From: a virus
Virus record (IMG/VR): IMGVR_UViG_3300026521_000466
Coordinates: 64,001 to 128,000 of that record
Reading direction: 5' to 3' (one strand)
DNA length: 64,000 nt
The first letter of the stretch is position 1. Each line of letters opens with the position of its first letter. A program made the position numbers and the translations under genes. The notes beneath the pieces were generated by a model. That model was not told the DNA's origin. It searched no databases and saw only the letters and a program-made list of their open reading frames with translations. Below are positions 1 through 64,000 of this stretch, piece by piece.

Positions 1-180
1 AAAGCATTGCAAGATATGGTAGAGGTGGAGAAGGACACTGTAAGTAAGAAAGCTCTGGTGCATATGATAGAAGAGATAGAGCTGGCAGCTAACATGGCTA
101 CTCTACTAGGCAAATATGCTTTGGCTGCTTATGAGACTGTCAATATTATGAAGAGTGTGAATACAATGATAACAAAATAG
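1..180 (+). CDS. 3' end of a gene truncated by the window edge; probable virion protein
   Basis: Frame 1 is open from base 1 to TAG at 178-180 (KALQDMVEVEKDTVSKKALVHM...NTMITK*). It converges on the next gene across a palindrome. Confidence 0.6.
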   Translation, partial: KALQDMVEVEKDTVSKKALVHMIEEIELAANMATLLGKYALAAYETVNIMKSVNTMITK

Positions 181-183
181 TAG

Positions 184-203
184 GTAGTCTCATATGAGAC
201 TAC
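184..203. terminator. Perfect 20-nt palindrome between convergent genes
   Basis: GTAGTCTCAT/ATGAGACTAC, overlapping the stop codon of the minus-strand gene. Confidence 0.6.
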
Positions 204-1405
204 TTTACTATTAAGTTATTATGCGGCGCATACGATATATGGTTTCTACCCTCATGAGAAAGTATTGTATAGTAACGAATCATCTTCTCTGTTTCGTATA
301 TATACATATAGAGTTTAGCCCCCTTCAATAGCATACCAAGCCTGTTCCTATTAAATGTATCGACATTGGTCTTTATCGGCACTTTATATTTTCCATACGG
401 TATTTTTACAAGGAAATCGCCTTTCTCCTTTAGAGCACCATCAACTACAAAATGCTCAGTTATATCTATCCACTTATCTTTCTCTTCCATTATTTTATTT
501 CTGATAGAGGTCACCTCATCTTTTATTTTATATAAGAGTGCGGGCGGTGTATAGAGGAAAGCCACAGTAGTGGAATCCATAACACTGTACTGCATCATGT
601 TATAGAATCCCTCTATCTTTAACTTTGGATAGGATCTTAATGCACGTATCACTCTAGGTGAGTATATGGTAGATGCCTTGAACAGTACGGGTATACCCAT
701 TCTGTTATGTGGTTTCACATATTTATAGAGTTCATTTACTCTCTCCATAGGAGTCCCTTTATCCAATAGGGTATAGTTTATCTCAGTGATCACTCTACCT
801 ATCTCATTCGGTTTAATGTACTCTTTTTCATCTATCCCATTACTTACACATAGAAACTCCTCTTCTGAATCATCTGTTTCAGGGTAATAGACTATTGTAT
901 TGCCTGTTACATATCTTGGCCTATCTGTCTTTATCCTCCAAAAGTTTTTATCTTCATCTATGTGCATGATATTAAGCGTATCATCATCTACCAGTTTTGC
1001 GTAGGTCTTTAACTCTTCAATGTACTCTTCCATAAATCTCATAGGGCACGGCTCTGTTATACTTGCCAAACCTTTTATTTTATCAGGATCTTTAAACTGC
1101 TCGTCGCTGTATGAGTTTATTCCCTGCCCATGCTTTATGTAGTTGAAGAGCTTGATTGCATTGGCTAAAATAAATAGTTTCTTAATTTCTACTCCATTAA
1201 ATATCTCCTCTATATGTTCCGGTGTATTCATATAGATGCCAAAAAAGTAATATTCTGGTATAGTAGGGTTTATGGGCTTAACATTGTATCCATTCATAGT
1301 AGCGAAGGATTTCTTAGGGCCTGTCTCATTTAGTTTCTTTTCGATGCCTGTTTTATATCCATACACCAATAGTTTATTATCAACAGCATCTATATACATT
1401 ATCAT
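200..1405 (-). CDS. Divergent RNase H-like protein (phiKZ gp155-like family)
   Basis: Likely start is ATG 1405 after AAAGGA. Candidate catalytic acidic residues in YIDA, NGVEI and YSDE. C-terminal TPPALL...DIT...NVDTFNRNRL...RYYTIL...HNNL resembles the C-terminal domain of chimallivirus RNase H proteins. Confidence 0.6.
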   Translation of the reverse strand: MIMYIDAVDNKLLVYGYKTGIEKKLNETGPKKSFATMNGYNVKPINPTIPEYYFFGIYMNTPEHIEEIFNGVEIKKLFILANAIKLFNYIKHGQGINSYSDEQFKDPDKIKGLASITEPCPMRFMEEYIEELKTYAKLVDDDTLNIMHIDEDKNFWRIKTDRPRYVTGNTIVYYPETDDSEEEFLCVSNGIDEKEYIKPNEIGRVITEINYTLLDKGTPMERVNELYKYVKPHNRMGIPVLFKASTIYSPRVIRALRSYPKLKIEGFYNMMQYSVMDSTTVAFLYTPPALLYKIKDEVTSIRNKIMEEKDKWIDITEHFVVDGALKEKGDFLVKIPYGKYKVPIKTNVDTFNRNRLGMLLKGAKLYMYIYETEKMIRYYTILSHEGRNHISYAPHNNLIVK

Positions 1406-1484
1406 AGTACATCCTTTTAGTTTTATTCTTTTCACTAAATGACCAGATAATGATTTTTACATCGTTTTTAATGATTAAAATAGA

Positions 1485-2096
1485 ATGGAGACCACCATGA
1501 TAATAGATAATATAAAAAGAGTATATATTTTTAACCCACCATTTGATGTTCACAATAAGAAAGAGAATATACTGCTTGTCTCTAAAAAAGATATTCAGGA
1601 GTTAATATCCTCAAAATTGGATATATTCACACTAATATATAAGCCTGTAGGTTTAACCAACAGTGATATGCTTTCTGATATGAACAGTAATGTGAAGATA
1701 TTAACCTTTAGAACAGACAGCGGAGATTATATTGACATTCCTGAAAAATATGTACTTATTGATGAGAGCACATTTACTGGCGTAGAGTATCAAAGTAACA
1801 TTATGGCATTCAAACTACCTGCATTGCCGTCAAATGAAGATTTGGATACCTTAAGAGCAGAACTTGAAGAGTATGTTAATAACCGTTTGGGGATTGAGTG
1901 TAGTTCCACAATTATGGAAACATCTGCAAAGACAGTGATCTCCAGAGATCAACATGAGTTAAACATGATTGATAGAAACCAAAAAAAAGAAGATGTGGGT
2001 CTATATAACAAATATATCACATGTATGGCAGAAAATTCTAAACTGAAAACATTTATCGATAAACTATTAAATTACTACAAAAATAATTGTAACTGA
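1485..2096 (+). CDS. Conserved phiKZ-like virion structural protein (gp157-like)
   Basis: Motifs PPF...IYKPVGL...DIPEKYV...GVEY...LPALP...QHE; lies divergent from the RNase H-like gene, as I recall for phiKZ relatives. Confidence 0.6.
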   Translation: METTMIIDNIKRVYIFNPPFDVHNKKENILLVSKKDIQELISSKLDIFTLIYKPVGLTNSDMLSDMNSNVKILTFRTDSGDYIDIPEKYVLIDESTFTGVEYQSNIMAFKLPALPSNEDLDTLRAELEEYVNNRLGIECSSTIMETSAKTVISRDQHELNMIDRNQKKEDVGLYNKYITCMAENSKLKTFIDKLLNYYKNNCN

Positions 2097-2105
2097 CGTA
2101 GAGGA

Positions 2106-3185
2106 TTATTCCTCTACGTGCAGTATTCTTAATCTGTTGTTGTCAACGACATATGTTTTGTCATTGACTTTTAGATAGTTTATTCCGCCCGCCTCTTTGC
2201 TTATATCGTGTAGGTATGATGTGGATGGGATGTCTACCCAGTCGAGAGTGTCAAATGACGTAGTCTCCTCTACCATATACTCGATATTGGATAGGAGCAG
2301 TTTCTTCTCCAATAGCACAGAGAGCTTATCACCTGCTTTATATCCTTTATCCTCGAACATCTCCTTGAAAAGAACCTCTATCTTGTTCACCGCTTCTTTA
2401 TCGGTTTCTTCCAACTCCATATTTTTCAAGGATTGGAAATCCGTAATGAAATTTGTAAAGTTGGTAAAAGTGATATTTACCAAATAAGAATTTGCCAAAT
2501 GGTATAAGAACTTGTTGAACTCATCAGGCAGCTCTTTTGGAGCTATGTTTGATTTGTTCAACAAGGCGTTTATTACCGTGGGCGCGATATCCTCTTTCAG
2601 AATATACTTTTCTTCTGCTTGGAAGAAGACCAACTTCTCCATCTCCCCGCCTGCTAGTTTGACAGACCATGGATGTATAACCTTATTGAGGTTGATGCTT
2701 TCCGGCACGCTCACCTCTTTGGCGAATTTGTATGGATGGTATATTTTATGTGCATCTTCCTGCACCGGTTCTTTCCCCGGCGTTTTTGACTGGACTGTCT
2801 CATTCTGTACATCGTCAAATAGACCGCTGCTGTTACAAATTGTCGATGGAGAAGTGAACATATCATCCCCTTCCAATCCTGTTTTTGATTCATCGAACAG
2901 AGAGTCGTTATCCCAGAGCCCGCCGCCGCTAGTATCCCAAAGACCGCCTCCTTGACCGCCCCATCCACTATCTGACGAACCCCAACTGCCCGATGAGTCC
3001 CATCCACTATCAGACCCATCCCATCCGCCTGAGCCTCCCCAGCTGCTTGAACGACTCTTTATTCTCTTTACCAGTTTTGGTTCTCTATAGAGTTTTTTCT
3101 CTCCAAACTCATTGGTGATACCTATTAAGTAAATACCGTCTCCCCTACGTGTGTAGAGTTTATTGCCTCTCCTGATTACTTTCAT
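2106..3185 (-). CDS. Early hypothetical protein with a Gly/Ser/Trp low-complexity repeat region
   Basis: 359-aa ORF with AAAGGA RBS and an early promoter motif upstream; contains SSSWGGSGGWDGSDSGWDSSGSWG...GGLWD. Confidence 0.75.
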   Translation of the reverse strand: MKVIRRGNKLYTRRGDGIYLIGITNEFGEKKLYREPKLVKRIKSRSSSWGGSGGWDGSDSGWDSSGSWGSSDSGWGGQGGGLWDTSGGGLWDNDSLFDESKTGLEGDDMFTSPSTICNSSGLFDDVQNETVQSKTPGKEPVQEDAHKIYHPYKFAKEVSVPESINLNKVIHPWSVKLAGGEMEKLVFFQAEEKYILKEDIAPTVINALLNKSNIAPKELPDEFNKFLYHLANSYLVNITFTNFTNFITDFQSLKNMELEETDKEAVNKIEVLFKEMFEDKGYKAGDKLSVLLEKKLLLSNIEYMVEETTSFDTLDWVDIPSTSYLHDISKEAGGINYLKVNDKTYVVDNNRLRILHVEE

Positions 3186-3236
3186 ATCTATCCTTTATTT
3201 TTTGTGTTAGTGGATTTAGCTACTATCCACTACATA

Positions 3237-3247
3237 TAAATAATATA
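3237..3247 (-). promoter_or_regulatory. Early promoter motif (TATATTATTTA variant)
   Basis: 23 nt (3228-3250) are identical to 23162-23184. Confidence 0.65.
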
Positions 3248-3260
3248 CATATAAAAAACC

Positions 3261-3282
3261 GTCATAGGCATGTGCCTATGAC
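3261..3282 (-). terminator. Intrinsic terminator hairpin
   Basis: GTCATAGGCA-tg-TGCCTATGAC followed on the minus strand by a T-tract. Confidence 0.65.
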
Positions 3283-3364
3283 AGGGTTCTAAACAGTGTG
3301 TCGATAGCTAACCAAAACATTATAACGGTTGCATAAGTTTTAACTCTTGCTTGTATTAACATTT

Positions 3365-3706
3365 TTACTTATCCTTTCCTTTCAAGTATGTTAATCCTAT
3401 CATCTCTTCTATACGCTTACGAATAATATCAGGCATAATAATCAATATGATCTGTACCAACTCTGCACCCATCAGTGTAGAGATTCCGTAAATCAGTGAC
3501 TCCAACCCACTTCCCTTTTTGATATTGAAGTACTCAAATATGAATGGGTCGATATACATGATTGTAAATGTACCACTTAGTACTATGGTCATGATGATCC
3601 TGACATTTGCAGTGTTCAGGAATAACGCTTGTAGGAATGCTGTCATAATAACAGTAAATCCGTTTTGTAAATCTTTAAGAATATTGAATGTGTTGTTCAA
3701 ATCCAT
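3365..3706 (-). CDS. Small membrane protein, holin-like
   Basis: 113 aa with 2-3 hydrophobic segments and a basic C-terminus (RKR...KGKDK). Confidence 0.45.
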   Translation of the reverse strand: MDLNNTFNILKDLQNGFTVIMTAFLQALFLNTANVRIIMTIVLSGTFTIMYIDPFIFEYFNIKKGSGLESLIYGISTLMGAELVQIILIIMPDIIRKRIEEMIGLTYLKGKDK

Positions 3707-4269
3707 TATTTGCCTTTCTCTATTTTTAACTCTGTGGTATAAGTAACTTTATATTTGTTAACATTGTCTTCATTGTCTGTCTCTATGATAAACACTATTG
3801 ACCCTGGTTCCATCATAATGATAGGTGCATCGCACACATAGCTTTTGTTATTGACGATTGATATATCTGTGGCAACTGAAAGTATGGTACAACTTCCTCT
3901 GTACTCATATGTTAATTTCTTAACATTTATTGCGGGCACATTTATAAATAGGAGTACACTATGACTGCTTTTATCAACGTTTACAGAGAGGTAGTATTTT
4001 TCAAATCCTTTTGAATCTTTTAATAACTCTTTTGTGTATTTGTTAAATATAGGTTTTACGGAGTAGTAATCCTCTATAAGCGGCACAACAGCATCTCTGT
4101 TTACTATATTCTTTTTTACTATCTTATCATCAATTCCTATTTTTATTTCCCATGTACTTTTTGATTTCTGTCCATGGTTTACATTATAGTGTCTTCCATC
4201 GTCTGTTAATGTAGCTGAGACAGGAGCAATGTCCTCTTCTCTGTAATCTACTAACCTTAATAATCTCAT
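3706..4269 (-). CDS. Hypothetical protein
   Basis: 187-aa ORF with AAAGG RBS; stop overlaps the next start. Confidence 0.7.
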   Translation of the reverse strand: MRLLRLVDYREEDIAPVSATLTDDGRHYNVNHGQKSKSTWEIKIGIDDKIVKKNIVNRDAVVPLIEDYYSVKPIFNKYTKELLKDSKGFEKYYLSVNVDKSSHSVLLFINVPAINVKKLTYEYRGSCTILSVATDISIVNNKSYVCDAPIIMMEPGSIVFIIETDNEDNVNKYKVTYTTELKIEKGK

Positions 4270-4412
4270 AACATTTGCCTTTTTATATAAAATAAGTCAT
4301 TAAATATAAGTATAGCTTAACAACATATTAAGCCTATACTATAAATATTAATTTCATTGATGTTTAAGCTTAGCATAATTAGCTTTACACACTAGATTAA
4401 AAAAGGATAACG

Positions 4413-5624
4413 ATGTTAAAGGATTTTTTTGAAAAACTGAAAAGTGGAGAACTTATTGTTGTAAACCCACAAAATATTGATCGTAAATGTAGGCCGTCCA
4501 GCGCGATGCTTGATATGTGTATTGATGAAATGGCGGACTCTTTAGTGGAACATAATGAGTTCTCACCTGTTGAAGGAACTTATGTTGTTGACAACGGGTA
4601 TCGTCTTGGAAGATATACAGATGACTCTATATGCCAAAGACCATTCCGCCTTGACAAAGATGGGGATTATATTGTATCTGCCGATCATGACCGCCATGCT
4701 ATATTCTACTACGATAAAGAGTTTAACTTACAGAAAAAATATTATCTTGGCGATGTCAGTGATAACAGATATCCAAAATGTGTTGCTATTTCAGAAACTA
4801 AACTTTTTGTAGGTACTGACTATAACAGAATCATTTGTATTGATAAAGTTACCGGTGACGTGGATTGGGCATTTGGTACCTATGGGCATAGAGGAAAATG
4901 TTCAGAGGGGTATATCGGTGAAGTTATGCAGATACAACTACTATCTACAGGCAATCTCCTTGTAGCCACATATGAAGGAGCCGGTGATTTAAATAAATAC
5001 TATGGTACACTGGAAGAGTTTGCGCCTGACGGAACGTGGGTAAAAACACATCTTCAGTATAACAGATCAGGCCAGGGTGTAGATGGTGAAACAAGATACC
5101 CTCAATCACTACGTATTTATGACGATATTGTTTATGTTGGTAAAAGTAACGAAATTGATGTGTTCAGTTATGCTGATGGTGAACTTACATATGCGCAAAC
5201 TATTAGAAAGCCGTCTAACAGTGGCGTTGATGATCTTTCACTAAGAGATTTTGTTATTGAGGATGGTATTCTCTATATCACTTCTCCTGGATTGAAAAAG
5301 GTAGTTGGATTTGATCTGAATACCCATACACTGACATTTAGTGCTGGTATATATTCATATGAAGCTTCAGGTGGAATTAAACATACTGGAAATGGTATGA
5401 ATTACCCGGACGGAATTGTTATTGTTGATGGTCATATCTATATTGCAGATACATCGAACTATAATATTACTGAGGTATTTAAAGATAACTTCATCTATCC
5501 TGAGTATGATATTCCAGAAAATATCAGCGAGGTAATTTATAGCTCTCTTGAAATGGATGGTAGAAAAGGAATTGTCCCTGTTGGTGAAGAGCCACCAAAA
5601 CTTACCATGTTCTACAGATCTTAA
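4413..5624 (+). CDS. Beta-propeller (NHL-repeat-like) protein
   Basis: Repeated blades: YPKCVAI..KLFVGTD, YPQSLRI..IVYVG, YPDGIVIVDGHIYIADTSNYNI; AAAGGA RBS. Confidence 0.7.
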   Translation: MLKDFFEKLKSGELIVVNPQNIDRKCRPSSAMLDMCIDEMADSLVEHNEFSPVEGTYVVDNGYRLGRYTDDSICQRPFRLDKDGDYIVSADHDRHAIFYYDKEFNLQKKYYLGDVSDNRYPKCVAISETKLFVGTDYNRIICIDKVTGDVDWAFGTYGHRGKCSEGYIGEVMQIQLLSTGNLLVATYEGAGDLNKYYGTLEEFAPDGTWVKTHLQYNRSGQGVDGETRYPQSLRIYDDIVYVGKSNEIDVFSYADGELTYAQTIRKPSNSGVDDLSLRDFVIEDGILYITSPGLKKVVGFDLNTHTLTFSAGIYSYEASGGIKHTGNGMNYPDGIVIVDGHIYIADTSNYNITEVFKDNFIYPEYDIPENISEVIYSSLEMDGRKGIVPVGEEPPKLTMFYRS

Positions 5625-5658
5625 ACTGCGTGTGTGCGGATGTCCGCACACACGCAGT
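5625..5658. repeat. 16-bp perfect inverted repeat with a 2-nt spacer
   Basis: ACTGCGTGTGTGCGGA-tg-TCCGCACACACGCAGT directly after the propeller gene stop codon. Confidence 0.85.
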
Positions 5659-5750
5659 CCTCTTCGCATATTTTGTGAATATACTATTATAAAGGGTTTA
5701 TTTCAAAAAACTCAAATATGTGTATGGAAACATAACAACAAAGGAAAAAT

Positions 5751-8120
5751 ATGAGCTTAGATATACTTAGACGTGTGGATTATGCTTCTGGGCCAGAGGG
5801 TATTGTAAATGCTGAACTGGTGAACATTATGGCATTTAACATTGCCAACGCTGTAGATTACGAGGGCTTTGACGATATCGGTGAAGAGTTGCAACTCCGT
5901 ACTGTGTTTGAACACCTGATTAATTTTAACCATTTTACAGTGGGAGGAACAGCAAATGACGTGGAGATCACCAACCTTGCAGCGGTATCAACCTATGTTG
6001 ATGGCATGTATATAAAGTTCACCGCAAAGCACACGAATACCGGCAGCATGACGTTGAAGGTAAACAGCGGTAATGCTTTAGCTATGAAAATGATGGGTGG
6101 TGACGAAGTACCTGCTGGGTTTATTCGTGCCGGTGAAGATGTAATTGCTATTTTCAATGGAACAGACTTTACTGTCCTTTCCATTAGTGACAGAAAAATT
6201 ATTGGTAATCTTAATAATCAAGTTGAGATACTGCCTACTGGCGTACAATGGATTAAGTCAGGCGCTGGTAAATATAACGCTATAGTGTCAGATGATGGTA
6301 GCGATATGTCTATTGGTTATAAAGGAGATGAAGATGAAGCATTTACTAAGCTGTTATCATTTCAATCAGATGGTGAAGTGCTACTGCATAAAGCAGGTAC
6401 AACAGGCGCTAGCCTAATTAACAAATTTCAACTTGATGGATCTATTAGCGCCATTTATGATACAATGAACACATATCAAGGTATCTTATACCCTGAAGTA
6501 TATGATGGTCCGTCATTAATATCAGCCACTGACGTTAATTCTTTTGTGGCTGCCGCGAATAGTCTGAACTATAAAAGATTAGAATATGATGTAACTATTG
6601 AGTTGGCCGAAGGCACATATGCATTAAATAATGATGGTGGATATGGTGTGAAATTCACCCATATAAATGATAATGGAGACACAAATCAAAAATTTAATAG
6701 ACTAACTATTAAAGCAGCTGATAATGCAGAGGTGATAATAGAAGGAACATGCCGAGATTGTGGAGATGGCTTGAATGAGGATACTGTATTTGGTATTTCT
6801 GCGTCTAATAATATAGCGATTAAAGATATTAAATTTTCAAATGCAACACGTTGGTTAATGAATATAATTATGTCCACAGATATTAGGATGTCTAATATAA
6901 GTACTGTCGAAGATGATAATTGGTGTAATACATGGCTGTATATAAGTGGTCATTCAACTGTATACATGTCACACTGTACTATACATAATGCTTATCAGGG
7001 GATACAAGGCATGCGTTCCACTATTACATATGATCACATATCATTTACAGCGGATGATGAGGACCACGGCGAACCAGCGATCGGAATGGCAGCCTCTTTT
7101 TGGGGATGTGATTTAATAGATTATGGCTATGGGTTCATGAATATGAATAATTACGAAGTAGGAATCTCAGTAAGTAAATGCACCGGAACAATACATGTTG
7201 CTTTTGATAGTGTTGTAGATAGACCTTTAAAGATAACTGACTCAAGTATTAAGTCAGTTCAAGTTAACGGCGGGTCCTGTAACAACACCGCAGTAGAGAT
7301 TCAAAATTCAACAATTGATATACTTAATGTTGCAGATATTGATAATTCAGTTTATGCGGTATATATAAAAGATTCAGAAATCGGCAGTGGTTACATATCA
7401 GACCTTTACCGTAATTTATATCCTGTATATATTGAAAACAGCCTACTAAAAAATTTCCAAGACATCACCGTTGCAGGAGACACAGAAGATGATCGTGGAA
7501 TTCGGGCCATTAACTCGACTATACATGTTGACGATATAATTGCAAACAATGTAAAATGGGGATGTCAATTTGAACGATGTGAATTATTTATCAATGGTGA
7601 TATTACTTTAACAGGTAGGGATGATACAAGAGGAGACGACGATTCGTTTGGGATTATTTTGAATAAGTCTTCCCTCATTAGATATTTAGGAATTACAAAT
7701 ATCAATATCGATAAATTTCACTATGGCGTTAGATGTTATAATAATGCATTATTTAATAACTCCAATTTAACAATTAATGATGTATCGGTAGGGTTATATG
7801 CCATCTATAGTTCCAAGATATATGCTAATTATGCAACTATTCAGAATTGTAGCTCGGTAGCGGTATATGCAAGTGATTTGTCTATATGTAAAATTAATTA
7901 TTCTGATATAACTATGGTAAATGATGAAGGTGTTATTTTTAAGGCAGAAAGAAAGGCAAGTATAGATGGTTGGGATGCTACTATAAATAATCCAAATACA
8001 GATATGCTTATTTATTCTAGTAAAGGAGCGTATATAGACATGCACGGAAATGCAGATGACTATACATTGAATATTGAGCCAAACACTGTTACTATTGACG
8101 GAACAATACGAATATCATAA
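5751..8120 (+). CDS. Tail fibre/tailspike with right-handed parallel beta-helix (pectin-lyase-like)
   Basis: N-terminal fibre domain (GGTAN...Y.DGM.I.F.A..TNTG..TL.VN), then VTIELAEGTY and many I/N/S-rich beta-helix coils. Confidence 0.75.
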   Translation: MSLDILRRVDYASGPEGIVNAELVNIMAFNIANAVDYEGFDDIGEELQLRTVFEHLINFNHFTVGGTANDVEITNLAAVSTYVDGMYIKFTAKHTNTGSMTLKVNSGNALAMKMMGGDEVPAGFIRAGEDVIAIFNGTDFTVLSISDRKIIGNLNNQVEILPTGVQWIKSGAGKYNAIVSDDGSDMSIGYKGDEDEAFTKLLSFQSDGEVLLHKAGTTGASLINKFQLDGSISAIYDTMNTYQGILYPEVYDGPSLISATDVNSFVAAANSLNYKRLEYDVTIELAEGTYALNNDGGYGVKFTHINDNGDTNQKFNRLTIKAADNAEVIIEGTCRDCGDGLNEDTVFGISASNNIAIKDIKFSNATRWLMNIIMSTDIRMSNISTVEDDNWCNTWLYISGHSTVYMSHCTIHNAYQGIQGMRSTITYDHISFTADDEDHGEPAIGMAASFWGCDLIDYGYGFMNMNNYEVGISVSKCTGTIHVAFDSVVDRPLKITDSSIKSVQVNGGSCNNTAVEIQNSTIDILNVADIDNSVYAVYIKDSEIGSGYISDLYRNLYPVYIENSLLKNFQDITVAGDTEDDRGIRAINSTIHVDDIIANNVKWGCQFERCELFINGDITLTGRDDTRGDDDSFGIILNKSSLIRYLGITNINIDKFHYGVRCYNNALFNNSNLTINDVSVGLYAIYSSKIYANYATIQNCSSVAVYASDLSICKINYSDITMVNDEGVIFKAERKASIDGWDATINNPNTDMLIYSSKGAYIDMHGNADDYTLNIEPNTVTIDGTIRIS

Positions 8121-8138
8121 GAAACTAAAGGACCACAA

Positions 8139-8609
8139 ATGACTAGATTTGAAGAACAAGCAATAAAAAGAGCAGAACATATGCTTAGGATAATGAAAAA
8201 AGAAGATCCGAACACTCCATACACACTTGAAGATTTTATAATAAAAAAACCAAAGGCGCTAGAGCAAGCGCCTTCTCTTCAAATAGAAAGTATTGAAGAG
8301 AAGCCCGGTTTTACAGAAGACTTTTTTATAGGACAAATTGAAAGATTTATCCAAAATGAAGTGAAGAGATTAAACAAAGCAAAGAAGATCAAACTTCAGA
8401 ATAAAATATCATGTAAACTCTATGGTGAAACAGAGGGATATATTTATCAGCAAGAGTGTATTGATATCTGGAACTGGTCCGTAAAAGATGTTTATGAGCC
8501 TATGAGAGTCTGGAAAGATACACTCACAGAGATTCCCACATTGGAAGAGTTTGAAGCAGAACTTAACAAACATAAGTATACAGTAGTATACCCTGAAGAG
8601 GAGGAGTAA
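8139..8609 (+). CDS. Putative tail fibre assembly chaperone
   Basis: Directly follows the tailspike; ends W...IPTLEEFEAEL, as is typical of fibre chaperones. Confidence 0.5.
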   Translation: MTRFEEQAIKRAEHMLRIMKKEDPNTPYTLEDFIIKKPKALEQAPSLQIESIEEKPGFTEDFFIGQIERFIQNEVKRLNKAKKIKLQNKISCKLYGETEGYIYQQECIDIWNWSVKDVYEPMRVWKDTLTEIPTLEEFEAELNKHKYTVVYPEEEE

Positions 8610-8612
8610 TTT

Positions 8613-9032
8613 ATGTTTGAAGTGTTATTCCTTATATTTTCAAATGCGGTAATATTTACTATTATCGTGTTCTCATTCATGATAATAGTTCCTATCAATA
8701 TGTTGAGACATATCGTGCTCTCTTTTGATATAAGTGAGTATCTCTATACACTCCTTAAAGGATTGGACCAACTGGGGGGTAGTATCATATATGGTACGGA
8801 GGATTATACTATTTCATCATGGACGTACTACCTCTATAAAAAGAAAGGAAATATCTATGCAAAATACTTTATGGCCTTAATAGACGGCTTAGCAATGGGT
8901 ATGTCATATATACTGTATAAACTAGGTACTCTTAGTGAAGAGGATTATCTTTGGAACAAGAACCATTGCCAAAACAGTTTTATCGACGAAACAAAAACGC
9001 TATACGAAAAAGGAAAGAGTCACATGGAGTAG
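8613..9032 (+). CDS. Small phage membrane protein
   Basis: Hydrophobic N-terminus; LDQLGG...G.EDYTISS...HC resembles a common phage family (DQ..N...G..DETISS). Confidence 0.55.
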   Translation: MFEVLFLIFSNAVIFTIIVFSFMIIVPINMLRHIVLSFDISEYLYTLLKGLDQLGGSIIYGTEDYTISSWTYYLYKKKGNIYAKYFMALIDGLAMGMSYILYKLGTLSEEDYLWNKNHCQNSFIDETKTLYEKGKSHME

Positions 9033-9048
9033 CGATCGCTACTCCATG
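9023..9048. terminator. Perfect 26-nt palindrome at a convergent gene junction
   Basis: CATGGAGTAGCGA/TCGCTACTCCATG, covering both TAG stop codons. Confidence 0.65.
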
Positions 9049-10259
9049 ACTTTCTGTTCTTTTAGTTCTTTATGTATAAGTTCCAGTAATTCAGTGGTCT
9101 CTTTCTGAGTCCAGTTTTTATTACTAGGATCAATCACATTACGCTCTTTCAGCATTTGCTCCATAGCATAAGTATTTCCATCTCTCCAGACAATCTCTAT
9201 CCTATGCATAGTGGCGAAGTTAGGATAACGGTTGTATATCTCTTTACTATAACCTAACTGTTTCATAAACATACGGACCTTCTTAAACTCCCCCTTCCGA
9301 ATCAATGACATAGCATAATCCACATCCTTCACTTCCATTTCAGAAGGGAACCAAATCTTATTCTTATCCTCCATAATATCCACTACAACTTCAGTATGTG
9401 TGAACAGATGATAGATGACAAATAGTGGAGCGTCTATCTCGATAAAATTTAAGTTGTTATATCCAGTCTGCATATCAAGTGCACTTATATTTCGATCCCA
9501 TCTATACTCATTATAGTTTAAATTTGCATTATATTTATCATTATAGAATGAAACATTTCCAAATGATTGTGTTGGTTTATATACTAAATAATCAGTTATG
9601 CATTTAAACGGCCCTGTTGAAATATACGTTGAACCAACGAATACCTCATGCGCTTCTTTCACTTCTTTAATGCTCAGCATTTTATTTACAAGAGCTATCA
9701 ACTCTATGGTGGAATTACTTCGATCCATAGAGACCATCTTTTGTATTATGTCTGCTTGAAATGCTATATCTTCTGCATAACCGCCTATGGTCATAGTAAC
9801 CTCTTCTTCACATAAGGAGTCGCTGGAGACATCAACTACTCTGGCTGAGACACTGACAATAGTAGCTATCGATTTTATAACCACTGTCGCCCACATATGT
9901 TTTGGAAGCGTTACTCTGAATACATAGTATGGTGCATCTGATACAATATATTCACTTTCAGGAACATTAGCAATCATCACAGCTCTTAGGTTAGTGTGGA
10001 GATGCCCATTCTTTACATGTCCATACCTCATCAATTCAAAGTGCTCATCATCGATCATGGATGCTGGCTTTACTAACTTAACAGGGTAATATTCCACCGG
10101 ACGAGAAGGTCGATTGCCCGCTCCCTCTTTCAACAGTGCTTCAAACCTCTTTTCTGGATAGTTCGCTTTATCTTTTCCTCTGGATACTGCCGCAAATTGA
10201 GTAACCCACTCATGGACTACATCTTTCTCAGGGTCAAATTTAAAGACCTCTATATTCAT
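9039..10259 (-). CDS. thyX: ThyX-like (flavin-dependent thymidylate synthase) protein with internal duplication
   Basis: AAVSRGK...LLKE...SRPVEYYPV...TNLR...SVSARV in the first half; IDAPLFVIYHLFTHT...GYSKEIYNR...TQKET in the second. Confidence 0.55.
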   Translation of the reverse strand: MNIEVFKFDPEKDVVHEWVTQFAAVSRGKDKANYPEKRFEALLKEGAGNRPSRPVEYYPVKLVKPASMIDDEHFELMRYGHVKNGHLHTNLRAVMIANVPESEYIVSDAPYYVFRVTLPKHMWATVVIKSIATIVSVSARVVDVSSDSLCEEEVTMTIGGYAEDIAFQADIIQKMVSMDRSNSTIELIALVNKMLSIKEVKEAHEVFVGSTYISTGPFKCITDYLVYKPTQSFGNVSFYNDKYNANLNYNEYRWDRNISALDMQTGYNNLNFIEIDAPLFVIYHLFTHTEVVVDIMEDKNKIWFPSEMEVKDVDYAMSLIRKGEFKKVRMFMKQLGYSKEIYNRYPNFATMHRIEIVWRDGNTYAMEQMLKERNVIDPSNKNWTQKETTELLELIHKELKEQKVME

Positions 10260-10702
10260 TTTCTCTCCTTCAACTGTTTTCTTGCTTCCTCTTCTGTTCC
10301 CCCAAAAGAGTAATTGCCTTCATTGTTTTGGTCTTTTACAAGATACCCTGGTATAGAGAATGACTCCGATAGTGTGCAGTAAAGAATCACTTCAAATAGA
10401 TCGTTGTTTTTATTCAGTATCTTGAATAGATAATCAGATATGATCAAATGTACTCCTTCACTAACTTCACCATTTAGATACCATTTATCGTCTATCTCCT
10501 CTAAATACCCAGGCACTCCATATGGACACCATTGAATGGTTTGATTTGTTAGATACACATGTTCTATATTAGGCATGTCATAGCGCATTGCCAGTACATC
10601 ACTGCCATGGGTTGTAACTATATCGTTTGACTTACCAACACATGAACTACCAGAAAATACCATCACACCTTTATCGTTATTGATTACTACCGATGAACCC
10701 AT
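10256..10702 (-). CDS. Hypothetical protein
   Basis: Likely start is ATG 10702 after AAAGGA; stop overlaps the thyX start. Confidence 0.65.
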   Translation of the reverse strand: MGSSVVINNDKGVMVFSGSSCVGKSNDIVTTHGSDVLAMRYDMPNIEHVYLTNQTIQWCPYGVPGYLEEIDDKWYLNGEVSEGVHLIISDYLFKILNKNNDLFEVILYCTLSESFSIPGYLVKDQNNEGNYSFGGTEEEARKQLKERK

Positions 10703-10754
10703 CTCTTTTTTCCTTTTTAAAAAAAGATAGATGTGGGGAGACCCCACACCATGC

Positions 10755-11339
10755 TTAAACGTGTTCCTCTACGCCATCATCTTCCGGCTCCGCATCCACC
10801 GGATCAGTTTTTGCAGCTTCTGCTTTTTCTGCATCACTGATTGCACGTAACTCATCGGTGGCTTCTTTGATGTGTTGATATGCTGTATCGATGAACTCTT
10901 TCTCCACACCCTCACGCGATGCGCGGATCTCGTTTGTATCCATATTAATGAGGAGTGTGATCCCATCTTTTCCATATTCCATGTTATTTGTCATTGGAAC
11001 ATATCTAAGAGCGAATCCTTTATCTTCACAAATGGTTTTAAGTTTACCATTTGTAATAAGGAACAACTTGATCTCTTCCATCGTATTTGATGTTTCAACC
11101 ATAATTGATCCGATGATATCACTTACCTTATCCGTGCCTTCTTGCACGGTAATAGACTCCACGATAGTTGCTTGGAGCAATTTAATCAACTCATTGATAT
11201 CTTCAATGTTTGGTTCCATAGCAATAATTGCGGCGTATAGTTCCGCGCTCATATTTGATACTTGTGTGTTTCCACAAGTCTCCTCCGTTACTTCCTTAGC
11301 AGTTTCTGCCATTTCAACATTCTCATTTTCGTTAGCCAT
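10755..11339 (-). CDS. Acidic early hypothetical protein
   Basis: 194 aa, AAAGGA RBS, early promoter motif at 11382-11391. Confidence 0.75.
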   Translation of the reverse strand: MANENENVEMAETAKEVTEETCGNTQVSNMSAELYAAIIAMEPNIEDINELIKLLQATIVESITVQEGTDKVSDIIGSIMVETSNTMEEIKLFLITNGKLKTICEDKGFALRYVPMTNNMEYGKDGITLLINMDTNEIRASREGVEKEFIDTAYQHIKEATDELRAISDAEKAEAAKTDPVDAEPEDDGVEEHV

Positions 11340-11381
11340 GTTTTTTTCCTTTTTTTAGTATACTACATCTGTAGTTCACCA

Positions 11382-11391
11382 TAATAATATA
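11382..11391 (-). promoter_or_regulatory. Early promoter motif TATATTATTA
   Basis: One of 12 intergenic copies, all oriented toward minus-strand genes. Confidence 0.7.
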
Positions 11392-11405
11392 CAAAAGAAA
11401 AAATA

Positions 11406-11429
11406 CTATGGTGGATCTCTCCACCATAG
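11406..11429 (-). terminator. Intrinsic terminator
   Basis: CTATGGTGGA-tctc-TCCACCATAG plus a minus-strand T-tract. Confidence 0.7.
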
Positions 11430-11435
11430 ATAAAG

Positions 11436-12320
11436 TTATAGTTGTGTAGGTAATTTAAATGGCAACCTGTTCGTGTTTCTTACTGAATATCTGTATACAT
11501 AGTTCCATATATCACTGCCTGTCTCTCTTACTCTAACAAACAATATAGTTGATAAAGTAACTCCATAGTCCGGTATATTGATGTGATCACCGCTATCAGT
11601 ACCTTCATAGACTTTATTTGAATTCATATCATATATCTCTATATCAAAACTATCGACTGGGTTTATATCAAATGATAAAGGACTTCCCAGAGAATACTCT
11701 ATACTTTCATCAATAATCAACACATTCGAGATATGTGTTCTAAAGACGAAGGATGCAAAATCACTGGTAGTATTTGTTATCGTTGTTATTGAAGCTTTTA
11801 ACACATAGACTTGATTCATCTCTAACTCTTTATGTATGTAGATATAATCAAGTGTACTGCTCTCATTACTTAAATCATAAACAAGATTATTATCCATATC
11901 AAATAGAAACCAATCTACTTTCCGTATTTTATCTTCACTGTCTTTGCTTATCCCCAAGTTAAATCTTAAATATTTGATTGGGTAGAAATCCCCACTATCT
12001 ATAGAGGATACGATCTCCGGTATATCAGCATAGATGGGCGGTATGATAAATAGCTCCATATCATTACTATCTTCCACTTCAAAGATTATTGTATCGCTCC
12101 ATGCCTGATACCCGCCAGGTTCAAGATAGAATCTAACACGCGCATAATATTTTGTGCCTGTAGCTAGTGAAATATTATAATCTCTTGCCAGTAACTCAAC
12201 TTCTTTTTCGTCATCTATCAGCATATCGGAGAAATCTTCATTCTCAGATATTTGTACCCATGTCTTTGTATGTACTTCGTCGTTCTCCAGAGTAGGAGGC
12301 ATTATCTTTACATATAGCAT
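11436..12320 (-). CDS. Virion structural protein with FN3/Ig-like domains
   Basis: H..T..QIS..EDFS...LATGTKYYARVRF...WS is an FN3-like pattern common in phiKZ-like virion proteins. Confidence 0.6.
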   Translation of the reverse strand: MLYVKIMPPTLENDEVHTKTWVQISENEDFSDMLIDDEKEVELLARDYNISLATGTKYYARVRFYLEPGGYQAWSDTIIFEVEDSNDMELFIIPPIYADIPEIVSSIDSGDFYPIKYLRFNLGISKDSEDKIRKVDWFLFDMDNNLVYDLSNESSTLDYIYIHKELEMNQVYVLKASITTITNTTSDFASFVFRTHISNVLIIDESIEYSLGSPLSFDINPVDSFDIEIYDMNSNKVYEGTDSGDHINIPDYGVTLSTILFVRVRETGSDIWNYVYRYSVRNTNRLPFKLPTQL

Positions 12321-12437
12321 ATTTATCCTTTATTGAATATCATCATCTAATAGAAACAAAAAAGAAAGAGTACAGGTCTGAGCTTTTACCTCGCATCCTA
12401 CTGTCCCTTAGAAATTGAAAAAAGAATCACTCCATGC

Positions 12438-13928
12438 TTATGCATAGAGTGTATTCGGGTATGTAGATTCTGTTATTGTCTTAACTCTCTGCAAGAGATA
12501 CTTTTTATTTCTTCTTACATATTTAGCATGTTGCGGAACTACTGTGGATACTAATTGTGTAAATATTACCTGTACCTCATTTTCTCTCAATCTTCCTATC
12601 ATTTGGAACAGGGCAGATATACTATCCATATTAATAGTATTTAGCGTGTAGATAAGCCCTTTAATGTCAATAGCTGCACCCAATGATTGTGAGTGTGATA
12701 CTCTGATGTCAGGCTCTAAGGCATTCTCATATTTTGAACCGCCTATATATTTCCTTACATCTAAGTCTTTATAGTGTTTCTTCAAACTCTCTGTTAGAAA
12801 ATCTATCATATCAAGAGATGATGCATAAACCAAACACTTATGGCCATCCTCTCTCTTTGACATATAATGTTTATCAATATAGAAAACTACCATGCGGAAG
12901 AACTCTTTTCTCAATCTCTTATTTTGCAATATGAATTTTTCAAATCGCTTATGTGAGTAGCCGTATCCGTATGAGAAGTTCATGCGTTTAGCAGAATGGA
13001 TATGATAGTTTGCATTCTCTATGATAGTAAATCGTTTATATGCCTCCAGCGCTAATCTTGACTCTTTAGGAAACAGTTGTTTATGGAACTTTTCCAATGA
13101 ACTATCCTTCGTGATCAGGGTAGCGCTCAACGCAATCATTCTTTTTGGATCTAGCATCATAGTTGCTATGAATATGTTATTAAACGATTGATGTGTTTCA
13201 TCTGAAAGCATAATGCCTAGATTCTTTTTCTCCATAAACTCATCAGGCTGTAGTGCATATCCATCATTCACTATAGCGGAGTTTGACGTATTTTCAAAAT
13301 AGACCCTCATAGTATCAGCAGACGCGATAACTATTTTGTACTGTTTGCTGTCATCCATAAACTCCTTTAAGGAATCACTCCCCTGTATTACACATATCTC
13401 GTCCTTAGTTACTTTTAGATAGGTTTCGATATCCTCTATCCATTTATCTATATAGCGAGGAAGGATATATATTAGTACACCTTTGTTTATTTTTGATATA
13501 GCCTCTGCAAACATATATGTTTTACCATATCCTGTCTCAGCTTCAACTATGACTCTGTGATGTGATTTATCAGAAACCATACCGTCGATAAAGAACGGTT
13601 GCTCATCACGCGGTGTAAATGATACATTCATCTCAAACGGCACAGTGTCAGTATCAGTCTCTCTTACCGATACGGCGACATCCCGTTTACTAATACCATT
13701 ACTGAATATATGGTAAAAGAACTCTTTCATTAATGTATCGATTATTACATATTCATGTTTATAATTTATATAGTAGTAGTAGCGATCAGACTTTTCATAC
13801 TTGGTAATACCTTTAGATCTTACTGGTTTATAGGTATATGAATTTCTGAGAAATCCTTTTACTACCCTATCCTCTTTGTCATCTGAGGGCAGTACCCTGA
13901 TTGTTTGGTTGTAGCGTATAACTTTCAT
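12438..13928 (-). CDS. Superfamily 2 DExH helicase (phiKZ gp75-like)
   Basis: Q motif PRDEQ, Walker A AETGYGKT, DETH, SAT, QMIGRLR; lies downstream of nvRNAP beta'-C. Confidence 0.9.
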   Translation of the reverse strand: MKVIRYNQTIRVLPSDDKEDRVVKGFLRNSYTYKPVRSKGITKYEKSDRYYYYINYKHEYVIIDTLMKEFFYHIFSNGISKRDVAVSVRETDTDTVPFEMNVSFTPRDEQPFFIDGMVSDKSHHRVIVEAETGYGKTYMFAEAISKINKGVLIYILPRYIDKWIEDIETYLKVTKDEICVIQGSDSLKEFMDDSKQYKIVIASADTMRVYFENTSNSAIVNDGYALQPDEFMEKKNLGIMLSDETHQSFNNIFIATMMLDPKRMIALSATLITKDSSLEKFHKQLFPKESRLALEAYKRFTIIENANYHIHSAKRMNFSYGYGYSHKRFEKFILQNKRLRKEFFRMVVFYIDKHYMSKREDGHKCLVYASSLDMIDFLTESLKKHYKDLDVRKYIGGSKYENALEPDIRVSHSQSLGAAIDIKGLIYTLNTINMDSISALFQMIGRLRENEVQVIFTQLVSTVVPQHAKYVRRNKKYLLQRVKTITESTYPNTLYA

Positions 13929-13980
13929 ACCCTCTCCTTATAGTAGTTAAGACATTATCATAGAAACATCTTATGTACAA

Positions 13981-13990
13981 TAATAATATA
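13981..13990 (-). promoter_or_regulatory. Early promoter motif for the helicase
   Basis: TATATTATTA about 50 nt upstream of the start codon. Confidence 0.7.
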
Positions 13991-14011
13991 TAAAGAAAAA
14001 AAACTAACCCA

Positions 14012-14044
14012 CGACATCATATGGTTTGCGGCCATATGATGTCG
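14012..14044 (-). terminator. Intrinsic terminator closing the ncRNA
   Basis: 13-bp stem CGACATCATATGG/CCATATGATGTCG followed on the minus strand by TGGGTTAG and an 8-T run. Confidence 0.8.
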
Positions 14045-14478
14045 GTTACATACTCACTCAACTGTGCACTGTCGAGGGCTGCTTGCATTTGTACCTTTTC
14101 TGGGTAAAGGCGTCTCCTTCAGGTCAACTCCGGAGATCTTACTTCATAAACTGGGGCTGGTCCCCATTAACGACAGGAGTTACCGATGACCCGGCTATCC
14201 CCACGGCGTTTTACGACATACACGCTCTGCCGGAGCAGGTCAGACTACCCCACTCACTTTTACGAGGCCACAATGCCTCTTCCATATAGCGATATAGTGC
14301 CATGTCCGTTTAGCACTTCAGTCATTTGTTTCGCGCAATGACATTACCCGCCGCGAGAACAGTGTTTGCAAGTCACTGTTCATTTATGGTCCTTTCGGAC
14401 GTGCTTTGGCCGTCGCCGCGATAATCATATCACCAAGTATAACTACCGCAAATACAGAATTTCCTATCCTATACTCAC
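14012..14478 (-). ncRNA. Putative large structured non-coding RNA (~460 nt), family unknown
   Basis: About 50% GC (209 of 420 nt counted over 14041-14460); bounded by a promoter motif and a terminator; many stems including GUCC-GAAA-GGAC; no credible sense-strand ORF. Confidence 0.75.
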
Positions 14479-14480
14479 AA

Positions 14481-14490
14481 TAATAATATA
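14481..14490 (-). promoter_or_regulatory. Early promoter motif driving the ncRNA
   Basis: TATATTATTA immediately upstream of the GC-rich block. Confidence 0.7.
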
Positions 14491-14529
14491 TAAACATAGT
14501 ATCTTGGAAATTGAAAAAAGATAATGTCA

Positions 14530-14553
14530 CCTAGGTGGAATTAACCACCTAGG
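14530..14553 (-). terminator. Terminator after nvRNAP beta'-C
   Basis: CCTAGGTGG-aattaa-CCACCTAGG overlapping the stop codon, then a T-tract. Confidence 0.7.
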
Positions 14554-16438
14554 AGAGTAACTCTTTTGGACAATGCACAACATCCAGCGGATGCGGAGTT
14601 TTATCTTCATAAAAGTTCATTATGTTAAGGAACGTATCTTTCTCACCCATGTTCAGTGCAGTGGTAAGACATCTATTCCTATATATCTGTTTGGTTTTAC
14701 CTATTTGTGCATTCACTCCTCTCACTAATCTGAAATCATAAGTAGCAGGATTCCTAGAGGTATATGCATAGGCCACCAGTGCAGCATGACTAATATGGAG
14801 ATAGAGTTTACTGTTATAGAGAGTGAATAGATTTAACAGTAGTTCACCTGCCGTTTCTATTGTTTCTCCATTGGGTGTCTTGGATGAATCCAGTATTGAC
14901 CTAATATTCTTATTCAGTATATTATAATCAAACACCTCTTCCGGTAGGAACATGATCCCATCTCTCTTATTCCATCCGCTCATATCTATCATATAGTTAC
15001 CATAGTCATCTATTGAGTAACCATGCTTCACTACATAGAGTAGGAACTTGTTTGTAAAGACAGCTGTCTTATTACCGCTTTTCACTTTCAAACTAATGGT
15101 CTCTACACCTTTGCGTGTGTTGTTCTCAATAACAAATCCACTTACATTTGATATCCGTGTAGGATCTGCAAGTTTCGCCATATCCACAGTTTTCAAATCT
15201 TTCAGTCCGTAGAACTGTTCAGAGCTGATTCTCAGTATTGGCTTCTTACCGATAGGCTCTTTAAAGTAGAGCGTATTGTCTTTCACCTTTATATACTTAG
15301 ATACATCACTTTCCAATACATAGACAGTGCCATCCGCAGATACAATATAGTGTTTTGTACTAAGCAGAGACTGCGTAGCTGGCTCATTGATCTTCGTACA
15401 TGCCCAGTGTCCCAGGTTGAACTTCATGAGTTTCTCATACCCCTGCACGCCATAACAATGGACACAGACAGTATCTTCTCGCTCATGCTTACAGGAGATT
15501 GCTGTTCGTATATAGATATACTTCCCAATGATCTCTTTTGTATCTTTGGTAATTAGTCTCCACTCATCCTCTTTGTTATACTTAAAGTATTGGCCTACCA
15601 CACCTTTGAATGTTCCGGGTGTTATATTGGATTTAGGTTCAATGTATATCAGAGTCCCTTCATCTGTACCACAATCATCATATGATAGATACTTTACCAC
15701 TTCAGATATTGTTTGTGTATGTTTGGCAAATGTCTCCGCATCCTGAATAGATGTCTTGGAGAAGACCAATGAAGTAACTGCACCGCGTGATTCCCCGGCA
15801 TACTCTACAATATCAGTAATACCTTCAATATATCCTGTAGTGACAGGCTTCTTGAATATTTGACTGTCAAAGTCTGATGGGTATCCCCTTAACACACATT
15901 GGTCAAACTGTCTGGCAGATACACTCTTGTTTATATAGGTATGAGCCACTTGGTTGTCTGCCAATTTTGCAGAGTTGAATATCACATCTCTTACTGCGGC
16001 ATAGACATCCTGCACACCCTCTTTGGTAGGGTGTTCTCTAAACTCTTTTAGCTTAGCCTGTACTTCATCCATATAGACTATCTCCAAGACATCATCAAAG
16101 TCGGAGAAGATAACGGATTCCATATTCTCATAGGCTAATTTATTATAGATAAAACTGATAGTGTCGAATACATGTTTTGACAACAACTCCAACTTGTTAA
16201 CCAGAGTATGGTCGTTGATAGATTTAAATAGTATATCCGTAACTATATGGTCAAACACTGATGTTACAGACGATTTTTCAAATCTGCCATCTACATAGTG
16301 TGATGTAATACTATACTCCTGTTTCAGCGGAAGACGGAAGACAGAGAGTACTTCCCATATCTTCATGTTTATCTCATAGACCAATGGTACTTGAGACTCC
16401 ACTACACCATTCGTAAACTTTACCTTTTCAATCTTCAT
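14549..16438 (-). CDS. Non-virion RNA polymerase beta' C-terminal subunit (phiKZ gp74-like)
   Basis: RG..SD, ESRGA, DC.T, RTAISC...VC.HCYG zinc site, TQSLLSTKH trigger-loop region. Confidence 0.9.
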   Translation of the reverse strand: MKIEKVKFTNGVVESQVPLVYEINMKIWEVLSVFRLPLKQEYSITSHYVDGRFEKSSVTSVFDHIVTDILFKSINDHTLVNKLELLSKHVFDTISFIYNKLAYENMESVIFSDFDDVLEIVYMDEVQAKLKEFREHPTKEGVQDVYAAVRDVIFNSAKLADNQVAHTYINKSVSARQFDQCVLRGYPSDFDSQIFKKPVTTGYIEGITDIVEYAGESRGAVTSLVFSKTSIQDAETFAKHTQTISEVVKYLSYDDCGTDEGTLIYIEPKSNITPGTFKGVVGQYFKYNKEDEWRLITKDTKEIIGKYIYIRTAISCKHEREDTVCVHCYGVQGYEKLMKFNLGHWACTKINEPATQSLLSTKHYIVSADGTVYVLESDVSKYIKVKDNTLYFKEPIGKKPILRISSEQFYGLKDLKTVDMAKLADPTRISNVSGFVIENNTRKGVETISLKVKSGNKTAVFTNKFLLYVVKHGYSIDDYGNYMIDMSGWNKRDGIMFLPEEVFDYNILNKNIRSILDSSKTPNGETIETAGELLLNLFTLYNSKLYLHISHAALVAYAYTSRNPATYDFRLVRGVNAQIGKTKQIYRNRCLTTALNMGEKDTFLNIMNFYEDKTPHPLDVVHCPKELLS

Positions 16439-18509
16439 TGTTTTCCCTTAACTCTAAACCATAGCCAAATGTATTGGTTATTGATTTGTGGATATTCACC
16501 ACAGTCTCATTTCCGAACGGCACTTTATCTCTTGGCGTAATGTCATCTATATCGGTTGGCTTATCGGTAGTCAATATGACATCACACATATGCAATAGTG
16601 TAGGAACAGAGAGATTTCTATCCCTAAACTCAGCCAAGGCCTCTTCACCTGCATACGCTGCAAAGAATCTCAAGTCTGTTTCGGAACCTATCTTTACAGG
16701 CGTTGCATTATAGAGCATCATACTCTTCAATGTTTTTGACGGTGATACAGGCAAGGTAAACGGATTCAGTCTGGCAGTAGATACGGCCAACCAGTCATCT
16801 CCTGTCTTATTGAGCATGAACATATACTGTCTTGATATATATGTTTTATTTACAGTATACTCATTCTTACCATTGAATCTTAGTAGAACCTTATCTTTCT
16901 TCGGACTATAGCCTTTTGCCTTTAATCTCTTGATAACAATATTGTCATCCATATTATCTTCAGAGATATTCTGATCTACATGGAATTTGATATAGAGGTT
17001 GTCTTCCACTATATCTAACAATACAACCTTTCTCTGTTTCTCTGTGAGTTTCTTATATCCCTTATACTGTACTTCATCGATACAGGATATGAAATCCAAC
17101 AGTTGCTCATATATGGTTGAAGTATCATTATGGATTATCTTCTCTTTCACAGTTTCACCAGGAAGTTTCTTAATCTCTTCGATCAGCTTCTTCCTAAATA
17201 TAGTAACTGTAGTCAAAACAAATCCTTCCGCCGGATTACCCATGTTCATACGACGATTTGAGCTAGATGGATCAAACATCATATCTGCCACTAATCCATT
17301 GGCATCTACAGGCATCTCCTCTTTAGGAAGTACCATACTGACAATACCTTTACTACCGTGTGTGGTAGTGAGTTTAATACCGTTATGCGGCACTTTATCA
17401 TACTTCACAACAATATCTATCTCAAACTCATTGGCTGGGTCTTGCATATATTTGTTCTTCACTTTAGGGTGCTCTAATGCCTGTAACCTTACAAGAGTTA
17501 CATGTAGTGTGTTCCCAAACTCTACATTGGTAAATTGCCGCTTCAACTCTTTACAAGTCTCTATGAAGTTTTTGTTATACGCATGTTTATGTTCAGCGAG
17601 TTCTCTCAAGTGATCAAATGCTTTAGTTACATGAGCTTTATTTTTTGTTTGTGGTGTATAGATAATATTTATATCTTCTATTACACCTGATGCAGAACCT
17701 ATTCGGTAAACATCATCGTATAGAGGAGATATCTCTTTCAGTTGATCCTTTGACATCAGCACATGAGCAAACATAGGATCTACTTCGCGGATAGCCATAA
17801 CTACACCATTCTCCTTTACTTTCTCACCGTAATCAGGAAGAATTTTATATGCATCATCGTCTCCAAAGATATTCAGTGGTATTCTATCATTACCGGCATT
17901 GGTATGTATATGTGAAAACAGTGGATATTTCAATCTCTTCATCAACTCATCAGATACCACCATCGCATCTTCTCCTACCTCTCCGATAGAGATAGGCAGA
18001 ATATTAACTTCAACCCCATGACTATAGACACCGTCTTTATCTGAGTTTGTACTGGTCAGCTTTGTATTCGCAGGCAGCACATCCTCTTCTTCCATAAGCA
18101 GTGTCACATCTTCAAGAGTTTGAACGTATCCAAACTTCTTGTCTTTCTTTCCCCATTTAAAGACTCTTTCCAAGTCTATTGTGTTTAATTCATAGTCGTA
18201 ATAGATAATGTCTATGAACATAGCTTTTGAATAATCATCAGTATACTGATCCACATTCGGGGGATAGTACGGCATGATCTTCAATATCTTTGATTTGTTC
18301 TCCAACTTGTGGTTGAAGTTACATTTAGCCATCTCTCGCTCCAACCCCGTTATTAATGTGGGTGTGTCTGGCTCGTATGGCAGCAAAAGGTTCCCCATTT
18401 GCGAGTTAGTCATAAATCCCCTGGCAGAGGAGTCTTTTAACTGAAATCTGTTAAAGGCACTGATCCCCAAATGCCTCATCCTTACCGGTATTCTTTTTTT
18501 ATGTGACAT
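16428..18509 (-). CDS. Non-virion RNA polymerase beta C-terminal subunit (phiKZ gp71-73-like), uninterrupted
   Basis: SSARGFM..SQ, GEDAMVVS, GIKLTTTHGSKGIV, RRMN.G, YMFMLNK, GSETDLR. Confidence 0.92.
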   Translation of the reverse strand: MSHKKRIPVRMRHLGISAFNRFQLKDSSARGFMTNSQMGNLLLPYEPDTPTLITGLEREMAKCNFNHKLENKSKILKIMPYYPPNVDQYTDDYSKAMFIDIIYYDYELNTIDLERVFKWGKKDKKFGYVQTLEDVTLLMEEEDVLPANTKLTSTNSDKDGVYSHGVEVNILPISIGEVGEDAMVVSDELMKRLKYPLFSHIHTNAGNDRIPLNIFGDDDAYKILPDYGEKVKENGVVMAIREVDPMFAHVLMSKDQLKEISPLYDDVYRIGSASGVIEDINIIYTPQTKNKAHVTKAFDHLRELAEHKHAYNKNFIETCKELKRQFTNVEFGNTLHVTLVRLQALEHPKVKNKYMQDPANEFEIDIVVKYDKVPHNGIKLTTTHGSKGIVSMVLPKEEMPVDANGLVADMMFDPSSSNRRMNMGNPAEGFVLTTVTIFRKKLIEEIKKLPGETVKEKIIHNDTSTIYEQLLDFISCIDEVQYKGYKKLTEKQRKVVLLDIVEDNLYIKFHVDQNISEDNMDDNIVIKRLKAKGYSPKKDKVLLRFNGKNEYTVNKTYISRQYMFMLNKTGDDWLAVSTARLNPFTLPVSPSKTLKSMMLYNATPVKIGSETDLRFFAAYAGEEALAEFRDRNLSVPTLLHMCDVILTTDKPTDIDDITPRDKVPFGNETVVNIHKSITNTFGYGLELRENNED

Positions 18510-18542
18510 GCTTTTCTCCTTTTTTATTATCTTATTGCTATT

Positions 18543-18552
18543 TAATAATATA
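18543..18552 (-). promoter_or_regulatory. Early promoter motif for the RNAP beta/beta' operon
   Basis: TATATTATTA about 35 nt upstream of the start codon. Confidence 0.7.
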
Positions 18553-18583
18553 CAAAAGAAAAAATACTAACGAAAGGTCAGAT

Positions 18584-18898
18584 ATGTTAGATAACATGCT
18601 TACTATTACAAACAAATACCCATACACAAAAGATACGATACGCAAGATAAACGCAGTAACCCAATGGCTGGAAGAGAAAGACTTCTTTATTATAGAAATT
18701 GACTTTACTACTTCTAAAAAGTTTTATGGAGATTTCAGTGGTTTATTAAATAGTTTAAATGTCCCATTGGTACTTCATCCATATATCATGTCTATAAATA
18801 ATATAGACTCCTCTGATATGCATATGACAGATATCAAAGAGTTAAAATTGGTAAATGAAGACAAAATAAAAAGTATACTGGACTACACACTGGGATAA
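18584..18898 (+). CDS. Small conserved chimallivirus protein (probably virion/baseplate)
   Basis: Likely start is ATG 18584 after GAAAGG; motif GDFSGLL...P..LH..IM..N. Confidence 0.55.
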   Translation: MLDNMLTITNKYPYTKDTIRKINAVTQWLEEKDFFIIEIDFTTSKKFYGDFSGLLNSLNVPLVLHPYIMSINNIDSSDMHMTDIKELKLVNEDKIKSILDYTLG

Positions 18899-18912
18899 TC
18901 CAGTGTGTAGTC
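18881..18912. terminator. 13-bp hairpin at a convergent junction
   Basis: GACTACACACTGG-gataat-CCAGTGTGTAGTC. Confidence 0.65.
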
Positions 18913-18914
18913 TA

Positions 18915-20186
18915 TCAATACCATGGAAGGTCGTCATCTATAAATTCCGATTCGCCAAAACCATAGTCGTCCCTGCGTCTTCTCTGCGGCCTGAAGAAGT
19001 CATCTACCCCATCATCCACATATGAGATTCTTCTTTTTCGTCTACTCGGTCTGAAGAAATCATCTACATCATCATCCTCTATAAACTCATCCCTTCTTCT
19101 TTTAACAGGTCTTCGCTTTTTCCTTTTTGGAGTATAATATTCATCATCATAAACATCGTCCTCCACAAAATCATCCCTGTATCTATTAGATACGTTATGT
19201 AACTTTGAAACCAGCTCTTTAGCAGATACATACTCTCCACTATCGTCACTCTTTGATGTCCTGCGTTCTTTTGACTTTGTCCTAACGTCCGCTGTTTTAA
19301 CTACTTGAACTTTATCCTCATCTACAATTACTGTAGGCATGAACTCAGCTTCTTTTCTAAGCTTCTGTGCAATAGAAATATCCTTCACTGTCAACTCACC
19401 ACTGAACTCGTTGAAGAAAGTATCGCTGTCTTCTACCAACACCCAGTATTTCTTAATAAACTCATCCACATGAATAATAGCTTTCATAAGTGCTGTGGTG
19501 TCAGATATACCATCTACATTAGAAACTCCGAGAATATTTCCAAGTTCTTCTGCGAAGAATGAGAAAATGGCTTTATATACTCTTAAATCCGTTTTCCTCA
19601 TCTTACTATTGCCAAGCTTAGTATTCTCCTCTAAGGCCTCTTTAAGCTCGTTTAAAACAGGGTACTGAACCACTACGCCTGATGCAAACTCTTCACCCTC
19701 ATATGTAACTTTATGTCTTTCGATAACTTTGACAATATCAAGGTCGGTATTTTGCATAATGGATTTGTAGAAATTTTCCAGTGTAAGATCATCAATCTTT
19801 GATTTTGACCTAATCGTAGCCTGCTCCAACTCTTTATAGAGTGACTCCATCATAAAGAGCACTGAAGAGGGATATTCATAATCTGTATGCAATCTCTCCA
19901 GAAACACTAATGCCATACTCTTCAACATCATATTCAACTGTATCTCAAACACACCTATCACTTTCAGCAGTGGCTTTGAAATACCATCAAGAACATTCTC
20001 ACTCAATACATTGAACGGAATTCCTTTATGATCTAGTATTACATTATCATTTTTCCCCTCCATATATACATACAGCGGTAACTTGTTAACCAATAGAGGA
20101 GTCTCCCCCATCAGCACCTTGCCTTTCTTATCTACCGTGAGCCCTACAGAGCCCAACAGTTTCTTATAGAATTTCACTAGCGTCAT
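18915..20186 (-). CDS. Conserved chimallivirus protein (phiKZ gp70-like) with an Arg/Asp-rich tail
   Basis: FY..LL...GL...PFNVLSEN motif; synteny gp68-gp69-gp70-RNAP beta. Confidence 0.65.
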   Translation of the reverse strand: MTLVKFYKKLLGSVGLTVDKKGKVLMGETPLLVNKLPLYVYMEGKNDNVILDHKGIPFNVLSENVLDGISKPLLKVIGVFEIQLNMMLKSMALVFLERLHTDYEYPSSVLFMMESLYKELEQATIRSKSKIDDLTLENFYKSIMQNTDLDIVKVIERHKVTYEGEEFASGVVVQYPVLNELKEALEENTKLGNSKMRKTDLRVYKAIFSFFAEELGNILGVSNVDGISDTTALMKAIIHVDEFIKKYWVLVEDSDTFFNEFSGELTVKDISIAQKLRKEAEFMPTVIVDEDKVQVVKTADVRTKSKERRTSKSDDSGEYVSAKELVSKLHNVSNRYRDDFVEDDVYDDEYYTPKRKKRRPVKRRRDEFIEDDDVDDFFRPSRRKRRISYVDDGVDDFFRPQRRRRDDYGFGESEFIDDDLPWY

Positions 20187-20200
20187 AGCTATCCTTTCAT

Positions 20201-21610
20201 TTATAATAATTCACCAATCATACCACTTAGAGTTTTTGTAGCCATATCCAAATCTCTCTCATCGCCTACCACACCACCTGTCAATGATGATGTAAACATC
20301 GTGATATTATAACTCTCAACAGGTCTGTTGTAAAGTTTTACTCTAATGTTTGTTACTACAGGAGTAATATTTACAGCAATATCAAGATCCACTTCACCAT
20401 TTTTAGATACCACTGGGAATACCATAGTATTAATAGCTTCCAGAAATAGCGATACAAACGCCATTGGATTAGCTACATTAATACGGAGTGTTGCAGTGTC
20501 CCTTAATGGTTTTGTTATTACCTCTCCTGTCTTGGTCATATTCGTAGATTTGAATATCAGAGTCTCTATTTTAAACTTGCTATAGTACTCCATCATTAAG
20601 TCTACAAATTTCTCTGCTATCCTAGCCTCGGGCTTAAGTGTCTTTGTACTGGTTCCATCAAATACCCGTTCGCCATTAACACTGCCTGTTTGGAAAAGAT
20701 TTACTATTTTACCATAGTTTCTTTTCATTGTCGGCAATATTTCTACTAATGTACGAAACGAGAACGACGCGTGTGTCTCCAGTTCACCTCTATTAATAAG
20801 TGCGAATAGAGGATTTAGCTGCAATGAATCTTCCTGAACAAATGCCGATGCAGTCATTCCTATATCGAATGCATCATCTGTTATCTCAGATGCGTGCTTT
20901 GACACCATTTGTGCTTTCATAGACTTTGACAATATTGAGTATGGGTTATTTGATACAGATGATGTAACGTCATCTATCAATTCATTTGACATAAATATCC
21001 CATGTTCTGACTCACCTACAGAATGGGTGATGTTTAAATCCTCCGGTCTCATAGAGTATAGATTTACTTTATCGACAAACTCAGTGTCATTTTCAAGAAC
21101 ACTGCCTGTTGGAGTATGTAGAACATTATACGCACCCACAAGTTTTGCAGGTCCGTTTAAATCATACTGCTTTAACTTCAATACTGAGTTTACATAGAAC
21201 ATCGTATCAGGATCTATGATTCCTTTATGGTTTACCTCTGCTCTATCGGTATATCCTTCATAAATATATGTGTATATTGTATCGGGACTACCCTCTATAT
21301 ATGAAGCCTCTTTTGTTTTTAGCTCCAACTCAAAAGCAAACCTTCTACTGCCCCATCCTGATTCAATAGGTACATCCGCAAGATCAGATGTATACTCCAC
21401 CAATTCAGGCAGTTCTTTCATAACCTTTTTATCGTCTAACCAATTTGGTCCATATTTATCTATGGATCTCTCCATGTGATCTAACATATTGTGTGTTGCC
21501 CGATAGACCTTTCTACTTCTTGAGCGTTTATCCTTTGGATTTACCTCACGTAGTGTTAGTTTAAATGGACGCAGGTTAGCCAATGCCTCGTCCAATAGAT
21601 TGAATCCCAT
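20201..21610 (-). CDS. picA: Phage-nucleus protein import factor PicA/Imp1-like (phiKZ gp69-like)
   Basis: PI.SGW..RRF.F...GYT...DPDTMFYVNSV...MRPED motifs; immediately after the gp68-like gene. Confidence 0.7.
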   Translation of the reverse strand: MGFNLLDEALANLRPFKLTLREVNPKDKRSRSRKVYRATHNMLDHMERSIDKYGPNWLDDKKVMKELPELVEYTSDLADVPIESGWGSRRFAFELELKTKEASYIEGSPDTIYTYIYEGYTDRAEVNHKGIIDPDTMFYVNSVLKLKQYDLNGPAKLVGAYNVLHTPTGSVLENDTEFVDKVNLYSMRPEDLNITHSVGESEHGIFMSNELIDDVTSSVSNNPYSILSKSMKAQMVSKHASEITDDAFDIGMTASAFVQEDSLQLNPLFALINRGELETHASFSFRTLVEILPTMKRNYGKIVNLFQTGSVNGERVFDGTSTKTLKPEARIAEKFVDLMMEYYSKFKIETLIFKSTNMTKTGEVITKPLRDTATLRINVANPMAFVSLFLEAINTMVFPVVSKNGEVDLDIAVNITPVVTNIRVKLYNRPVESYNITMFTSSLTGGVVGDERDLDMATKTLSGMIGELL

Positions 21611-21629
21611 TTTTGTCTCCTTTTATTAT

Positions 21630-23120
21630 TTAAAATGCTAGCATATACTCTACTAATAGAGTCTTTATATTATCAGGTAGTATTACATTTTCATCTTCGC
21701 TATCTGTGTATTTAGTAGGAAGTATGAATTTATAATCATCCTCTTCAAAGTAATTTATTACCTTATCGATAGTGGCATCTATAGCATATGTTACTATCTC
21801 TTTATTTTTTAGTCTTGTTATAGCTTTTACTGGATACTTCTCCTCAATGCGCTCAAGCAGCTCGCTCTTTACAGGGGCTTTAAGATTGATAGAACTTAAT
21901 GAAAAGTCCAAAGATGTCTTTGGCTCAATGGCAAGATACTTTGCAATGTGAGAATATCCGTTCTCTATCAGATATGTGATAGTCACTACCAATAGATTTA
22001 CTAAACCATCACGGTACATTGATTCTATAGACCTACTATCTATAATCTTATGTGTTATTAATGCCATTAGTATTACAGATCCATTGTTTATAGAATATAT
22101 TGGTGTTCTCATCCGAGAAAGTGCTACATTTATCTCATTAAGTAACTCTATGTCTTTAACACCAATGTCATTTGCGAGTCTATCAATATTACCAGTTACC
22201 ATCTTAATAATGGATAGCTCTCCTATAGGCAATCTTGTAGACTGCCTGTACCCTTCAGTAACAGACTCACTATCATCATCCCCTGAATCATTCTTGAAAG
22301 TCTTCTTCTGCTTTACTGCATCTGTTAACTTCTCTTGTCCTGTGACTACACCTGTTGCATATTTGAATATTGATGCCACTATATTACCGCTTGATGGGTA
22401 GTTCATAGTCACCAATGCAATAGGGAACTTATTGAAGAGTTCAATGGCCAATACATAGTCGGTTAAATCATCAGCGGCAATACCTAGATTTAGAACACGT
22501 CTGTTCTTTGCATCGTCAGTTCTGGCAGCTTGATTAATATGCGCGTCTATGTAATCTACCAATCTCATCATCTGTGGTGTGTCAAACAAAGGATGATCCA
22601 TCATCATAGTTAATAATGAGATAACCATATACTTATCCTTAGTGATTGCTCTAATAGGAATAAGTGCCTTTGATATCATTACAATAGCCATTAGCCCGTA
22701 GAATTCAGGTTTTGTATATGTCTGTCTTCTAGTCTTCTTCATATCTTTCTCATCGTTGATGTCAAATTCATCAACTAATGAGTCTGGCGGTTTAATGCCA
22801 ATGTCCCTAAGATACTGTTCGACACTCTTAATATCCATAATGTCAAGTATGTCATTAATATACTTCTTCATTGTGGCATCACTATAGTTGTTTGTTGGGT
22901 CAAGTGAACCATACATCTCTTTATATAGAGTGAACAAAGCCTTATCCCTACCTGTTGATCTTACAAAGTCGTTAAATATCTTGAACTGAAAAGAGTCTCT
23001 TAATACTACCTTAGCTACTTTATAAGTAACATTGGAAGCTGATAACTCTAAGGTATCCCCTTTATATTCAATCATCAATTCGACTTGTGAGACCTTGTTT
23101 AAGGAGAATTCCATAAACAT
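21630..23120 (-). CDS. Sigma-like promoter-specificity subunit of nvRNAP (phiKZ gp68-like)
   Basis: TRRQTY...Y..L...K.LIPI and ESVTEGYR motifs; size and synteny. Confidence 0.75.
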   Translation of the reverse strand: MFMEFSLNKVSQVELMIEYKGDTLELSASNVTYKVAKVVLRDSFQFKIFNDFVRSTGRDKALFTLYKEMYGSLDPTNNYSDATMKKYINDILDIMDIKSVEQYLRDIGIKPPDSLVDEFDINDEKDMKKTRRQTYTKPEFYGLMAIVMISKALIPIRAITKDKYMVISLLTMMMDHPLFDTPQMMRLVDYIDAHINQAARTDDAKNRRVLNLGIAADDLTDYVLAIELFNKFPIALVTMNYPSSGNIVASIFKYATGVVTGQEKLTDAVKQKKTFKNDSGDDDSESVTEGYRQSTRLPIGELSIIKMVTGNIDRLANDIGVKDIELLNEINVALSRMRTPIYSINNGSVILMALITHKIIDSRSIESMYRDGLVNLLVVTITYLIENGYSHIAKYLAIEPKTSLDFSLSSINLKAPVKSELLERIEEKYPVKAITRLKNKEIVTYAIDATIDKVINYFEEDDYKFILPTKYTDSEDENVILPDNIKTLLVEYMLAF

Positions 23121-23170
23121 CCGTGCTCCTTTTTGTAGTGTTAGTGTATTCGATCGTTATACACTACATA

Positions 23171-23181
23171 TAAATAATATA
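23171..23181 (-). promoter_or_regulatory. Early promoter motif for the gp68-gp70 operon
   Basis: TATATTATTTA; shares 23 identical nt with the copy at 3228-3250. Confidence 0.65.
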
Positions 23182-23215
23182 CATTCATTTTAATCCCGTT
23201 AATAAAAGAAAGCAC

Positions 23216-23237
23216 CACCCTGGAATGATCCAGGGTG
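23216..23237 (-). terminator. Terminator after the capsid gene
   Basis: CACCCTGGA-atga-TCCAGGGTG plus a T-rich tail on the minus strand. Confidence 0.7.
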
Positions 23238-23247
23238 ATAATCAGTA

Positions 23248-25245
23248 TTACTGAGATACGTTTACAGTAAGCTTTTTGATCGCTAGGTCAAGACCTCTAA
23301 TTCTAACTTCTGTCAGTACTGGGTTTGTAATAATGTGTTCAAAGATTGGGTTCACAAGTAGAACTGCAACTTCTGTACCATCAACAGTTCTTGTTGATTC
23401 ACTTACTACAGATGGAGTAAAGTCGAATGCACCAAAGCAGAACGGATCATGCTCTTCTTTGTTAATAGTTGCGCCTCTGTATCCAAGTAGGATAGAGTCT
23501 CTTAGAGCTTTTTCATTTGTATACTCTACTTTTGCAACGCGCCCATTGATTTCAACTTCAGATCCAAGGAATCTTTTGAATTTACTACCAGCATTTACAA
23601 CAACTTCATATGCATAGTCAGATGCTTCAATAAAGTTCTCGAAACCAGAAGAGATAGTCATTTCGTCAAATTCAAGTTCAAGAAGATCAACAATAGCAGC
23701 TTTGATACTTGTTTTTCTGCCTTCATTTTGAAGTGAGTCAAGATAATCTACCATATTCATATCAATTGGTTTGTAGTATGGTTTTACAATTGTTTGCACC
23801 GGACCATCAAATACAACAGACAGAGGATTGTTTGTTTTTGCATATGTCTCTTTCGCTTCTTTCAGGAAATTGATCAGTGTCATATATCCAGAGTGTCTGT
23901 TTTGAGTTTTTTGTCCAGCAATAAGACCTTTCATAAAGTCGGCATCTGTATTTTCAAGTGTGCCGTTAAGACCACCGATAGGAGCTTTTGTATAGAAAGG
24001 TGTTTTTGCTCTTATTCCATATGTAGAACCAACACCCTGCGATGTGAGGTAGAGACCTTTGATTCTTCTGTTGTCATTTTTGAATCTTGTGTCGATCAGA
24101 TACCCATTCTCTGCCGGCTTATACTTAGCAAATGCATCTTTAAGATTGGAGTATACTCGGCTTGACTCATCAACTGGACCAGCTGCGGTAGTTGCGCCTG
24201 CAAGTGTAAATTCTGTTACTTTAACATCAAACTCTTTTGTTCTAAGGTTACCAGAACCGATAACTTGAACATCGACGAGTGCATTCAGTGAGTTTGCAAA
24301 ACCTGCAAAAATATTGTTGTCATCACCTGTAATAAGTTTCCATTGTTTTACAGGGATACTTACTCTCTTGTTAAAGATAACTTCAACATCATGCTCGTCA
24401 CCAGTTGCAGTGCCACGCCATTTAACGCCCTGGTAGTCTTTAACGCTGTATTCAAATCTGTCTGTATTATCAGCGTCAGAGAATGTCAAGTACAGTTTAT
24501 CAAGAACAACTGTGTCATCAAGAATATCTGTGTTGTTAAGCACGCCTTTTGAAAGCAGCACTTGATCTTGTGCAACATATCCGAGAGGAATCTTCTTACC
24601 TGCTTTGAATGGAGAAGTTGTTACTTCCTTACCGTTAAGTGGGCTTTTCACAGTAATAGTATAGTTTGCTGCAAGGAACTCTTCTGTATCCGAAGTTTTT
24701 ACTGGGATCAATCTGAGTTTATCTTCACCGAACGGAGAGCTCTCTGCATCGTTCATGAACTCGATGATAGATCTTTTGTTCTCTTTGATAGATTCAAATG
24801 TTGTATCTGTTACTTTATAGTCATCGATAACATAGATTGTTCTTACAACGACTCTGATTGTTCTGTATTTAGGGTTGTTCACATATGTAGGGAACAATGC
24901 TTCAAGGTATGCATCTTGCTTTGAACCGAATGTATTGAATGCAAGAGTTGTAGCCACTTCAACATCTGTTCTTGGCATAGTGAAATGCTCAAGGTTAAAA
25001 TTAGATGCTTTAGTGCCTTGGAGCTGTACTTCTTTAACACCTGTTGGAAGCTCTGCATCTTTTGAATAACATGCTGAACCTAGAAGTACTGGGGCGAGTG
25101 CGTTATTAACTGTGTCGCTTTCGAGGTTCGCATCCATTCTTGCGATGTCTGTAACCAATCTTTCACCTTCTGATGCGGTGATGCCTTTTGCAAAATCAAT
25201 ACCTGAATCGGCAACAGCTTTTGCTATGTTTAGTAAATGGGACAT
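23248..25245 (-). CDS. Major capsid protein (phiKZ gp120-like)
   Basis: NLE.F...LAFN...KQD...EALFPT, SPF..GK...L, N.NRR..G, DP.CFG, P..EHI...PVL motifs; neighbours the DnaB-like gene as in phiKZ gp118-120. Confidence 0.85.
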   Translation of the reverse strand: MSHLLNIAKAVADSGIDFAKGITASEGERLVTDIARMDANLESDTVNNALAPVLLGSACYSKDAELPTGVKEVQLQGTKASNFNLEHFTMPRTDVEVATTLAFNTFGSKQDAYLEALFPTYVNNPKYRTIRVVVRTIYVIDDYKVTDTTFESIKENKRSIIEFMNDAESSPFGEDKLRLIPVKTSDTEEFLAANYTITVKSPLNGKEVTTSPFKAGKKIPLGYVAQDQVLLSKGVLNNTDILDDTVVLDKLYLTFSDADNTDRFEYSVKDYQGVKWRGTATGDEHDVEVIFNKRVSIPVKQWKLITGDDNNIFAGFANSLNALVDVQVIGSGNLRTKEFDVKVTEFTLAGATTAAGPVDESSRVYSNLKDAFAKYKPAENGYLIDTRFKNDNRRIKGLYLTSQGVGSTYGIRAKTPFYTKAPIGGLNGTLENTDADFMKGLIAGQKTQNRHSGYMTLINFLKEAKETYAKTNNPLSVVFDGPVQTIVKPYYKPIDMNMVDYLDSLQNEGRKTSIKAAIVDLLELEFDEMTISSGFENFIEASDYAYEVVVNAGSKFKRFLGSEVEINGRVAKVEYTNEKALRDSILLGYRGATINKEEHDPFCFGAFDFTPSVVSESTRTVDGTEVAVLLVNPIFEHIITNPVLTEVRIRGLDLAIKKLTVNVSQ

Positions 25246-25338
25246 TATATTCCTTTGTATAAATTTTGTCGTAAACTTTTTTAAACTTGACTAACTTTTA
25301 TAAACAAGCACGTCTTGTTCATTAAATAGTTAAAATGA

Positions 25339-25785
25339 TTAATAGTACGCTTTCGATTTCGGTTGTCTATAAACCGCAGCGGCTTTCATAGAGATATAGT
25401 TTGAGAGCAGTGTAGAGTCTAATATTTCCGGGTCAGAGTGTTCTCCATAAAAGTCTACATATGCTTTAAGTATGCTGTATATTGATGCTAACGATTTGTT
25501 TTTCAAAATATCAACATCCTCATCCGGAATAACTACGACTTCTCCATCGTATTTATACCCAGCGCCTTTACTTGGAAGTCCTTCCATATAGATAGGATTA
25601 TTGTTCGTAACAATCATGGTTCTCGTCATTTGTGTGGTAAACATAGTTTTCAAAGTATCCATTATCTCTTTATCATGTTTGGAGATATGTCTTTCCAAAT
25701 CTGACAGGTCAACATCCAGTTGACCTTTTACTTCAAATATCGATTTTGGCATTATATATTGTATATTCATAGCGATCCTTTTCAT
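25339..25785 (-). CDS. Conserved protein between capsid and DnaB (gp119-like)
   Basis: 148-aa ORF; synteny. Confidence 0.6.
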   Translation of the reverse strand: MKRIAMNIQYIMPKSIFEVKGQLDVDLSDLERHISKHDKEIMDTLKTMFTTQMTRTMIVTNNNPIYMEGLPSKGAGYKYDGEVVVIPDEDVDILKNKSLASIYSILKAYVDFYGEHSDPEILDSTLLSNYISMKAAAVYRQPKSKAYY

Positions 25786-25854
25786 AGTGATTTTTAGTTC
25801 ATATAAAATTAATCATTGAGTGCTATTTATCTGAAATCAGAGAAGGAGAAAAAT

Positions 25855-27393
25855 ATGCCAATCACTATATTGATAGATGCAATTCTACTATTATTAAAAG
25901 AATCTAAAGTACATATGGAGAATAGTAGTGTAAATAAAATAAGAAATCTATTGGGGCTAAAAACGAATAAAAATGATAAATGGGTTTTAGGGGATGAAGA
26001 TGTAACATCAAAATTGATAAATATAATTAACGAACTATTAGACAATATTGAACATGAAGAACCCATTAATGTAGATAGTGTCTTAAGACGCATACGATTG
26101 GAGATAGTAGAAGATGATGAGCTGACTGGCGATGATTCTCTAAAAGAAACTATCGTCGGTATGCTTGAGTCTGCAAAGATACAAAAAAGCTTTGACGAGG
26201 AGATGAACGACATCAATACATTGAGTAGATCATTGACTATTTTCTTTACAAGAGAAAAACTAAAGAATGTCTGCAAAAATGTGAATTTAGAATTAACAAG
26301 AAATAAAACAAGAAATCCTTATAAAACAATGACGTCTCTATTAACAGAACTGGATAATTTATCTACAACAGCAACTGATATTGATGAGGAGATATTGGAG
26401 TTTAGTTCAGAAGATGTACATGACGATAAAAAAATGAATGAATTGACAAACACAATTAAGAAGAAACATATATTCAGAACAGGGTATATAGATTATAACT
26501 TAATGTTACAAGGCGGCATAAGAGTACCTGAAGCAAAAATCAATGCGGCACTAACACATAACTATAAAACAGGGTGGATACTATCAGTATGGGTATCTAT
26601 ATTATTATATAATAAACCCAAACCCACAGAAAAGAAACCATTGGCAGTATGGTTCAGTATGGAAGATGAAGTAATTGATATTATGGCATTTATCTATAGA
26701 CAAATAATGGTAACAGAAACAGGCAAAGTTGTAGATTATCCTGATATGGACCCGAAAGAGCTATTAAGATGGGTTAACAAAAGACTAACTGCCAATGGAT
26801 GGAATGTAAAAATAGTAAGAATAAAAAATCCATCAGATTATACATATAGAGATTTAATAAACAAAGTTAAAAAATATAGAGCCGCAGGGTATGATATACA
26901 GGCATGTGTAACTGATTATGCAGATAAGTTATCGACCGAAGGAATTAAATCAACAGGGCCTGTAGGTAGCGATAAGAAAGAGTTAGTGAGAAGATTGAGA
27001 AACTTTTTCTCTTCAATAGATTGTTGGTGGGACACACCTTGGCAGCTGAACCCTGCCGCCGGGGATCTTAGAAAAAGTGGAGTGGAGGATTCAGATTTCC
27101 TAAACTATGTTCATAATAGAGGATATTATCAGGGGGTAACAACTCTTGGTAATGAGATGGACCTTGAAATATTCACACATATAGTAAAAACAAAAAACAA
27201 TGGTGATTGGCTACACATAAGAAGAGGAAAGCATAAGATACCATCAATAGTAAATAAAAAATACCAATCTATGTATTTGCCATTTCCTTCTGATGGACCA
27301 ATTCCATTTGATTTACAGAGAGGGGAACCTATAAGCAGAAACAGCGTTAAAGAGGATAATGTATTTTACTCAATGACATCGGACCTAGTCTAA
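25855..27393 (+). CDS. dnaB: DnaB-like replicative helicase (phiKZ gp118-like)
   Basis: FRTG...N.MLQGG.R, variant Walker A AALTHNYKT, FSMED, DY, PWQL, RGKH; likely start ATG 25855 after AAGGAG. Confidence 0.88.
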   Translation: MPITILIDAILLLLKESKVHMENSSVNKIRNLLGLKTNKNDKWVLGDEDVTSKLINIINELLDNIEHEEPINVDSVLRRIRLEIVEDDELTGDDSLKETIVGMLESAKIQKSFDEEMNDINTLSRSLTIFFTREKLKNVCKNVNLELTRNKTRNPYKTMTSLLTELDNLSTTATDIDEEILEFSSEDVHDDKKMNELTNTIKKKHIFRTGYIDYNLMLQGGIRVPEAKINAALTHNYKTGWILSVWVSILLYNKPKPTEKKPLAVWFSMEDEVIDIMAFIYRQIMVTETGKVVDYPDMDPKELLRWVNKRLTANGWNVKIVRIKNPSDYTYRDLINKVKKYRAAGYDIQACVTDYADKLSTEGIKSTGPVGSDKKELVRRLRNFFSSIDCWWDTPWQLNPAAGDLRKSGVEDSDFLNYVHNRGYYQGVTTLGNEMDLEIFTHIVKTKNNGDWLHIRRGKHKIPSIVNKKYQSMYLPFPSDGPIPFDLQRGEPISRNSVKEDNVFYSMTSDLV

Positions 27394-27406
27394 GCTAGGT
27401 CCGATG
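27377..27406. terminator. 12-bp hairpin over overlapping convergent stop codons
   Basis: CATCGGACCTAG-tctaag-CTAGGTCCGATG. Confidence 0.65.
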
Positions 27407-28544
27407 CTCTGTCTAACACGATTAACGCGTCTTTTAAAAGTGCATATCTATCAATGATTGAAGTCATTGCAAGATCATGTAGATCAAGATAAACGCTCTT
27501 ATATTTTTTATAGTTCGGGGATGCGAAGTTTGCCATGCTGTACTTTTGCATTTTTGTCAAATCTTTAGTAAGTTTATCCAACTCTTTAGTTATCTCAGAA
27601 GTGAGGTCCTTTGCTACAGATATAGAGAGTATGTTTTTAAACTCTACCGGCTCTTCAAACTTAAGTATTCGTTTGCCAGTTACTCTCTTCAGCTTAAAGA
27701 CGTTATCTACTATAGTAGCGTCAACCGCACCTACCATTAAAACAAGCACGCCATCTTTATAGGGGCTTGATATAAATGTTTTTATGGACCGGTCTTTAAT
27801 GCTATTTATTTCTGTTTTTGAAAAATCAGATTCTTTATAGATAAAATCAATGACTGAAACATCAGCTTTATTTTGCTCAAGATTCTTCCATAGCAAATCA
27901 CGGATATCTCTAAGTGTACTCTCAGTAACATCCTCGCTGTTTAATATATCATAACATTTCATCACATCATCAATATGACCGCTATCTCTCTTCAAGGAGG
28001 ATATTAGTGCAGTTATACTGTCTATCTTATTGATAGCGATATATGATCTAAACGAACGCTCGACAAAATCATAATCGGATTGTTTAAGTTCAATATTGTG
28101 TCTTATGGAATTCTTAAATATATTTTTCAAAGTATCTATCTGGCTTTTACCTTTTACAGATTGAGTCAATCTCTTACTGAAATCAAATACTGAGTTTGTC
28201 GTTTTGGTTATTTTGGCAGCCAGTGCGTCTTTTATCTTTTTCATAGCCGATACACCCTCCATATTTAACATAGAGATAGCTACATCTTTGTCCTGATACT
28301 CTTTTGATAAAAGGGAAGTATCTACATTAGCAACTTCACCAAGCATAATTATTGTACTTGACAATACATTAAGTGTATCTAGCTGAACTCCCTCGGACTC
28401 AAGATTTGAATCCATAAAATCTTTAACTGCCGCACACTTATCAAACAACTGCACACTGACCTGATGATCTTTTGCAGCGTCCAATACAGAACCAATGTCT
28501 ATATTATATACTTCATCTTTACTTATTAGACTAGAAAGTCTCAT
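27390..28544 (-). CDS. Probable internal head protein
   Basis: SNLE/S and LNME/G motifs followed by an amphipathic basic helix (SAMKKIKDAL). Confidence 0.55.
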   Translation of the reverse strand: MRLSSLISKDEVYNIDIGSVLDAAKDHQVSVQLFDKCAAVKDFMDSNLESEGVQLDTLNVLSSTIIMLGEVANVDTSLLSKEYQDKDVAISMLNMEGVSAMKKIKDALAAKITKTTNSVFDFSKRLTQSVKGKSQIDTLKNIFKNSIRHNIELKQSDYDFVERSFRSYIAINKIDSITALISSLKRDSGHIDDVMKCYDILNSEDVTESTLRDIRDLLWKNLEQNKADVSVIDFIYKESDFSKTEINSIKDRSIKTFISSPYKDGVLVLMVGAVDATIVDNVFKLKRVTGKRILKFEEPVEFKNILSISVAKDLTSEITKELDKLTKDLTKMQKYSMANFASPNYKKYKSVYLDLHDLAMTSIIDRYALLKDALIVLDRASDLA

Positions 28545-28545
28545 A

Positions 28546-28965
28546 TTATCTCCTATCTAACGAACGCACATACTGAGTCAGTACGAGAAGAGTAGCTCTT
28601 GACGCTATGTGCTTTGTAGTAAACCCTCGCAGGTATTTATATAGGGAGATTGCACTATACTCTTTTAGTACATTGATATACTCTCCTCTAAAACTTTCAG
28701 TGTCGTCAGAAACAGCAACCTCTTCTCTACTAAGTGCATCTGTTACAAACACTTCAAGACCCATGTCAACTCCCTCTTTAATAGTGTTCAAGACAGATTT
28801 GACAGCATATTTTTGAGTGCCATACATATTGAATGTTACACCGTTCTCTATTTCCGAAAATGGACTATGTGGATTCAGATTTGTATTCTTGAAGAACTCG
28901 GAAAGCGTATCGAGAAAATCCATAGAGGTAGTTTTCTCACTGTATAAATATTCATATACGTCCAT
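28546..28965 (-). CDS. Hypothetical protein in the head gene cluster
   Basis: 139-aa ORF tightly packed in the operon. Confidence 0.65.
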   Translation of the reverse strand: MDVYEYLYSEKTTSMDFLDTLSEFFKNTNLNPHSPFSEIENGVTFNMYGTQKYAVKSVLNTIKEGVDMGLEVFVTDALSREEVAVSDDTESFRGEYINVLKEYSAISLYKYLRGFTTKHIASRATLLVLTQYVRSLDRR

Positions 28966-29847
28966 CTATTCCTCCAGTTTTCTTATTTTTGCATCGTACT
29001 TCTTCACTCTCTCTTCGTAGTACTCGATCTGCTTATCTATAGTGGTAGACACATCACCTCTCTCCTGCTTCTCTTTAAGCTGGATAAGCTTATACTCGGT
29101 GATACGTTTCATATCTCTATATCTAGCTGCTCTTTTAAGTTCAAAGTCCACCCACCATTTACCGAGGAAATAAAATGGATTTCCGTTAAATGAATTTGAT
29201 GGAAGACTAAAAGACAGATCATAGTCACTTGCCACTTCTCTTAATACTGTTTTATCAACATTGATTTGGACGTCGGATAGATCAGCTATCCTTCCATAGA
29301 TGCCTTTCCCGACACTGAGAGACTTCATAATAGTATCAAAATTACTACCACCGCCCAATACTCTTTTTGTGAAATTAGGATAAATTACATTCTTTTCACC
29401 ATTTAACTCATATACAATAAATGTCATAAGATCGGAGAGATAACCTATAGCGCCGTCCAACTGAGATGCTAGCGTGAGAATGGCAGACTGTCTAATCGTG
29501 ATATTATCTGTAACCAATACATTTGGCATAAATTCATCAATTAGTGTCTTTGCATCTTCCACTCCGACAGACAACCTTGTTGCATATTCTTTCATAGAGG
29601 AGATGAAATCCTCTTTGTTTCTTGCTTTAAAATGCACAAGCTTCAATACTTTCATAAGAGTCTTTTCATCGATCGTGCCGTCTTTTACATACACTTCCAT
29701 TTTCTCGATGGTCGGAAATATATTCTCTTTCAGTGTTGTTGAAAGATTCTCCATACCAAGTAATAACTCACTCTTCTTAATAACATCCACATCTTTCCCA
29801 TTAATGGCATCTTTAAACCATTGCATTACGCCTGTTAGCATATTCAT
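28966..29847 (-). CDS. Virion head/inner-body protein (phiKZ gp90-like)
   Basis: F.GNPFY...W...R......K...E.KL..L...KQIEYYE.RV.K pattern. Confidence 0.6.
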   Translation of the reverse strand: MNMLTGVMQWFKDAINGKDVDVIKKSELLLGMENLSTTLKENIFPTIEKMEVYVKDGTIDEKTLMKVLKLVHFKARNKEDFISSMKEYATRLSVGVEDAKTLIDEFMPNVLVTDNITIRQSAILTLASQLDGAIGYLSDLMTFIVYELNGEKNVIYPNFTKRVLGGGSNFDTIMKSLSVGKGIYGRIADLSDVQINVDKTVLREVASDYDLSFSLPSNSFNGNPFYFLGKWWVDFELKRAARYRDMKRITEYKLIQLKEKQERGDVSTTIDKQIEYYEERVKKYDAKIRKLEE

Positions 29848-29853
29848 TCCTTC

Positions 29854-30918
29854 TTAGTAGTTTTTGCTTAGCAAGAATTCAAGTATCTCACTATTTTTAT
29901 CTCCACCCGTTGAGAGTGATTTATAGGTTACAGTAATAGAATCAGTAAAGTCATGTAGATAGAACTCAGCTAGACTAAAATCATCATTCATCACAACTAG
30001 GGTAGATGATTTTGAATTTTCCAATACTTTATCTCTGTATTTTTGTTTATCAAGGGAGCCACCAATGATCTTTTCGATATCTTCTCTGTCTCTTTCTGTA
30101 ATAACCATCATCTGATAATAACGTGCAAAGCCGAGTGCTTGATTTGTAACTAACTTCATAGTACTGGTTCGCTGTCTATCTTCAAGAGCCTTGAGTATTT
30201 CATCTTTATCTTTCAATCTGTTCTTTTTGTAGTTACGTACCATGTCTCTTGCAAATATAAAATTACCTATTGATACAGCACCTGCCATCATATCATCCAC
30301 TCTACTCCAGAACCCATATTTATCGGACCCTGTTTCTATCAATTTAATAATATTTACACTAGAGACATATTTCACACCCATAGCGACCAGCACTTTAATA
30401 GTTACCACTTCATCTTTTTTCTTTCCTACTTTAGCAGTAAGTTCCAGTTGTCTAAAGACTCTTTCGATGCCTTTCTTTGAATTTTCCATGTTATGGCTTT
30501 TGAAAGGATGGATAAGGGAGTCATCTTGTAATTTCACCATCATATCAGATACTACTACTTTCACACCATCTTCAGACTCCATATTCAACGCTTTGGAGTA
30601 AAAATCTTTACTGGATATCATCTTCATAGCAAATGAAGCATCAAATCCATATACTGAAAGCAATACATCGAAAACCTGTTTTGTAGTGGATGCGAATATT
30701 TCAGCAAGTGCAGTCTCAACATCTTTTATATGGCTATTTCCCTTAAGCGATTCGCTAATAACTACTTGTGGTTCCAGTACATACTGTGATAAAAATTTAT
30801 TGGCGGAGCCTTTAGACAGAATCAAGTCTATCTCTCTCTTGTTTTTCGGGTCATCTGTTTCATAATCTGTCATTACTTTTGCTACACTCAGTAGCGCATT
30901 TGTAATAGTGCTGAACAT
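29854..30918 (-). CDS. Virion head/inner-body protein (phiKZ gp89-like)
   Basis: S...F....V.EP...IS..L, LNME/S, AG......FIFA.D.V..Y pattern. Confidence 0.6.
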   Translation of the reverse strand: MFSTITNALLSVAKVMTDYETDDPKNKREIDLILSKGSANKFLSQYVLEPQVVISESLKGNSHIKDVETALAEIFASTTKQVFDVLLSVYGFDASFAMKMISSKDFYSKALNMESEDGVKVVVSDMMVKLQDDSLIHPFKSHNMENSKKGIERVFRQLELTAKVGKKKDEVVTIKVLVAMGVKYVSSVNIIKLIETGSDKYGFWSRVDDMMAGAVSIGNFIFARDMVRNYKKNRLKDKDEILKALEDRQRTSTMKLVTNQALGFARYYQMMVITERDREDIEKIIGGSLDKQKYRDKVLENSKSSTLVVMNDDFSLAEFYLHDFTDSITVTYKSLSTGGDKNSEILEFLLSKNY

Positions 30919-30995
30919 TTATTATCCTTTTGTCTCAGTTTAAGTATTTCATAAAATTATGTTTTTACCGCAATTCAATGATTATTTAAACGGAG

Positions 30996-32036
30996 ATGAA
31001 CATGATAGACAGTAAAATTAATGACGCGTATCAAGACGCACTTAGAGTTCATACGATATATAAAGAGGAAGATTTACGATTTACAAATATAGTTAAAGGT
31101 ATCTCAAATACACAACAAGTCATCATGCCTGAAGCGGACAGTGATGACATGACCTTTTATTTTTTTACCAGGCCTATGATGAATCTAACTGACTATAATT
31201 TGTATCGAGATAGACTGACAGTTGCATACCAAGATACATCCAACATGGGAGTAAATAATTATATTAGAAGATTGTTAGATCCAAAATATGATAAAGAAGC
31301 AAAAGACAAAAATCCGTTAATGGATTCCAATAGTCCATTCATTAATGTATTTTCAAATACTCTACTGACTGCAAGTGGATGGCCTGACCAGGTAATTGAT
31401 TCCTGGGTTTCTCCTGATGGTCAGAATAAAATAAAATGGGGATACTCTGTAGGTTCAAACAGAGTACATAGAGAGTTTGAAATGGATTTAAAGTTTTTTA
31501 ATATCAAAGAGGAAATAGTAACTAGAATCATAGATATAATGGGCACATACCAATCAAACGTTTCCACTGGAGTATTCTATCCATCAAACAATGCAATGAT
31601 GAATAGATATATAGACTATCAAATAGGAGTATACGTTATAGTTACAACTTATAACTATAAGATAAAGAAGATTGCTAAAACTATTGGTCATTTTATTGCA
31701 AACTCCAAAGGTGTCTATTTTGACTACGATAGAAAACAGTTAAAAACACAACAAAACCCTACATTTTCTACACGATTAAAATGTTTTAACGCATGGTATA
31801 ATGATCCTATACTACTGATGGATTTCAATAGAACAGTAATGGCAATGAACCCTGCCGTAAAAGCTATGGTAAAAGACGGGAGCAAAGAGGTGGTAGAAGT
31901 TCCAAAAAATCTGAGGACTGTATTTCAAAATGAAGGTGTCCCGTTCATTGATATGAAGTACAACACTTTGGAATGGCTAATACCAAAAACAAAATATGAC
32001 ATAGTAAAAAAGAAAATAGAGAAGGAAGATAAATGA
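30996..32036 (+). CDS. Conserved virion structural protein (phiKZ gp88-like)
   Basis: FFTRP.MNLT..N, RRLLDP, PFI...SNTL...SGWPD, YNDP.L..DFN. Confidence 0.75.
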   Translation: MNMIDSKINDAYQDALRVHTIYKEEDLRFTNIVKGISNTQQVIMPEADSDDMTFYFFTRPMMNLTDYNLYRDRLTVAYQDTSNMGVNNYIRRLLDPKYDKEAKDKNPLMDSNSPFINVFSNTLLTASGWPDQVIDSWVSPDGQNKIKWGYSVGSNRVHREFEMDLKFFNIKEEIVTRIIDIMGTYQSNVSTGVFYPSNNAMMNRYIDYQIGVYVIVTTYNYKIKKIAKTIGHFIANSKGVYFDYDRKQLKTQQNPTFSTRLKCFNAWYNDPILLMDFNRTVMAMNPAVKAMVKDGSKEVVEVPKNLRTVFQNEGVPFIDMKYNTLEWLIPKTKYDIVKKKIEKEDK

Positions 32037-34876
32037 ACCCTTTAGAAGCAATAAGTTTAGATCCGATAAGTGCACAGCGTATAGTGTTAAAATCAATAAT
32101 GGGAGAAGAGGTAAATCTTGAAAATCCAACCAATCCATTAGTAACATTAACGGAAGCTATATCTACAACCACCGCAGGTGCATTACAAGAGTTTGTACAA
32201 TCTGAAAAGTATATGTTTCCTGCATTAGCCACTAACGAGGAAGAGCTCTATCCACATATTACAAATATTGATGAACAGCATCTATTTGCATCTCCATCAC
32301 ACACTACGCTCACTATGTTTATAGACCTTGAAAGCATCATAAACTCTGGTGTTTTTGAAAATGGAGCATACAAAATTACCATACCAAAAGATTCTTATGT
32401 GGTTATCGATGAGGTAAGATTGACTATCAGCAATGACGTTCATGTATATATCAATAAGAAAGATGGGCAGTTTATTAGTTTTGTAGAACATGAAATTACT
32501 ACAGAATCTACAGAGGCCACAAACATAGGCACTATCTACTCTACCATAACCACACTTGAAGACAATACACAATGGGTAATGTTTGATATACCAGTTACTC
32601 AGGTGAATATAATCCATACTGAAGCCATCGCTACTTTAGGTTTGGATTTCCATGTAGAGATACCAATAACCGATCAATACTATTATAGTGTTGTCGAATA
32701 CTTAAATCCATTAACTAACGAGCATACGCCTGTGCAGAAAACATATGTTGAAAGCATATATGATCCACATACACCAACAGCCTATATCCAGTTGTTAAAC
32801 GACAAGGTTATTTATAAGATACCAAAAATCTATTTGGATAATATAATACGGTCAAATACTATACGTATCTCTATATATACCACAAAAGGTAAAATAAGAA
32901 TGCCTTTGAACAAATATAAGGTAGAAGATTTTAAATTCTACCTATTTAAAGATAAAGACACTATTCATAAAGCAGCTGCATTTAACGTGAACTTTATTGT
33001 AAAATCTAACAATATATTAGATGGTGGGGTAAATAGAAGAGTAGTTCGAGATATGAGAAAGAAATTTATCAATAGAGTAACGGGTAACATCGACATGCCT
33101 ATTACTGAACATCAGCTAGTTGAAAAAAGCAGATTGGATGGATTCTTCTTAGATAAACTAAAAGATACACTTTATGAAAGAGTCTATGTGGCGAGTAAAG
33201 ATATCAATGACTTTACAACAATAGACGTCCCAATTTATGTCTATAATGCAAACACAAAGCTTTTTAATATAGATGATAAACAGGACTCCTTTATAATAGA
33301 GGATGATATGTTCTTGGTAAAACCGAATACGTTGTTTAAAAATGTAAATGGAATGACGAGTCCAGTAACGCAGACTGAATATGATTTTGTAAAAAATATG
33401 GATTTAGCATCAAAAATAAAGTATCTGAATGAAAATAACTTCCTATATAATCCTTTCCTATACATCATTGATAATGACTTAGATATAGTTACATCAAGGA
33501 TATACAGTATAAATAAACCTACTGTAGAGAGACTCTCTATAATAAATAAAAACAAATCTCTAAAAGAGAATGTGAATATAACAGGCTATAATATAGTGAG
33601 AGAAAATGATAGATACTACATATTCTTTAAACTAAGTGGTAATGATGCATACGAACTTATTAAAGATAACATCACTATTCAATTAGCTGTAGAGAGCACT
33701 TATGGAAAACGATACTTCTATAGTTTTGTAGATACTGTTCTCTCAGAATCATATATAGGTAGAGAGGATGACACGGTTCATATTATACAAGTTGACACTG
33801 ATAATCTTAAAATAGACAATGACGAACAGATGTTATTAATACCCGAAGATAATAATGTCAATAATATATCTCTCTTTTCACATTCAGACATAGTTATCTT
33901 CTATAATGGAACTGACTTAACAAGCACTGGCGGCGTGCAAACAGATGCCACGCTCTACTTAAATGCGAATGAAATTCCTGGACGAGGAGATGTTATCGGC
34001 TTAACCAGGGAGAGTGTCGATATAACATTTGCTACAAAATTGAAATATTTCTGGAATAGAGCTGATAGTGTATTTACAGAAAACAAATATATGAAATATG
34101 AGTACGATGTTCCAAAGATATATCCCGAAGATGTCTATGACGATAATCTATTACCATTTGATGTATCAGACACAGATGGTGATGGCATATGCGATGCATT
34201 AGAGTTTAATATAATCCATCATAAAGGTGAGATAGTCTATGATGCAAATGATAATATAGTGTATGAACATAGAAAAGGTGACATCATATATGATGAAGAG
34301 GACAATCCAATCATTGATAAAAAGTATGGGCTATTGAAATACGTTGATATACTGATGATGGAGTATAACTATAAAGCTTCCAATAAAACTATTTACCTAG
34401 ACCATATTGAGGGAATAGAGGATCTGCTATTAGACTGGTCTATGTATAAGATGGCTGAATTAAATAATAAAACATTAGATAATACAAAGATACTGTTTAG
34501 GGCAAGGCGCTCTAGCGACTTAGTAATATCGAAAACAAAAAATAAATATACAAAAGTATTATCGCCGACAGTAACATTATACTACAGACAAGATAGCAGT
34601 GCATTTAAAACGGACTTTGATACAGTTTACAAAAACATCGGCATGATATTAAATAGATATTTTAGTAAACCATACATCAACATCACGGATATTGAACACA
34701 GTATTATAAAATCACTTGATAGCAGTCTATTGACAGTGGACGTTTCTGATTATCTTCCAGATAATCCAAAAATAATAGACCTGGAAACATTCAGTAATAG
34801 ATTTGAAATAAAGAAATCAATAGATGATATTTTCCAGATACGGTACGACTACAAGCTCAATATAGAATACATATAG
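32033..34876 (+). CDS. Large baseplate wedge-like virion protein (phiKZ gp87-like)
   Basis: DP...QR, PTNP...L.EA, P.LA...EELY.H, F..PS, YDP.TPTA, YTTKG, H.KG repeats. Confidence 0.75.
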   Translation: MNPLEAISLDPISAQRIVLKSIMGEEVNLENPTNPLVTLTEAISTTTAGALQEFVQSEKYMFPALATNEEELYPHITNIDEQHLFASPSHTTLTMFIDLESIINSGVFENGAYKITIPKDSYVVIDEVRLTISNDVHVYINKKDGQFISFVEHEITTESTEATNIGTIYSTITTLEDNTQWVMFDIPVTQVNIIHTEAIATLGLDFHVEIPITDQYYYSVVEYLNPLTNEHTPVQKTYVESIYDPHTPTAYIQLLNDKVIYKIPKIYLDNIIRSNTIRISIYTTKGKIRMPLNKYKVEDFKFYLFKDKDTIHKAAAFNVNFIVKSNNILDGGVNRRVVRDMRKKFINRVTGNIDMPITEHQLVEKSRLDGFFLDKLKDTLYERVYVASKDINDFTTIDVPIYVYNANTKLFNIDDKQDSFIIEDDMFLVKPNTLFKNVNGMTSPVTQTEYDFVKNMDLASKIKYLNENNFLYNPFLYIIDNDLDIVTSRIYSINKPTVERLSIINKNKSLKENVNITGYNIVRENDRYYIFFKLSGNDAYELIKDNITIQLAVESTYGKRYFYSFVDTVLSESYIGREDDTVHIIQVDTDNLKIDNDEQMLLIPEDNNVNNISLFSHSDIVIFYNGTDLTSTGGVQTDATLYLNANEIPGRGDVIGLTRESVDITFATKLKYFWNRADSVFTENKYMKYEYDVPKIYPEDVYDDNLLPFDVSDTDGDGICDALEFNIIHHKGEIVYDANDNIVYEHRKGDIIYDEEDNPIIDKKYGLLKYVDILMMEYNYKASNKTIYLDHIEGIEDLLLDWSMYKMAELNNKTLDNTKILFRARRSSDLVISKTKNKYTKVLSPTVTLYYRQDSSAFKTDFDTVYKNIGMILNRYFSKPYINITDIEHSIIKSLDSSLLTVDVSDYLPDNPKIIDLETFSNRFEIKKSIDDIFQIRYDYKLNIEYI

Positions 34877-34903
34877 TCAGAGAGGGAATCATCCCTCTCT
34901 GAC
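34876..34903. terminator. 12-bp hairpin at a convergent junction
   Basis: GTCAGAGAGGGA-atca-TCCCTCTCTGAC. Confidence 0.65.
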
Positions 34904-36283
34904 CTTTTCTTTAAGTTTTTTATATTCTACCATCTCTTCTTGCAGCGCAAGAATAATATCAGCATAAGAATTCATCTTTCTTACAGCTAGGCCGATATAG
35001 TAATTCATTGTAGCTATGCCCTTATACTCTTTCAGTAATTTTATCATATAGTTAAAGTAATTCAATGTATAGTCATTACATCCAGCTAAATGGGCTCTCT
35101 TCTCAACAATCTTTTGAACTGTGTCTTTTGGAACTTTCGCAAACTCCTTTTCCATGGTGCGAATCTCTTTGAATAGAGATTTGTAAGTAGGCAGCTTATC
35201 AATCTCTTTCCCATATTTGTGTATAAAGACCATCTCTTTATCAAAGAGCATATACTCCTGATATGCAGGGTCATTCTTATTAAACATATGCGGCATATCG
35301 CCAATCTGTACTCTTATCGTATCTGAGCTTTTCACAAAGTCACAATCTGACCCGAATATTATCAAATCTACATAGACATCACTGTCCCCGGTCCCCATAT
35401 TATCTACAGATGCATTAATACAACAAATCTCATATCGTGGATAAGCGTCCAGATTATAATTTGGGAAGTAATCACGTATAAGACTCTGCCACATTTTGCT
35501 GTTGGAGTAATTAGGCATAAGAATATCAATCTTATTAGGATCTTTATCTATTGCTTTAAGAAATACTTTCATATTTGCATCAAAATCAACATACTGCTCT
35601 TTAAAGACATCGACCTTGTACATCTCGTTGATATATACAATGGCTTTTAGATACTGTATATCAGGAGTACGTTTACTCTCTATTCGTCTAAGCAATCTTA
35701 GTTTTTTATCTATAGAGAATGCAAGATCATATATCTTTTTCTCAATCGATGTTTCAACACTCGGTTCTTCTTGAACATCATCACGAACTGAATCCTGCTC
35801 ATCTGTTACATTCGATTCTTCTACAATCTGTTTTGCCTCAGCTATAACCTTTGCCGTCTGAACCTTTCCCGTAGCGACATCTCGCACAGATTTACTGCCA
35901 GAGCTAGAACTGCCACCGCCAATACCAAAGATAGAACTTAAGAATTTAAGGATAGCTTTAAAGAAAGACATAATGGCATTTACAATACCGCTTACAACGC
36001 CTTCACTGTTATACTTGATCAATTCTACAAAATGATCATATTCCATATTCATCTCTTGAGCTTTTAACTCCAATGCGGCTTTTGCTTTCATTTTGAACAC
36101 TGGGTTAAACTCATGCTCTACATCATCAAGAAGATCTTTAAATCCACCAGTAAATAATTTAGAAACATTATCCATAGCATCACTACATTTATCCATGGCC
36201 AGTTGGTGTTCTGCTGCCGTTAAGCCTAGCGCAAAGCTAGACTCTGGTATCTCCTCATTTATCATGTCCCGTATATTCATCAT
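34889..36283 (-). CDS. Probable internal head protein
   Basis: Likely start ATG 36283 after AGGAGG; NME and NSE/G followed by IVNAIMSFFKAILKFLSSIFGIGGGSSS, an amphipathic helix plus G/S linker typical of phiKZ head paralogues. Confidence 0.6.
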   Translation of the reverse strand: MMNIRDMINEEIPESSFALGLTAAEHQLAMDKCSDAMDNVSKLFTGGFKDLLDDVEHEFNPVFKMKAKAALELKAQEMNMEYDHFVELIKYNSEGVVSGIVNAIMSFFKAILKFLSSIFGIGGGSSSSGSKSVRDVATGKVQTAKVIAEAKQIVEESNVTDEQDSVRDDVQEEPSVETSIEKKIYDLAFSIDKKLRLLRRIESKRTPDIQYLKAIVYINEMYKVDVFKEQYVDFDANMKVFLKAIDKDPNKIDILMPNYSNSKMWQSLIRDYFPNYNLDAYPRYEICCINASVDNMGTGDSDVYVDLIIFGSDCDFVKSSDTIRVQIGDMPHMFNKNDPAYQEYMLFDKEMVFIHKYGKEIDKLPTYKSLFKEIRTMEKEFAKVPKDTVQKIVEKRAHLAGCNDYTLNYFNYMIKLLKEYKGIATMNYYIGLAVRKMNSYADIILALQEEMVEYKKLKEKVREG

Positions 36284-37025
36284 ACCCCTCCTTAAATTTA
36301 ACAATAATATCATCTCTCAATCTTGTATTGAACAGGACAGTAAACTCGATCACAGCAACCAACATTTCAGGCACGTTCATTTCATTATGTACGGCGGATG
36401 AACTAATATAATCTTTAGCAATAAACTCAGCGCGCATAGAATCAAGTGTCGTTCTGTATTGTTTGCGATCTATCACCCAGCGACCATAATCCAATACACC
36501 ACCGATAGTATTGATATCAAGATGATCATATAGTTTCTCTTTATGATTATAGATGTTCATAAGAATACGCTCATCCGCATCATCTATTAAATCCTCTAGT
36601 TGGTCTAATATTTCAGGTATATCAATAAGTTTTACATCCCACAAACTTATCAATGTGTCATTGACGTTAATGACAATAAGTGAAGATCTAAATAATTTAA
36701 GCATAATATCATTAATCTTCACGTCAGTAAGATTATCAAGCCTATCAACTAAGGAGATCGTGTCCTCTATGATTTTCATAGACTCCTCTTTTGTATATGT
36801 CTTAGGAGCATGTATCAATCTCCTTAGGAAGTTAACTGTCATATCATACTGTTGTATAGACGGATGTTCTGTGTATGCATTTTTAACAATCTCTTCAAAG
36901 AGAGCTCCCTCAGTAAGTTCATCAATAGACTCTGCCTGCTTCCTGCTAATAGACTGTGCTATTTCTAATCGATTCAGCTCAGCCTCTATCAGTTTTCTAG
37001 TTGCCTTATTCATCGTTTTGTCCAA
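36255..37025 (-). CDS. Hypothetical protein in the virion cluster
   Basis: 256-aa ORF overlapping both neighbours. Confidence 0.65.
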   Translation of the reverse strand: MDKTMNKATRKLIEAELNRLEIAQSISRKQAESIDELTEGALFEEIVKNAYTEHPSIQQYDMTVNFLRRLIHAPKTYTKEESMKIIEDTISLVDRLDNLTDVKINDIMLKLFRSSLIVINVNDTLISLWDVKLIDIPEILDQLEDLIDDADERILMNIYNHKEKLYDHLDINTIGGVLDYGRWVIDRKQYRTTLDSMRAEFIAKDYISSSAVHNEMNVPEMLVAVIEFTVLFNTRLRDDIIVKFKEGYDEYTGHDK

Positions 37026-37428
37026 ATAGAGAATTAAGATCTTCTAGGGCATTCTTATTGTTATTAGCAATATTTATAAAATGCTGTATATCAGTTGTAG
37101 GTTTACCGTAATTTTCAGCACCCACAGATGCATTAAACATTGCTCTTTGGCTATCCATCAGTTCCATTACGATAAAATTAATAGGAGCTGCTTCAAAAGG
37201 ATATGCAAACTCATCTCTTAATTTATCAACTTGTGTAGAGACTGTCTCTCTGGTAGCTTTATGTATGGCTGGTGTATTTATCGTAAGGTCTTCGTTCAAC
37301 ATCATCTTTTGAATATTCTGCACTGCTTCTGTTTTAAATACCCTATCGGCGAGAACGAAAAAAGCCAACTCTTTTTTCGCACCGTTTGTATTGAAATACT
37401 CATCTATTTTAAAATATTGTTTTGTCAT
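37006..37428 (-). CDS. Hypothetical protein in the virion cluster
   Basis: 140-aa ORF with AAAGGA RBS. Confidence 0.65.
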   Translation of the reverse strand: MTKQYFKIDEYFNTNGAKKELAFFVLADRVFKTEAVQNIQKMMLNEDLTINTPAIHKATRETVSTQVDKLRDEFAYPFEAAPINFIVMELMDSQRAMFNASVGAENYGKPTTDIQHFINIANNNKNALEDLNSLFGQNDE

Positions 37429-37440
37429 GGGTTATCCTTT

Positions 37441-38892
37441 TTATTTAAAAATTCTTTTGAAAGTTTCAGATCTGACATGCATGTCATTTTCCATCAACTC
37501 TTCTGCTGACATATAGAAATCAGAGATACCTACCTGTCTACGTCTCATAGTGAATAGATACTTTAGATTTGTAAATATTCCTCTATCCTCCTCTACTTTC
37601 TCAATCAATTCCTCAATAGTGGAAATTTGAACCAATATATCGGACTTGTTTTTTGTACTTGTCTCTTTCATCTGTCTGATAAGATCATATTTAACACGTC
37701 TAAATCTCTGTTCTAAATCATCATAAATAGAATCAGTATCAAGCATTAATTCTCTTAACTTATTTGGATCTGTTACTCCGGCAACAGTGGAAACTTGTGC
37801 AAGTTGAACTAATGCAAAGATCATGTAGATTACCCAGAAGAGTATGTAAAAGAACATTGCGGCCATTGGGTTAGTCATTATTATAACTACTATAAGCACT
37901 GCAATAGCTGTATACGTCATAAATAGAGCTAAAGAAAATGAATGGGAATCTGCTTTATTATCCTCAGCCCCTTCAAGATTACCTGTTATTCTAGCCAATG
38001 CGGTGACTAGATCTTGTCCTAGACCGTGTCTTACAGCAAATTGATCAGCCATACTTTCATTGTTTTTAATAGCGTATACATTCCCATTTGTTTTATCACT
38101 CATGTTAAAGATATCATAGAACAACTCCTTAACATCAGAAACATTACGACCGTCAATGGCAATAATATTATTGTAACTCTCTATAAGCTCTTTTTCATTC
38201 TTTGATTCATACATTCCCTCCACAGCAGTATTGACTGTAGTAAAGTATTGATGCATATATGCCAATGAATTGAATCCATGTCCAAATTCATGGTAAGTGA
38301 TTGCCATAATTTCACGTACGGTAAAGTTTGCTCTGAACAACTGTATAAATGGTATACCAACAAAAACAACAACATCTTTGTTTAGACCTTCTATTTTACC
38401 CTTAGCAAAATCTATCTTTACTTTCTTGTTAAAGTATTGTTTTTCAATCTCGTTCATAGATTGTCCAAGAGTGGCATATAGATTAATAAGATCTTTGCTG
38501 CTCTTCAATGCTTTAATGTCTGTACTTTTATTATCTGGTCGTATCTTATATTTACGCATAACGTTTTTGATTATTTTACTAATCTCTGCGTTTTGATGTG
38601 CTATGATATTGCTAGATGGTCCGGGAGGAACTATACAATGAGGTCCTGCGTTTGTGGAGTAGAATTTAAAATGTATTCCATACTCTACAAAGACTGCATC
38701 TTCCAGTTCTTCAAATTTCTCCCTATACCCTTTCTGTTTTGTAATGTCGTCATTACTTTGAAATTTCAGCATGCCGTGTTCTGTCTTTAAATATGTAAAC
38801 AACTCTTCCATTTTTTTCAAAGTTTTATTTTCAGTAACTGCTTGTATAGACTCCATATTGAAATCGTTTTTAAGTGTTAATCGCATCTTCAT
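37441..38892 (-). CDS. Virion protein with HExGH zinc-metallopeptidase motif and two transmembrane segments (phiKZ gp84-like)
   Basis: EIMAITYHEFGH, NESMADQFAVRHGLG..L.TAL (M48-like), a hydrophobic hairpin, YD....R..R. Confidence 0.7.
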   Translation of the reverse strand: MKMRLTLKNDFNMESIQAVTENKTLKKMEELFTYLKTEHGMLKFQSNDDITKQKGYREKFEELEDAVFVEYGIHFKFYSTNAGPHCIVPPGPSSNIIAHQNAEISKIIKNVMRKYKIRPDNKSTDIKALKSSKDLINLYATLGQSMNEIEKQYFNKKVKIDFAKGKIEGLNKDVVVFVGIPFIQLFRANFTVREIMAITYHEFGHGFNSLAYMHQYFTTVNTAVEGMYESKNEKELIESYNNIIAIDGRNVSDVKELFYDIFNMSDKTNGNVYAIKNNESMADQFAVRHGLGQDLVTALARITGNLEGAEDNKADSHSFSLALFMTYTAIAVLIVVIIMTNPMAAMFFYILFWVIYMIFALVQLAQVSTVAGVTDPNKLRELMLDTDSIYDDLEQRFRRVKYDLIRQMKETSTKNKSDILVQISTIEELIEKVEEDRGIFTNLKYLFTMRRRQVGISDFYMSAEELMENDMHVRSETFKRIFK

Positions 38893-38960
38893 TGCATAGT
38901 CCTTGTGTAAATTAATATATCAAGGAAAAGTTTATATTGTTAAATAAAGAAAAAAAGACA

Positions 38961-38983
38961 GTATGTAGGGATTCCCTACATAC
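38961..38983 (-). terminator. Intrinsic terminator
   Basis: GTATGTAGGG-att-CCCTACATAC plus a 7-T run on the minus strand. Confidence 0.7.
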
Positions 38984-39665
38984 CAAATTTAATATTGTTT
39001 ACAATTGTTTTCTTTTCATCAACCATATCAGGATATGTTAATATTTGCAGGAGTGTGGCCATAAATACGTCCCTACCTGACATAGTTCTTAGTTCATCCC
39101 CATACATGAAATTTATAGGCTCGTTATAGATCAACAGCGAGTAGACATTATCACTAACATCTATATCAAAGTTAGCTCTATAGAAATAGTTAAAGTTCAT
39201 ATATTCCTCAGTGAGCTCACTAATATTACTTCTGTTGAAGATGCTATTGAACGTATACAAATCTACATCGGCGTATGTTAATGACCTCAACATCTTGATC
39301 TTATTATCCTTCCAATGTAATAGTCCTTCCCTAATATAGATGTCCGAGGTGTATTTTTCACCATTAAGCTTATCATCTATTGTGAAAAATGTTCTACCAG
39401 AACCACTCTGCTTTGTCACCAATATATCAAAGATAGGACGAGTCAATCTTGTATACACCTCTTTATTTCTCTCCAATACTTTTGTGTAATCTATACCCGC
39501 TACATCTTTTATCTCATACCATATATCGTCATCGTCATGCAAGGCAAACTCTATTGTTGGCGTTATTTTACATTTACTCAACCATGCCTCTTCATAAAAC
39601 TTCCCTTTAACTACCTCTCTGATAGAGGCTGCTAACTTATTAATCTCTTGTACTACTTCTGTCAT
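38976..39665 (-). CDS. Early hypothetical protein
   Basis: 229-aa ORF with AAAGGA RBS. Confidence 0.7.
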   Translation of the reverse strand: MTEVVQEINKLAASIREVVKGKFYEEAWLSKCKITPTIEFALHDDDDIWYEIKDVAGIDYTKVLERNKEVYTRLTRPIFDILVTKQSGSGRTFFTIDDKLNGEKYTSDIYIREGLLHWKDNKIKMLRSLTYADVDLYTFNSIFNRSNISELTEEYMNFNYFYRANFDIDVSDNVYSLLIYNEPINFMYGDELRTMSGRDVFMATLLQILTYPDMVDEKKTIVNNIKFGM

Positions 39666-39910
39666 TATTTGTTCCTTTTAATATTTGTTTCACTCTCATT
39701 TATAGGTGATAGATATTCAGGGTATTCAGTTTTTAACGTATGACCAGACAACATTTTTCTCACGCGTATTAACTCATCACCATCATCTCCAAAGCACGCA
39801 TCGTAATCTACTCTAGTTTTACCTATGAACAACGCAACAGCTTCCTACACTCTCACCACACACCCATTAAAGACTGCGTAGAGTCCCTTTATGTTTTCTA
39901 TTGTATACAT
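39665..39910 (-). pseudogene. 82-codon reading frame interrupted by one in-frame TAG (absent from the ORF track)
   Basis: GGAGG RBS, ATG at 39910, TAG at 39845-39847 (codon 22). The frame stays open to a TAA that overlaps the next ATG (TAATG). Confidence 0.6.
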
Positions 39911-39969
39911 CACTACCTCCTAGTAGATTATTAATAGTTATTAAATAACACCTAAAGCCCAATCCACTA

Positions 39970-39979
39970 TAATAATATA
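39970..39979 (-). promoter_or_regulatory. Early promoter motif
   Basis: TATATTATTA followed by TAGTGG. Confidence 0.7.
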
Positions 39980-39999
39980 CAGATAAAAAGAAATAGTAA

Positions 40000-40200
40000 A
40001 AGCACTACGCTATCGCCTGATGCTGGCGCTGCGTGCAATAAAAAAGATAATACCCTATAGGTACATACTGTGCGGGTCACTCCTAGGGTCGCGTCCCTTA
40101 GAGAGTTCCTACGGTCACTCTCTACCAGTATGATTGTATTTATATAATCCTCTCACTCAACCCCTCCTAGAAGGTTCCCCTTCTCTCTCTCCTTATATTC
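40000..40200. other. Structured non-coding element (multi-hairpin plus purine/pyrimidine-skewed tract)
   Basis: Closing stem CATACTG/CAGTATG encloses AGGG/CCCT and TAGAGAG/CTCTCTA stems; GGTCACTC and TCCTASGGTC each occur twice. Confidence 0.5.
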
Positions 40201-40241
40201 ACATAATAGCAACCAAATAAAAAAATATAACAGAGAGGATA

Positions 40242-40757
40242 TTACTCCTCCCTGATGGTACTAAGCAGTGAGGAGTAATACTTAATATCCTCCTCTACTG
40301 CATTAGCACCTGCATCATTATAGCCTCTTTTCTCTAGCATAGAAATCATGGCTATAATGATGCTTTCCCTAATGTCGTAATCAACATTAGGGTTTTCTAT
40401 ATCAAGTGGGGAGGCTTGATATACTACAGAGCCCTCTACTAACGAGGATTCACTCTCAATACCTGCTTCATTATACCCTGAGGTAATATGGCAGGCATGT
40501 GCACCCACCCCATTTTTCAGCATCATGGCTGATCTAATGGTGCGGGTGTTAATGATGACAATGCTATGCTTGTCATCAATAGTAGCTATTGAAAAATTAT
40601 CAGGTGTCCCCATCGCTTGATAATTTCCTTTGGGATACGATAATACCAATGCTGGTTTGCCATCTACCCCACCTAGACTTAACCAACTGGCGGACTTGTC
40701 CATACCCGCCAGATGAATTTTGAAGTCATGCTTCAGAGCATTGTATGATTTTAACAC
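40242..40757 (-). CDS. Early hypothetical protein
   Basis: GTG start after AGGAG; 171 aa. Confidence 0.65.
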   Translation of the reverse strand: MLKSYNALKHDFKIHLAGMDKSASWLSLGGVDGKPALVLSYPKGNYQAMGTPDNFSIATIDDKHSIVIINTRTIRSAMMLKNGVGAHACHITSGYNEAGIESESSLVEGSVVYQASPLDIENPNVDYDIRESIIIAMISMLEKRGYNDAGANAVEEDIKYYSSLLSTIREE

Positions 40758-40984
40758 GTGATGCTCCTATGAAAATCAATCTGCATCTGAGAGAAGAATC
40801 TCTCACTCTCTCTCAGATGCTCTTTAAAACAGAGGTTGTGATGGGCAGCGACAACCTCCCCTCGTTGCGGTTGGGAAATGTCGAGATTTCTCATCTCTTC
40901 CATCTCCCTCTCGACTTCTTCGAGTTTCTTGAAGAAGTCTTTCTCCGACGGAAATGGTCCATCGGTTAATGGTTTTAATGCCAT
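40751..40984 (-). CDS. Small early hypothetical protein
   Basis: Likely start is ATG 40984 after AAGGAG (MALKPLTDG...). Confidence 0.6.
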   Translation of the reverse strand: MALKPLTDGPFPSEKDFFKKLEEVEREMEEMRNLDISQPQRGEVVAAHHNLCFKEHLRESERFFSQMQIDFHRSITC

Positions 40985-41045
40985 AATTATCTCCTTACGA
41001 TAATAAATAATTAGTATCATAGATACACCTAAGCCTAAACCACTA

Positions 41046-41055
41046 TAATAATATA
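41046..41055 (-). promoter_or_regulatory. Early promoter motif
   Basis: TATATTATTA followed by TAGTGG. Confidence 0.7.
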
Positions 41056-41131
41056 CAAACACTACGGCTTGCAATTTGATTTATTCTTTATAACTTAATT
41101 ATAGGATAAGAGAAATAATAAAGGGTGTGAT

Positions 41132-42883
41132 ATGAGTGATATATGTAAAGAGTTTAGGTTTGCTGTACACCTGCCTAATAGTGACGATGGCGATTATCAT
41201 TTAGTGAAATTCCTAAATCACTATCCTGATGGTAGACAAGAGCACTCTATAGAGTTAATAAAAGATTATAAAAGACCATTTTATGTAACTAAAAAGTTCT
41301 ATAGAAATCATAAACAGAGGAAAGAAGCCGAGCATTTGAGTAGATTAGATAAGTTCATGTCTACAGAATCAGGATTAGCAAATAGCATATTTAAAGCATT
41401 GGGGAAACCAAAATATAAGAAAGCAAAACTATACGAGGTAAGAAGAGATAGAGATAGTATCTATGTTTATGGTGCAGACATACCATCCACTACACTGCTC
41501 TCTATGGAGTATAAAAAGAAGTGTGATAAGATAACACCGTTTATCCCCGGTTTTCTCGATATTGAAAATGATGTAGATACAAAAGAGATATCCCTGAATA
41601 CATTCGTCTATACAGAAGATGGAATCGATAAGGTTTATACTTTTGTAAATAATAACCTTATTCCAAACCTGCCTGGATTGGAAGAGAGGATAATTAATAA
41701 GTTATTAAAATCCTTACCTGATAAACTCCCATATGGACTAGATGTTGATAACTTAAAAATATCAATAACCAAGTGTAAAGATGAGAAAGAGTTAATACAA
41801 AAATCATTTAGCAGAATACATCGCTCTGATATCGATATATTATCCGGATGGAACTTTGAATTTGATATCTCTACTATTGCAAAAAGATCTGTGGTAAATG
41901 GATTAAGACCCGAAGATGTATTTTGTCATCCTGATATACCAAAAGAGCTCAGGTTCTTCGAGGTGATAGTAGGTAGGAGCGAGAAAGTGACTCAGGCAGG
42001 CAAGGTAACACCAGTACCGCCTGAAGAGAGGTGGCACGTAATGAAGAGTGCTGCTAAGTTCATAATGATGGATAGTATGTCACTCTATCGATATATTCGT
42101 TCACAAGATAAAAAGATACAAGGCGGGTATGGTTTAGATAACGTATTGGCAAAGTCTTTGAAGATAGGTAAACTTAAAACAGTTGATATTGAAGGTGTAA
42201 CAAAATATGAGTGGCATAAAACCATGTCTAATAAACACCCTATTGATTACTCTGCATATAACATATGGGATTCACTAGGATTAAATTGTAAAAATAAAAA
42301 AGACCACGACCTAGATTACTCACTACCCCTATTGAGCGGACATACTACATTTTATAACTTTAACAGTAACCCCACTAAGATATATGAGGATATGTATGAG
42401 TTCTATATGAAAGAGGATAAAGTACTGGCTATGTTTAAGAGTAAGGATGAGCAGGAGAGCAAATCTTTAGGCAGGGAATATTGGACAGTCACACTTAACC
42501 TATGGAGAATAGATGAGAATTATAGCGTACCTATACTGGATGATGAGTATTATTTAAATACTACAGAGTTACAGGATAAGGCTGCGCAAATGGTAGCATC
42601 ACATTACAATACGCCAAGGCCATTAACTAAGACAAGAGCTTATATACTGGCCATGGACTTGGATGTTACCTCTGCTTATCCAACAGTTACTTATGTTTTG
42701 AATATCAGTAACGATACATGTGTAAGAGACCTATTTGATGTAGTGGGAGTAGAAAAAGAAACATTTAAACATGCCAATATTGATTTAATCACCGGTGTAA
42801 TATCACATTTAGATTATGGTCATATTATGCATGAGTTACCTACATTGATAGAGGTGGATAGTATGATAGATGATTATTTATAA
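41132..42883 (+). CDS. Split family-B DNA polymerase: 3'-5' exonuclease plus motif A subunit (phiKZ gp82-like)
   Basis: Exo I FLDIE, Exo II GWNFEFD, Exo III YNIWD, motif A DLDVTSAYP. Confidence 0.9.
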   Translation: MSDICKEFRFAVHLPNSDDGDYHLVKFLNHYPDGRQEHSIELIKDYKRPFYVTKKFYRNHKQRKEAEHLSRLDKFMSTESGLANSIFKALGKPKYKKAKLYEVRRDRDSIYVYGADIPSTTLLSMEYKKKCDKITPFIPGFLDIENDVDTKEISLNTFVYTEDGIDKVYTFVNNNLIPNLPGLEERIINKLLKSLPDKLPYGLDVDNLKISITKCKDEKELIQKSFSRIHRSDIDILSGWNFEFDISTIAKRSVVNGLRPEDVFCHPDIPKELRFFEVIVGRSEKVTQAGKVTPVPPEERWHVMKSAAKFIMMDSMSLYRYIRSQDKKIQGGYGLDNVLAKSLKIGKLKTVDIEGVTKYEWHKTMSNKHPIDYSAYNIWDSLGLNCKNKKDHDLDYSLPLLSGHTTFYNFNSNPTKIYEDMYEFYMKEDKVLAMFKSKDEQESKSLGREYWTVTLNLWRIDENYSVPILDDEYYLNTTELQDKAAQMVASHYNTPRPLTKTRAYILAMDLDVTSAYPTVTYVLNISNDTCVRDLFDVVGVEKETFKHANIDLITGVISHLDYGHIMHELPTLIEVDSMIDDYL

Positions 42884-42895
42884 TAAAGAAAAAAG

Positions 42896-42922
42896 AGAGT
42901 ATGGGTTAAATTCCCATACTCT
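42896..42922. terminator. Bidirectional terminator-like hairpin
   Basis: AGAGTATGGG-ttaaatt-CCCATACTCT flanked by A- and T-tracts. Confidence 0.7.
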
Positions 42923-42946
42923 TAAATTTTTTGTTTAATGCTGTCA

Positions 42947-43192
42947 TTAACCACCCCAATCATTGTCTGGGTCTAGTCCTTGCCTCTTTTCCCAATCCTC
43001 CAATGTTTTTCTCAATAACTTAATAGGACTATTATTTCCATCAATAGTTTTTGTTTTAGACATCCCACCGTGAGGAATTTGATCATGCGTTATAACTATA
43101 ATATACTCGCAAACGCCTTCATTAACAAGTTTACTAGAAAAATCATTCAATATTTTCTGTAGCTTATCTACTTTTTTTAGTTTTGTTATCAT
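42947..43192 (-). CDS. Small hypothetical protein
   Basis: Likely start is ATG 43192 after AAAGGA. Confidence 0.55.
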   Translation of the reverse strand: MITKLKKVDKLQKILNDFSSKLVNEGVCEYIIVITHDQIPHGGMSKTKTIDGNNSPIKLLRKTLEDWEKRQGLDPDNDWGG

Positions 43193-43245
43193 ATAATGTC
43201 CTTTTAATTTAATGTTTATTGCCCTAGTATGATCACATAACAACA

Positions 43246-44445
43246 CTACCTTTTTATATCTGTTATACTTATTGTATATATATATACTGCTATAATAATC
43301 GTGCTGGATGATAAAACACCTCTAGTCTTTATACCAGTTACCTCTTTTACCATCTTGATTATTTTATTTTTGATATCTTGCATATCTTTATCTTTTAAAC
43401 TACTGCTACTCCAATAGTTCTTTAAGAACTTGAATACTGCAATAAGTCTATCTGAATAAGGAGGATACATCTTCTCAACATAGAGATATCTGTTATTGAT
43501 CTCTATGATCTTCACACACATATCTACCATCTCTTTACTTTCAAATGCTTTCTGCTGAATATGTTCTAATGTCTTCAACACAGCATCTATTTTTATTCTC
43601 GGATAGAGCTCAGATACAATGCTAAGAAGATCTTTATCTATAAAATCATCTTTAATATATATTTTTCTTTTGATGCTCTCAACATATACACTGTGTATGT
43701 CATTAACCTCACGTACCCTCTCTTCATTATCTTCTCCGTCTCTTGCCACTGGAGAAGCGGTTCTTCTTAACTTATCCTCTTCTTGAACTTTTACTAAGAC
43801 ACTATACTGTTGTAGAATAAATGACTTTATCGTTGTATTTAAATTTGATACATAATAAAGAAATTTCATAGGCTTGTCTCTTTTTAATACCTTTGACCAA
43901 TTTCCACTTTCATATCTTGATATTGCATTATGCTCCAATACTTTATAATTCGACCCTAACCTTTTTATAATAAATTTTCTAGGAAGTCTCTCATATAGTG
44001 TCGTAGCCATATCTTTTGATACTGCATAGTTGAAGTATCTAAAATACATAGACGTAATCATCTTATATTGAAATATAATATTAAGATTAATGTAGAAGTC
44101 TCTTTTTATACTTTCGCTAACCTTGCTCTCTAATGCCTTGCGCAGATAAAGAGCACATACAACATTAAATGGGTCAGTAATAATATTCCAACTAGATTTT
44201 ACACCATCTAATTTCTTAATGTCATTTTTCAATTCAGTCTCATCTATATCCAATAGTAGATATAAGTTCTCTTTATCATTATCTCTAAAACGTATCTCAT
44301 GTACTCCAAAATAGAAACTATTAAACCACTCCATAGAATCTTCTGTCCTAGTCATAATAGCTATTAGATACTGCTTCATCTTAACACTTAACTCTTTACT
44401 TACAGGCACAGTTGCATGTTTCAACATCATCTCTTTAATATTCAT
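43246..44445 (-). CDS. Conserved chimallivirus core protein (gp77-like)
   Basis: FGVH.IRF...D, I..DPFN, TS....YF.Y...A...Y..L..KF.IK..GS pattern. Confidence 0.65.
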   Translation of the reverse strand: MNIKEMMLKHATVPVSKELSVKMKQYLIAIMTRTEDSMEWFNSFYFGVHEIRFRDNDKENLYLLLDIDETELKNDIKKLDGVKSSWNIITDPFNVVCALYLRKALESKVSESIKRDFYINLNIIFQYKMITSMYFRYFNYAVSKDMATTLYERLPRKFIIKRLGSNYKVLEHNAISRYESGNWSKVLKRDKPMKFLYYVSNLNTTIKSFILQQYSVLVKVQEEDKLRRTASPVARDGEDNEERVREVNDIHSVYVESIKRKIYIKDDFIDKDLLSIVSELYPRIKIDAVLKTLEHIQQKAFESKEMVDMCVKIIEINNRYLYVEKMYPPYSDRLIAVFKFLKNYWSSSSLKDKDMQDIKNKIIKMVKEVTGIKTRGVLSSSTIIIAVYIYTISITDIKR

Positions 44446-44494
44446 GGTAAAGCCTTCTTTTTTCTTATCAAATAAAAAGATGTACAGAGTGTTC

Positions 44495-45247
44495 TTACGA
44501 ACACTCTGCCATTACATAACCCATACCGATGAATTTTCCATAGAATTGATTTTTAATACCTGTTTTAGGCATATCTTTCAATTTCCCGTTTTGTTTAGCT
44601 GCCGCCATAGCAAGGACTGCGGTATATGCATCAAGAGACTCTCGATCTCCTGCCCAGATTTGAATTACAGTTCCTGCTTGCGCCATAAGTTTTTTAATAT
44701 TAGCCAAATGATCAAGTACATTATTAGCTATTTTTATCCTTACGGTAATATCTTCATCTTCATTTGAAAGTACAATGTTCATACCACTGATAAAGTTCAA
44801 TGCCATATGAGCCTCTGCGGATGTTTTCTTTTTAGCAGAGATAGACTTTGAAATATCAGCCATCTCTTTAACAAGAGGGTGTGTTTTCTCTTCTTTTGAT
44901 TCTTTTACTGTTGTATCTGTAGGAAATGATTTTTTTTCCTCGGATTGTGTCTTTTCAACCGGCTTGACTGGCTTCGTTTCATCGGTTGGTTTCTTTGCAT
45001 CCTGTGCTGATTTCGGAGTTTCCTTAACCGGTTCTGTTTTTACAGGTGTTGGTTCTGGAACTTTTTCTTTTGCTTTAACTGGTGTCTTCTCTACTGTTTT
45101 TGTAGGTGTTTTTTCTTCAACGGCAGCTGTCTTTTCTACAGTCGTTGTGTCTTTTGTAGCAGCTGTTTTCTTTGCAGCTTTTGAGGAAGACCCAGAAGAT
45201 CTAGTTTTTTTTGTCGTAGTGCTCTTTGTTGTTTCTTTACCTGACAT
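44495..45247 (-). CDS. Hypothetical protein with a K/T/E/P-rich disordered N-terminus
   Basis: About 120 low-complexity residues (EKTP repeats) followed by a helical domain. Confidence 0.7.
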   Translation of the reverse strand: MSGKETTKSTTTKKTRSSGSSSKAAKKTAATKDTTTVEKTAAVEEKTPTKTVEKTPVKAKEKVPEPTPVKTEPVKETPKSAQDAKKPTDETKPVKPVEKTQSEEKKSFPTDTTVKESKEEKTHPLVKEMADISKSISAKKKTSAEAHMALNFISGMNIVLSNEDEDITVRIKIANNVLDHLANIKKLMAQAGTVIQIWAGDRESLDAYTAVLAMAAAKQNGKLKDMPKTGIKNQFYGKFIGMGYVMAECS

Positions 45248-45280
45248 ATTTAGTCCTTTCTATATTAGTTCATTTAATAA

Positions 45281-46003
45281 TCAACCCTCTACAACGGAGG
45301 ATAGATACTGTTCTAGTTCCATCATTGAATCATTAGAGCCAAGATTGAACACCCTGAAATCTAGTATAGTAGATAATCTAAGTATTTTAGATATATCAAA
45401 TCCAAGTTCTTTAAACTTTACATCCTTTGACATTGCCGATGTTCCGCATGGAGTATATATAATCGCAAACTCTATCGGTGCGTTACAACCCTCGCCCAGA
45501 AGAAGATGTATAAAGTTTGCCCTGAATGCTTTAAAGAAGCTTTTCATATCGTTATACTTATCTGCATCTGATTTAAACAACTGTTTTTCAGTCCATATAG
45601 CAACATTGTGCGCCATCTTAGTAGGTCTCTTAATGATGGGTTGAATGGATTTATTCATATCTGCCCATGGAAGAAAGACCTCTTTGTATGCTGCTTTTAT
45701 AAAGGCGTGTTTTGCAATCTTGTTGTTTCTATCTTCCGGGTTGATTCGGAGCGTCCACTCTTTTAAGCTTAGTCGATCAATCACTCTATTGAGTGTCTCT
45801 TTTGCTTCATCCGGCACTTCCACTTCCGAATGTATGTAATAACATTTATTATTGCGTTGTAGTGTATCGACTTCAAGGTTGATTCCCTCATATACAGGCT
45901 CTTCAAAACGAGACCCACCGTTATTACTCTCCTGCGGCTTAGTTTCCACTTCACTTTTCAGCTGCTCTGGAGTTTTCTCCACCATATCATAAATATCTGA
46001 CAT
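45281..46003 (-). CDS. Degenerate DprA/SLOG-like protein
   Basis: W.LR, EVFLPW..MN, LLLG...P..FAI.YT..G and VFNL match the phage DprA-like family, but the Gly-rich loops are missing; likely start ATG 46003. Confidence 0.5.
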   Translation of the reverse strand: MSDIYDMVEKTPEQLKSEVETKPQESNNGGSRFEEPVYEGINLEVDTLQRNNKCYYIHSEVEVPDEAKETLNRVIDRLSLKEWTLRINPEDRNNKIAKHAFIKAAYKEVFLPWADMNKSIQPIIKRPTKMAHNVAIWTEKQLFKSDADKYNDMKSFFKAFRANFIHLLLGEGCNAPIEFAIIYTPCGTSAMSKDVKFKELGFDISKILRLSTILDFRVFNLGSNDSMMELEQYLSSVVEG

Positions 46004-46045
46004 ATGTTTCCTTTTTGTTATATTGTTCATCTTAAATATGTAATA

Positions 46046-47308
46046 TTAAAATAAGTCATCTACTGTTAACTCTACCAAGTTATATGTAGTGGCATGGAAT
46101 TTAGACATATTGAAATTTAGATATTCGCCACCTAATCCAATAGCTACGAGTAACATACCTTGTTCCACTTTCGATAATGAATCACCTGTGCATTTCTTAC
46201 AGAATTTACCTCTTCCTGCCTTACAGAGATGAGGTAATCTCAAATCTACATACTTACCCACTAATGAATCTACTGTATCATTTGATATTCGTATGGTAGC
46301 GCCGTTCTTGAAATAATATTTACCTACCATTATCTCTTTATTATCTTCTGTTATTTTATATGGATATGACTCTTTGGTTTTACAATCATCCACATCAATT
46401 AGATAAGCGAATAACATCTTCACCAGTATCTTTTCAAAATATCCAGAATCCTTTGTAGAGATACCCCTTTGTGCTGACCCATTGTATATGTTGTTTACTA
46501 TATCTGCAAACTTCTCCTTATCCAAAGGAGCGCCGCTCATTAAGGCTTCCTCTATAATAGCAAATGCCTTTTCTGGATCTAGTGTATCTATCAAACCTAC
46601 TGCGACAAATCTCTTTTTCAAGGACTGTTCAACAATCTTTTTATCTGTGGTAATGCCATATGTGGGATCATCTTTCAAATACTCTTTATACCTTGTCATT
46701 ACTTCATTTTCATACTCAAGGTATATTTTGGAATCTTTTAATGCATCGTCCCCATACTTTTTGATATACTTTGCCTTTACCTCTTTTTTATAGCTATCCA
46801 ACCAGTCCGGTTTAAAATCCACCTTTTCGGTAGACGGTATGGTTACATAAACAGCAATAGGTCTCATAAAGACCACTACCTTTGCTGCTTTTTTATAATC
46901 CGATATAGGTATCTTCTTCTCATTTACCAAAGGTATGAGTTTTTTCTCAATAGTTCCGAAATCAAACATTTCATTAATGTATTCAAACATAGCATTTGTG
47001 CCATACTCAATATATAGATAGTTATTTATTAACCGTCCTACAGTACTCTCCATTCTAGTTTTTACACACCTCATCATATCAGGAGTTACCACCACCTTAT
47101 CATTGACTCTAAATACGGGGTCTCCCTTTTTCCTACTGAGAAAATAATCCTTGGATAGATGTAGTGTATAACCATTCTTTTCTATAGTGACTAATTTATT
47201 ATTCTTCCCTGGGGTAGATAGCAAGGTCTTTATATTATCCACATCATGCAGTATTTCGTTACTTACAATATCTTTCCATATTTCATCCATTATACTCTCC
47301 ATGCACAA
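46046..47308 (-). CDS. Virion RNA polymerase beta' fragment (phiKZ gp80-like)
   Basis: STVGRLINN, GS.QRG.ST..SG...K bridge helix, DDCKT, LR.P..C...FC.KC.G, MSKFH. Confidence 0.88.
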   Translation of the reverse strand: MCMESIMDEIWKDIVSNEILHDVDNIKTLLSTPGKNNKLVTIEKNGYTLHLSKDYFLSRKKGDPVFRVNDKVVVTPDMMRCVKTRMESTVGRLINNYLYIEYGTNAMFEYINEMFDFGTIEKKLIPLVNEKKIPISDYKKAAKVVVFMRPIAVYVTIPSTEKVDFKPDWLDSYKKEVKAKYIKKYGDDALKDSKIYLEYENEVMTRYKEYLKDDPTYGITTDKKIVEQSLKKRFVAVGLIDTLDPEKAFAIIEEALMSGAPLDKEKFADIVNNIYNGSAQRGISTKDSGYFEKILVKMLFAYLIDVDDCKTKESYPYKITEDNKEIMVGKYYFKNGATIRISNDTVDSLVGKYVDLRLPHLCKAGRGKFCKKCTGDSLSKVEQGMLLVAIGLGGEYLNFNMSKFHATTYNLVELTVDDLF

Positions 47309-48062
47309 ATCCGTTTACCTGTTCAATATACTCGTCTGGGATATGTATATATAAACGCTCTAAATTATCTGTCAGAGACGCTGTCATAAAGTTTACAGCA
47401 ATAAGAACTCTTACTGCCCACTCATCTACATGCCCTGCAAAATCTCTAAATTTTGCAATGATTACATTATCAGTAATCGATAAACGAGATATCTCTCTAA
47501 GGAATGCAAGGTTGATATCTTTGATACTGTATTTTTCAATAAGCTCTTTTCGCTTCTTATTTATTCCATATATCTCTTCCATCTCATGGTCATCAACATC
47601 ATCAGTAGAAAGAAACTCTTTGATAACAGATATGAAATCATCTTCAATATCTCCTATCAGATAATGCAAGTCTTCAGATATAACAAGGAAGTATTCGGAC
47701 AGTAAATCATTTAGAGATTCTATATTATCCTCGCCATCCAATGCTAATAGCGCATCTTCTTTTAAACCAATATCGATATCCTCGAGCACGATTATAGCCT
47801 GAAGAATATCCAGAGCTTTTGATAATGAACACTCTTCGTTTACAGTAATACCAAAATTGCTCAATGTGTTTCGTATATTTCTTTCAAAGATGTCCAATAC
47901 CTCTGAGTGTATGTGATCTCCTTCATATATATTATTCGTTAATTCATTAAGCTCATCTGTGTAGATTGTTGTATTGAAATATTCAAGTACCTCCACACAT
48001 TTTGAAAATAATTCCCCTGCCATTGGATTTATTAATCTATGCTCGATCATATATCGTATCAT
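47283..48062 (-). CDS. Conserved protein upstream of vRNAP beta' (gp79-like)
   Basis: 259-aa acidic helical ORF with L..FGI.V motif; synteny. Confidence 0.55.
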   Translation of the reverse strand: MIRYMIEHRLINPMAGELFSKCVEVLEYFNTTIYTDELNELTNNIYEGDHIHSEVLDIFERNIRNTLSNFGITVNEECSLSKALDILQAIIVLEDIDIGLKEDALLALDGEDNIESLNDLLSEYFLVISEDLHYLIGDIEDDFISVIKEFLSTDDVDDHEMEEIYGINKKRKELIEKYSIKDINLAFLREISRLSITDNVIIAKFRDFAGHVDEWAVRVLIAVNFMTASLTDNLERLYIHIPDEYIEQVNGFVHGEYNG

Positions 48063-48152
48063 CTTTTCATTCCTTATAGTTATATTATATTCAATTAAAT
48101 TTTACTTTTACTATATTAATGAACAATACAAACAGTAAAAAAGGATAAGACA

Positions 48153-48560
48153 ATGAGTATTAACAGAAAGATAAGAAGAAAACAGGAACAAAACACAATT
48201 AAAGACAAAGAGATCGACAGTGTTATAGCAAATGCTAAAAAGTTGATCATTACTGCCAAAGAGCCAAAAGCATTTTTAAGCGAATTGCTATATAATATTG
48301 TGGAATCAGAGGAGACGAAAGATGATATTGCTTATGTCAAAGGTATATATAACGGCATAGAAAATGTCATTCCATCCATTGAGGAAAATATTAAAAAACT
48401 AGAATTATTGGTTGGTGCAAAACGAACAGATAAGTTTATGCTTGATGCGGTTGAAACAATAATGGAAGTAAGTGAAAAATGTTTATTGTTGGAAGATAAT
48501 ATACGAAAAGCTTACACGGTATTTAAAAGTCTTGAAGAAGCAGGTGAAAAAAATGAGTAA
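48153..48560 (+). CDS. Hypothetical helical protein
   Basis: 135 aa, AAAGGA RBS. Confidence 0.7.
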   Translation: MSINRKIRRKQEQNTIKDKEIDSVIANAKKLIITAKEPKAFLSELLYNIVESEETKDDIAYVKGIYNGIENVIPSIEENIKKLELLVGAKRTDKFMLDAVETIMEVSEKCLLLEDNIRKAYTVFKSLEEAGEKNE

Positions 48561-50016
48561 AGAAAAAAAGATGTTAGGTGAAATTGGAGAAAACGATATA
48601 GGTGTTTTTCTCCCCACAAATTATGTTAATGCATATAATGCAATGGCTGAAAAGTTTGAGGCAATAGAAAAAGCGGTGTATAATAGTAACGATCAAGAGG
48701 TTGTTTTAAAAACATTACAAGAGCAGTTGGCAAAATCTTTCTATGCTTTAAATTTCGGATATAATGTAAAACAAGAGTCAAAGTTAAATAACAAGATCGA
48801 AATAGAGGCAAATGGGGACGTAAAACAACTTATAAATAAAGAGGCTACAGTAAAACCTAAAAGACAGGGTAAACTAAAAGGTACAGGTTTATCAGCTATT
48901 GCTGCAAATGCAACAGGTGTTTCTGCAAAACAGACCAAGTGGCATCTTTACAATAGTGGATTTTGGATAACTATTAAACCTATGAGTTCAGATGATAAGA
49001 TTGCATTAGAAGCAAGATTGGTTAATGAACTTGTTGAAGTAGGTATTAATACGTTAGGTTTAATATTCAGTAATGATGCAGCGGCATATCGCTCTATTTT
49101 ATTGGATTTTTTACGGCCATTTATAGATATGTCAAACAGTTCTCTAAAATTTGAAGAGGGCGATGACCCATATGATTATATCTCTGCTCTTGATACCGAT
49201 ATACTTATAGCTGCGCTTGTCTATAACATCTACCCGACAGGTTTTCCAATCACTCTCATCTGTAGAAACAATTTGGAGATTGAAGTGAATGGTGTGAAAA
49301 GTCGCGCTAAATGCGATAATGTATTGGAAGATACGGTGAATGCGTTGGAGTGCGTCTATGCGGACATGGATTCTCTTACCGAAGAGCAGATCAATATTTT
49401 GGCCATGGGACGCGCCTCCGTATATAAAGGCACTGAGGAAGAGTATCAAAATGACAATGAAATAGGACTCTCCATATTGGACTACAAAAATGACATGGTA
49501 AATGTAAGAGAACTATCATATACAAACGGAAAATTCAATACAGCTATGGATATAAAATTGACAATAGGCGATACTACAGTAAATGATTTACTTAAGTCTG
49601 CCGATAAATTTATCATTGACTTGAAGACTAAAATAGACGATATCATTTTGGAGCTCTCCGATAAAACAGAAAAACAGGCAGTGATTGAGCAATTTATGGA
49701 TAACGTACTCTTGGGTAAATATATCCATTTCATAAAACGTCTTGAGATAGGCGGAAATTGGTCGGATGATATGTATGATATTTATGATGCTCTTAATACA
49801 CTGCGCGAGAATGATGAACTTGCGGCTGATATTATCACAAAGATATCTGAGTTCATAGATGACACACTCAATTATGCCATAGGACATCCTAGATTTGAAT
49901 GTAGTCAATGTAAAAAAGTAATGAATGAAGATAAAGTACTGCCAAACAAGAACCTTGAAAGTATCATACCATTTAACATACTATATGTTTTTACGATTCT
50001 CCGTATTATGCCATAA
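48553..50016 (+). CDS. Conserved tail/baseplate assembly chaperone-like protein with Zn-binding Cys residues
   Basis: Likely start ATG 48553; LYNSGFWIT.KP, YP.GF....C...C, F.C..C, ending ...YVFTIL. Confidence 0.65.
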   Translation: MSKEKKMLGEIGENDIGVFLPTNYVNAYNAMAEKFEAIEKAVYNSNDQEVVLKTLQEQLAKSFYALNFGYNVKQESKLNNKIEIEANGDVKQLINKEATVKPKRQGKLKGTGLSAIAANATGVSAKQTKWHLYNSGFWITIKPMSSDDKIALEARLVNELVEVGINTLGLIFSNDAAAYRSILLDFLRPFIDMSNSSLKFEEGDDPYDYISALDTDILIAALVYNIYPTGFPITLICRNNLEIEVNGVKSRAKCDNVLEDTVNALECVYADMDSLTEEQINILAMGRASVYKGTEEEYQNDNEIGLSILDYKNDMVNVRELSYTNGKFNTAMDIKLTIGDTTVNDLLKSADKFIIDLKTKIDDIILELSDKTEKQAVIEQFMDNVLLGKYIHFIKRLEIGGNWSDDMYDIYDALNTLRENDELAADIITKISEFIDDTLNYAIGHPRFECSQCKKVMNEDKVLPNKNLESIIPFNILYVFTILRIMP

Positions 50017-50477
50017 AAGAGAATGGCGAAGAAACTTCCCATCCTTTCATTAATGCGGAGACTATATACGGTCATAAACAGATTATTTATGGTAGTAGCG
50101 CTAACCTTAATCAAATACCACTCTTTGCAGATGTATTAAGAACCAATGTGGATAACTATACGGATCTTAATATTGTGAAGAGGGCATCGTATAGACGAAT
50201 ATATGGTGAGATCAAAGAGAGTGAATTTTATAAAAAACTCTACCCTATCATGCAATCCAAGCTATTGGATTTGGGATATAACAAGACAAGGTATGAGATG
50301 ATGGAAATGTTTGTAATAAACAATATGCAAAAGAACTTAAATATTACATTTAAGGAGTTTATGGCACTTCCCATACTGGACGCTTTTGAGTTGGTGCACT
50401 ACACAATGAAGTTAAACAAAAAGATATTGGAATTGAAAAAGACAGGAACGCCAAATGAAAATGACAATATATACTGA
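49992..50477 (+). CDS. Downstream ORF, probably reached by -1 frameshift from the upstream gene
   Basis: Frame is open from 49977, 57 codons upstream of the annotated GTG at 50148, with no in-frame ATG or obvious RBS in that stretch; contains NITFKEFMALP. Confidence 0.55.
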   Translation, partial: YDSPYYAIKENGEETSHPFINAETIYGHKQIIYGSSANLNQIPLFADVLRTNVDNYTDLNIVKRASYRRIYGEIKESEFYKKLYPIMQSKLLDLGYNKTRYEMMEMFVINNMQKNLNITFKEFMALPILDAFELVHYTMKLNKKILELKKTGTPNENDNIY

Positions 50478-51078
50478 GATAGATACTCTGTTTGACACAA
50501 GACTCCCCATCGTGACAGAAGTTCACGATGTGGGAAAAAAGAGTTATATCAATAGGACAGATGACAATTTCGATTTTATCGGAGAAGATTCTTTTAAAAT
50601 ACTCTATAGTAAACGAGAGAGGTTTCATTTACATAAAGCAAAACCTACCCTTATGTTTGAAGAGATAGGTAATATGGCAAATAAAATGATTAAAGAGAAT
50701 GAAGGAGTTAGCATTGAGTTGATTCTAAACATTTATCCTTATGAATTAATGCCTGTTGAAATATGTAACTTTATGGAGCTATTAGAAGAAACATATCCAT
50801 TTTGCAAAATCACCATAGCTGATATAAAACCAACATATGAAATATTAAGTCGATATAATGTAACAGTATGTTATACAGGGATAGAGTTGTTAGAGGATGC
50901 TTTTCGACACGGAGCTGATATACTATCATCTGATACGTCATTGGTCGTCCCTGCATTGGCTAGTCGGTATGCTAATGGTTTAGATATAGTGAATGGCTTC
51001 AAGGCAACCATGAAAGAGTTTGAACCAATAATAAACTTAGTTTACTACGATGCGATATATTGGTCTCATTATGAATAA
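50455..51078 (+). CDS. Conserved chimallivirus protein
   Basis: IDTLFDTRL and LNIYPYEL motifs. Confidence 0.65.
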   Translation: MKMTIYTEIDTLFDTRLPIVTEVHDVGKKSYINRTDDNFDFIGEDSFKILYSKRERFHLHKAKPTLMFEEIGNMANKMIKENEGVSIELILNIYPYELMPVEICNFMELLEETYPFCKITIADIKPTYEILSRYNVTVCYTGIELLEDAFRHGADILSSDTSLVVPALASRYANGLDIVNGFKATMKEFEPIINLVYYDAIYWSHYE

Positions 51079-51168
51079 TATATTTATATGACTATAAATG
51101 TTATGTAGTCAAAAATACCTATGATATGGTATTTGCAAATATCAAATTAACACAATAAAGGACATTTT

Positions 51169-52479
51169 ATGTTTACACTTAAATCTATGGTAACGGCTGC
51201 GGCTGAGCCAAATCTCGAAAGCCATCAACAAGACGATGGTGCAAAAGCATTTGTAACTGGTTATGAAGCTGGTATGATGGACGCTCAAGTTGAGCAAGGA
51301 TTCTCTCTTCTTTCTGAAGCATGTGATGATATGGACAATATGAGCGAAGCAAGAGCAATTGTTGCAAGTAACCTTGAAAGCGGAACTGTTACAAATGAAC
51401 TGCAAGAAGCATACCAATCTGTAATGTATCGCATGGAAGGTAAATATGGAATCACTGGTCTTGGTGATGTAAACCTTGAAAGTGGAGAAGCTGTAAAAGG
51501 ATTCTTGAAAAACCTCGCTGCCGGCGCTGCACAAATCATTGCTAAGATCACTGCAATGGCTAAAAAAGTATGGCTTAACTTCTCTGCATGGCTTGCTACT
51601 TCTGACGACAAAGTTAAATCTCTGAAGAAGAAACTTGAAAAAGCAAAAGAAGAAGGAAAAGAATTCAGAATCAAAGGTGAGAAAAAAGCCGATCAATTTG
51701 CTACAATAGTTGCAAAAGCAGAACTGGTTGTTCCAAGCGAAAGCCTAATATACCAAGGTGATGACAAATTCAAGACTGACGGCCTAAAACCTTCTGATGC
51801 TAAAACCGCCGTTGAAGCCGCACTTGCTGGCGAACTTGACACCAATGCAATTGCAGAAAATGGTAAATTGGGATATGCTAGACTAAATCTCCCAGTAGAA
51901 AAACTTGACATTTCAAATGAAAAAGATGAGTTCTTGTTGAAAGACAAAAATACAATAACATATCTTGTTGGAATGACTACAACTTCATTCTCTGTACTCG
52001 CTATAAACACTGAGTTTACCCCAGAAGATTCTACTGAAGATCCATTCTATGTTGCAAAACTAATCTCCTTTAACAGAGAAGTTGATATTGAAGGTGATCT
52101 GGATAAAACGAAAGAGGACCTCTTTGGTAAAACAAATATCGATGCTGATGAAGAAGTGAATGTGAAAAAAGATGATCTCCACGTTGAAAAGGTAATTACA
52201 CTATGTAATACTTTACCAAAAGCAAAAGATCTTCAGAACAGTATCAAAAAAGGTTTCAAAGGCCTTGATAAAACAGCAAAAGCTGTAGAAAAAACTTTCG
52301 GTAAAGTTGATGATTGGGAAGGTAAAGGTAAAGCTGCCGCTGCGAAGAAAACCGCATACGTTGCTGCATCCAGAGCACTCTACTCAAATGTAAAATGGAA
52401 ACTTGACGTTTACAGATCTACATTGGCAATCGTAGAGTTTGTTGCAGGTAACCTCTCCAAACCAACAGAAACCAAATAA
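51169..52479 (+). CDS. High-copy internal head protein (phiKZ gp93-97 paralogue-like)
   Basis: Three NLE/S motifs (E17, E70, E104) followed by an amphipathic helix; codon usage resembles the capsid gene. Confidence 0.7.
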   Translation: MFTLKSMVTAAAEPNLESHQQDDGAKAFVTGYEAGMMDAQVEQGFSLLSEACDDMDNMSEARAIVASNLESGTVTNELQEAYQSVMYRMEGKYGITGLGDVNLESGEAVKGFLKNLAAGAAQIIAKITAMAKKVWLNFSAWLATSDDKVKSLKKKLEKAKEEGKEFRIKGEKKADQFATIVAKAELVVPSESLIYQGDDKFKTDGLKPSDAKTAVEAALAGELDTNAIAENGKLGYARLNLPVEKLDISNEKDEFLLKDKNTITYLVGMTTTSFSVLAINTEFTPEDSTEDPFYVAKLISFNREVDIEGDLDKTKEDLFGKTNIDADEEVNVKKDDLHVEKVITLCNTLPKAKDLQNSIKKGFKGLDKTAKAVEKTFGKVDDWEGKGKAAAAKKTAYVAASRALYSNVKWKLDVYRSTLAIVEFVAGNLSKPTETK

Positions 52480-52498
52480 TACCATATCCAGGTATATT

Positions 52499-52520
52499 CA
52501 GTATGGCTCATGCCATACTG
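52499..52520 (+). terminator. Terminator hairpin
   Basis: CAGTATGGC-tcat-GCCATACTG followed by a T-rich tail. Confidence 0.6.
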
Positions 52521-52625
52521 GATACTATCTTTTAATTGTTTTATATTCCGTTGTTTATATTCTTTTTATATTGAAATATACACTAAACTGATTTTCTATG
52601 ATTATACTATAAAAAGGGAATAACT

Positions 52626-53603
52626 ATGTTTAATATTAAAGAAATGGTTAAAGATTATAAAGGACAGGAATACTTTGAACCAAACTATAATTTAGAAGAT
52701 GATGCTGAAAAATATATGAGTGACACAGAAGATATAGCCAAACACTGTTTTGACAGATCTACACTTGGTGATATATATATGTCTCTTAAAGACGTTAACA
52801 TGGAAGGATTTGTAAAAAACACAGCAGATATTATCAAGAGTCTATGGATACGATTTAAAGAGATGTTGTCTAAAATACTCAATGTTGTAAAAAAAGCATG
52901 GTTGCGAACAGTGATCTTCTTTGCAAAAAAAGATAAAGAGTTAACAAGGTATAAAGAAAGAGCCGGTAAAGCTATTATGATAGAGAGCACGAATAAGAAT
53001 GCGCTGAAGGACCTCTTACAAAATTATGGTTTCAACTATAAATTAGGATTTATAACAAACGCAGACGTTGACTCAAGTGCATTGCATACAGATAAAGACT
53101 ATGATAGAATACGTGATATCATCAAGTATGTAAAGAAACCAAAATCTAAAACAGTAGATTATCTTATGGGGAAAAGCAATGCCTCTTTTATCGCTATTGA
53201 TAAAGATGCTGTATACTTGACATCAATAAGTAAAGAATCAAATAACGAAAAGTATGCTAGTATGTATAAAGAGATTGTGGATCATAAATATTATGATGAA
53301 GCAAAGAAAAAAATGTACAAAGATATTGACGATGGTGATATTACAGAAGGTGTTAAGAGTCTATTTGCAAATATTGAACCATTTGACATTATCAAAACAA
53401 AGCTTAACAAAGCATCATCTATGTTAGAAGGGTATGCCCATAGAATAGAAGCACTCATGAATGAGAATACAAGCGACACAAAGAGAGTACAGCTGCGTTA
53501 TGAGACGTATAATACTGAAGTAAAGTATATTTACTATACTATTAAGTATATGATACGCCAAACTAAACTTGGACTCAATATGGGCGAGTTACTATTTGAT
53601 TAA
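52626..53603 (+). CDS. Internal head protein paralogue
   Basis: NLE/D (E24) and NME/G (E60), then IIKSLWIRFKEML...KKAWLR, similar to the preceding gene. Confidence 0.65.
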   Translation: MFNIKEMVKDYKGQEYFEPNYNLEDDAEKYMSDTEDIAKHCFDRSTLGDIYMSLKDVNMEGFVKNTADIIKSLWIRFKEMLSKILNVVKKAWLRTVIFFAKKDKELTRYKERAGKAIMIESTNKNALKDLLQNYGFNYKLGFITNADVDSSALHTDKDYDRIRDIIKYVKKPKSKTVDYLMGKSNASFIAIDKDAVYLTSISKESNNEKYASMYKEIVDHKYYDEAKKKMYKDIDDGDITEGVKSLFANIEPFDIIKTKLNKASSMLEGYAHRIEALMNENTSDTKRVQLRYETYNTEVKYIYYTIKYMIRQTKLGLNMGELLFD

Positions 53604-53614
53604 AAAAAGATACA

Positions 53615-53642
53615 CTCTGTAGGAGCATGTGCTCCTACAGAG
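53615..53642. terminator. 13-bp hairpin with TG spacer at a convergent junction
   Basis: CTCTGTAGGAGCA-tg-TGCTCCTACAGAG. Confidence 0.7.
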
Positions 53643-54213
53643 ATGTTTTAATCTCAGTGACGTCTTCTCCACTATTTATCTTTTTACAATATGCTGTATA
53701 AACATCTTGTAACATAAGATAGTCGCTTATAGACAATCCTCCTGTTGGAGATGTATAGAAGCCACCCTCATGATCTGGTGTGGATCTACCTGCGTGTATC
53801 TCTTTATAATCTATGGTATCTTTAATATCTTCCACTGCACCATAGTCAAAATCAAATCCAGCAATAACCTGATCTTCTTTTGCCTTGTACATTTCATCAA
53901 GATACATAAGTCCATAAACCATATCCTCTGTAGGGTCGTAGAACTCTTCTAATAACTCAGGCATATATAGATCAAGAGTAAATATCTCTTCATAAATACC
54001 TGTTATATCATCATAGACATCATCTACAAGTTGTAGATACTCGTCTGATTCATAGAAGTCCACTACTCTCCTTGTATCAATCCATGCATCTCGCCCCATG
54101 TCATTCAGCATACTACTGAACTTATCCATGCCGGAGCTCAATGATGAGATGTCCACCACCCTTCCCTCACGTTGTGCAAAGGCTTGATAGTTTAAATAGG
54201 ATGTATCTGCCAT
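53635..54213 (-). CDS. Conserved acidic protein downstream of nvRNAP beta'-N
   Basis: M...LM....Y....DQ...GF...DY..I..G...LS..D...ED.T pattern; synteny. Confidence 0.6.
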   Translation of the reverse strand: MADTSYLNYQAFAQREGRVVDISSLSSGMDKFSSMLNDMGRDAWIDTRRVVDFYESDEYLQLVDDVYDDITGIYEEIFTLDLYMPELLEEFYDPTEDMVYGLMYLDEMYKAKEDQVIAGFDFDYGAVEDIKDTIDYKEIHAGRSTPDHEGGFYTSPTGGLSISDYLMLQDVYTAYCKKINSGEDVTEIKTSL

Positions 54214-54215
54214 AT

Positions 54216-55658
54216 TTATCCTTTCAGTAGTTTCTCTTGTTGATATATTGCATTAGAGATTGTCATAGTGGTAATATCAGGCACAGCTACTTTTCCGAAA
54301 ACTTCACCTGGAGATGACGCACAACTTAATGATGTATTATGCGGCTTAAATACACTAAACATATCTGCTAACTTCTTATCTAGTGGAAGCGCTATATTAA
54401 GTTGGTCACCGTCAACATCGGCATTTGGTAAAGGCATAACCATTAAAGACATACTCAGAGTCTCATCATAAACATTCTCCTTCACATATGTGATACGTTG
54501 AAGTAGTTCGGATGCATTGTTCTGCGATGGATTTCGTTGCAATAGTGCAGGTATACCATCTCCGGATTCCTTTAAGAGTATTTGTATCACATCCCATATT
54601 ACATCCACCTTTTTAATCTCAGCTTCAAACAGAAGATCGGTGATCTCATTATATGAATAGTTCATGCGATTATACATAATATTTATTATGTGTAAACGTA
54701 ATACTACAATAGCTATCTTCCACGGTATGTGAAGCTCATCTATCTCATGCTTTCCTACAATAGGAGTAAGTACAGCTCTAAATGAGAAGTGAGCTCTAAA
54801 TCCATAGAGATTCTTTCTCCACAACCCACTCTTTGAAGAGAGTAAATCATTGGTTATTCCAAGGTCGGCGTTTGCTAGTAATGAAATGATACGACCTGTA
54901 ATCTTTTCATTATACTCTTTTTTATTTAAGTCTTTATACCTAATGTAGAGCAGTGCAGTATTGACAACCTCTGTAAGATACCCTTGGATAAATTGGCCTT
55001 TATTTGTCTTCTCCTGGATTACAAACCTCCTGTTTGGAAGGGGGAGTCTATCAGATAGAATAGTCTCCTTATGATTTCTATAGACATCTATGAGCTTATT
55101 TATCCTAAGTCTCTTTTTCTTATCCGTGGTTACAGATGCAATTACGGAGAGTATCTTTACAAGGTTCTGTTGGAAGTACGTATAACTTCTTTCTAAACCA
55201 GTAATAGACTTTACTGCATTCATTACCCTGCTAGTCACTGCATTGAGACGAATGTTGTATCTCTTATTACTGAACCATGTGATAAGAGAGAAGTTCCCAT
55301 TTTGCAGGCCCAGTGTTTTATCCATCAGCAATATATAATGCGGAGAGATAAACTGTGGCATATTTGGAAATTTCTGTAACCAAGCAAAAGGCATATAGTC
55401 AGTATAGGCCTCTCTAACCTCTGTATTGCACGATTTACAGACGACACCTATATCTGCATTCTTCACCAACTCTCCGCAGTAGCAGGACGCTACAAGAGAG
55501 ATAACATCATCATTGATGGTAGTCTTGATCGCCTTCTCCAGTATCTCTCTATCTTTTTGACTATTGTAGTCAAGTTTGGCAATATCCAAAATAAGCGATG
55601 GGTCTATTGTATTGTATAGACTATCAATATCTGTCATTACAGCCTGTAACGATTTCAT
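54216..55658 (-). CDS. Non-virion RNA polymerase beta' N-terminal catalytic subunit (phiKZ gp55-56.1-like), uninterrupted
   Basis: Zn finger CYCG...CKSC, KSGLWRKN..G.R..FSFRAV, QRNPS, catalytic NADVDGD. Confidence 0.93.
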   Translation of the reverse strand: MKSLQAVMTDIDSLYNTIDPSLILDIAKLDYNSQKDREILEKAIKTTINDDVISLVASCYCGELVKNADIGVVCKSCNTEVREAYTDYMPFAWLQKFPNMPQFISPHYILLMDKTLGLQNGNFSLITWFSNKRYNIRLNAVTSRVMNAVKSITGLERSYTYFQQNLVKILSVIASVTTDKKKRLRINKLIDVYRNHKETILSDRLPLPNRRFVIQEKTNKGQFIQGYLTEVVNTALLYIRYKDLNKKEYNEKITGRIISLLANADLGITNDLLSSKSGLWRKNLYGFRAHFSFRAVLTPIVGKHEIDELHIPWKIAIVVLRLHIINIMYNRMNYSYNEITDLLFEAEIKKVDVIWDVIQILLKESGDGIPALLQRNPSQNNASELLQRITYVKENVYDETLSMSLMVMPLPNADVDGDQLNIALPLDKKLADMFSVFKPHNTSLSCASSPGEVFGKVAVPDITTMTISNAIYQQEKLLKG

Positions 55659-55688
55659 TTTTTCTCCTTTTTCTGTTTGGTTACACTT

Positions 55689-55698
55689 TAATAATATA
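55689..55698 (-). promoter_or_regulatory. Early promoter motif
   Basis: TATATTATTA about 30 nt upstream of the beta'-N start. Confidence 0.7.
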
Positions 55699-55708
55699 TA
55701 AATAGTAA

Positions 55709-57832
55709 TTACTCATATGTATCTTTTATCAAAATACCATCTCTTTTATTTACTCCCAACAAAGAAGCTACCATATAGATAGGTGACAACATATCTTCTA
55801 CAGCTCTTACTCTATCATATATATCAAGTATCTCTTTTGGGAGTCCATTGTTTTTTATAATATCATAAGGGAGTAGAAAATTGGTATATTTAAATCTTTT
55901 GTTTCTTTTGTTGAAGTTTTCAAATTTGGCAGCCAGTGATTTGTCTTCCATATTATTTAGGTAGTTTGTACACTTTGATTTCTTATCAATACTAACATTG
56001 ACTTTCAGTGCAAGGTACGGCGGTTCTAGAACAGGGCCGTATTTATCTGCAAACACATCCCTCCATAACTTATAGTGTAAGAAGTTATTTGCATCTTCTC
56101 CATCCTTATATGTTTCAGCAGCATTGATATTAGAGAATTTACATGCTCCCACAGGATCTTCTTCTATAATGTTAAGTACAGCATTTTCCAGGTAGACTAT
56201 TTTATCAATAACCGTTCTAAGATCAATCCTTTTACCAGACTCCAATGAAGTAACAATGTACTCGACCAATTTATCCTTTTCATCATTAAACGCTTTAAGG
56301 ATATTACCCGCAATAAGATTCACACCATGATATCCAAGTTCCATGTCTTTCATAATAGACATCTCTTTTACAAGAGTGTTTTCTATATAGTGTTTAGAGG
56401 CATGTGTTGGAAGGAATGATGAAAAGAAATACTCTGATTTCATATCTATATCACCTATACGGTCTTTATCAATATTCATATTGACACCTAATAACATCAA
56501 TATATTACGAATAGTCTCAGATACAAATATACCTGCCGCTGCTGCATACCCTACTGTTTTATCATTTACTACATAGAGGCCAAACCTCTCTTTAATATAG
56601 TGCGTGTATGTTGATACTGTTGAATCAGTGTCTGAAAGAATAATGATTCTTCTATTGGCCAGCTTTATTTTTGAAACATTGGGAGGAACTACTTTTGATT
56701 TAAAGAACGCATTTACCAATGGTGTAATTGCTTCCATAGTGCGGTCTATATTCTTCATTGTTCCCGTTACTTCTCTGCCTAGCTGCGTGTCTTTATATTT
56801 ATAAAGATCTTTATCTTTTCCGCGCAGTTGCTTTATCATAACGTGATAGAGTAGATTAAGTTTATAGTCAGATGATTTATATACATAGTCGATATCAGCA
56901 TCAGCCTCTTTAACAGATGAAAGAGTACTTAACATATCCTCTATAAACTCTTTATTCAGTTTATGTAAATGGTATAGGTCGAATGTGTAATAGACAGACA
57001 TTCTTTCCAACTCATCAAGTGTCTCTATATAGTTATATATGATTTCAAAATACTTTTTATTTCTCCAATAGTAGTTGCTGTTATAGAGTACCAATAATGC
57101 AATGTCTTTTACAGTAGGTACTTTTAAAGAATAAACCTCTTTAGCTTTCTGTATAGCTCCCCTATCCATATAGGTCACTAATGCATTTAAATGCCTCAGA
57201 ACGTCCTCTGGAGTATAGTATAGGCGTGTTCCTGCGACAATAGACTCACTGATCGTATTTGCTGTACTGGTAAATATTCTGGTAGTAGATGTCAATGCAT
57301 AGTGACTAGAATGGTGTGACAGAGGATATTTTTTCAATGCGTACATTCCGGAAAGTGAATTATTTTTTACTTTCTTAGCTACCTGTAATGTACCATAGAT
57401 AATTGTATTGGTCTCATCGCCTGCATCATAATACTCTTTTGCTTTTTTCTTAAATACAGATCTCTCTTTTTTATTCACATCAGTCCACACACTGTGTACC
57501 GAGTCCCACTTATTTCCCTCATAATCAACTTTTGTATAACAACTGAATGATGGAGCTATAGTTAATTTATCCCTCTGTATAGTTTTGACATAGGTACTTA
57601 ACCCCACTATAGTCTCTTCTCTATCCAGTGTTTTTAAATCCTTTTGATCTATAACTATCTTTCTCTCTTTAAATTTATCCTTAAATATCTTAACAGCTAC
57701 TTCTCTTGCCTTCTCTTTTCCTATTCCTTTTTTCTTCATGATATAGGTGGTAACTTGCTCCACCCATCCGGATATATAGTCCAGATCAAAATCATACTCT
57801 TCAAACTCTTTTACAAAAGGATTAATGCTCAT
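55709..57832 (-). CDS. Split family-B DNA polymerase: palm/fingers/thumb subunit (phiKZ gp50-like)
   Basis: NPF, R...KK, motif B Q..KK.KNNSLSG, LTSTTR, motif C SDTDST, MKSE.F, KHY. Confidence 0.9.
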   Translation of the reverse strand: MSINPFVKEFEEYDFDLDYISGWVEQVTTYIMKKKGIGKEKAREVAVKIFKDKFKERKIVIDQKDLKTLDREETIVGLSTYVKTIQRDKLTIAPSFSCYTKVDYEGNKWDSVHSVWTDVNKKERSVFKKKAKEYYDAGDETNTIIYGTLQVAKKVKNNSLSGMYALKKYPLSHHSSHYALTSTTRIFTSTANTISESIVAGTRLYYTPEDVLRHLNALVTYMDRGAIQKAKEVYSLKVPTVKDIALLVLYNSNYYWRNKKYFEIIYNYIETLDELERMSVYYTFDLYHLHKLNKEFIEDMLSTLSSVKEADADIDYVYKSSDYKLNLLYHVMIKQLRGKDKDLYKYKDTQLGREVTGTMKNIDRTMEAITPLVNAFFKSKVVPPNVSKIKLANRRIIILSDTDSTVSTYTHYIKERFGLYVVNDKTVGYAAAAGIFVSETIRNILMLLGVNMNIDKDRIGDIDMKSEYFFSSFLPTHASKHYIENTLVKEMSIMKDMELGYHGVNLIAGNILKAFNDEKDKLVEYIVTSLESGKRIDLRTVIDKIVYLENAVLNIIEEDPVGACKFSNINAAETYKDGEDANNFLHYKLWRDVFADKYGPVLEPPYLALKVNVSIDKKSKCTNYLNNMEDKSLAAKFENFNKRNKRFKYTNFLLPYDIIKNNGLPKEILDIYDRVRAVEDMLSPIYMVASLLGVNKRDGILIKDTYE

Positions 57833-57897
57833 TGGAATTTCCTTATTATTTTATTCCCTTATCATTAATATTTGTCAAAATAAAAAAGTTATCACAC

Positions 57898-57915
57898 CAT
57901 GGGATTAATCCCATG
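57898..57915 (-). terminator. Terminator after chimallin
   Basis: CATGGGA-ttaa-TCCCATG plus a T-tract on the minus strand. Confidence 0.6.
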
Positions 57916-57925
57916 ATGTAATGTG

Positions 57926-59674
57926 TTACATAAAGTCGTCACCGAATCCGAATCCAGCTGTGCCGCTGAAGTCATCATCAATAAATCCACCAAATCCATT
58001 ATCGGAGAATCCGATGCTATCAAAGCTTGTAATGTCAGGCATTGCCAATCCACCACCCATATCTTCAACAGCAGGAATTTGTAGATTTATACCACATTCA
58101 CGAATTGCTCTAAATAGAGTCAATACGAATTCTGATGTTAAGAACACTCTCTCTTTTACGCCAGTGATTTTGATATCTGGCGATACCTTATTCATCAATT
58201 TCAAGTAGAGATCCACTGAATTCATGGACTTGTCAAACAAACCATTGTCCAGCCTCATCTTGATGATTGCGTCTCTTACACCGAACTTTTTCAGTACCAT
58301 AAGGGTATCAATTTCATCCAGTGATCTTTCGCCTCGTCTGCCGTCTTTGAAATAGCCTGTAGGCATTGTAATAGACTGTCTTCCAAATATCTTTCTCTCC
58401 GGGAAGTTCAATGGAAATTTCCCATTCGTGAACTCATGAGCGCCTTTAACCAACTCTTTTAGATAAGGCTTGTTTGGATCTCCCTTACCGAATGCTTCTT
58501 TAGATGCTCTTAGTAGAGTAGTAAAGTGTACAGACTGAGACATAAATTTCGTTATGTCAAATGCTAACAATGGTGCGCCCTCTGCAAGATTAGATAGTAG
58601 ATCCAATCTGTCTTCATATGGAATGGACTCATCAGCCAGGTTGATCTTCTTAGGTTCTTCATTACCAAGTGAATTTATGATCAGTTCCAGCTCGCCCGGG
58701 TTCTTGCCTGGTACACCCGCATTAGCCAATGCAATCTCCTTCCATCGTCCTTGTGCGGTGGCCGCTCCAGCAGCTGCAATGGTCATCAGTGTTGTCCCCA
58801 ATGATGTTATAAACGCATCTTCCAATGCATTAACCACCATTACTGGGTGAGCTACAATCTTACCAGTTGCTTTCATTGCACGAGAAATCTTTGCATCAGC
58901 ATGTGTTCTAATAGAAGCATTTCTACTAGACCCTGCCAAAAATTGGATGTTTCCGACTATTTTTCCAATTTGTACCGCTGTACCTTCATGATTTATTTCG
59001 TCGGAACCATCACCATCAATAGCTGTCATTGTGATTGAATACTCTACAAATTGCGGCATTCCATTTATAACATAGCCATCGTTTGCATTTATAATAGTAG
59101 GGTATGCCTTAATAGTTCTTGCATGCGCCAATAATTCACCGTATTGAGCTTCGGACCAACCGTTTTCATATTTAGCAGATACACTATTTATGAAGTTTGC
59201 CGCCAATGAACCATAGAATCGCACATTATTATCATCTGAAAGATCCACATTGGACCAGATGATATTTCCATCAATAGAGACCACTTTTATATCAGCGCCA
59301 TATTTCTCTTTCAGGATAGTTGTTATTGCTTTACCTGCCCTAACGTTTAATGCGTTCGATGGAATAATTGGGGCACGTACGCCTCTATCAATCAATTCAC
59401 TGTACTCTCTCGGCATGATTGCTTCTTTGTTTGTACATGCATAAACAAACAAGAAGTTTACAACTACATTGCCAACTTTTTTTGCCAAGATAGCTATGTT
59501 ATACGACAGATCATACTGTCCTTTTTCCAACGAAATCACAGTGATCTCTGAAAAAGCAGGTGTTTCTGCAAAGTAACTCTGGAGTTTATGGTTGAATTCC
59601 TCAACCTCCGGATGTCTACCCTCGTTGGGGTCTACGAATGCTCGTTTTAAATCTGATAGGCTTTTTACTGCCAT
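57926..59674 (-). CDS. chmA: Chimallin, major phage-nucleus shell protein (phiKZ gp54-like)
   Basis: Recalled ChmA motifs SIDG..I, G.P, AH.FTNG.F, GYF.D...G.R.LDEID.L, ITG..ERV.....F...L..A...CG; 582 aa; near DNAP and beta'-N; early promoter. Confidence 0.85.
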   Translation of the reverse strand: MAVKSLSDLKRAFVDPNEGRHPEVEEFNHKLQSYFAETPAFSEITVISLEKGQYDLSYNIAILAKKVGNVVVNFLFVYACTNKEAIMPREYSELIDRGVRAPIIPSNALNVRAGKAITTILKEKYGADIKVVSIDGNIIWSNVDLSDDNNVRFYGSLAANFINSVSAKYENGWSEAQYGELLAHARTIKAYPTIINANDGYVINGMPQFVEYSITMTAIDGDGSDEINHEGTAVQIGKIVGNIQFLAGSSRNASIRTHADAKISRAMKATGKIVAHPVMVVNALEDAFITSLGTTLMTIAAAGAATAQGRWKEIALANAGVPGKNPGELELIINSLGNEEPKKINLADESIPYEDRLDLLSNLAEGAPLLAFDITKFMSQSVHFTTLLRASKEAFGKGDPNKPYLKELVKGAHEFTNGKFPLNFPERKIFGRQSITMPTGYFKDGRRGERSLDEIDTLMVLKKFGVRDAIIKMRLDNGLFDKSMNSVDLYLKLMNKVSPDIKITGVKERVFLTSEFVLTLFRAIRECGINLQIPAVEDMGGGLAMPDITSFDSIGFSDNGFGGFIDDDFSGTAGFGFGDDFM

Positions 59675-59762
59675 GGTATTCTCCTTTTTTAAATAAACTT
59701 TATGCTACCTAAGTAGCGCCTCATTCCAGCCGGCCGTGATGAGGTGTTATCCTACATCACTG

Positions 59763-59772
59763 TAATAATATA
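59763..59772 (-). promoter_or_regulatory. Early promoter motif for chimallin, followed by a structured ~85-nt leader
   Basis: TATATTATTA, then hairpins GTGATG(T)AGG/CCTCATCAC and GCTAC-TTAG-GTAGC. Confidence 0.7.
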
Positions 59773-59886
59773 CGTTTAAAAAAAAACGACTTGCAATATT
59801 TGTTATCCACTAACCGAAGTTAGCAGAGACATCTATTGTCATATAATAGGTTAAATAAAAAAATAGTAAGAGTGGACCTGCCACCC

Positions 59887-60279
59887 TTACCTTTTTGTTA
59901 TATTAACGATACCCATTTTTAAACCATAAACATATTGAGCTACTAAGTCAGCCTCTTCTGCACTTAAATCAGTTACCGTAATATCTAATGTAGTCTTATC
60001 AGAAGCTAGCACTATAGATTGTATGTTTATCCATTGCAGTGAGAATATATGTTTCTCATTTGTTATATTGTCCCTAAACTCTACAAATGTATCTTTGGAC
60101 ATATCTGTTATTGGAATGTTCCTGTCTACACATACCTGTGAGTTAATTGTATCAAGGTTTGGATCTTTGGTCAAAGCTGCTGTATAATTGATAATATTCA
60201 ATATAGTAACATTCTTATGCTCTAGCCCTATTACAGAACTAACTGTAGTAAAGTCATAATTTTTATATAGTTCAAACAT
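59887..60279 (-). CDS. Conserved small chimallivirus protein
   Basis: Y.F.T....IG..HKNV....I.NY..A...WI motif; likely start ATG 60279. Confidence 0.6.
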   Translation of the reverse strand: MFELYKNYDFTTVSSVIGLEHKNVTILNIINYTAALTKDPNLDTINSQVCVDRNIPITDMSKDTFVEFRDNITNEKHIFSLQWINIQSIVLASDKTTLDITVTDLSAEEADLVAQYVYGLKMGIVNITKR

Positions 60280-60338
60280 ATTTTTCCTTTTGGGTTCTTT
60301 CTCATTAAAAAAATAAAGAAGACGGATCAACCGCCCCT

Positions 60339-60686
60339 TCACACACCATATATCATAGCGGATTCATTGTAATCCAACAAGTGTGGTATTCCATTATCCT
60401 GAGTGTCTGTATGCCTGGCTAACACCACAGCAGTCAATGTATCTAAGAGCTTTGTGAAGATACGAAGTTCGTGCTTCTCCAATATCCTCATACCTCCAGA
60501 CTTAGTATACATATTAATGAACTCATTGATAGAAAGAGCCATTCCTCTACCCGCCATGTACATTTTAATATCCTCATTGATATACTTCTTAATAAAATCC
60601 TTTTCTACCTCTTTATTAAGAAATATGTCATTGCTATTATGGATTATCACCTTTAATGGATCAGGTGTTTTTCTATATATCAACAT
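60339..60686 (-). CDS. Early hypothetical protein
   Basis: Likely start is ATG 60686 after GGGAG. Confidence 0.6.
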   Translation of the reverse strand: MLIYRKTPDPLKVIIHNSNDIFLNKEVEKDFIKKYINEDIKMYMAGRGMALSINEFINMYTKSGGMRILEKHELRIFTKLLDTLTAVVLARHTDTQDNGIPHLLDYNESAMIYGV

Positions 60687-61054
60687 TTTATCTCCCTTAA
60701 AGATACATAATTCAGCGTTGCTGTCTGTACTGAACAGACACACCCTAATGATTTAAATATGTTAATGAAGTACTTATAAAGATCCTCACACAGTTCATTA
60801 AACGTAATCACTGCTTCTTCATCAAGTAGATCAATATCCATAATGCCTTCCATAAGATCACTGTATAGATAACACAGCAATTCATAATCAACGGCTGTAT
60901 CAATATCCCCAAATGTTTCGCCTGTATTAATAAACCCATATATATCATCAACAATCTTATTGGACAAATCAACAAGATTTACCTGTATACCTATCCTGTT
61001 TCCAATCATGACTATATCAGAAAATGCTTTTGGGCTCTTACGCACAGTAGTCAT
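60680..61054 (-). CDS. Early hypothetical protein
   Basis: 124 aa, AGGAGG RBS, overlaps its neighbours. Confidence 0.65.
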   Translation of the reverse strand: MTTVRKSPKAFSDIVMIGNRIGIQVNLVDLSNKIVDDIYGFINTGETFGDIDTAVDYELLCYLYSDLMEGIMDIDLLDEEAVITFNELCEDLYKYFINIFKSLGCVCSVQTATLNYVSLREIKC

Positions 61055-61518
61055 ACACCCTCCTTTAATTTAATAAACAACTTACCATGCCTGAAGAAGA
61101 AATTACTTATTCCCATAGTATATAGTTTAGTCTGTCTGCAAAATTCGCAAAACACATAAATGGTATAATCTAACTCTTGAATAATAGTATCCTCTGTCTC
61201 CATATGTATTCTATCATAAAGTTTTGGTTTTTTATCACCGTCAATGTACCGATCTATATATTTACAATAATCCAAACCATTATAGTAGAGATCATCTATT
61301 ACAGAACTATGGATGTCATGTATACTCTCATCACTAATAATTCCTTTCTCTTCATGTTCGGCTATACTATAGACTATAGCCCTATCGAACAAAAGTTCGA
61401 TAAACTCTAGTCCTGATTTTGCTGAACCGAAAACTATAGAGAACGCTCTTACCGCATCCCTTAATTCATTAGAAAACTCCATTACCATTACATTATTTAT
61501 GATTTTTGGTTTTTCCAT
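61051..61518 (-). CDS. Early hypothetical protein
   Basis: 155 aa within the operon. Confidence 0.65.
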   Translation of the reverse strand: MEKPKIINNVMVMEFSNELRDAVRAFSIVFGSAKSGLEFIELLFDRAIVYSIAEHEEKGIISDESIHDIHSSVIDDLYYNGLDYCKYIDRYIDGDKKPKLYDRIHMETEDTIIQELDYTIYVFCEFCRQTKLYTMGISNFFFRHGKLFIKLKEGV

Positions 61519-61520
61519 AA

Positions 61521-61943
61521 CTACTCCAACTCGAATATCTCCAGTATTGTGATATTCTTCTTATTTGTATCTAATATTTTGTGTAGCACAAAATTTGTAT
61601 GCTCTCCAGCATTATGGAGAGCATCTATGCTGTGTTGCATTCGTTTTGCTGCATGTGCAATAATATCATTAAGTATATGAGCCTGTTTTAATACAAACTC
61701 ACGTATCTCTTCCTTACTACCGCTATATAGCACAGATGCAAATATCAAAGCCTCTTCATATCCATGAATGTTATAGGATTGCAAAACATCAATATCGCAA
61801 ACGCCCATACCACCCACATCTATTTTTATAATATGAGTTCCTTTTACAGGCATATACTCTGTAATATTATTAAAATAGACCATAGCTATAGAATCAGCTA
61901 TATCAGGATGAAAACTTCTTTTAAATAATTTTTGTTCCATCAA
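61521..61943 (-). CDS. Early hypothetical protein
   Basis: 140 aa within the operon. Confidence 0.65.
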   Translation of the reverse strand: MMEQKLFKRSFHPDIADSIAMVYFNNITEYMPVKGTHIIKIDVGGMGVCDIDVLQSYNIHGYEEALIFASVLYSGSKEEIREFVLKQAHILNDIIAHAAKRMQHSIDALHNAGEHTNFVLHKILDTNKKNITILEIFELE

Positions 61944-62589
61944 ACACTCCTTTTATCTCATCCATATCTGCATTATGGATAGATACTGATTCAGCACGTC
62001 GCTGATGCAACATATAATCATACCTCTCCTCTTTAAAAGAGTTACCCTTACTCATAGTGAGATAGTCGCCATCAACATTGATTGAATATGTGTAGTCTCT
62101 CTCAATTGGAAGGCTATCCACAAACCTAGCAATAGCATCATGTGCATCAATATCCACCTTACCATAATACTCCACAAATAGTTTATTTATTATACTATCT
62201 AAATTACCCATGCCTCTATAATCTCTTTTAAGAATCGGTAGTGTGTTTCCAGAGATAGGACATGAGTAAATTAGTTGTTTATAGATAGACTTCACATAGA
62301 TAACGCCCTCTATAGCATCTTCTAATAATCTACCTAATGCAACAGGCATGGATGGTCTCGGAGTACAGTATTCAAAAATATGTCTATCGACACCCAATCT
62401 CTTATCCTGTTTTATTACAGCAGTACTAAATTCTTTTTGTGTCATACCATACTCTTCGGCAGTCATTATAGAGAACCTCTTTCCTCTAGGATAAAGTCCC
62501 ACCATATTATCCAACTTATGTCGTCCTACCATCATGTATACTTTAAGTAACATGTTTGAAATAGGTGCTGTTATTGTACTCATTACCAT
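61921..62589 (-). CDS. Early hypothetical protein
   Basis: 222 aa, AAAGGA RBS. Confidence 0.7.
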   Translation of the reverse strand: MVMSTITAPISNMLLKVYMMVGRHKLDNMVGLYPRGKRFSIMTAEEYGMTQKEFSTAVIKQDKRLGVDRHIFEYCTPRPSMPVALGRLLEDAIEGVIYVKSIYKQLIYSCPISGNTLPILKRDYRGMGNLDSIINKLFVEYYGKVDIDAHDAIARFVDSLPIERDYTYSINVDGDYLTMSKGNSFKEERYDYMLHQRRAESVSIHNADMDEIKGVFDGTKII

Positions 62590-62873
62590 CCTTTAATTTT
62601 AATAATCATTCTATCATCCACTACTTCAAAAAGCAGCTCTACCTCTGTCCCATGCAATGACTGAATCATATGAATGTTCTTTAGTATGAAATCTGTTGCA
62701 TATTTTCTCGCCATCATCTCGATATCATACGTTGGCCTTTTAAGAGATTGAAATTCGTTTCTGGACTTAAAAGACACCTTACTTATACCCAGTCTTAAGT
62801 TTAATAGAAAAGCTTCTATAAACATATAGTAGATGCTATTTAAATTATAGCCTTTACTATACACTTCAACCAT
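62583..62873 (-). CDS. Early hypothetical protein
   Basis: 96 aa, AGGAGG RBS. Confidence 0.65.
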   Translation of the reverse strand: MVEVYSKGYNLNSIYYMFIEAFLLNLRLGISKVSFKSRNEFQSLKRPTYDIEMMARKYATDFILKNIHMIQSLHGTEVELLFEVVDDRMIIKIKGW

Positions 62874-62935
62874 ACCATCCTCCTTTTTTCATCATATAAA
62901 AACAACCAATTGAATTAATCAACAGGCCTCTACTG

Positions 62936-62945
62936 TAATAATATA
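62936..62945 (-). promoter_or_regulatory. Early promoter motif
   Basis: TATATTATTA heading the small-gene operon. Confidence 0.7.
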
Positions 62946-62983
62946 CAAAAGAAAAAATAGGCTAGTCAATATGGCTAAAGAGG

Positions 62984-63304
62984 CTATGAAACCTCTTTCA
63001 GCACCCCCTTTGCAAGGATATACGTTTCTATACCCATACCCGCTGAAATATTAGCAATTTGCTTAATTAAATCAGCATCGGCAAACTCTTCAGACACGGC
63101 CAGAGCATCACCTGGAAGCAACATAGTTTTAAATTCGCTCACTGCATCTCTTCTGTTTCTTACATACGGCCTATATGTAGATAACTCATCCATATCCTCA
63201 TCACTGATATCCAGCACCTCACATATAATGAATGTGTCACTATTATCATATTTATCCCTTAACTCTTTCAATGTTTGCATTGATATTCTTGTTATTAAAC
63301 TCAT
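62984..63304 (-). CDS. Early hypothetical protein
   Basis: 106 aa, AAGGAG RBS. Confidence 0.7.
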   Translation of the reverse strand: MSLITRISMQTLKELRDKYDNSDTFIICEVLDISDEDMDELSTYRPYVRNRRDAVSEFKTMLLPGDALAVSEEFADADLIKQIANISAGMGIETYILAKGVLKEVS

Positions 63305-63333
63305 GCATACTCTCCTTTTTAGTTATTATACTA

Positions 63334-63343
63334 TAATAATATA
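63334..63343 (-). promoter_or_regulatory. Early promoter motif
   Basis: TATATTATTA about 30 nt upstream of the start at 63304. Confidence 0.7.
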
Positions 63344-63376
63344 CCAATGAGTAAAAATGAAAGAGACAGTATAGGA

Positions 63377-64000
63377 TTAGTATCCTATACTGAATGTGTG
63401 TTTCATCAATCTGTCCATGGCACGCTCATCTGTCATGAAAAGTTGTTTAGGCAGAGTGTTATTCAACTCTTCCAAATAAGTTTGATAACTATCGCTGTAT
63501 TCGTTTATTATATTCTCTATAATAGATAACTCCTGACCGTTATACAGTCCTGACTGAGCTACCCTAACCACACCTTCGTTATATAGATATGCCTTGTATG
63601 CGTGGAGTCCTATCTCTGCGATCTTTGGGTAGTATGCAGGGTGTATCTCTGTAAAGTTTTCACTATACGACACTAATACTCTTATAGATTTACCCATGAC
63701 CATATTGATATTCTCGTATACAATCACTTCATCATGACTTATCTTCTCTAATTGCGCTGTTGATACTGGAGTGGCTTCTGACATAGAAGCAGCCATATAA
63801 TCGGCAGCAACAATAGGTGTCTTCTGAATATTGTTTAATTGTGGGTTTCCTAATCCAGTTCTATCAAACGTTTTTTCAGATAACTCCAAGGCACTAATAA
63901 TATTTCTTCCATTTCTTAAATTGGAAGGTATCTTATATAAAAGTACATTATCAGATATAGTTATTGGAGTAATATCATCTAATGGTATCTCTAACTCTAC
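63377..64000 (-). CDS. Conserved chimallivirus protein, 5' end beyond the window
   Basis: A.KAYLYN....V....LY.GQEL.....II.EYSD....Y...M.D motif; the frame appears to stay open to the window edge. Confidence 0.65.
   Translation of the reverse strand, partial: VELEIPLDDITPITISDNVLLYKIPSNLRNGRNIISALELSEKTFDRTGLGNPQLNNIQKTPIVAADYMAASMSEATPVSTAQLEKISHDEVIVYENINMVMGKSIRVLVSYSENFTEIHPAYYPKIAEIGLHAYKAYLYNEGVVRVAQSGLYNGQELSIIENIINEYSDSYQTYLEELNNTLPKQLFMTDERAMDRLMKHTFSIGY

Follow-up and report, generated by a model that had tools for sequence, protein, structure and literature searches.

Within the 164,797-bp record of an uncultured jumbo phage, estimated to be around 61% complete, a GC-rich block of DNA lies between the gene for a non-virion RNAP beta'-like subunit and that for an SF2 helicase (Table 1). 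The region was analysed as part of a window of 64,000 nt, comprising bases 64001-128000 of the record, and positions given here are those of the window. On the basis of annotation and synteny, the beta' gene is the homologue of phiKZ gp74 and 201phi2-1 gp130, and the helicase gene that of phiKZ gp75; with the RNAP beta-like gene they form a trio corresponding to phiKZ gp71-73, gp74 and gp75, according to the annotation of 201phi2-1 gp129-131. Both genes flanking the block are full length when compared with those of relatives, and neither is interrupted by it. In tblastn searches the beta' protein is 24-27% identical to those of cultured jumbo phages, and its best homologue among 5.8 billion protein clusters has 40% identity. 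The phage is remote from every cultured one and, as a relative of the phiKZ-like phages, branches deeply. The order of the RNAP beta, RNAP beta' and SF2 helicase genes is conserved between this phage, metagenomic relatives, Bacillus phage AgentSmith, Pseudomonas phage PA7 and 201phi2-1 (window positions 12438-18509 and loci L005, L194-L196 and L207-L209).

Table 1. Features of the beta'-helicase junction and its surroundings, in the direction of minus-strand transcription.
Feature	Positions	Strand	Basis
RNAP beta-like gene	16428-18509	minus	Pfam RNA_pol_Rpb2_6; phrog_3295
Non-virion RNAP beta'-like subunit gene, 629 aa (upstream of the block)	14549-16438	minus	phrog_3015, E = 7.7e-107; tblastn to jumbo-phage beta' genes
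Presumed end of the beta' transcript: hairpin CCUAGGUGG/CCACCUAGG, T6 run 10 nt downstream	14513-14553	minus	inverted repeats, sequence
Promoter copy P1, TTTATATATTATTATTGT, with core TATATTATTA at 14481-14490	14477-14494	minus	exact 18-nt repeat of P2
5' domain: six consecutive predicted hairpins, including GUCC-GAAA-GGAC and the 8-bp GAACAGUG/CACUGUUC	14260-14476	minus	z = -3.08; 0 of 200 shuffles as stable
3' part: 52% GC, no predicted fold beyond that expected from composition	14046-14259	minus	z = +0.30; 115 of 200 shuffles fold as well
Presumed 3' end of the unit: perfect 13-bp hairpin (14012-14024/14032-14044), 7-nt loop, 8-nt spacer, T8 run (13996-14003)	13996-14044	minus	inverted repeat, sequence
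Promoter copy P2, serving the helicase gene	13977-13994	minus	repeat 100% identical to P1
SF2 helicase gene, 496 aa (downstream of the block)	12438-13928	minus	Pfam ResIII, E = 4.1e-12, and DEAD; phrog_16; synteny in relatives

A preliminary description of this locus had reported a block of approximately 50% GC in AT-rich surroundings, and this is accurate. The 431-nt core of the block (14046-14476, minus strand) has a GC content of 49%, compared with a genome mean of 34.9% (standard deviation 3.6%), and sliding 300-nt windows within the block peak at 51-52%, around 4.4 standard deviations above the genome mean. No other strong GC island of the 165-kb record is free of both ORFs and tRNA genes. 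The other equally strong island in the window (approximately 2650-3200, reaching 53% GC) is coding, being situated inside a 359-aa ORF on the minus strand (2106-3185). Within this ORF, positions 2650-3100 encode a low-complexity stretch rich in Gly, Ser, Trp and Asp, with repeats of the SGWGS and GGWD types.

The block itself is non-coding. None of the stop-to-stop frames on the minus strand of the core exceeds 33 aa, and recoding the block, either with genetic code 4 (TGA) or by reading TAG as Q, opens no frame. Its three-base periodicity is 0.86, relative to approximately 1.07 in shuffled sequences, while 44 windows of the same size in the neighbouring genes all lie between 1.43 and 9.17, and searches of Pfam and PHROG with every frame of the block returned no match. 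The combined results for frames, periodicity, recoding and protein families rule out a protein-coding gene. A 93-aa frame on the plus strand was considered as a protein and rejected, its three phmmer matches among 1.84 billion representatives not being credible. The best of these (E = 5.7e-9 and 2e-4) have scores summed over the internal repeats of repetitive proteins, and each matched stretch of the frame amounts to around 30-35 bits, which is not significant for a library of that size. It is also very unlikely that the block specifies micro-proteins, whether from a 21-codon frame beginning AUGAACAGUGAC (14318-14383, minus strand) or a 30-codon frame at 14211-14303. Such small frames do exist, and the first is preceded by an SD-like AAAGGA (AGGA lying 6 nt upstream), but the SD-like bases are enclosed within the GUCC-GAAA-GGAC hairpin. 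Furthermore, these frames cover less than 35% of the unit, no periodicity or family match was found, and the GC content of the unit is far from that of the phage's genes.

Each border of the block is marked by the same three kinds of signal: hairpin, T run and promoter. The two promoter copies, whose starts are 500 nt apart, are the only occurrences of this 18-nt variant; the next-best promoters of the same family differ at 2 or more of 17 positions. That family, characterised by the core TATATTATTA, has around 28 copies in the whole record, nearly all of which are intergenic and on the minus strand, and the promoter motif originally attributed to the block is thus one member of a recurrent set. 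In most copies the bases following the core conform to (T/C/A)(A/G/T)(G/T)T(G/A). P1 has the exact core and otherwise qualifies as a family member, but neither the TTAGGTG leader nor the T-rich element upstream is present; a few other members likewise lack the two, and several lack the latter. The resemblance of the family to the AT-rich early promoters of phiKZ, which has 28 of them (PMC8244752), and to the early promoter motif of 201phi2-1 (PMC11512511) suggests by analogy alone that these promoters may be active early, through recognition by the virion RNAP.

A number of further regularities were apparent in this family. The consensus is TTTTTTCTTTT-G-TATATTATTA-TAGTGG, with TTTTTTCTTTT ahead of most copies, and the TTAGGTG leader is found 10-20 nt downstream of many. 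Minus-strand copies in the window include those at 11378-11394, 18543, 39970, 41046, 55689, 59763, 62936 and 63334. Across the family, the T run of the preceding terminator consists of the same bases as the T-rich upstream element of the promoter.

The T8 run downstream of the block similarly doubles as the T-rich upstream element of P2. The 13-bp stem and eight-T run previously described as a terminator are both present, but their spacing is non-canonical: the gap between stem and T run is 8-10 nt in this hairpin and in that following beta', and a simple terminator scan calls neither. A bulged 4-bp extension, UAAC/GUUA, can be read from the sequence and would place the 13-bp stem beside the U run. 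The insulation of the block from its neighbours is as had been claimed, with beta' having its own 9-bp hairpin and the helicase gene the second promoter copy. The beta' hairpin (CCTAGGTGG...CCACCTAGG, 14528-14553) is palindromic and includes the TAG stop codon, such that the end of the CDS and the presumed terminator stem overlap. The block has the form originally ascribed to it, that of a separate, non-coding unit on the minus strand, delimited by promoter and hairpin, between the gp74 and gp75 homologues.

No known RNA family accounts for the block. At the gathering score, Rfam 15 gave no match anywhere in the window, including to ROOL, GOLLD, OLE, group I and II introns, RNase P, tmRNA, 6S and SRP. 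When the threshold was relaxed to E <= 10 for positions 13800-14700, nothing was found inside the block and only four junk matches outside it. ARAGORN found no tRNA or tmRNA in the window. Hence the comparison with Rfam proposed in the preliminary description yielded no known family at either threshold, and its statement that signatures of tRNA, tmRNA, RNase P, SRP and group II introns are lacking is confirmed by the two programs.

The block could nevertheless be a known RNA, such as the remnant of a group I or II intron or a captured host RNA, that has diverged or degenerated beyond recognition by covariance models. Hairpins with GNRA (GAAA) and UNCG-type (UCCG) tetraloops are present, and the 5' hairpin UGAGUAUAG/UUAUACUUG has a possible resemblance to P2 of the T4 td intron, which is a lead in favour of a diverged intron. 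Jumbo phages do carry introns (PMC11512511). By contrast, the absence of Rfam matches in the block even at E <= 10, the negative ARAGORN result and the uninterrupted, full-length state of both neighbouring genes argue against such an origin, to which little credence can be given.

Relatives of the block itself were likewise not detected. It occurs once in its own genome, and blastn found nothing in 50,697 phage records, whether the block was used alone under settings for distant similarity or with 5 kb around it under settings for near matches, and no relative in plasmids. Comparison with five related IMG/VR records by BLAST identified only 14-nt chance words, and nhmmer at E <= 10 found no homologue in the records of four relatives, the rest of the genome or any of the loci retrieved. 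Exact-word scans of viral, genome and metagenome collections gave counts equal to those expected by chance, with no match that could be extended by BLAST or nhmmer. Among the GC-rich non-coding islands of three related genomes (G001, G003 and G004) there was no convincing counterpart, the candidate in G004 appearing to be coding. Nor was there an excess of potential antisense targets, as the block shares four words of at least 12 nt with the rest of the record, compared with 7 +/- 3 in shuffled sequences.

The junction occupied by the block is otherwise compact. Searches for related loci through beta' retrieved ten viral loci when an alignment was used, none with a single protein and none in genome contigs. 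Ten relatives, some of them cultured phages, were inspected, and in each the beta-beta'-helicase junction is tight, at -32 to +137 nt, and the block is absent; the beta'-helicase spacer of the present phage is 620 nt. The helicase gene follows beta' at -32 (L005), +8 (L195), +33 (L194) and +113 nt (L196) in four metagenomic relatives, and after 52 nt in Bacillus phage AgentSmith, 58 nt in Pseudomonas phage PA7 (a Phikzvirus) and 137 nt in 201phi2-1. In three other relatives (L002, L004 and L197), the helicase gene is replaced by one encoding 777-786 aa, located 14-21 nt after beta'. As the junction is tight in every one of the ten, the block is a lineage-specific insertion, and as these relatives retain the junction without it, the neighbouring genes do not need it. 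The gp74-gp75 intergenic region of relatives had been suggested as a place in which to seek copies of the block, and none of the ten contains one. The proposed connection to phage-nucleus, RNAP or helicase biology, which had been drawn from position, is unsupported and runs counter to what the relatives show.

With a hairpin, T run and promoter at both borders of the insert, and an exact 18-nt repeat flanking it, recombination or duplication at the promoter would be the simplest origin. Terminal inverted repeats were not found at the ends of the block. A comparable arrangement is that of promoter-early stem-loop (PeSL) cassettes, for which excision as mini-circles is also characteristic and by which T4-type phages shuffle their accessory DNA (Arbiol et al. 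2010, PMC2839356; PMC4122927). In both cases an early-type promoter and a terminator stem-loop are present at each border of a variable, lineage-specific insert, and the duplicated regulatory flanks fit recombination between cassettes. However, the promoters at this locus are AT-rich and phiKZ-like, whereas those of PeSL are sigma-70-like; the cargo is non-coding, rather than an ORFan gene; and the insert is within a junction of core genes, rather than a hyperplastic region. The block does have the configuration of a PeSL-like cassette, in that a promoter and a stem-loop lie on both sides of an insert missing in relatives, although the closest of these is only approximately 40% identical in beta' and they are not, strictly, close relatives.

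A unique and compositionally different block in an uncultured viral contig might alternatively be a chimeric insertion introduced during metagenome assembly. Two independent misjoins would be needed to generate it, and both borders carry the phage's own signals, a member of the promoter family at one and the T-rich element with the second promoter at the other. The 18-nt repeat is also shorter than the k-mers usually employed in assembly. That the block is such an artefact is hardly credible.

The block had been characterised as highly structured, and this applies to only part of it. The whole unit (14012-14480) has a predicted folding energy of -163.3 kcal/mol (z = -3.72) and the plus strand z = -1.03; it is therefore the transcribed strand that folds better, as favours an RNA product. 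The core without the terminator hairpin has z = -1.82 (plus strand +0.66). The comparison with dinucleotide-shuffled controls, proposed as a check on the fold, thus comes out clearly for the whole unit but not for the core alone. The 5' ~215 nt are the only part that folds better than shuffled sequences, and a second, scripted computation gave a z of -3.37 for this half (plus strand -1.8) and +0.36 for the 3' part. Among sixty random 217-nt windows from the same genome and strand, the mean z was -0.93 (standard deviation 1.34), with 6.7% at or below -3; the 5' domain is in the top few per cent of genome windows and is not exceptional. Furthermore, the fold is poorly defined in both halves, as the MFE and centroid structures differ widely.

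Individual elements of this structure are subject to similar qualification. The block contains 36 perfect stems of at least 5 bp, compared with 26.3 +/- 4.9 in dinucleotide shuffles (p ~0.03), and 16 of at least 6 bp, compared with 9.9 +/- 3.2. Such counts are only mildly above those of the shuffles, such that most individual stems are to be expected by chance: those listed in the preliminary description exist in the sequence, but the majority at close to chance frequency. Likewise, the presence of GUGAGUAU at both ends is real, but approximately one 8-mer repeat is estimated to occur by chance in 430 nt. Longer, imperfect internal repeats, UCGUAAAA-N6-GUGGGG and UU(A/C)UCGCGGCG, are each found twice. 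Internal repeats were considered as binding motifs or target-site duplications and rejected, each having an estimated chance expectation of 0.5-1.4 occurrences in 430 nt.

The density of short inverted repeats, and the adjoining helicase gene, would also suit an element acting as DNA, such as an origin of replication or a site for packaging or for protein binding. This is highly improbable. Across the region, cumulative GC skew continues without changing course, neither iterons nor tandem repeats are present, and relatives with the same helicase do not have the block. The strand asymmetry in folding, which depends on G-U pairs, points instead to RNA.

Composition and structure also bear on whether the block might be passenger DNA, a foreign, GC-richer fragment trapped between duplicated promoter and hairpin cassettes and transcribed without having a function. 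Such an origin would be consistent with an insert unique to one lineage, missing from ten relatives and flanked by an exact 18-nt repeat, with no homologue or detectable target and a 3' half no more structured than shuffled sequences. However, captured bacterial or phage DNA is usually coding, and the lack of any ORF remnant, periodicity or protein match indicates that this is not a recent coding piece; an old neutral insert should, in turn, have drifted towards 35% GC and lost its excess. Comparisons with phages and plasmids and the k-mer scans did not reveal a source, and the 5' half surpasses shuffled sequences on the transcribed strand only. Passenger DNA is consequently considered a rather unlikely explanation, though one of some weight. 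An RNA gene is instead suggested by the combination of no frame or periodicity with a GC content maintained in a genome of 35% GC.

Klein, Misulovin and Eddy reportedly found, in 2002, that GC-rich islands mark RNA genes in AT-rich genomes. The block would be a candidate on these grounds, being free of ORFs and exceeding the GC content of the genome by around 15 points, and the other ORF-free GC island of this phage carries a tRNA behind a promoter of the same family, which implies that such DNA marks RNA genes in this genome. The criterion nevertheless flags candidates and does not establish function. As to the type of RNA, the block had been likened to the large ornate RNAs ROOL, OLE and GOLLD. 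It is similarly non-coding and hundreds of nucleotides in length, and phages or prophages are among the carriers of GOLLD and ROOL. By contrast, what defines those RNAs is a large set of homologues that share conserved sequence blocks and multi-domain folds with covarying base pairs, whereas the block is an orphan that matches none of their models and of which only half folds better than chance. The comparison is not supported, given the lack of any homologue and a 5' domain that outperforms shuffled sequences to an extent seen in approximately 1 in 15 genome windows; the block is plausibly an orphan candidate ncRNA cassette, and not a demonstrated large ornate RNA. The sRNAs mapped in the transcriptomes of phiKZ and 201phi2-1 are < 250 nt long and mostly derived from 5' UTRs, with at least one conserved in position among genera (PMC11512511; PMC8244752). 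These, like the predicted transcript of the block, are phage non-coding RNAs bounded by phage promoters and terminators, some of them intergenic; unlike them, the block is approximately 460 nt long, free-standing and not conserved.

A non-coding unit, its anomalous composition, the signals bounding it and its absence from relatives are direct observations, and the best explanation of them is a stand-alone accessory ncRNA gene of unassigned role, gained as a promoter-terminator cassette. The candidacy is evenly poised between being right and wrong. In such a scheme, the unit would have been inserted into the tight beta'-helicase junction through recombination or duplication at the promoter, leaving the identical 18-nt copies. 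Transcription from P1 would start near 14472-14476 on the minus strand and produce an RNA of approximately 455-480 nt, its 3' end being provided by the 13-bp hairpin with the U run (14044-13996). The product would act as RNA, its 5' domain of around 215 nt being rich in hairpins and its GC-rich 3' part less ordered, and may be dispensable to its RNAP and helicase neighbours in the manner of a moron. It might serve as a regulator, or as a decoy for some RNA-binding factor of the host or of a phage. Weighing against an ncRNA are an orphan sequence, which as such provides no signal of covariation or selection, the moderate z-scores and the frequency of similar ones in random windows, the disagreement of MFE and centroid structures, the mild enrichment of stems, the lack of a T-rich element and of the leader at P1, the non-canonical terminators and the absence of excess targets.

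A more ambitious proposal, and an unlikely one, would make the block the first representative to be sampled of a new class of large RNAs in jumbo phages. The RNA would be made early by the virion polymerase, from a unit gained as a mobile promoter-terminator cassette. Its structured 5' domain and GC-rich 3' tail would target an RNA-binding or nucleic-acid-sensing factor of the host or phage, either as decoy or as regulator, in the first minutes of infection. If functional, the block would stand out as a free-standing RNA gene of unusual size in a phage that branches deeply from the phiKZ-like ones, and would indicate that promoter-terminator cassettes can bring RNA cargo even to gene junctions that are among the most conserved in these genomes. 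For now, the block is a single unconserved sequence, with moderate folding, from one metagenomic contig, and its main practical value is as a locus to revisit once closer relatives or transcriptomes appear.

The second ORF-free, GC-rich island of the record is a better-supported candidate for structured RNA than the 14046-14476 block. It extends for approximately 1.1 kb behind a promoter of the TATATTATTA family (G000:C1:155349-156476; around 550-1680 of locus L174, minus strand) and holds a tRNA-Met(CAT) at 1030-1106 of that locus. The tRNA is the only Rfam match at E <= 0.01, with three others at chance level (E 0.016-0.64). Relative to shuffled sequences, the 521 nt upstream of it have a folding z of -2.86 and the 386 nt downstream a z of -6.36. 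Directly after the tRNA-Met is a tRNA-like minihelix of around 50 nt, consisting of an acceptor-like stem, GCCUCCC/GGGAGGC, and a T-arm, GAUGGUUCGAUUCCAUC.
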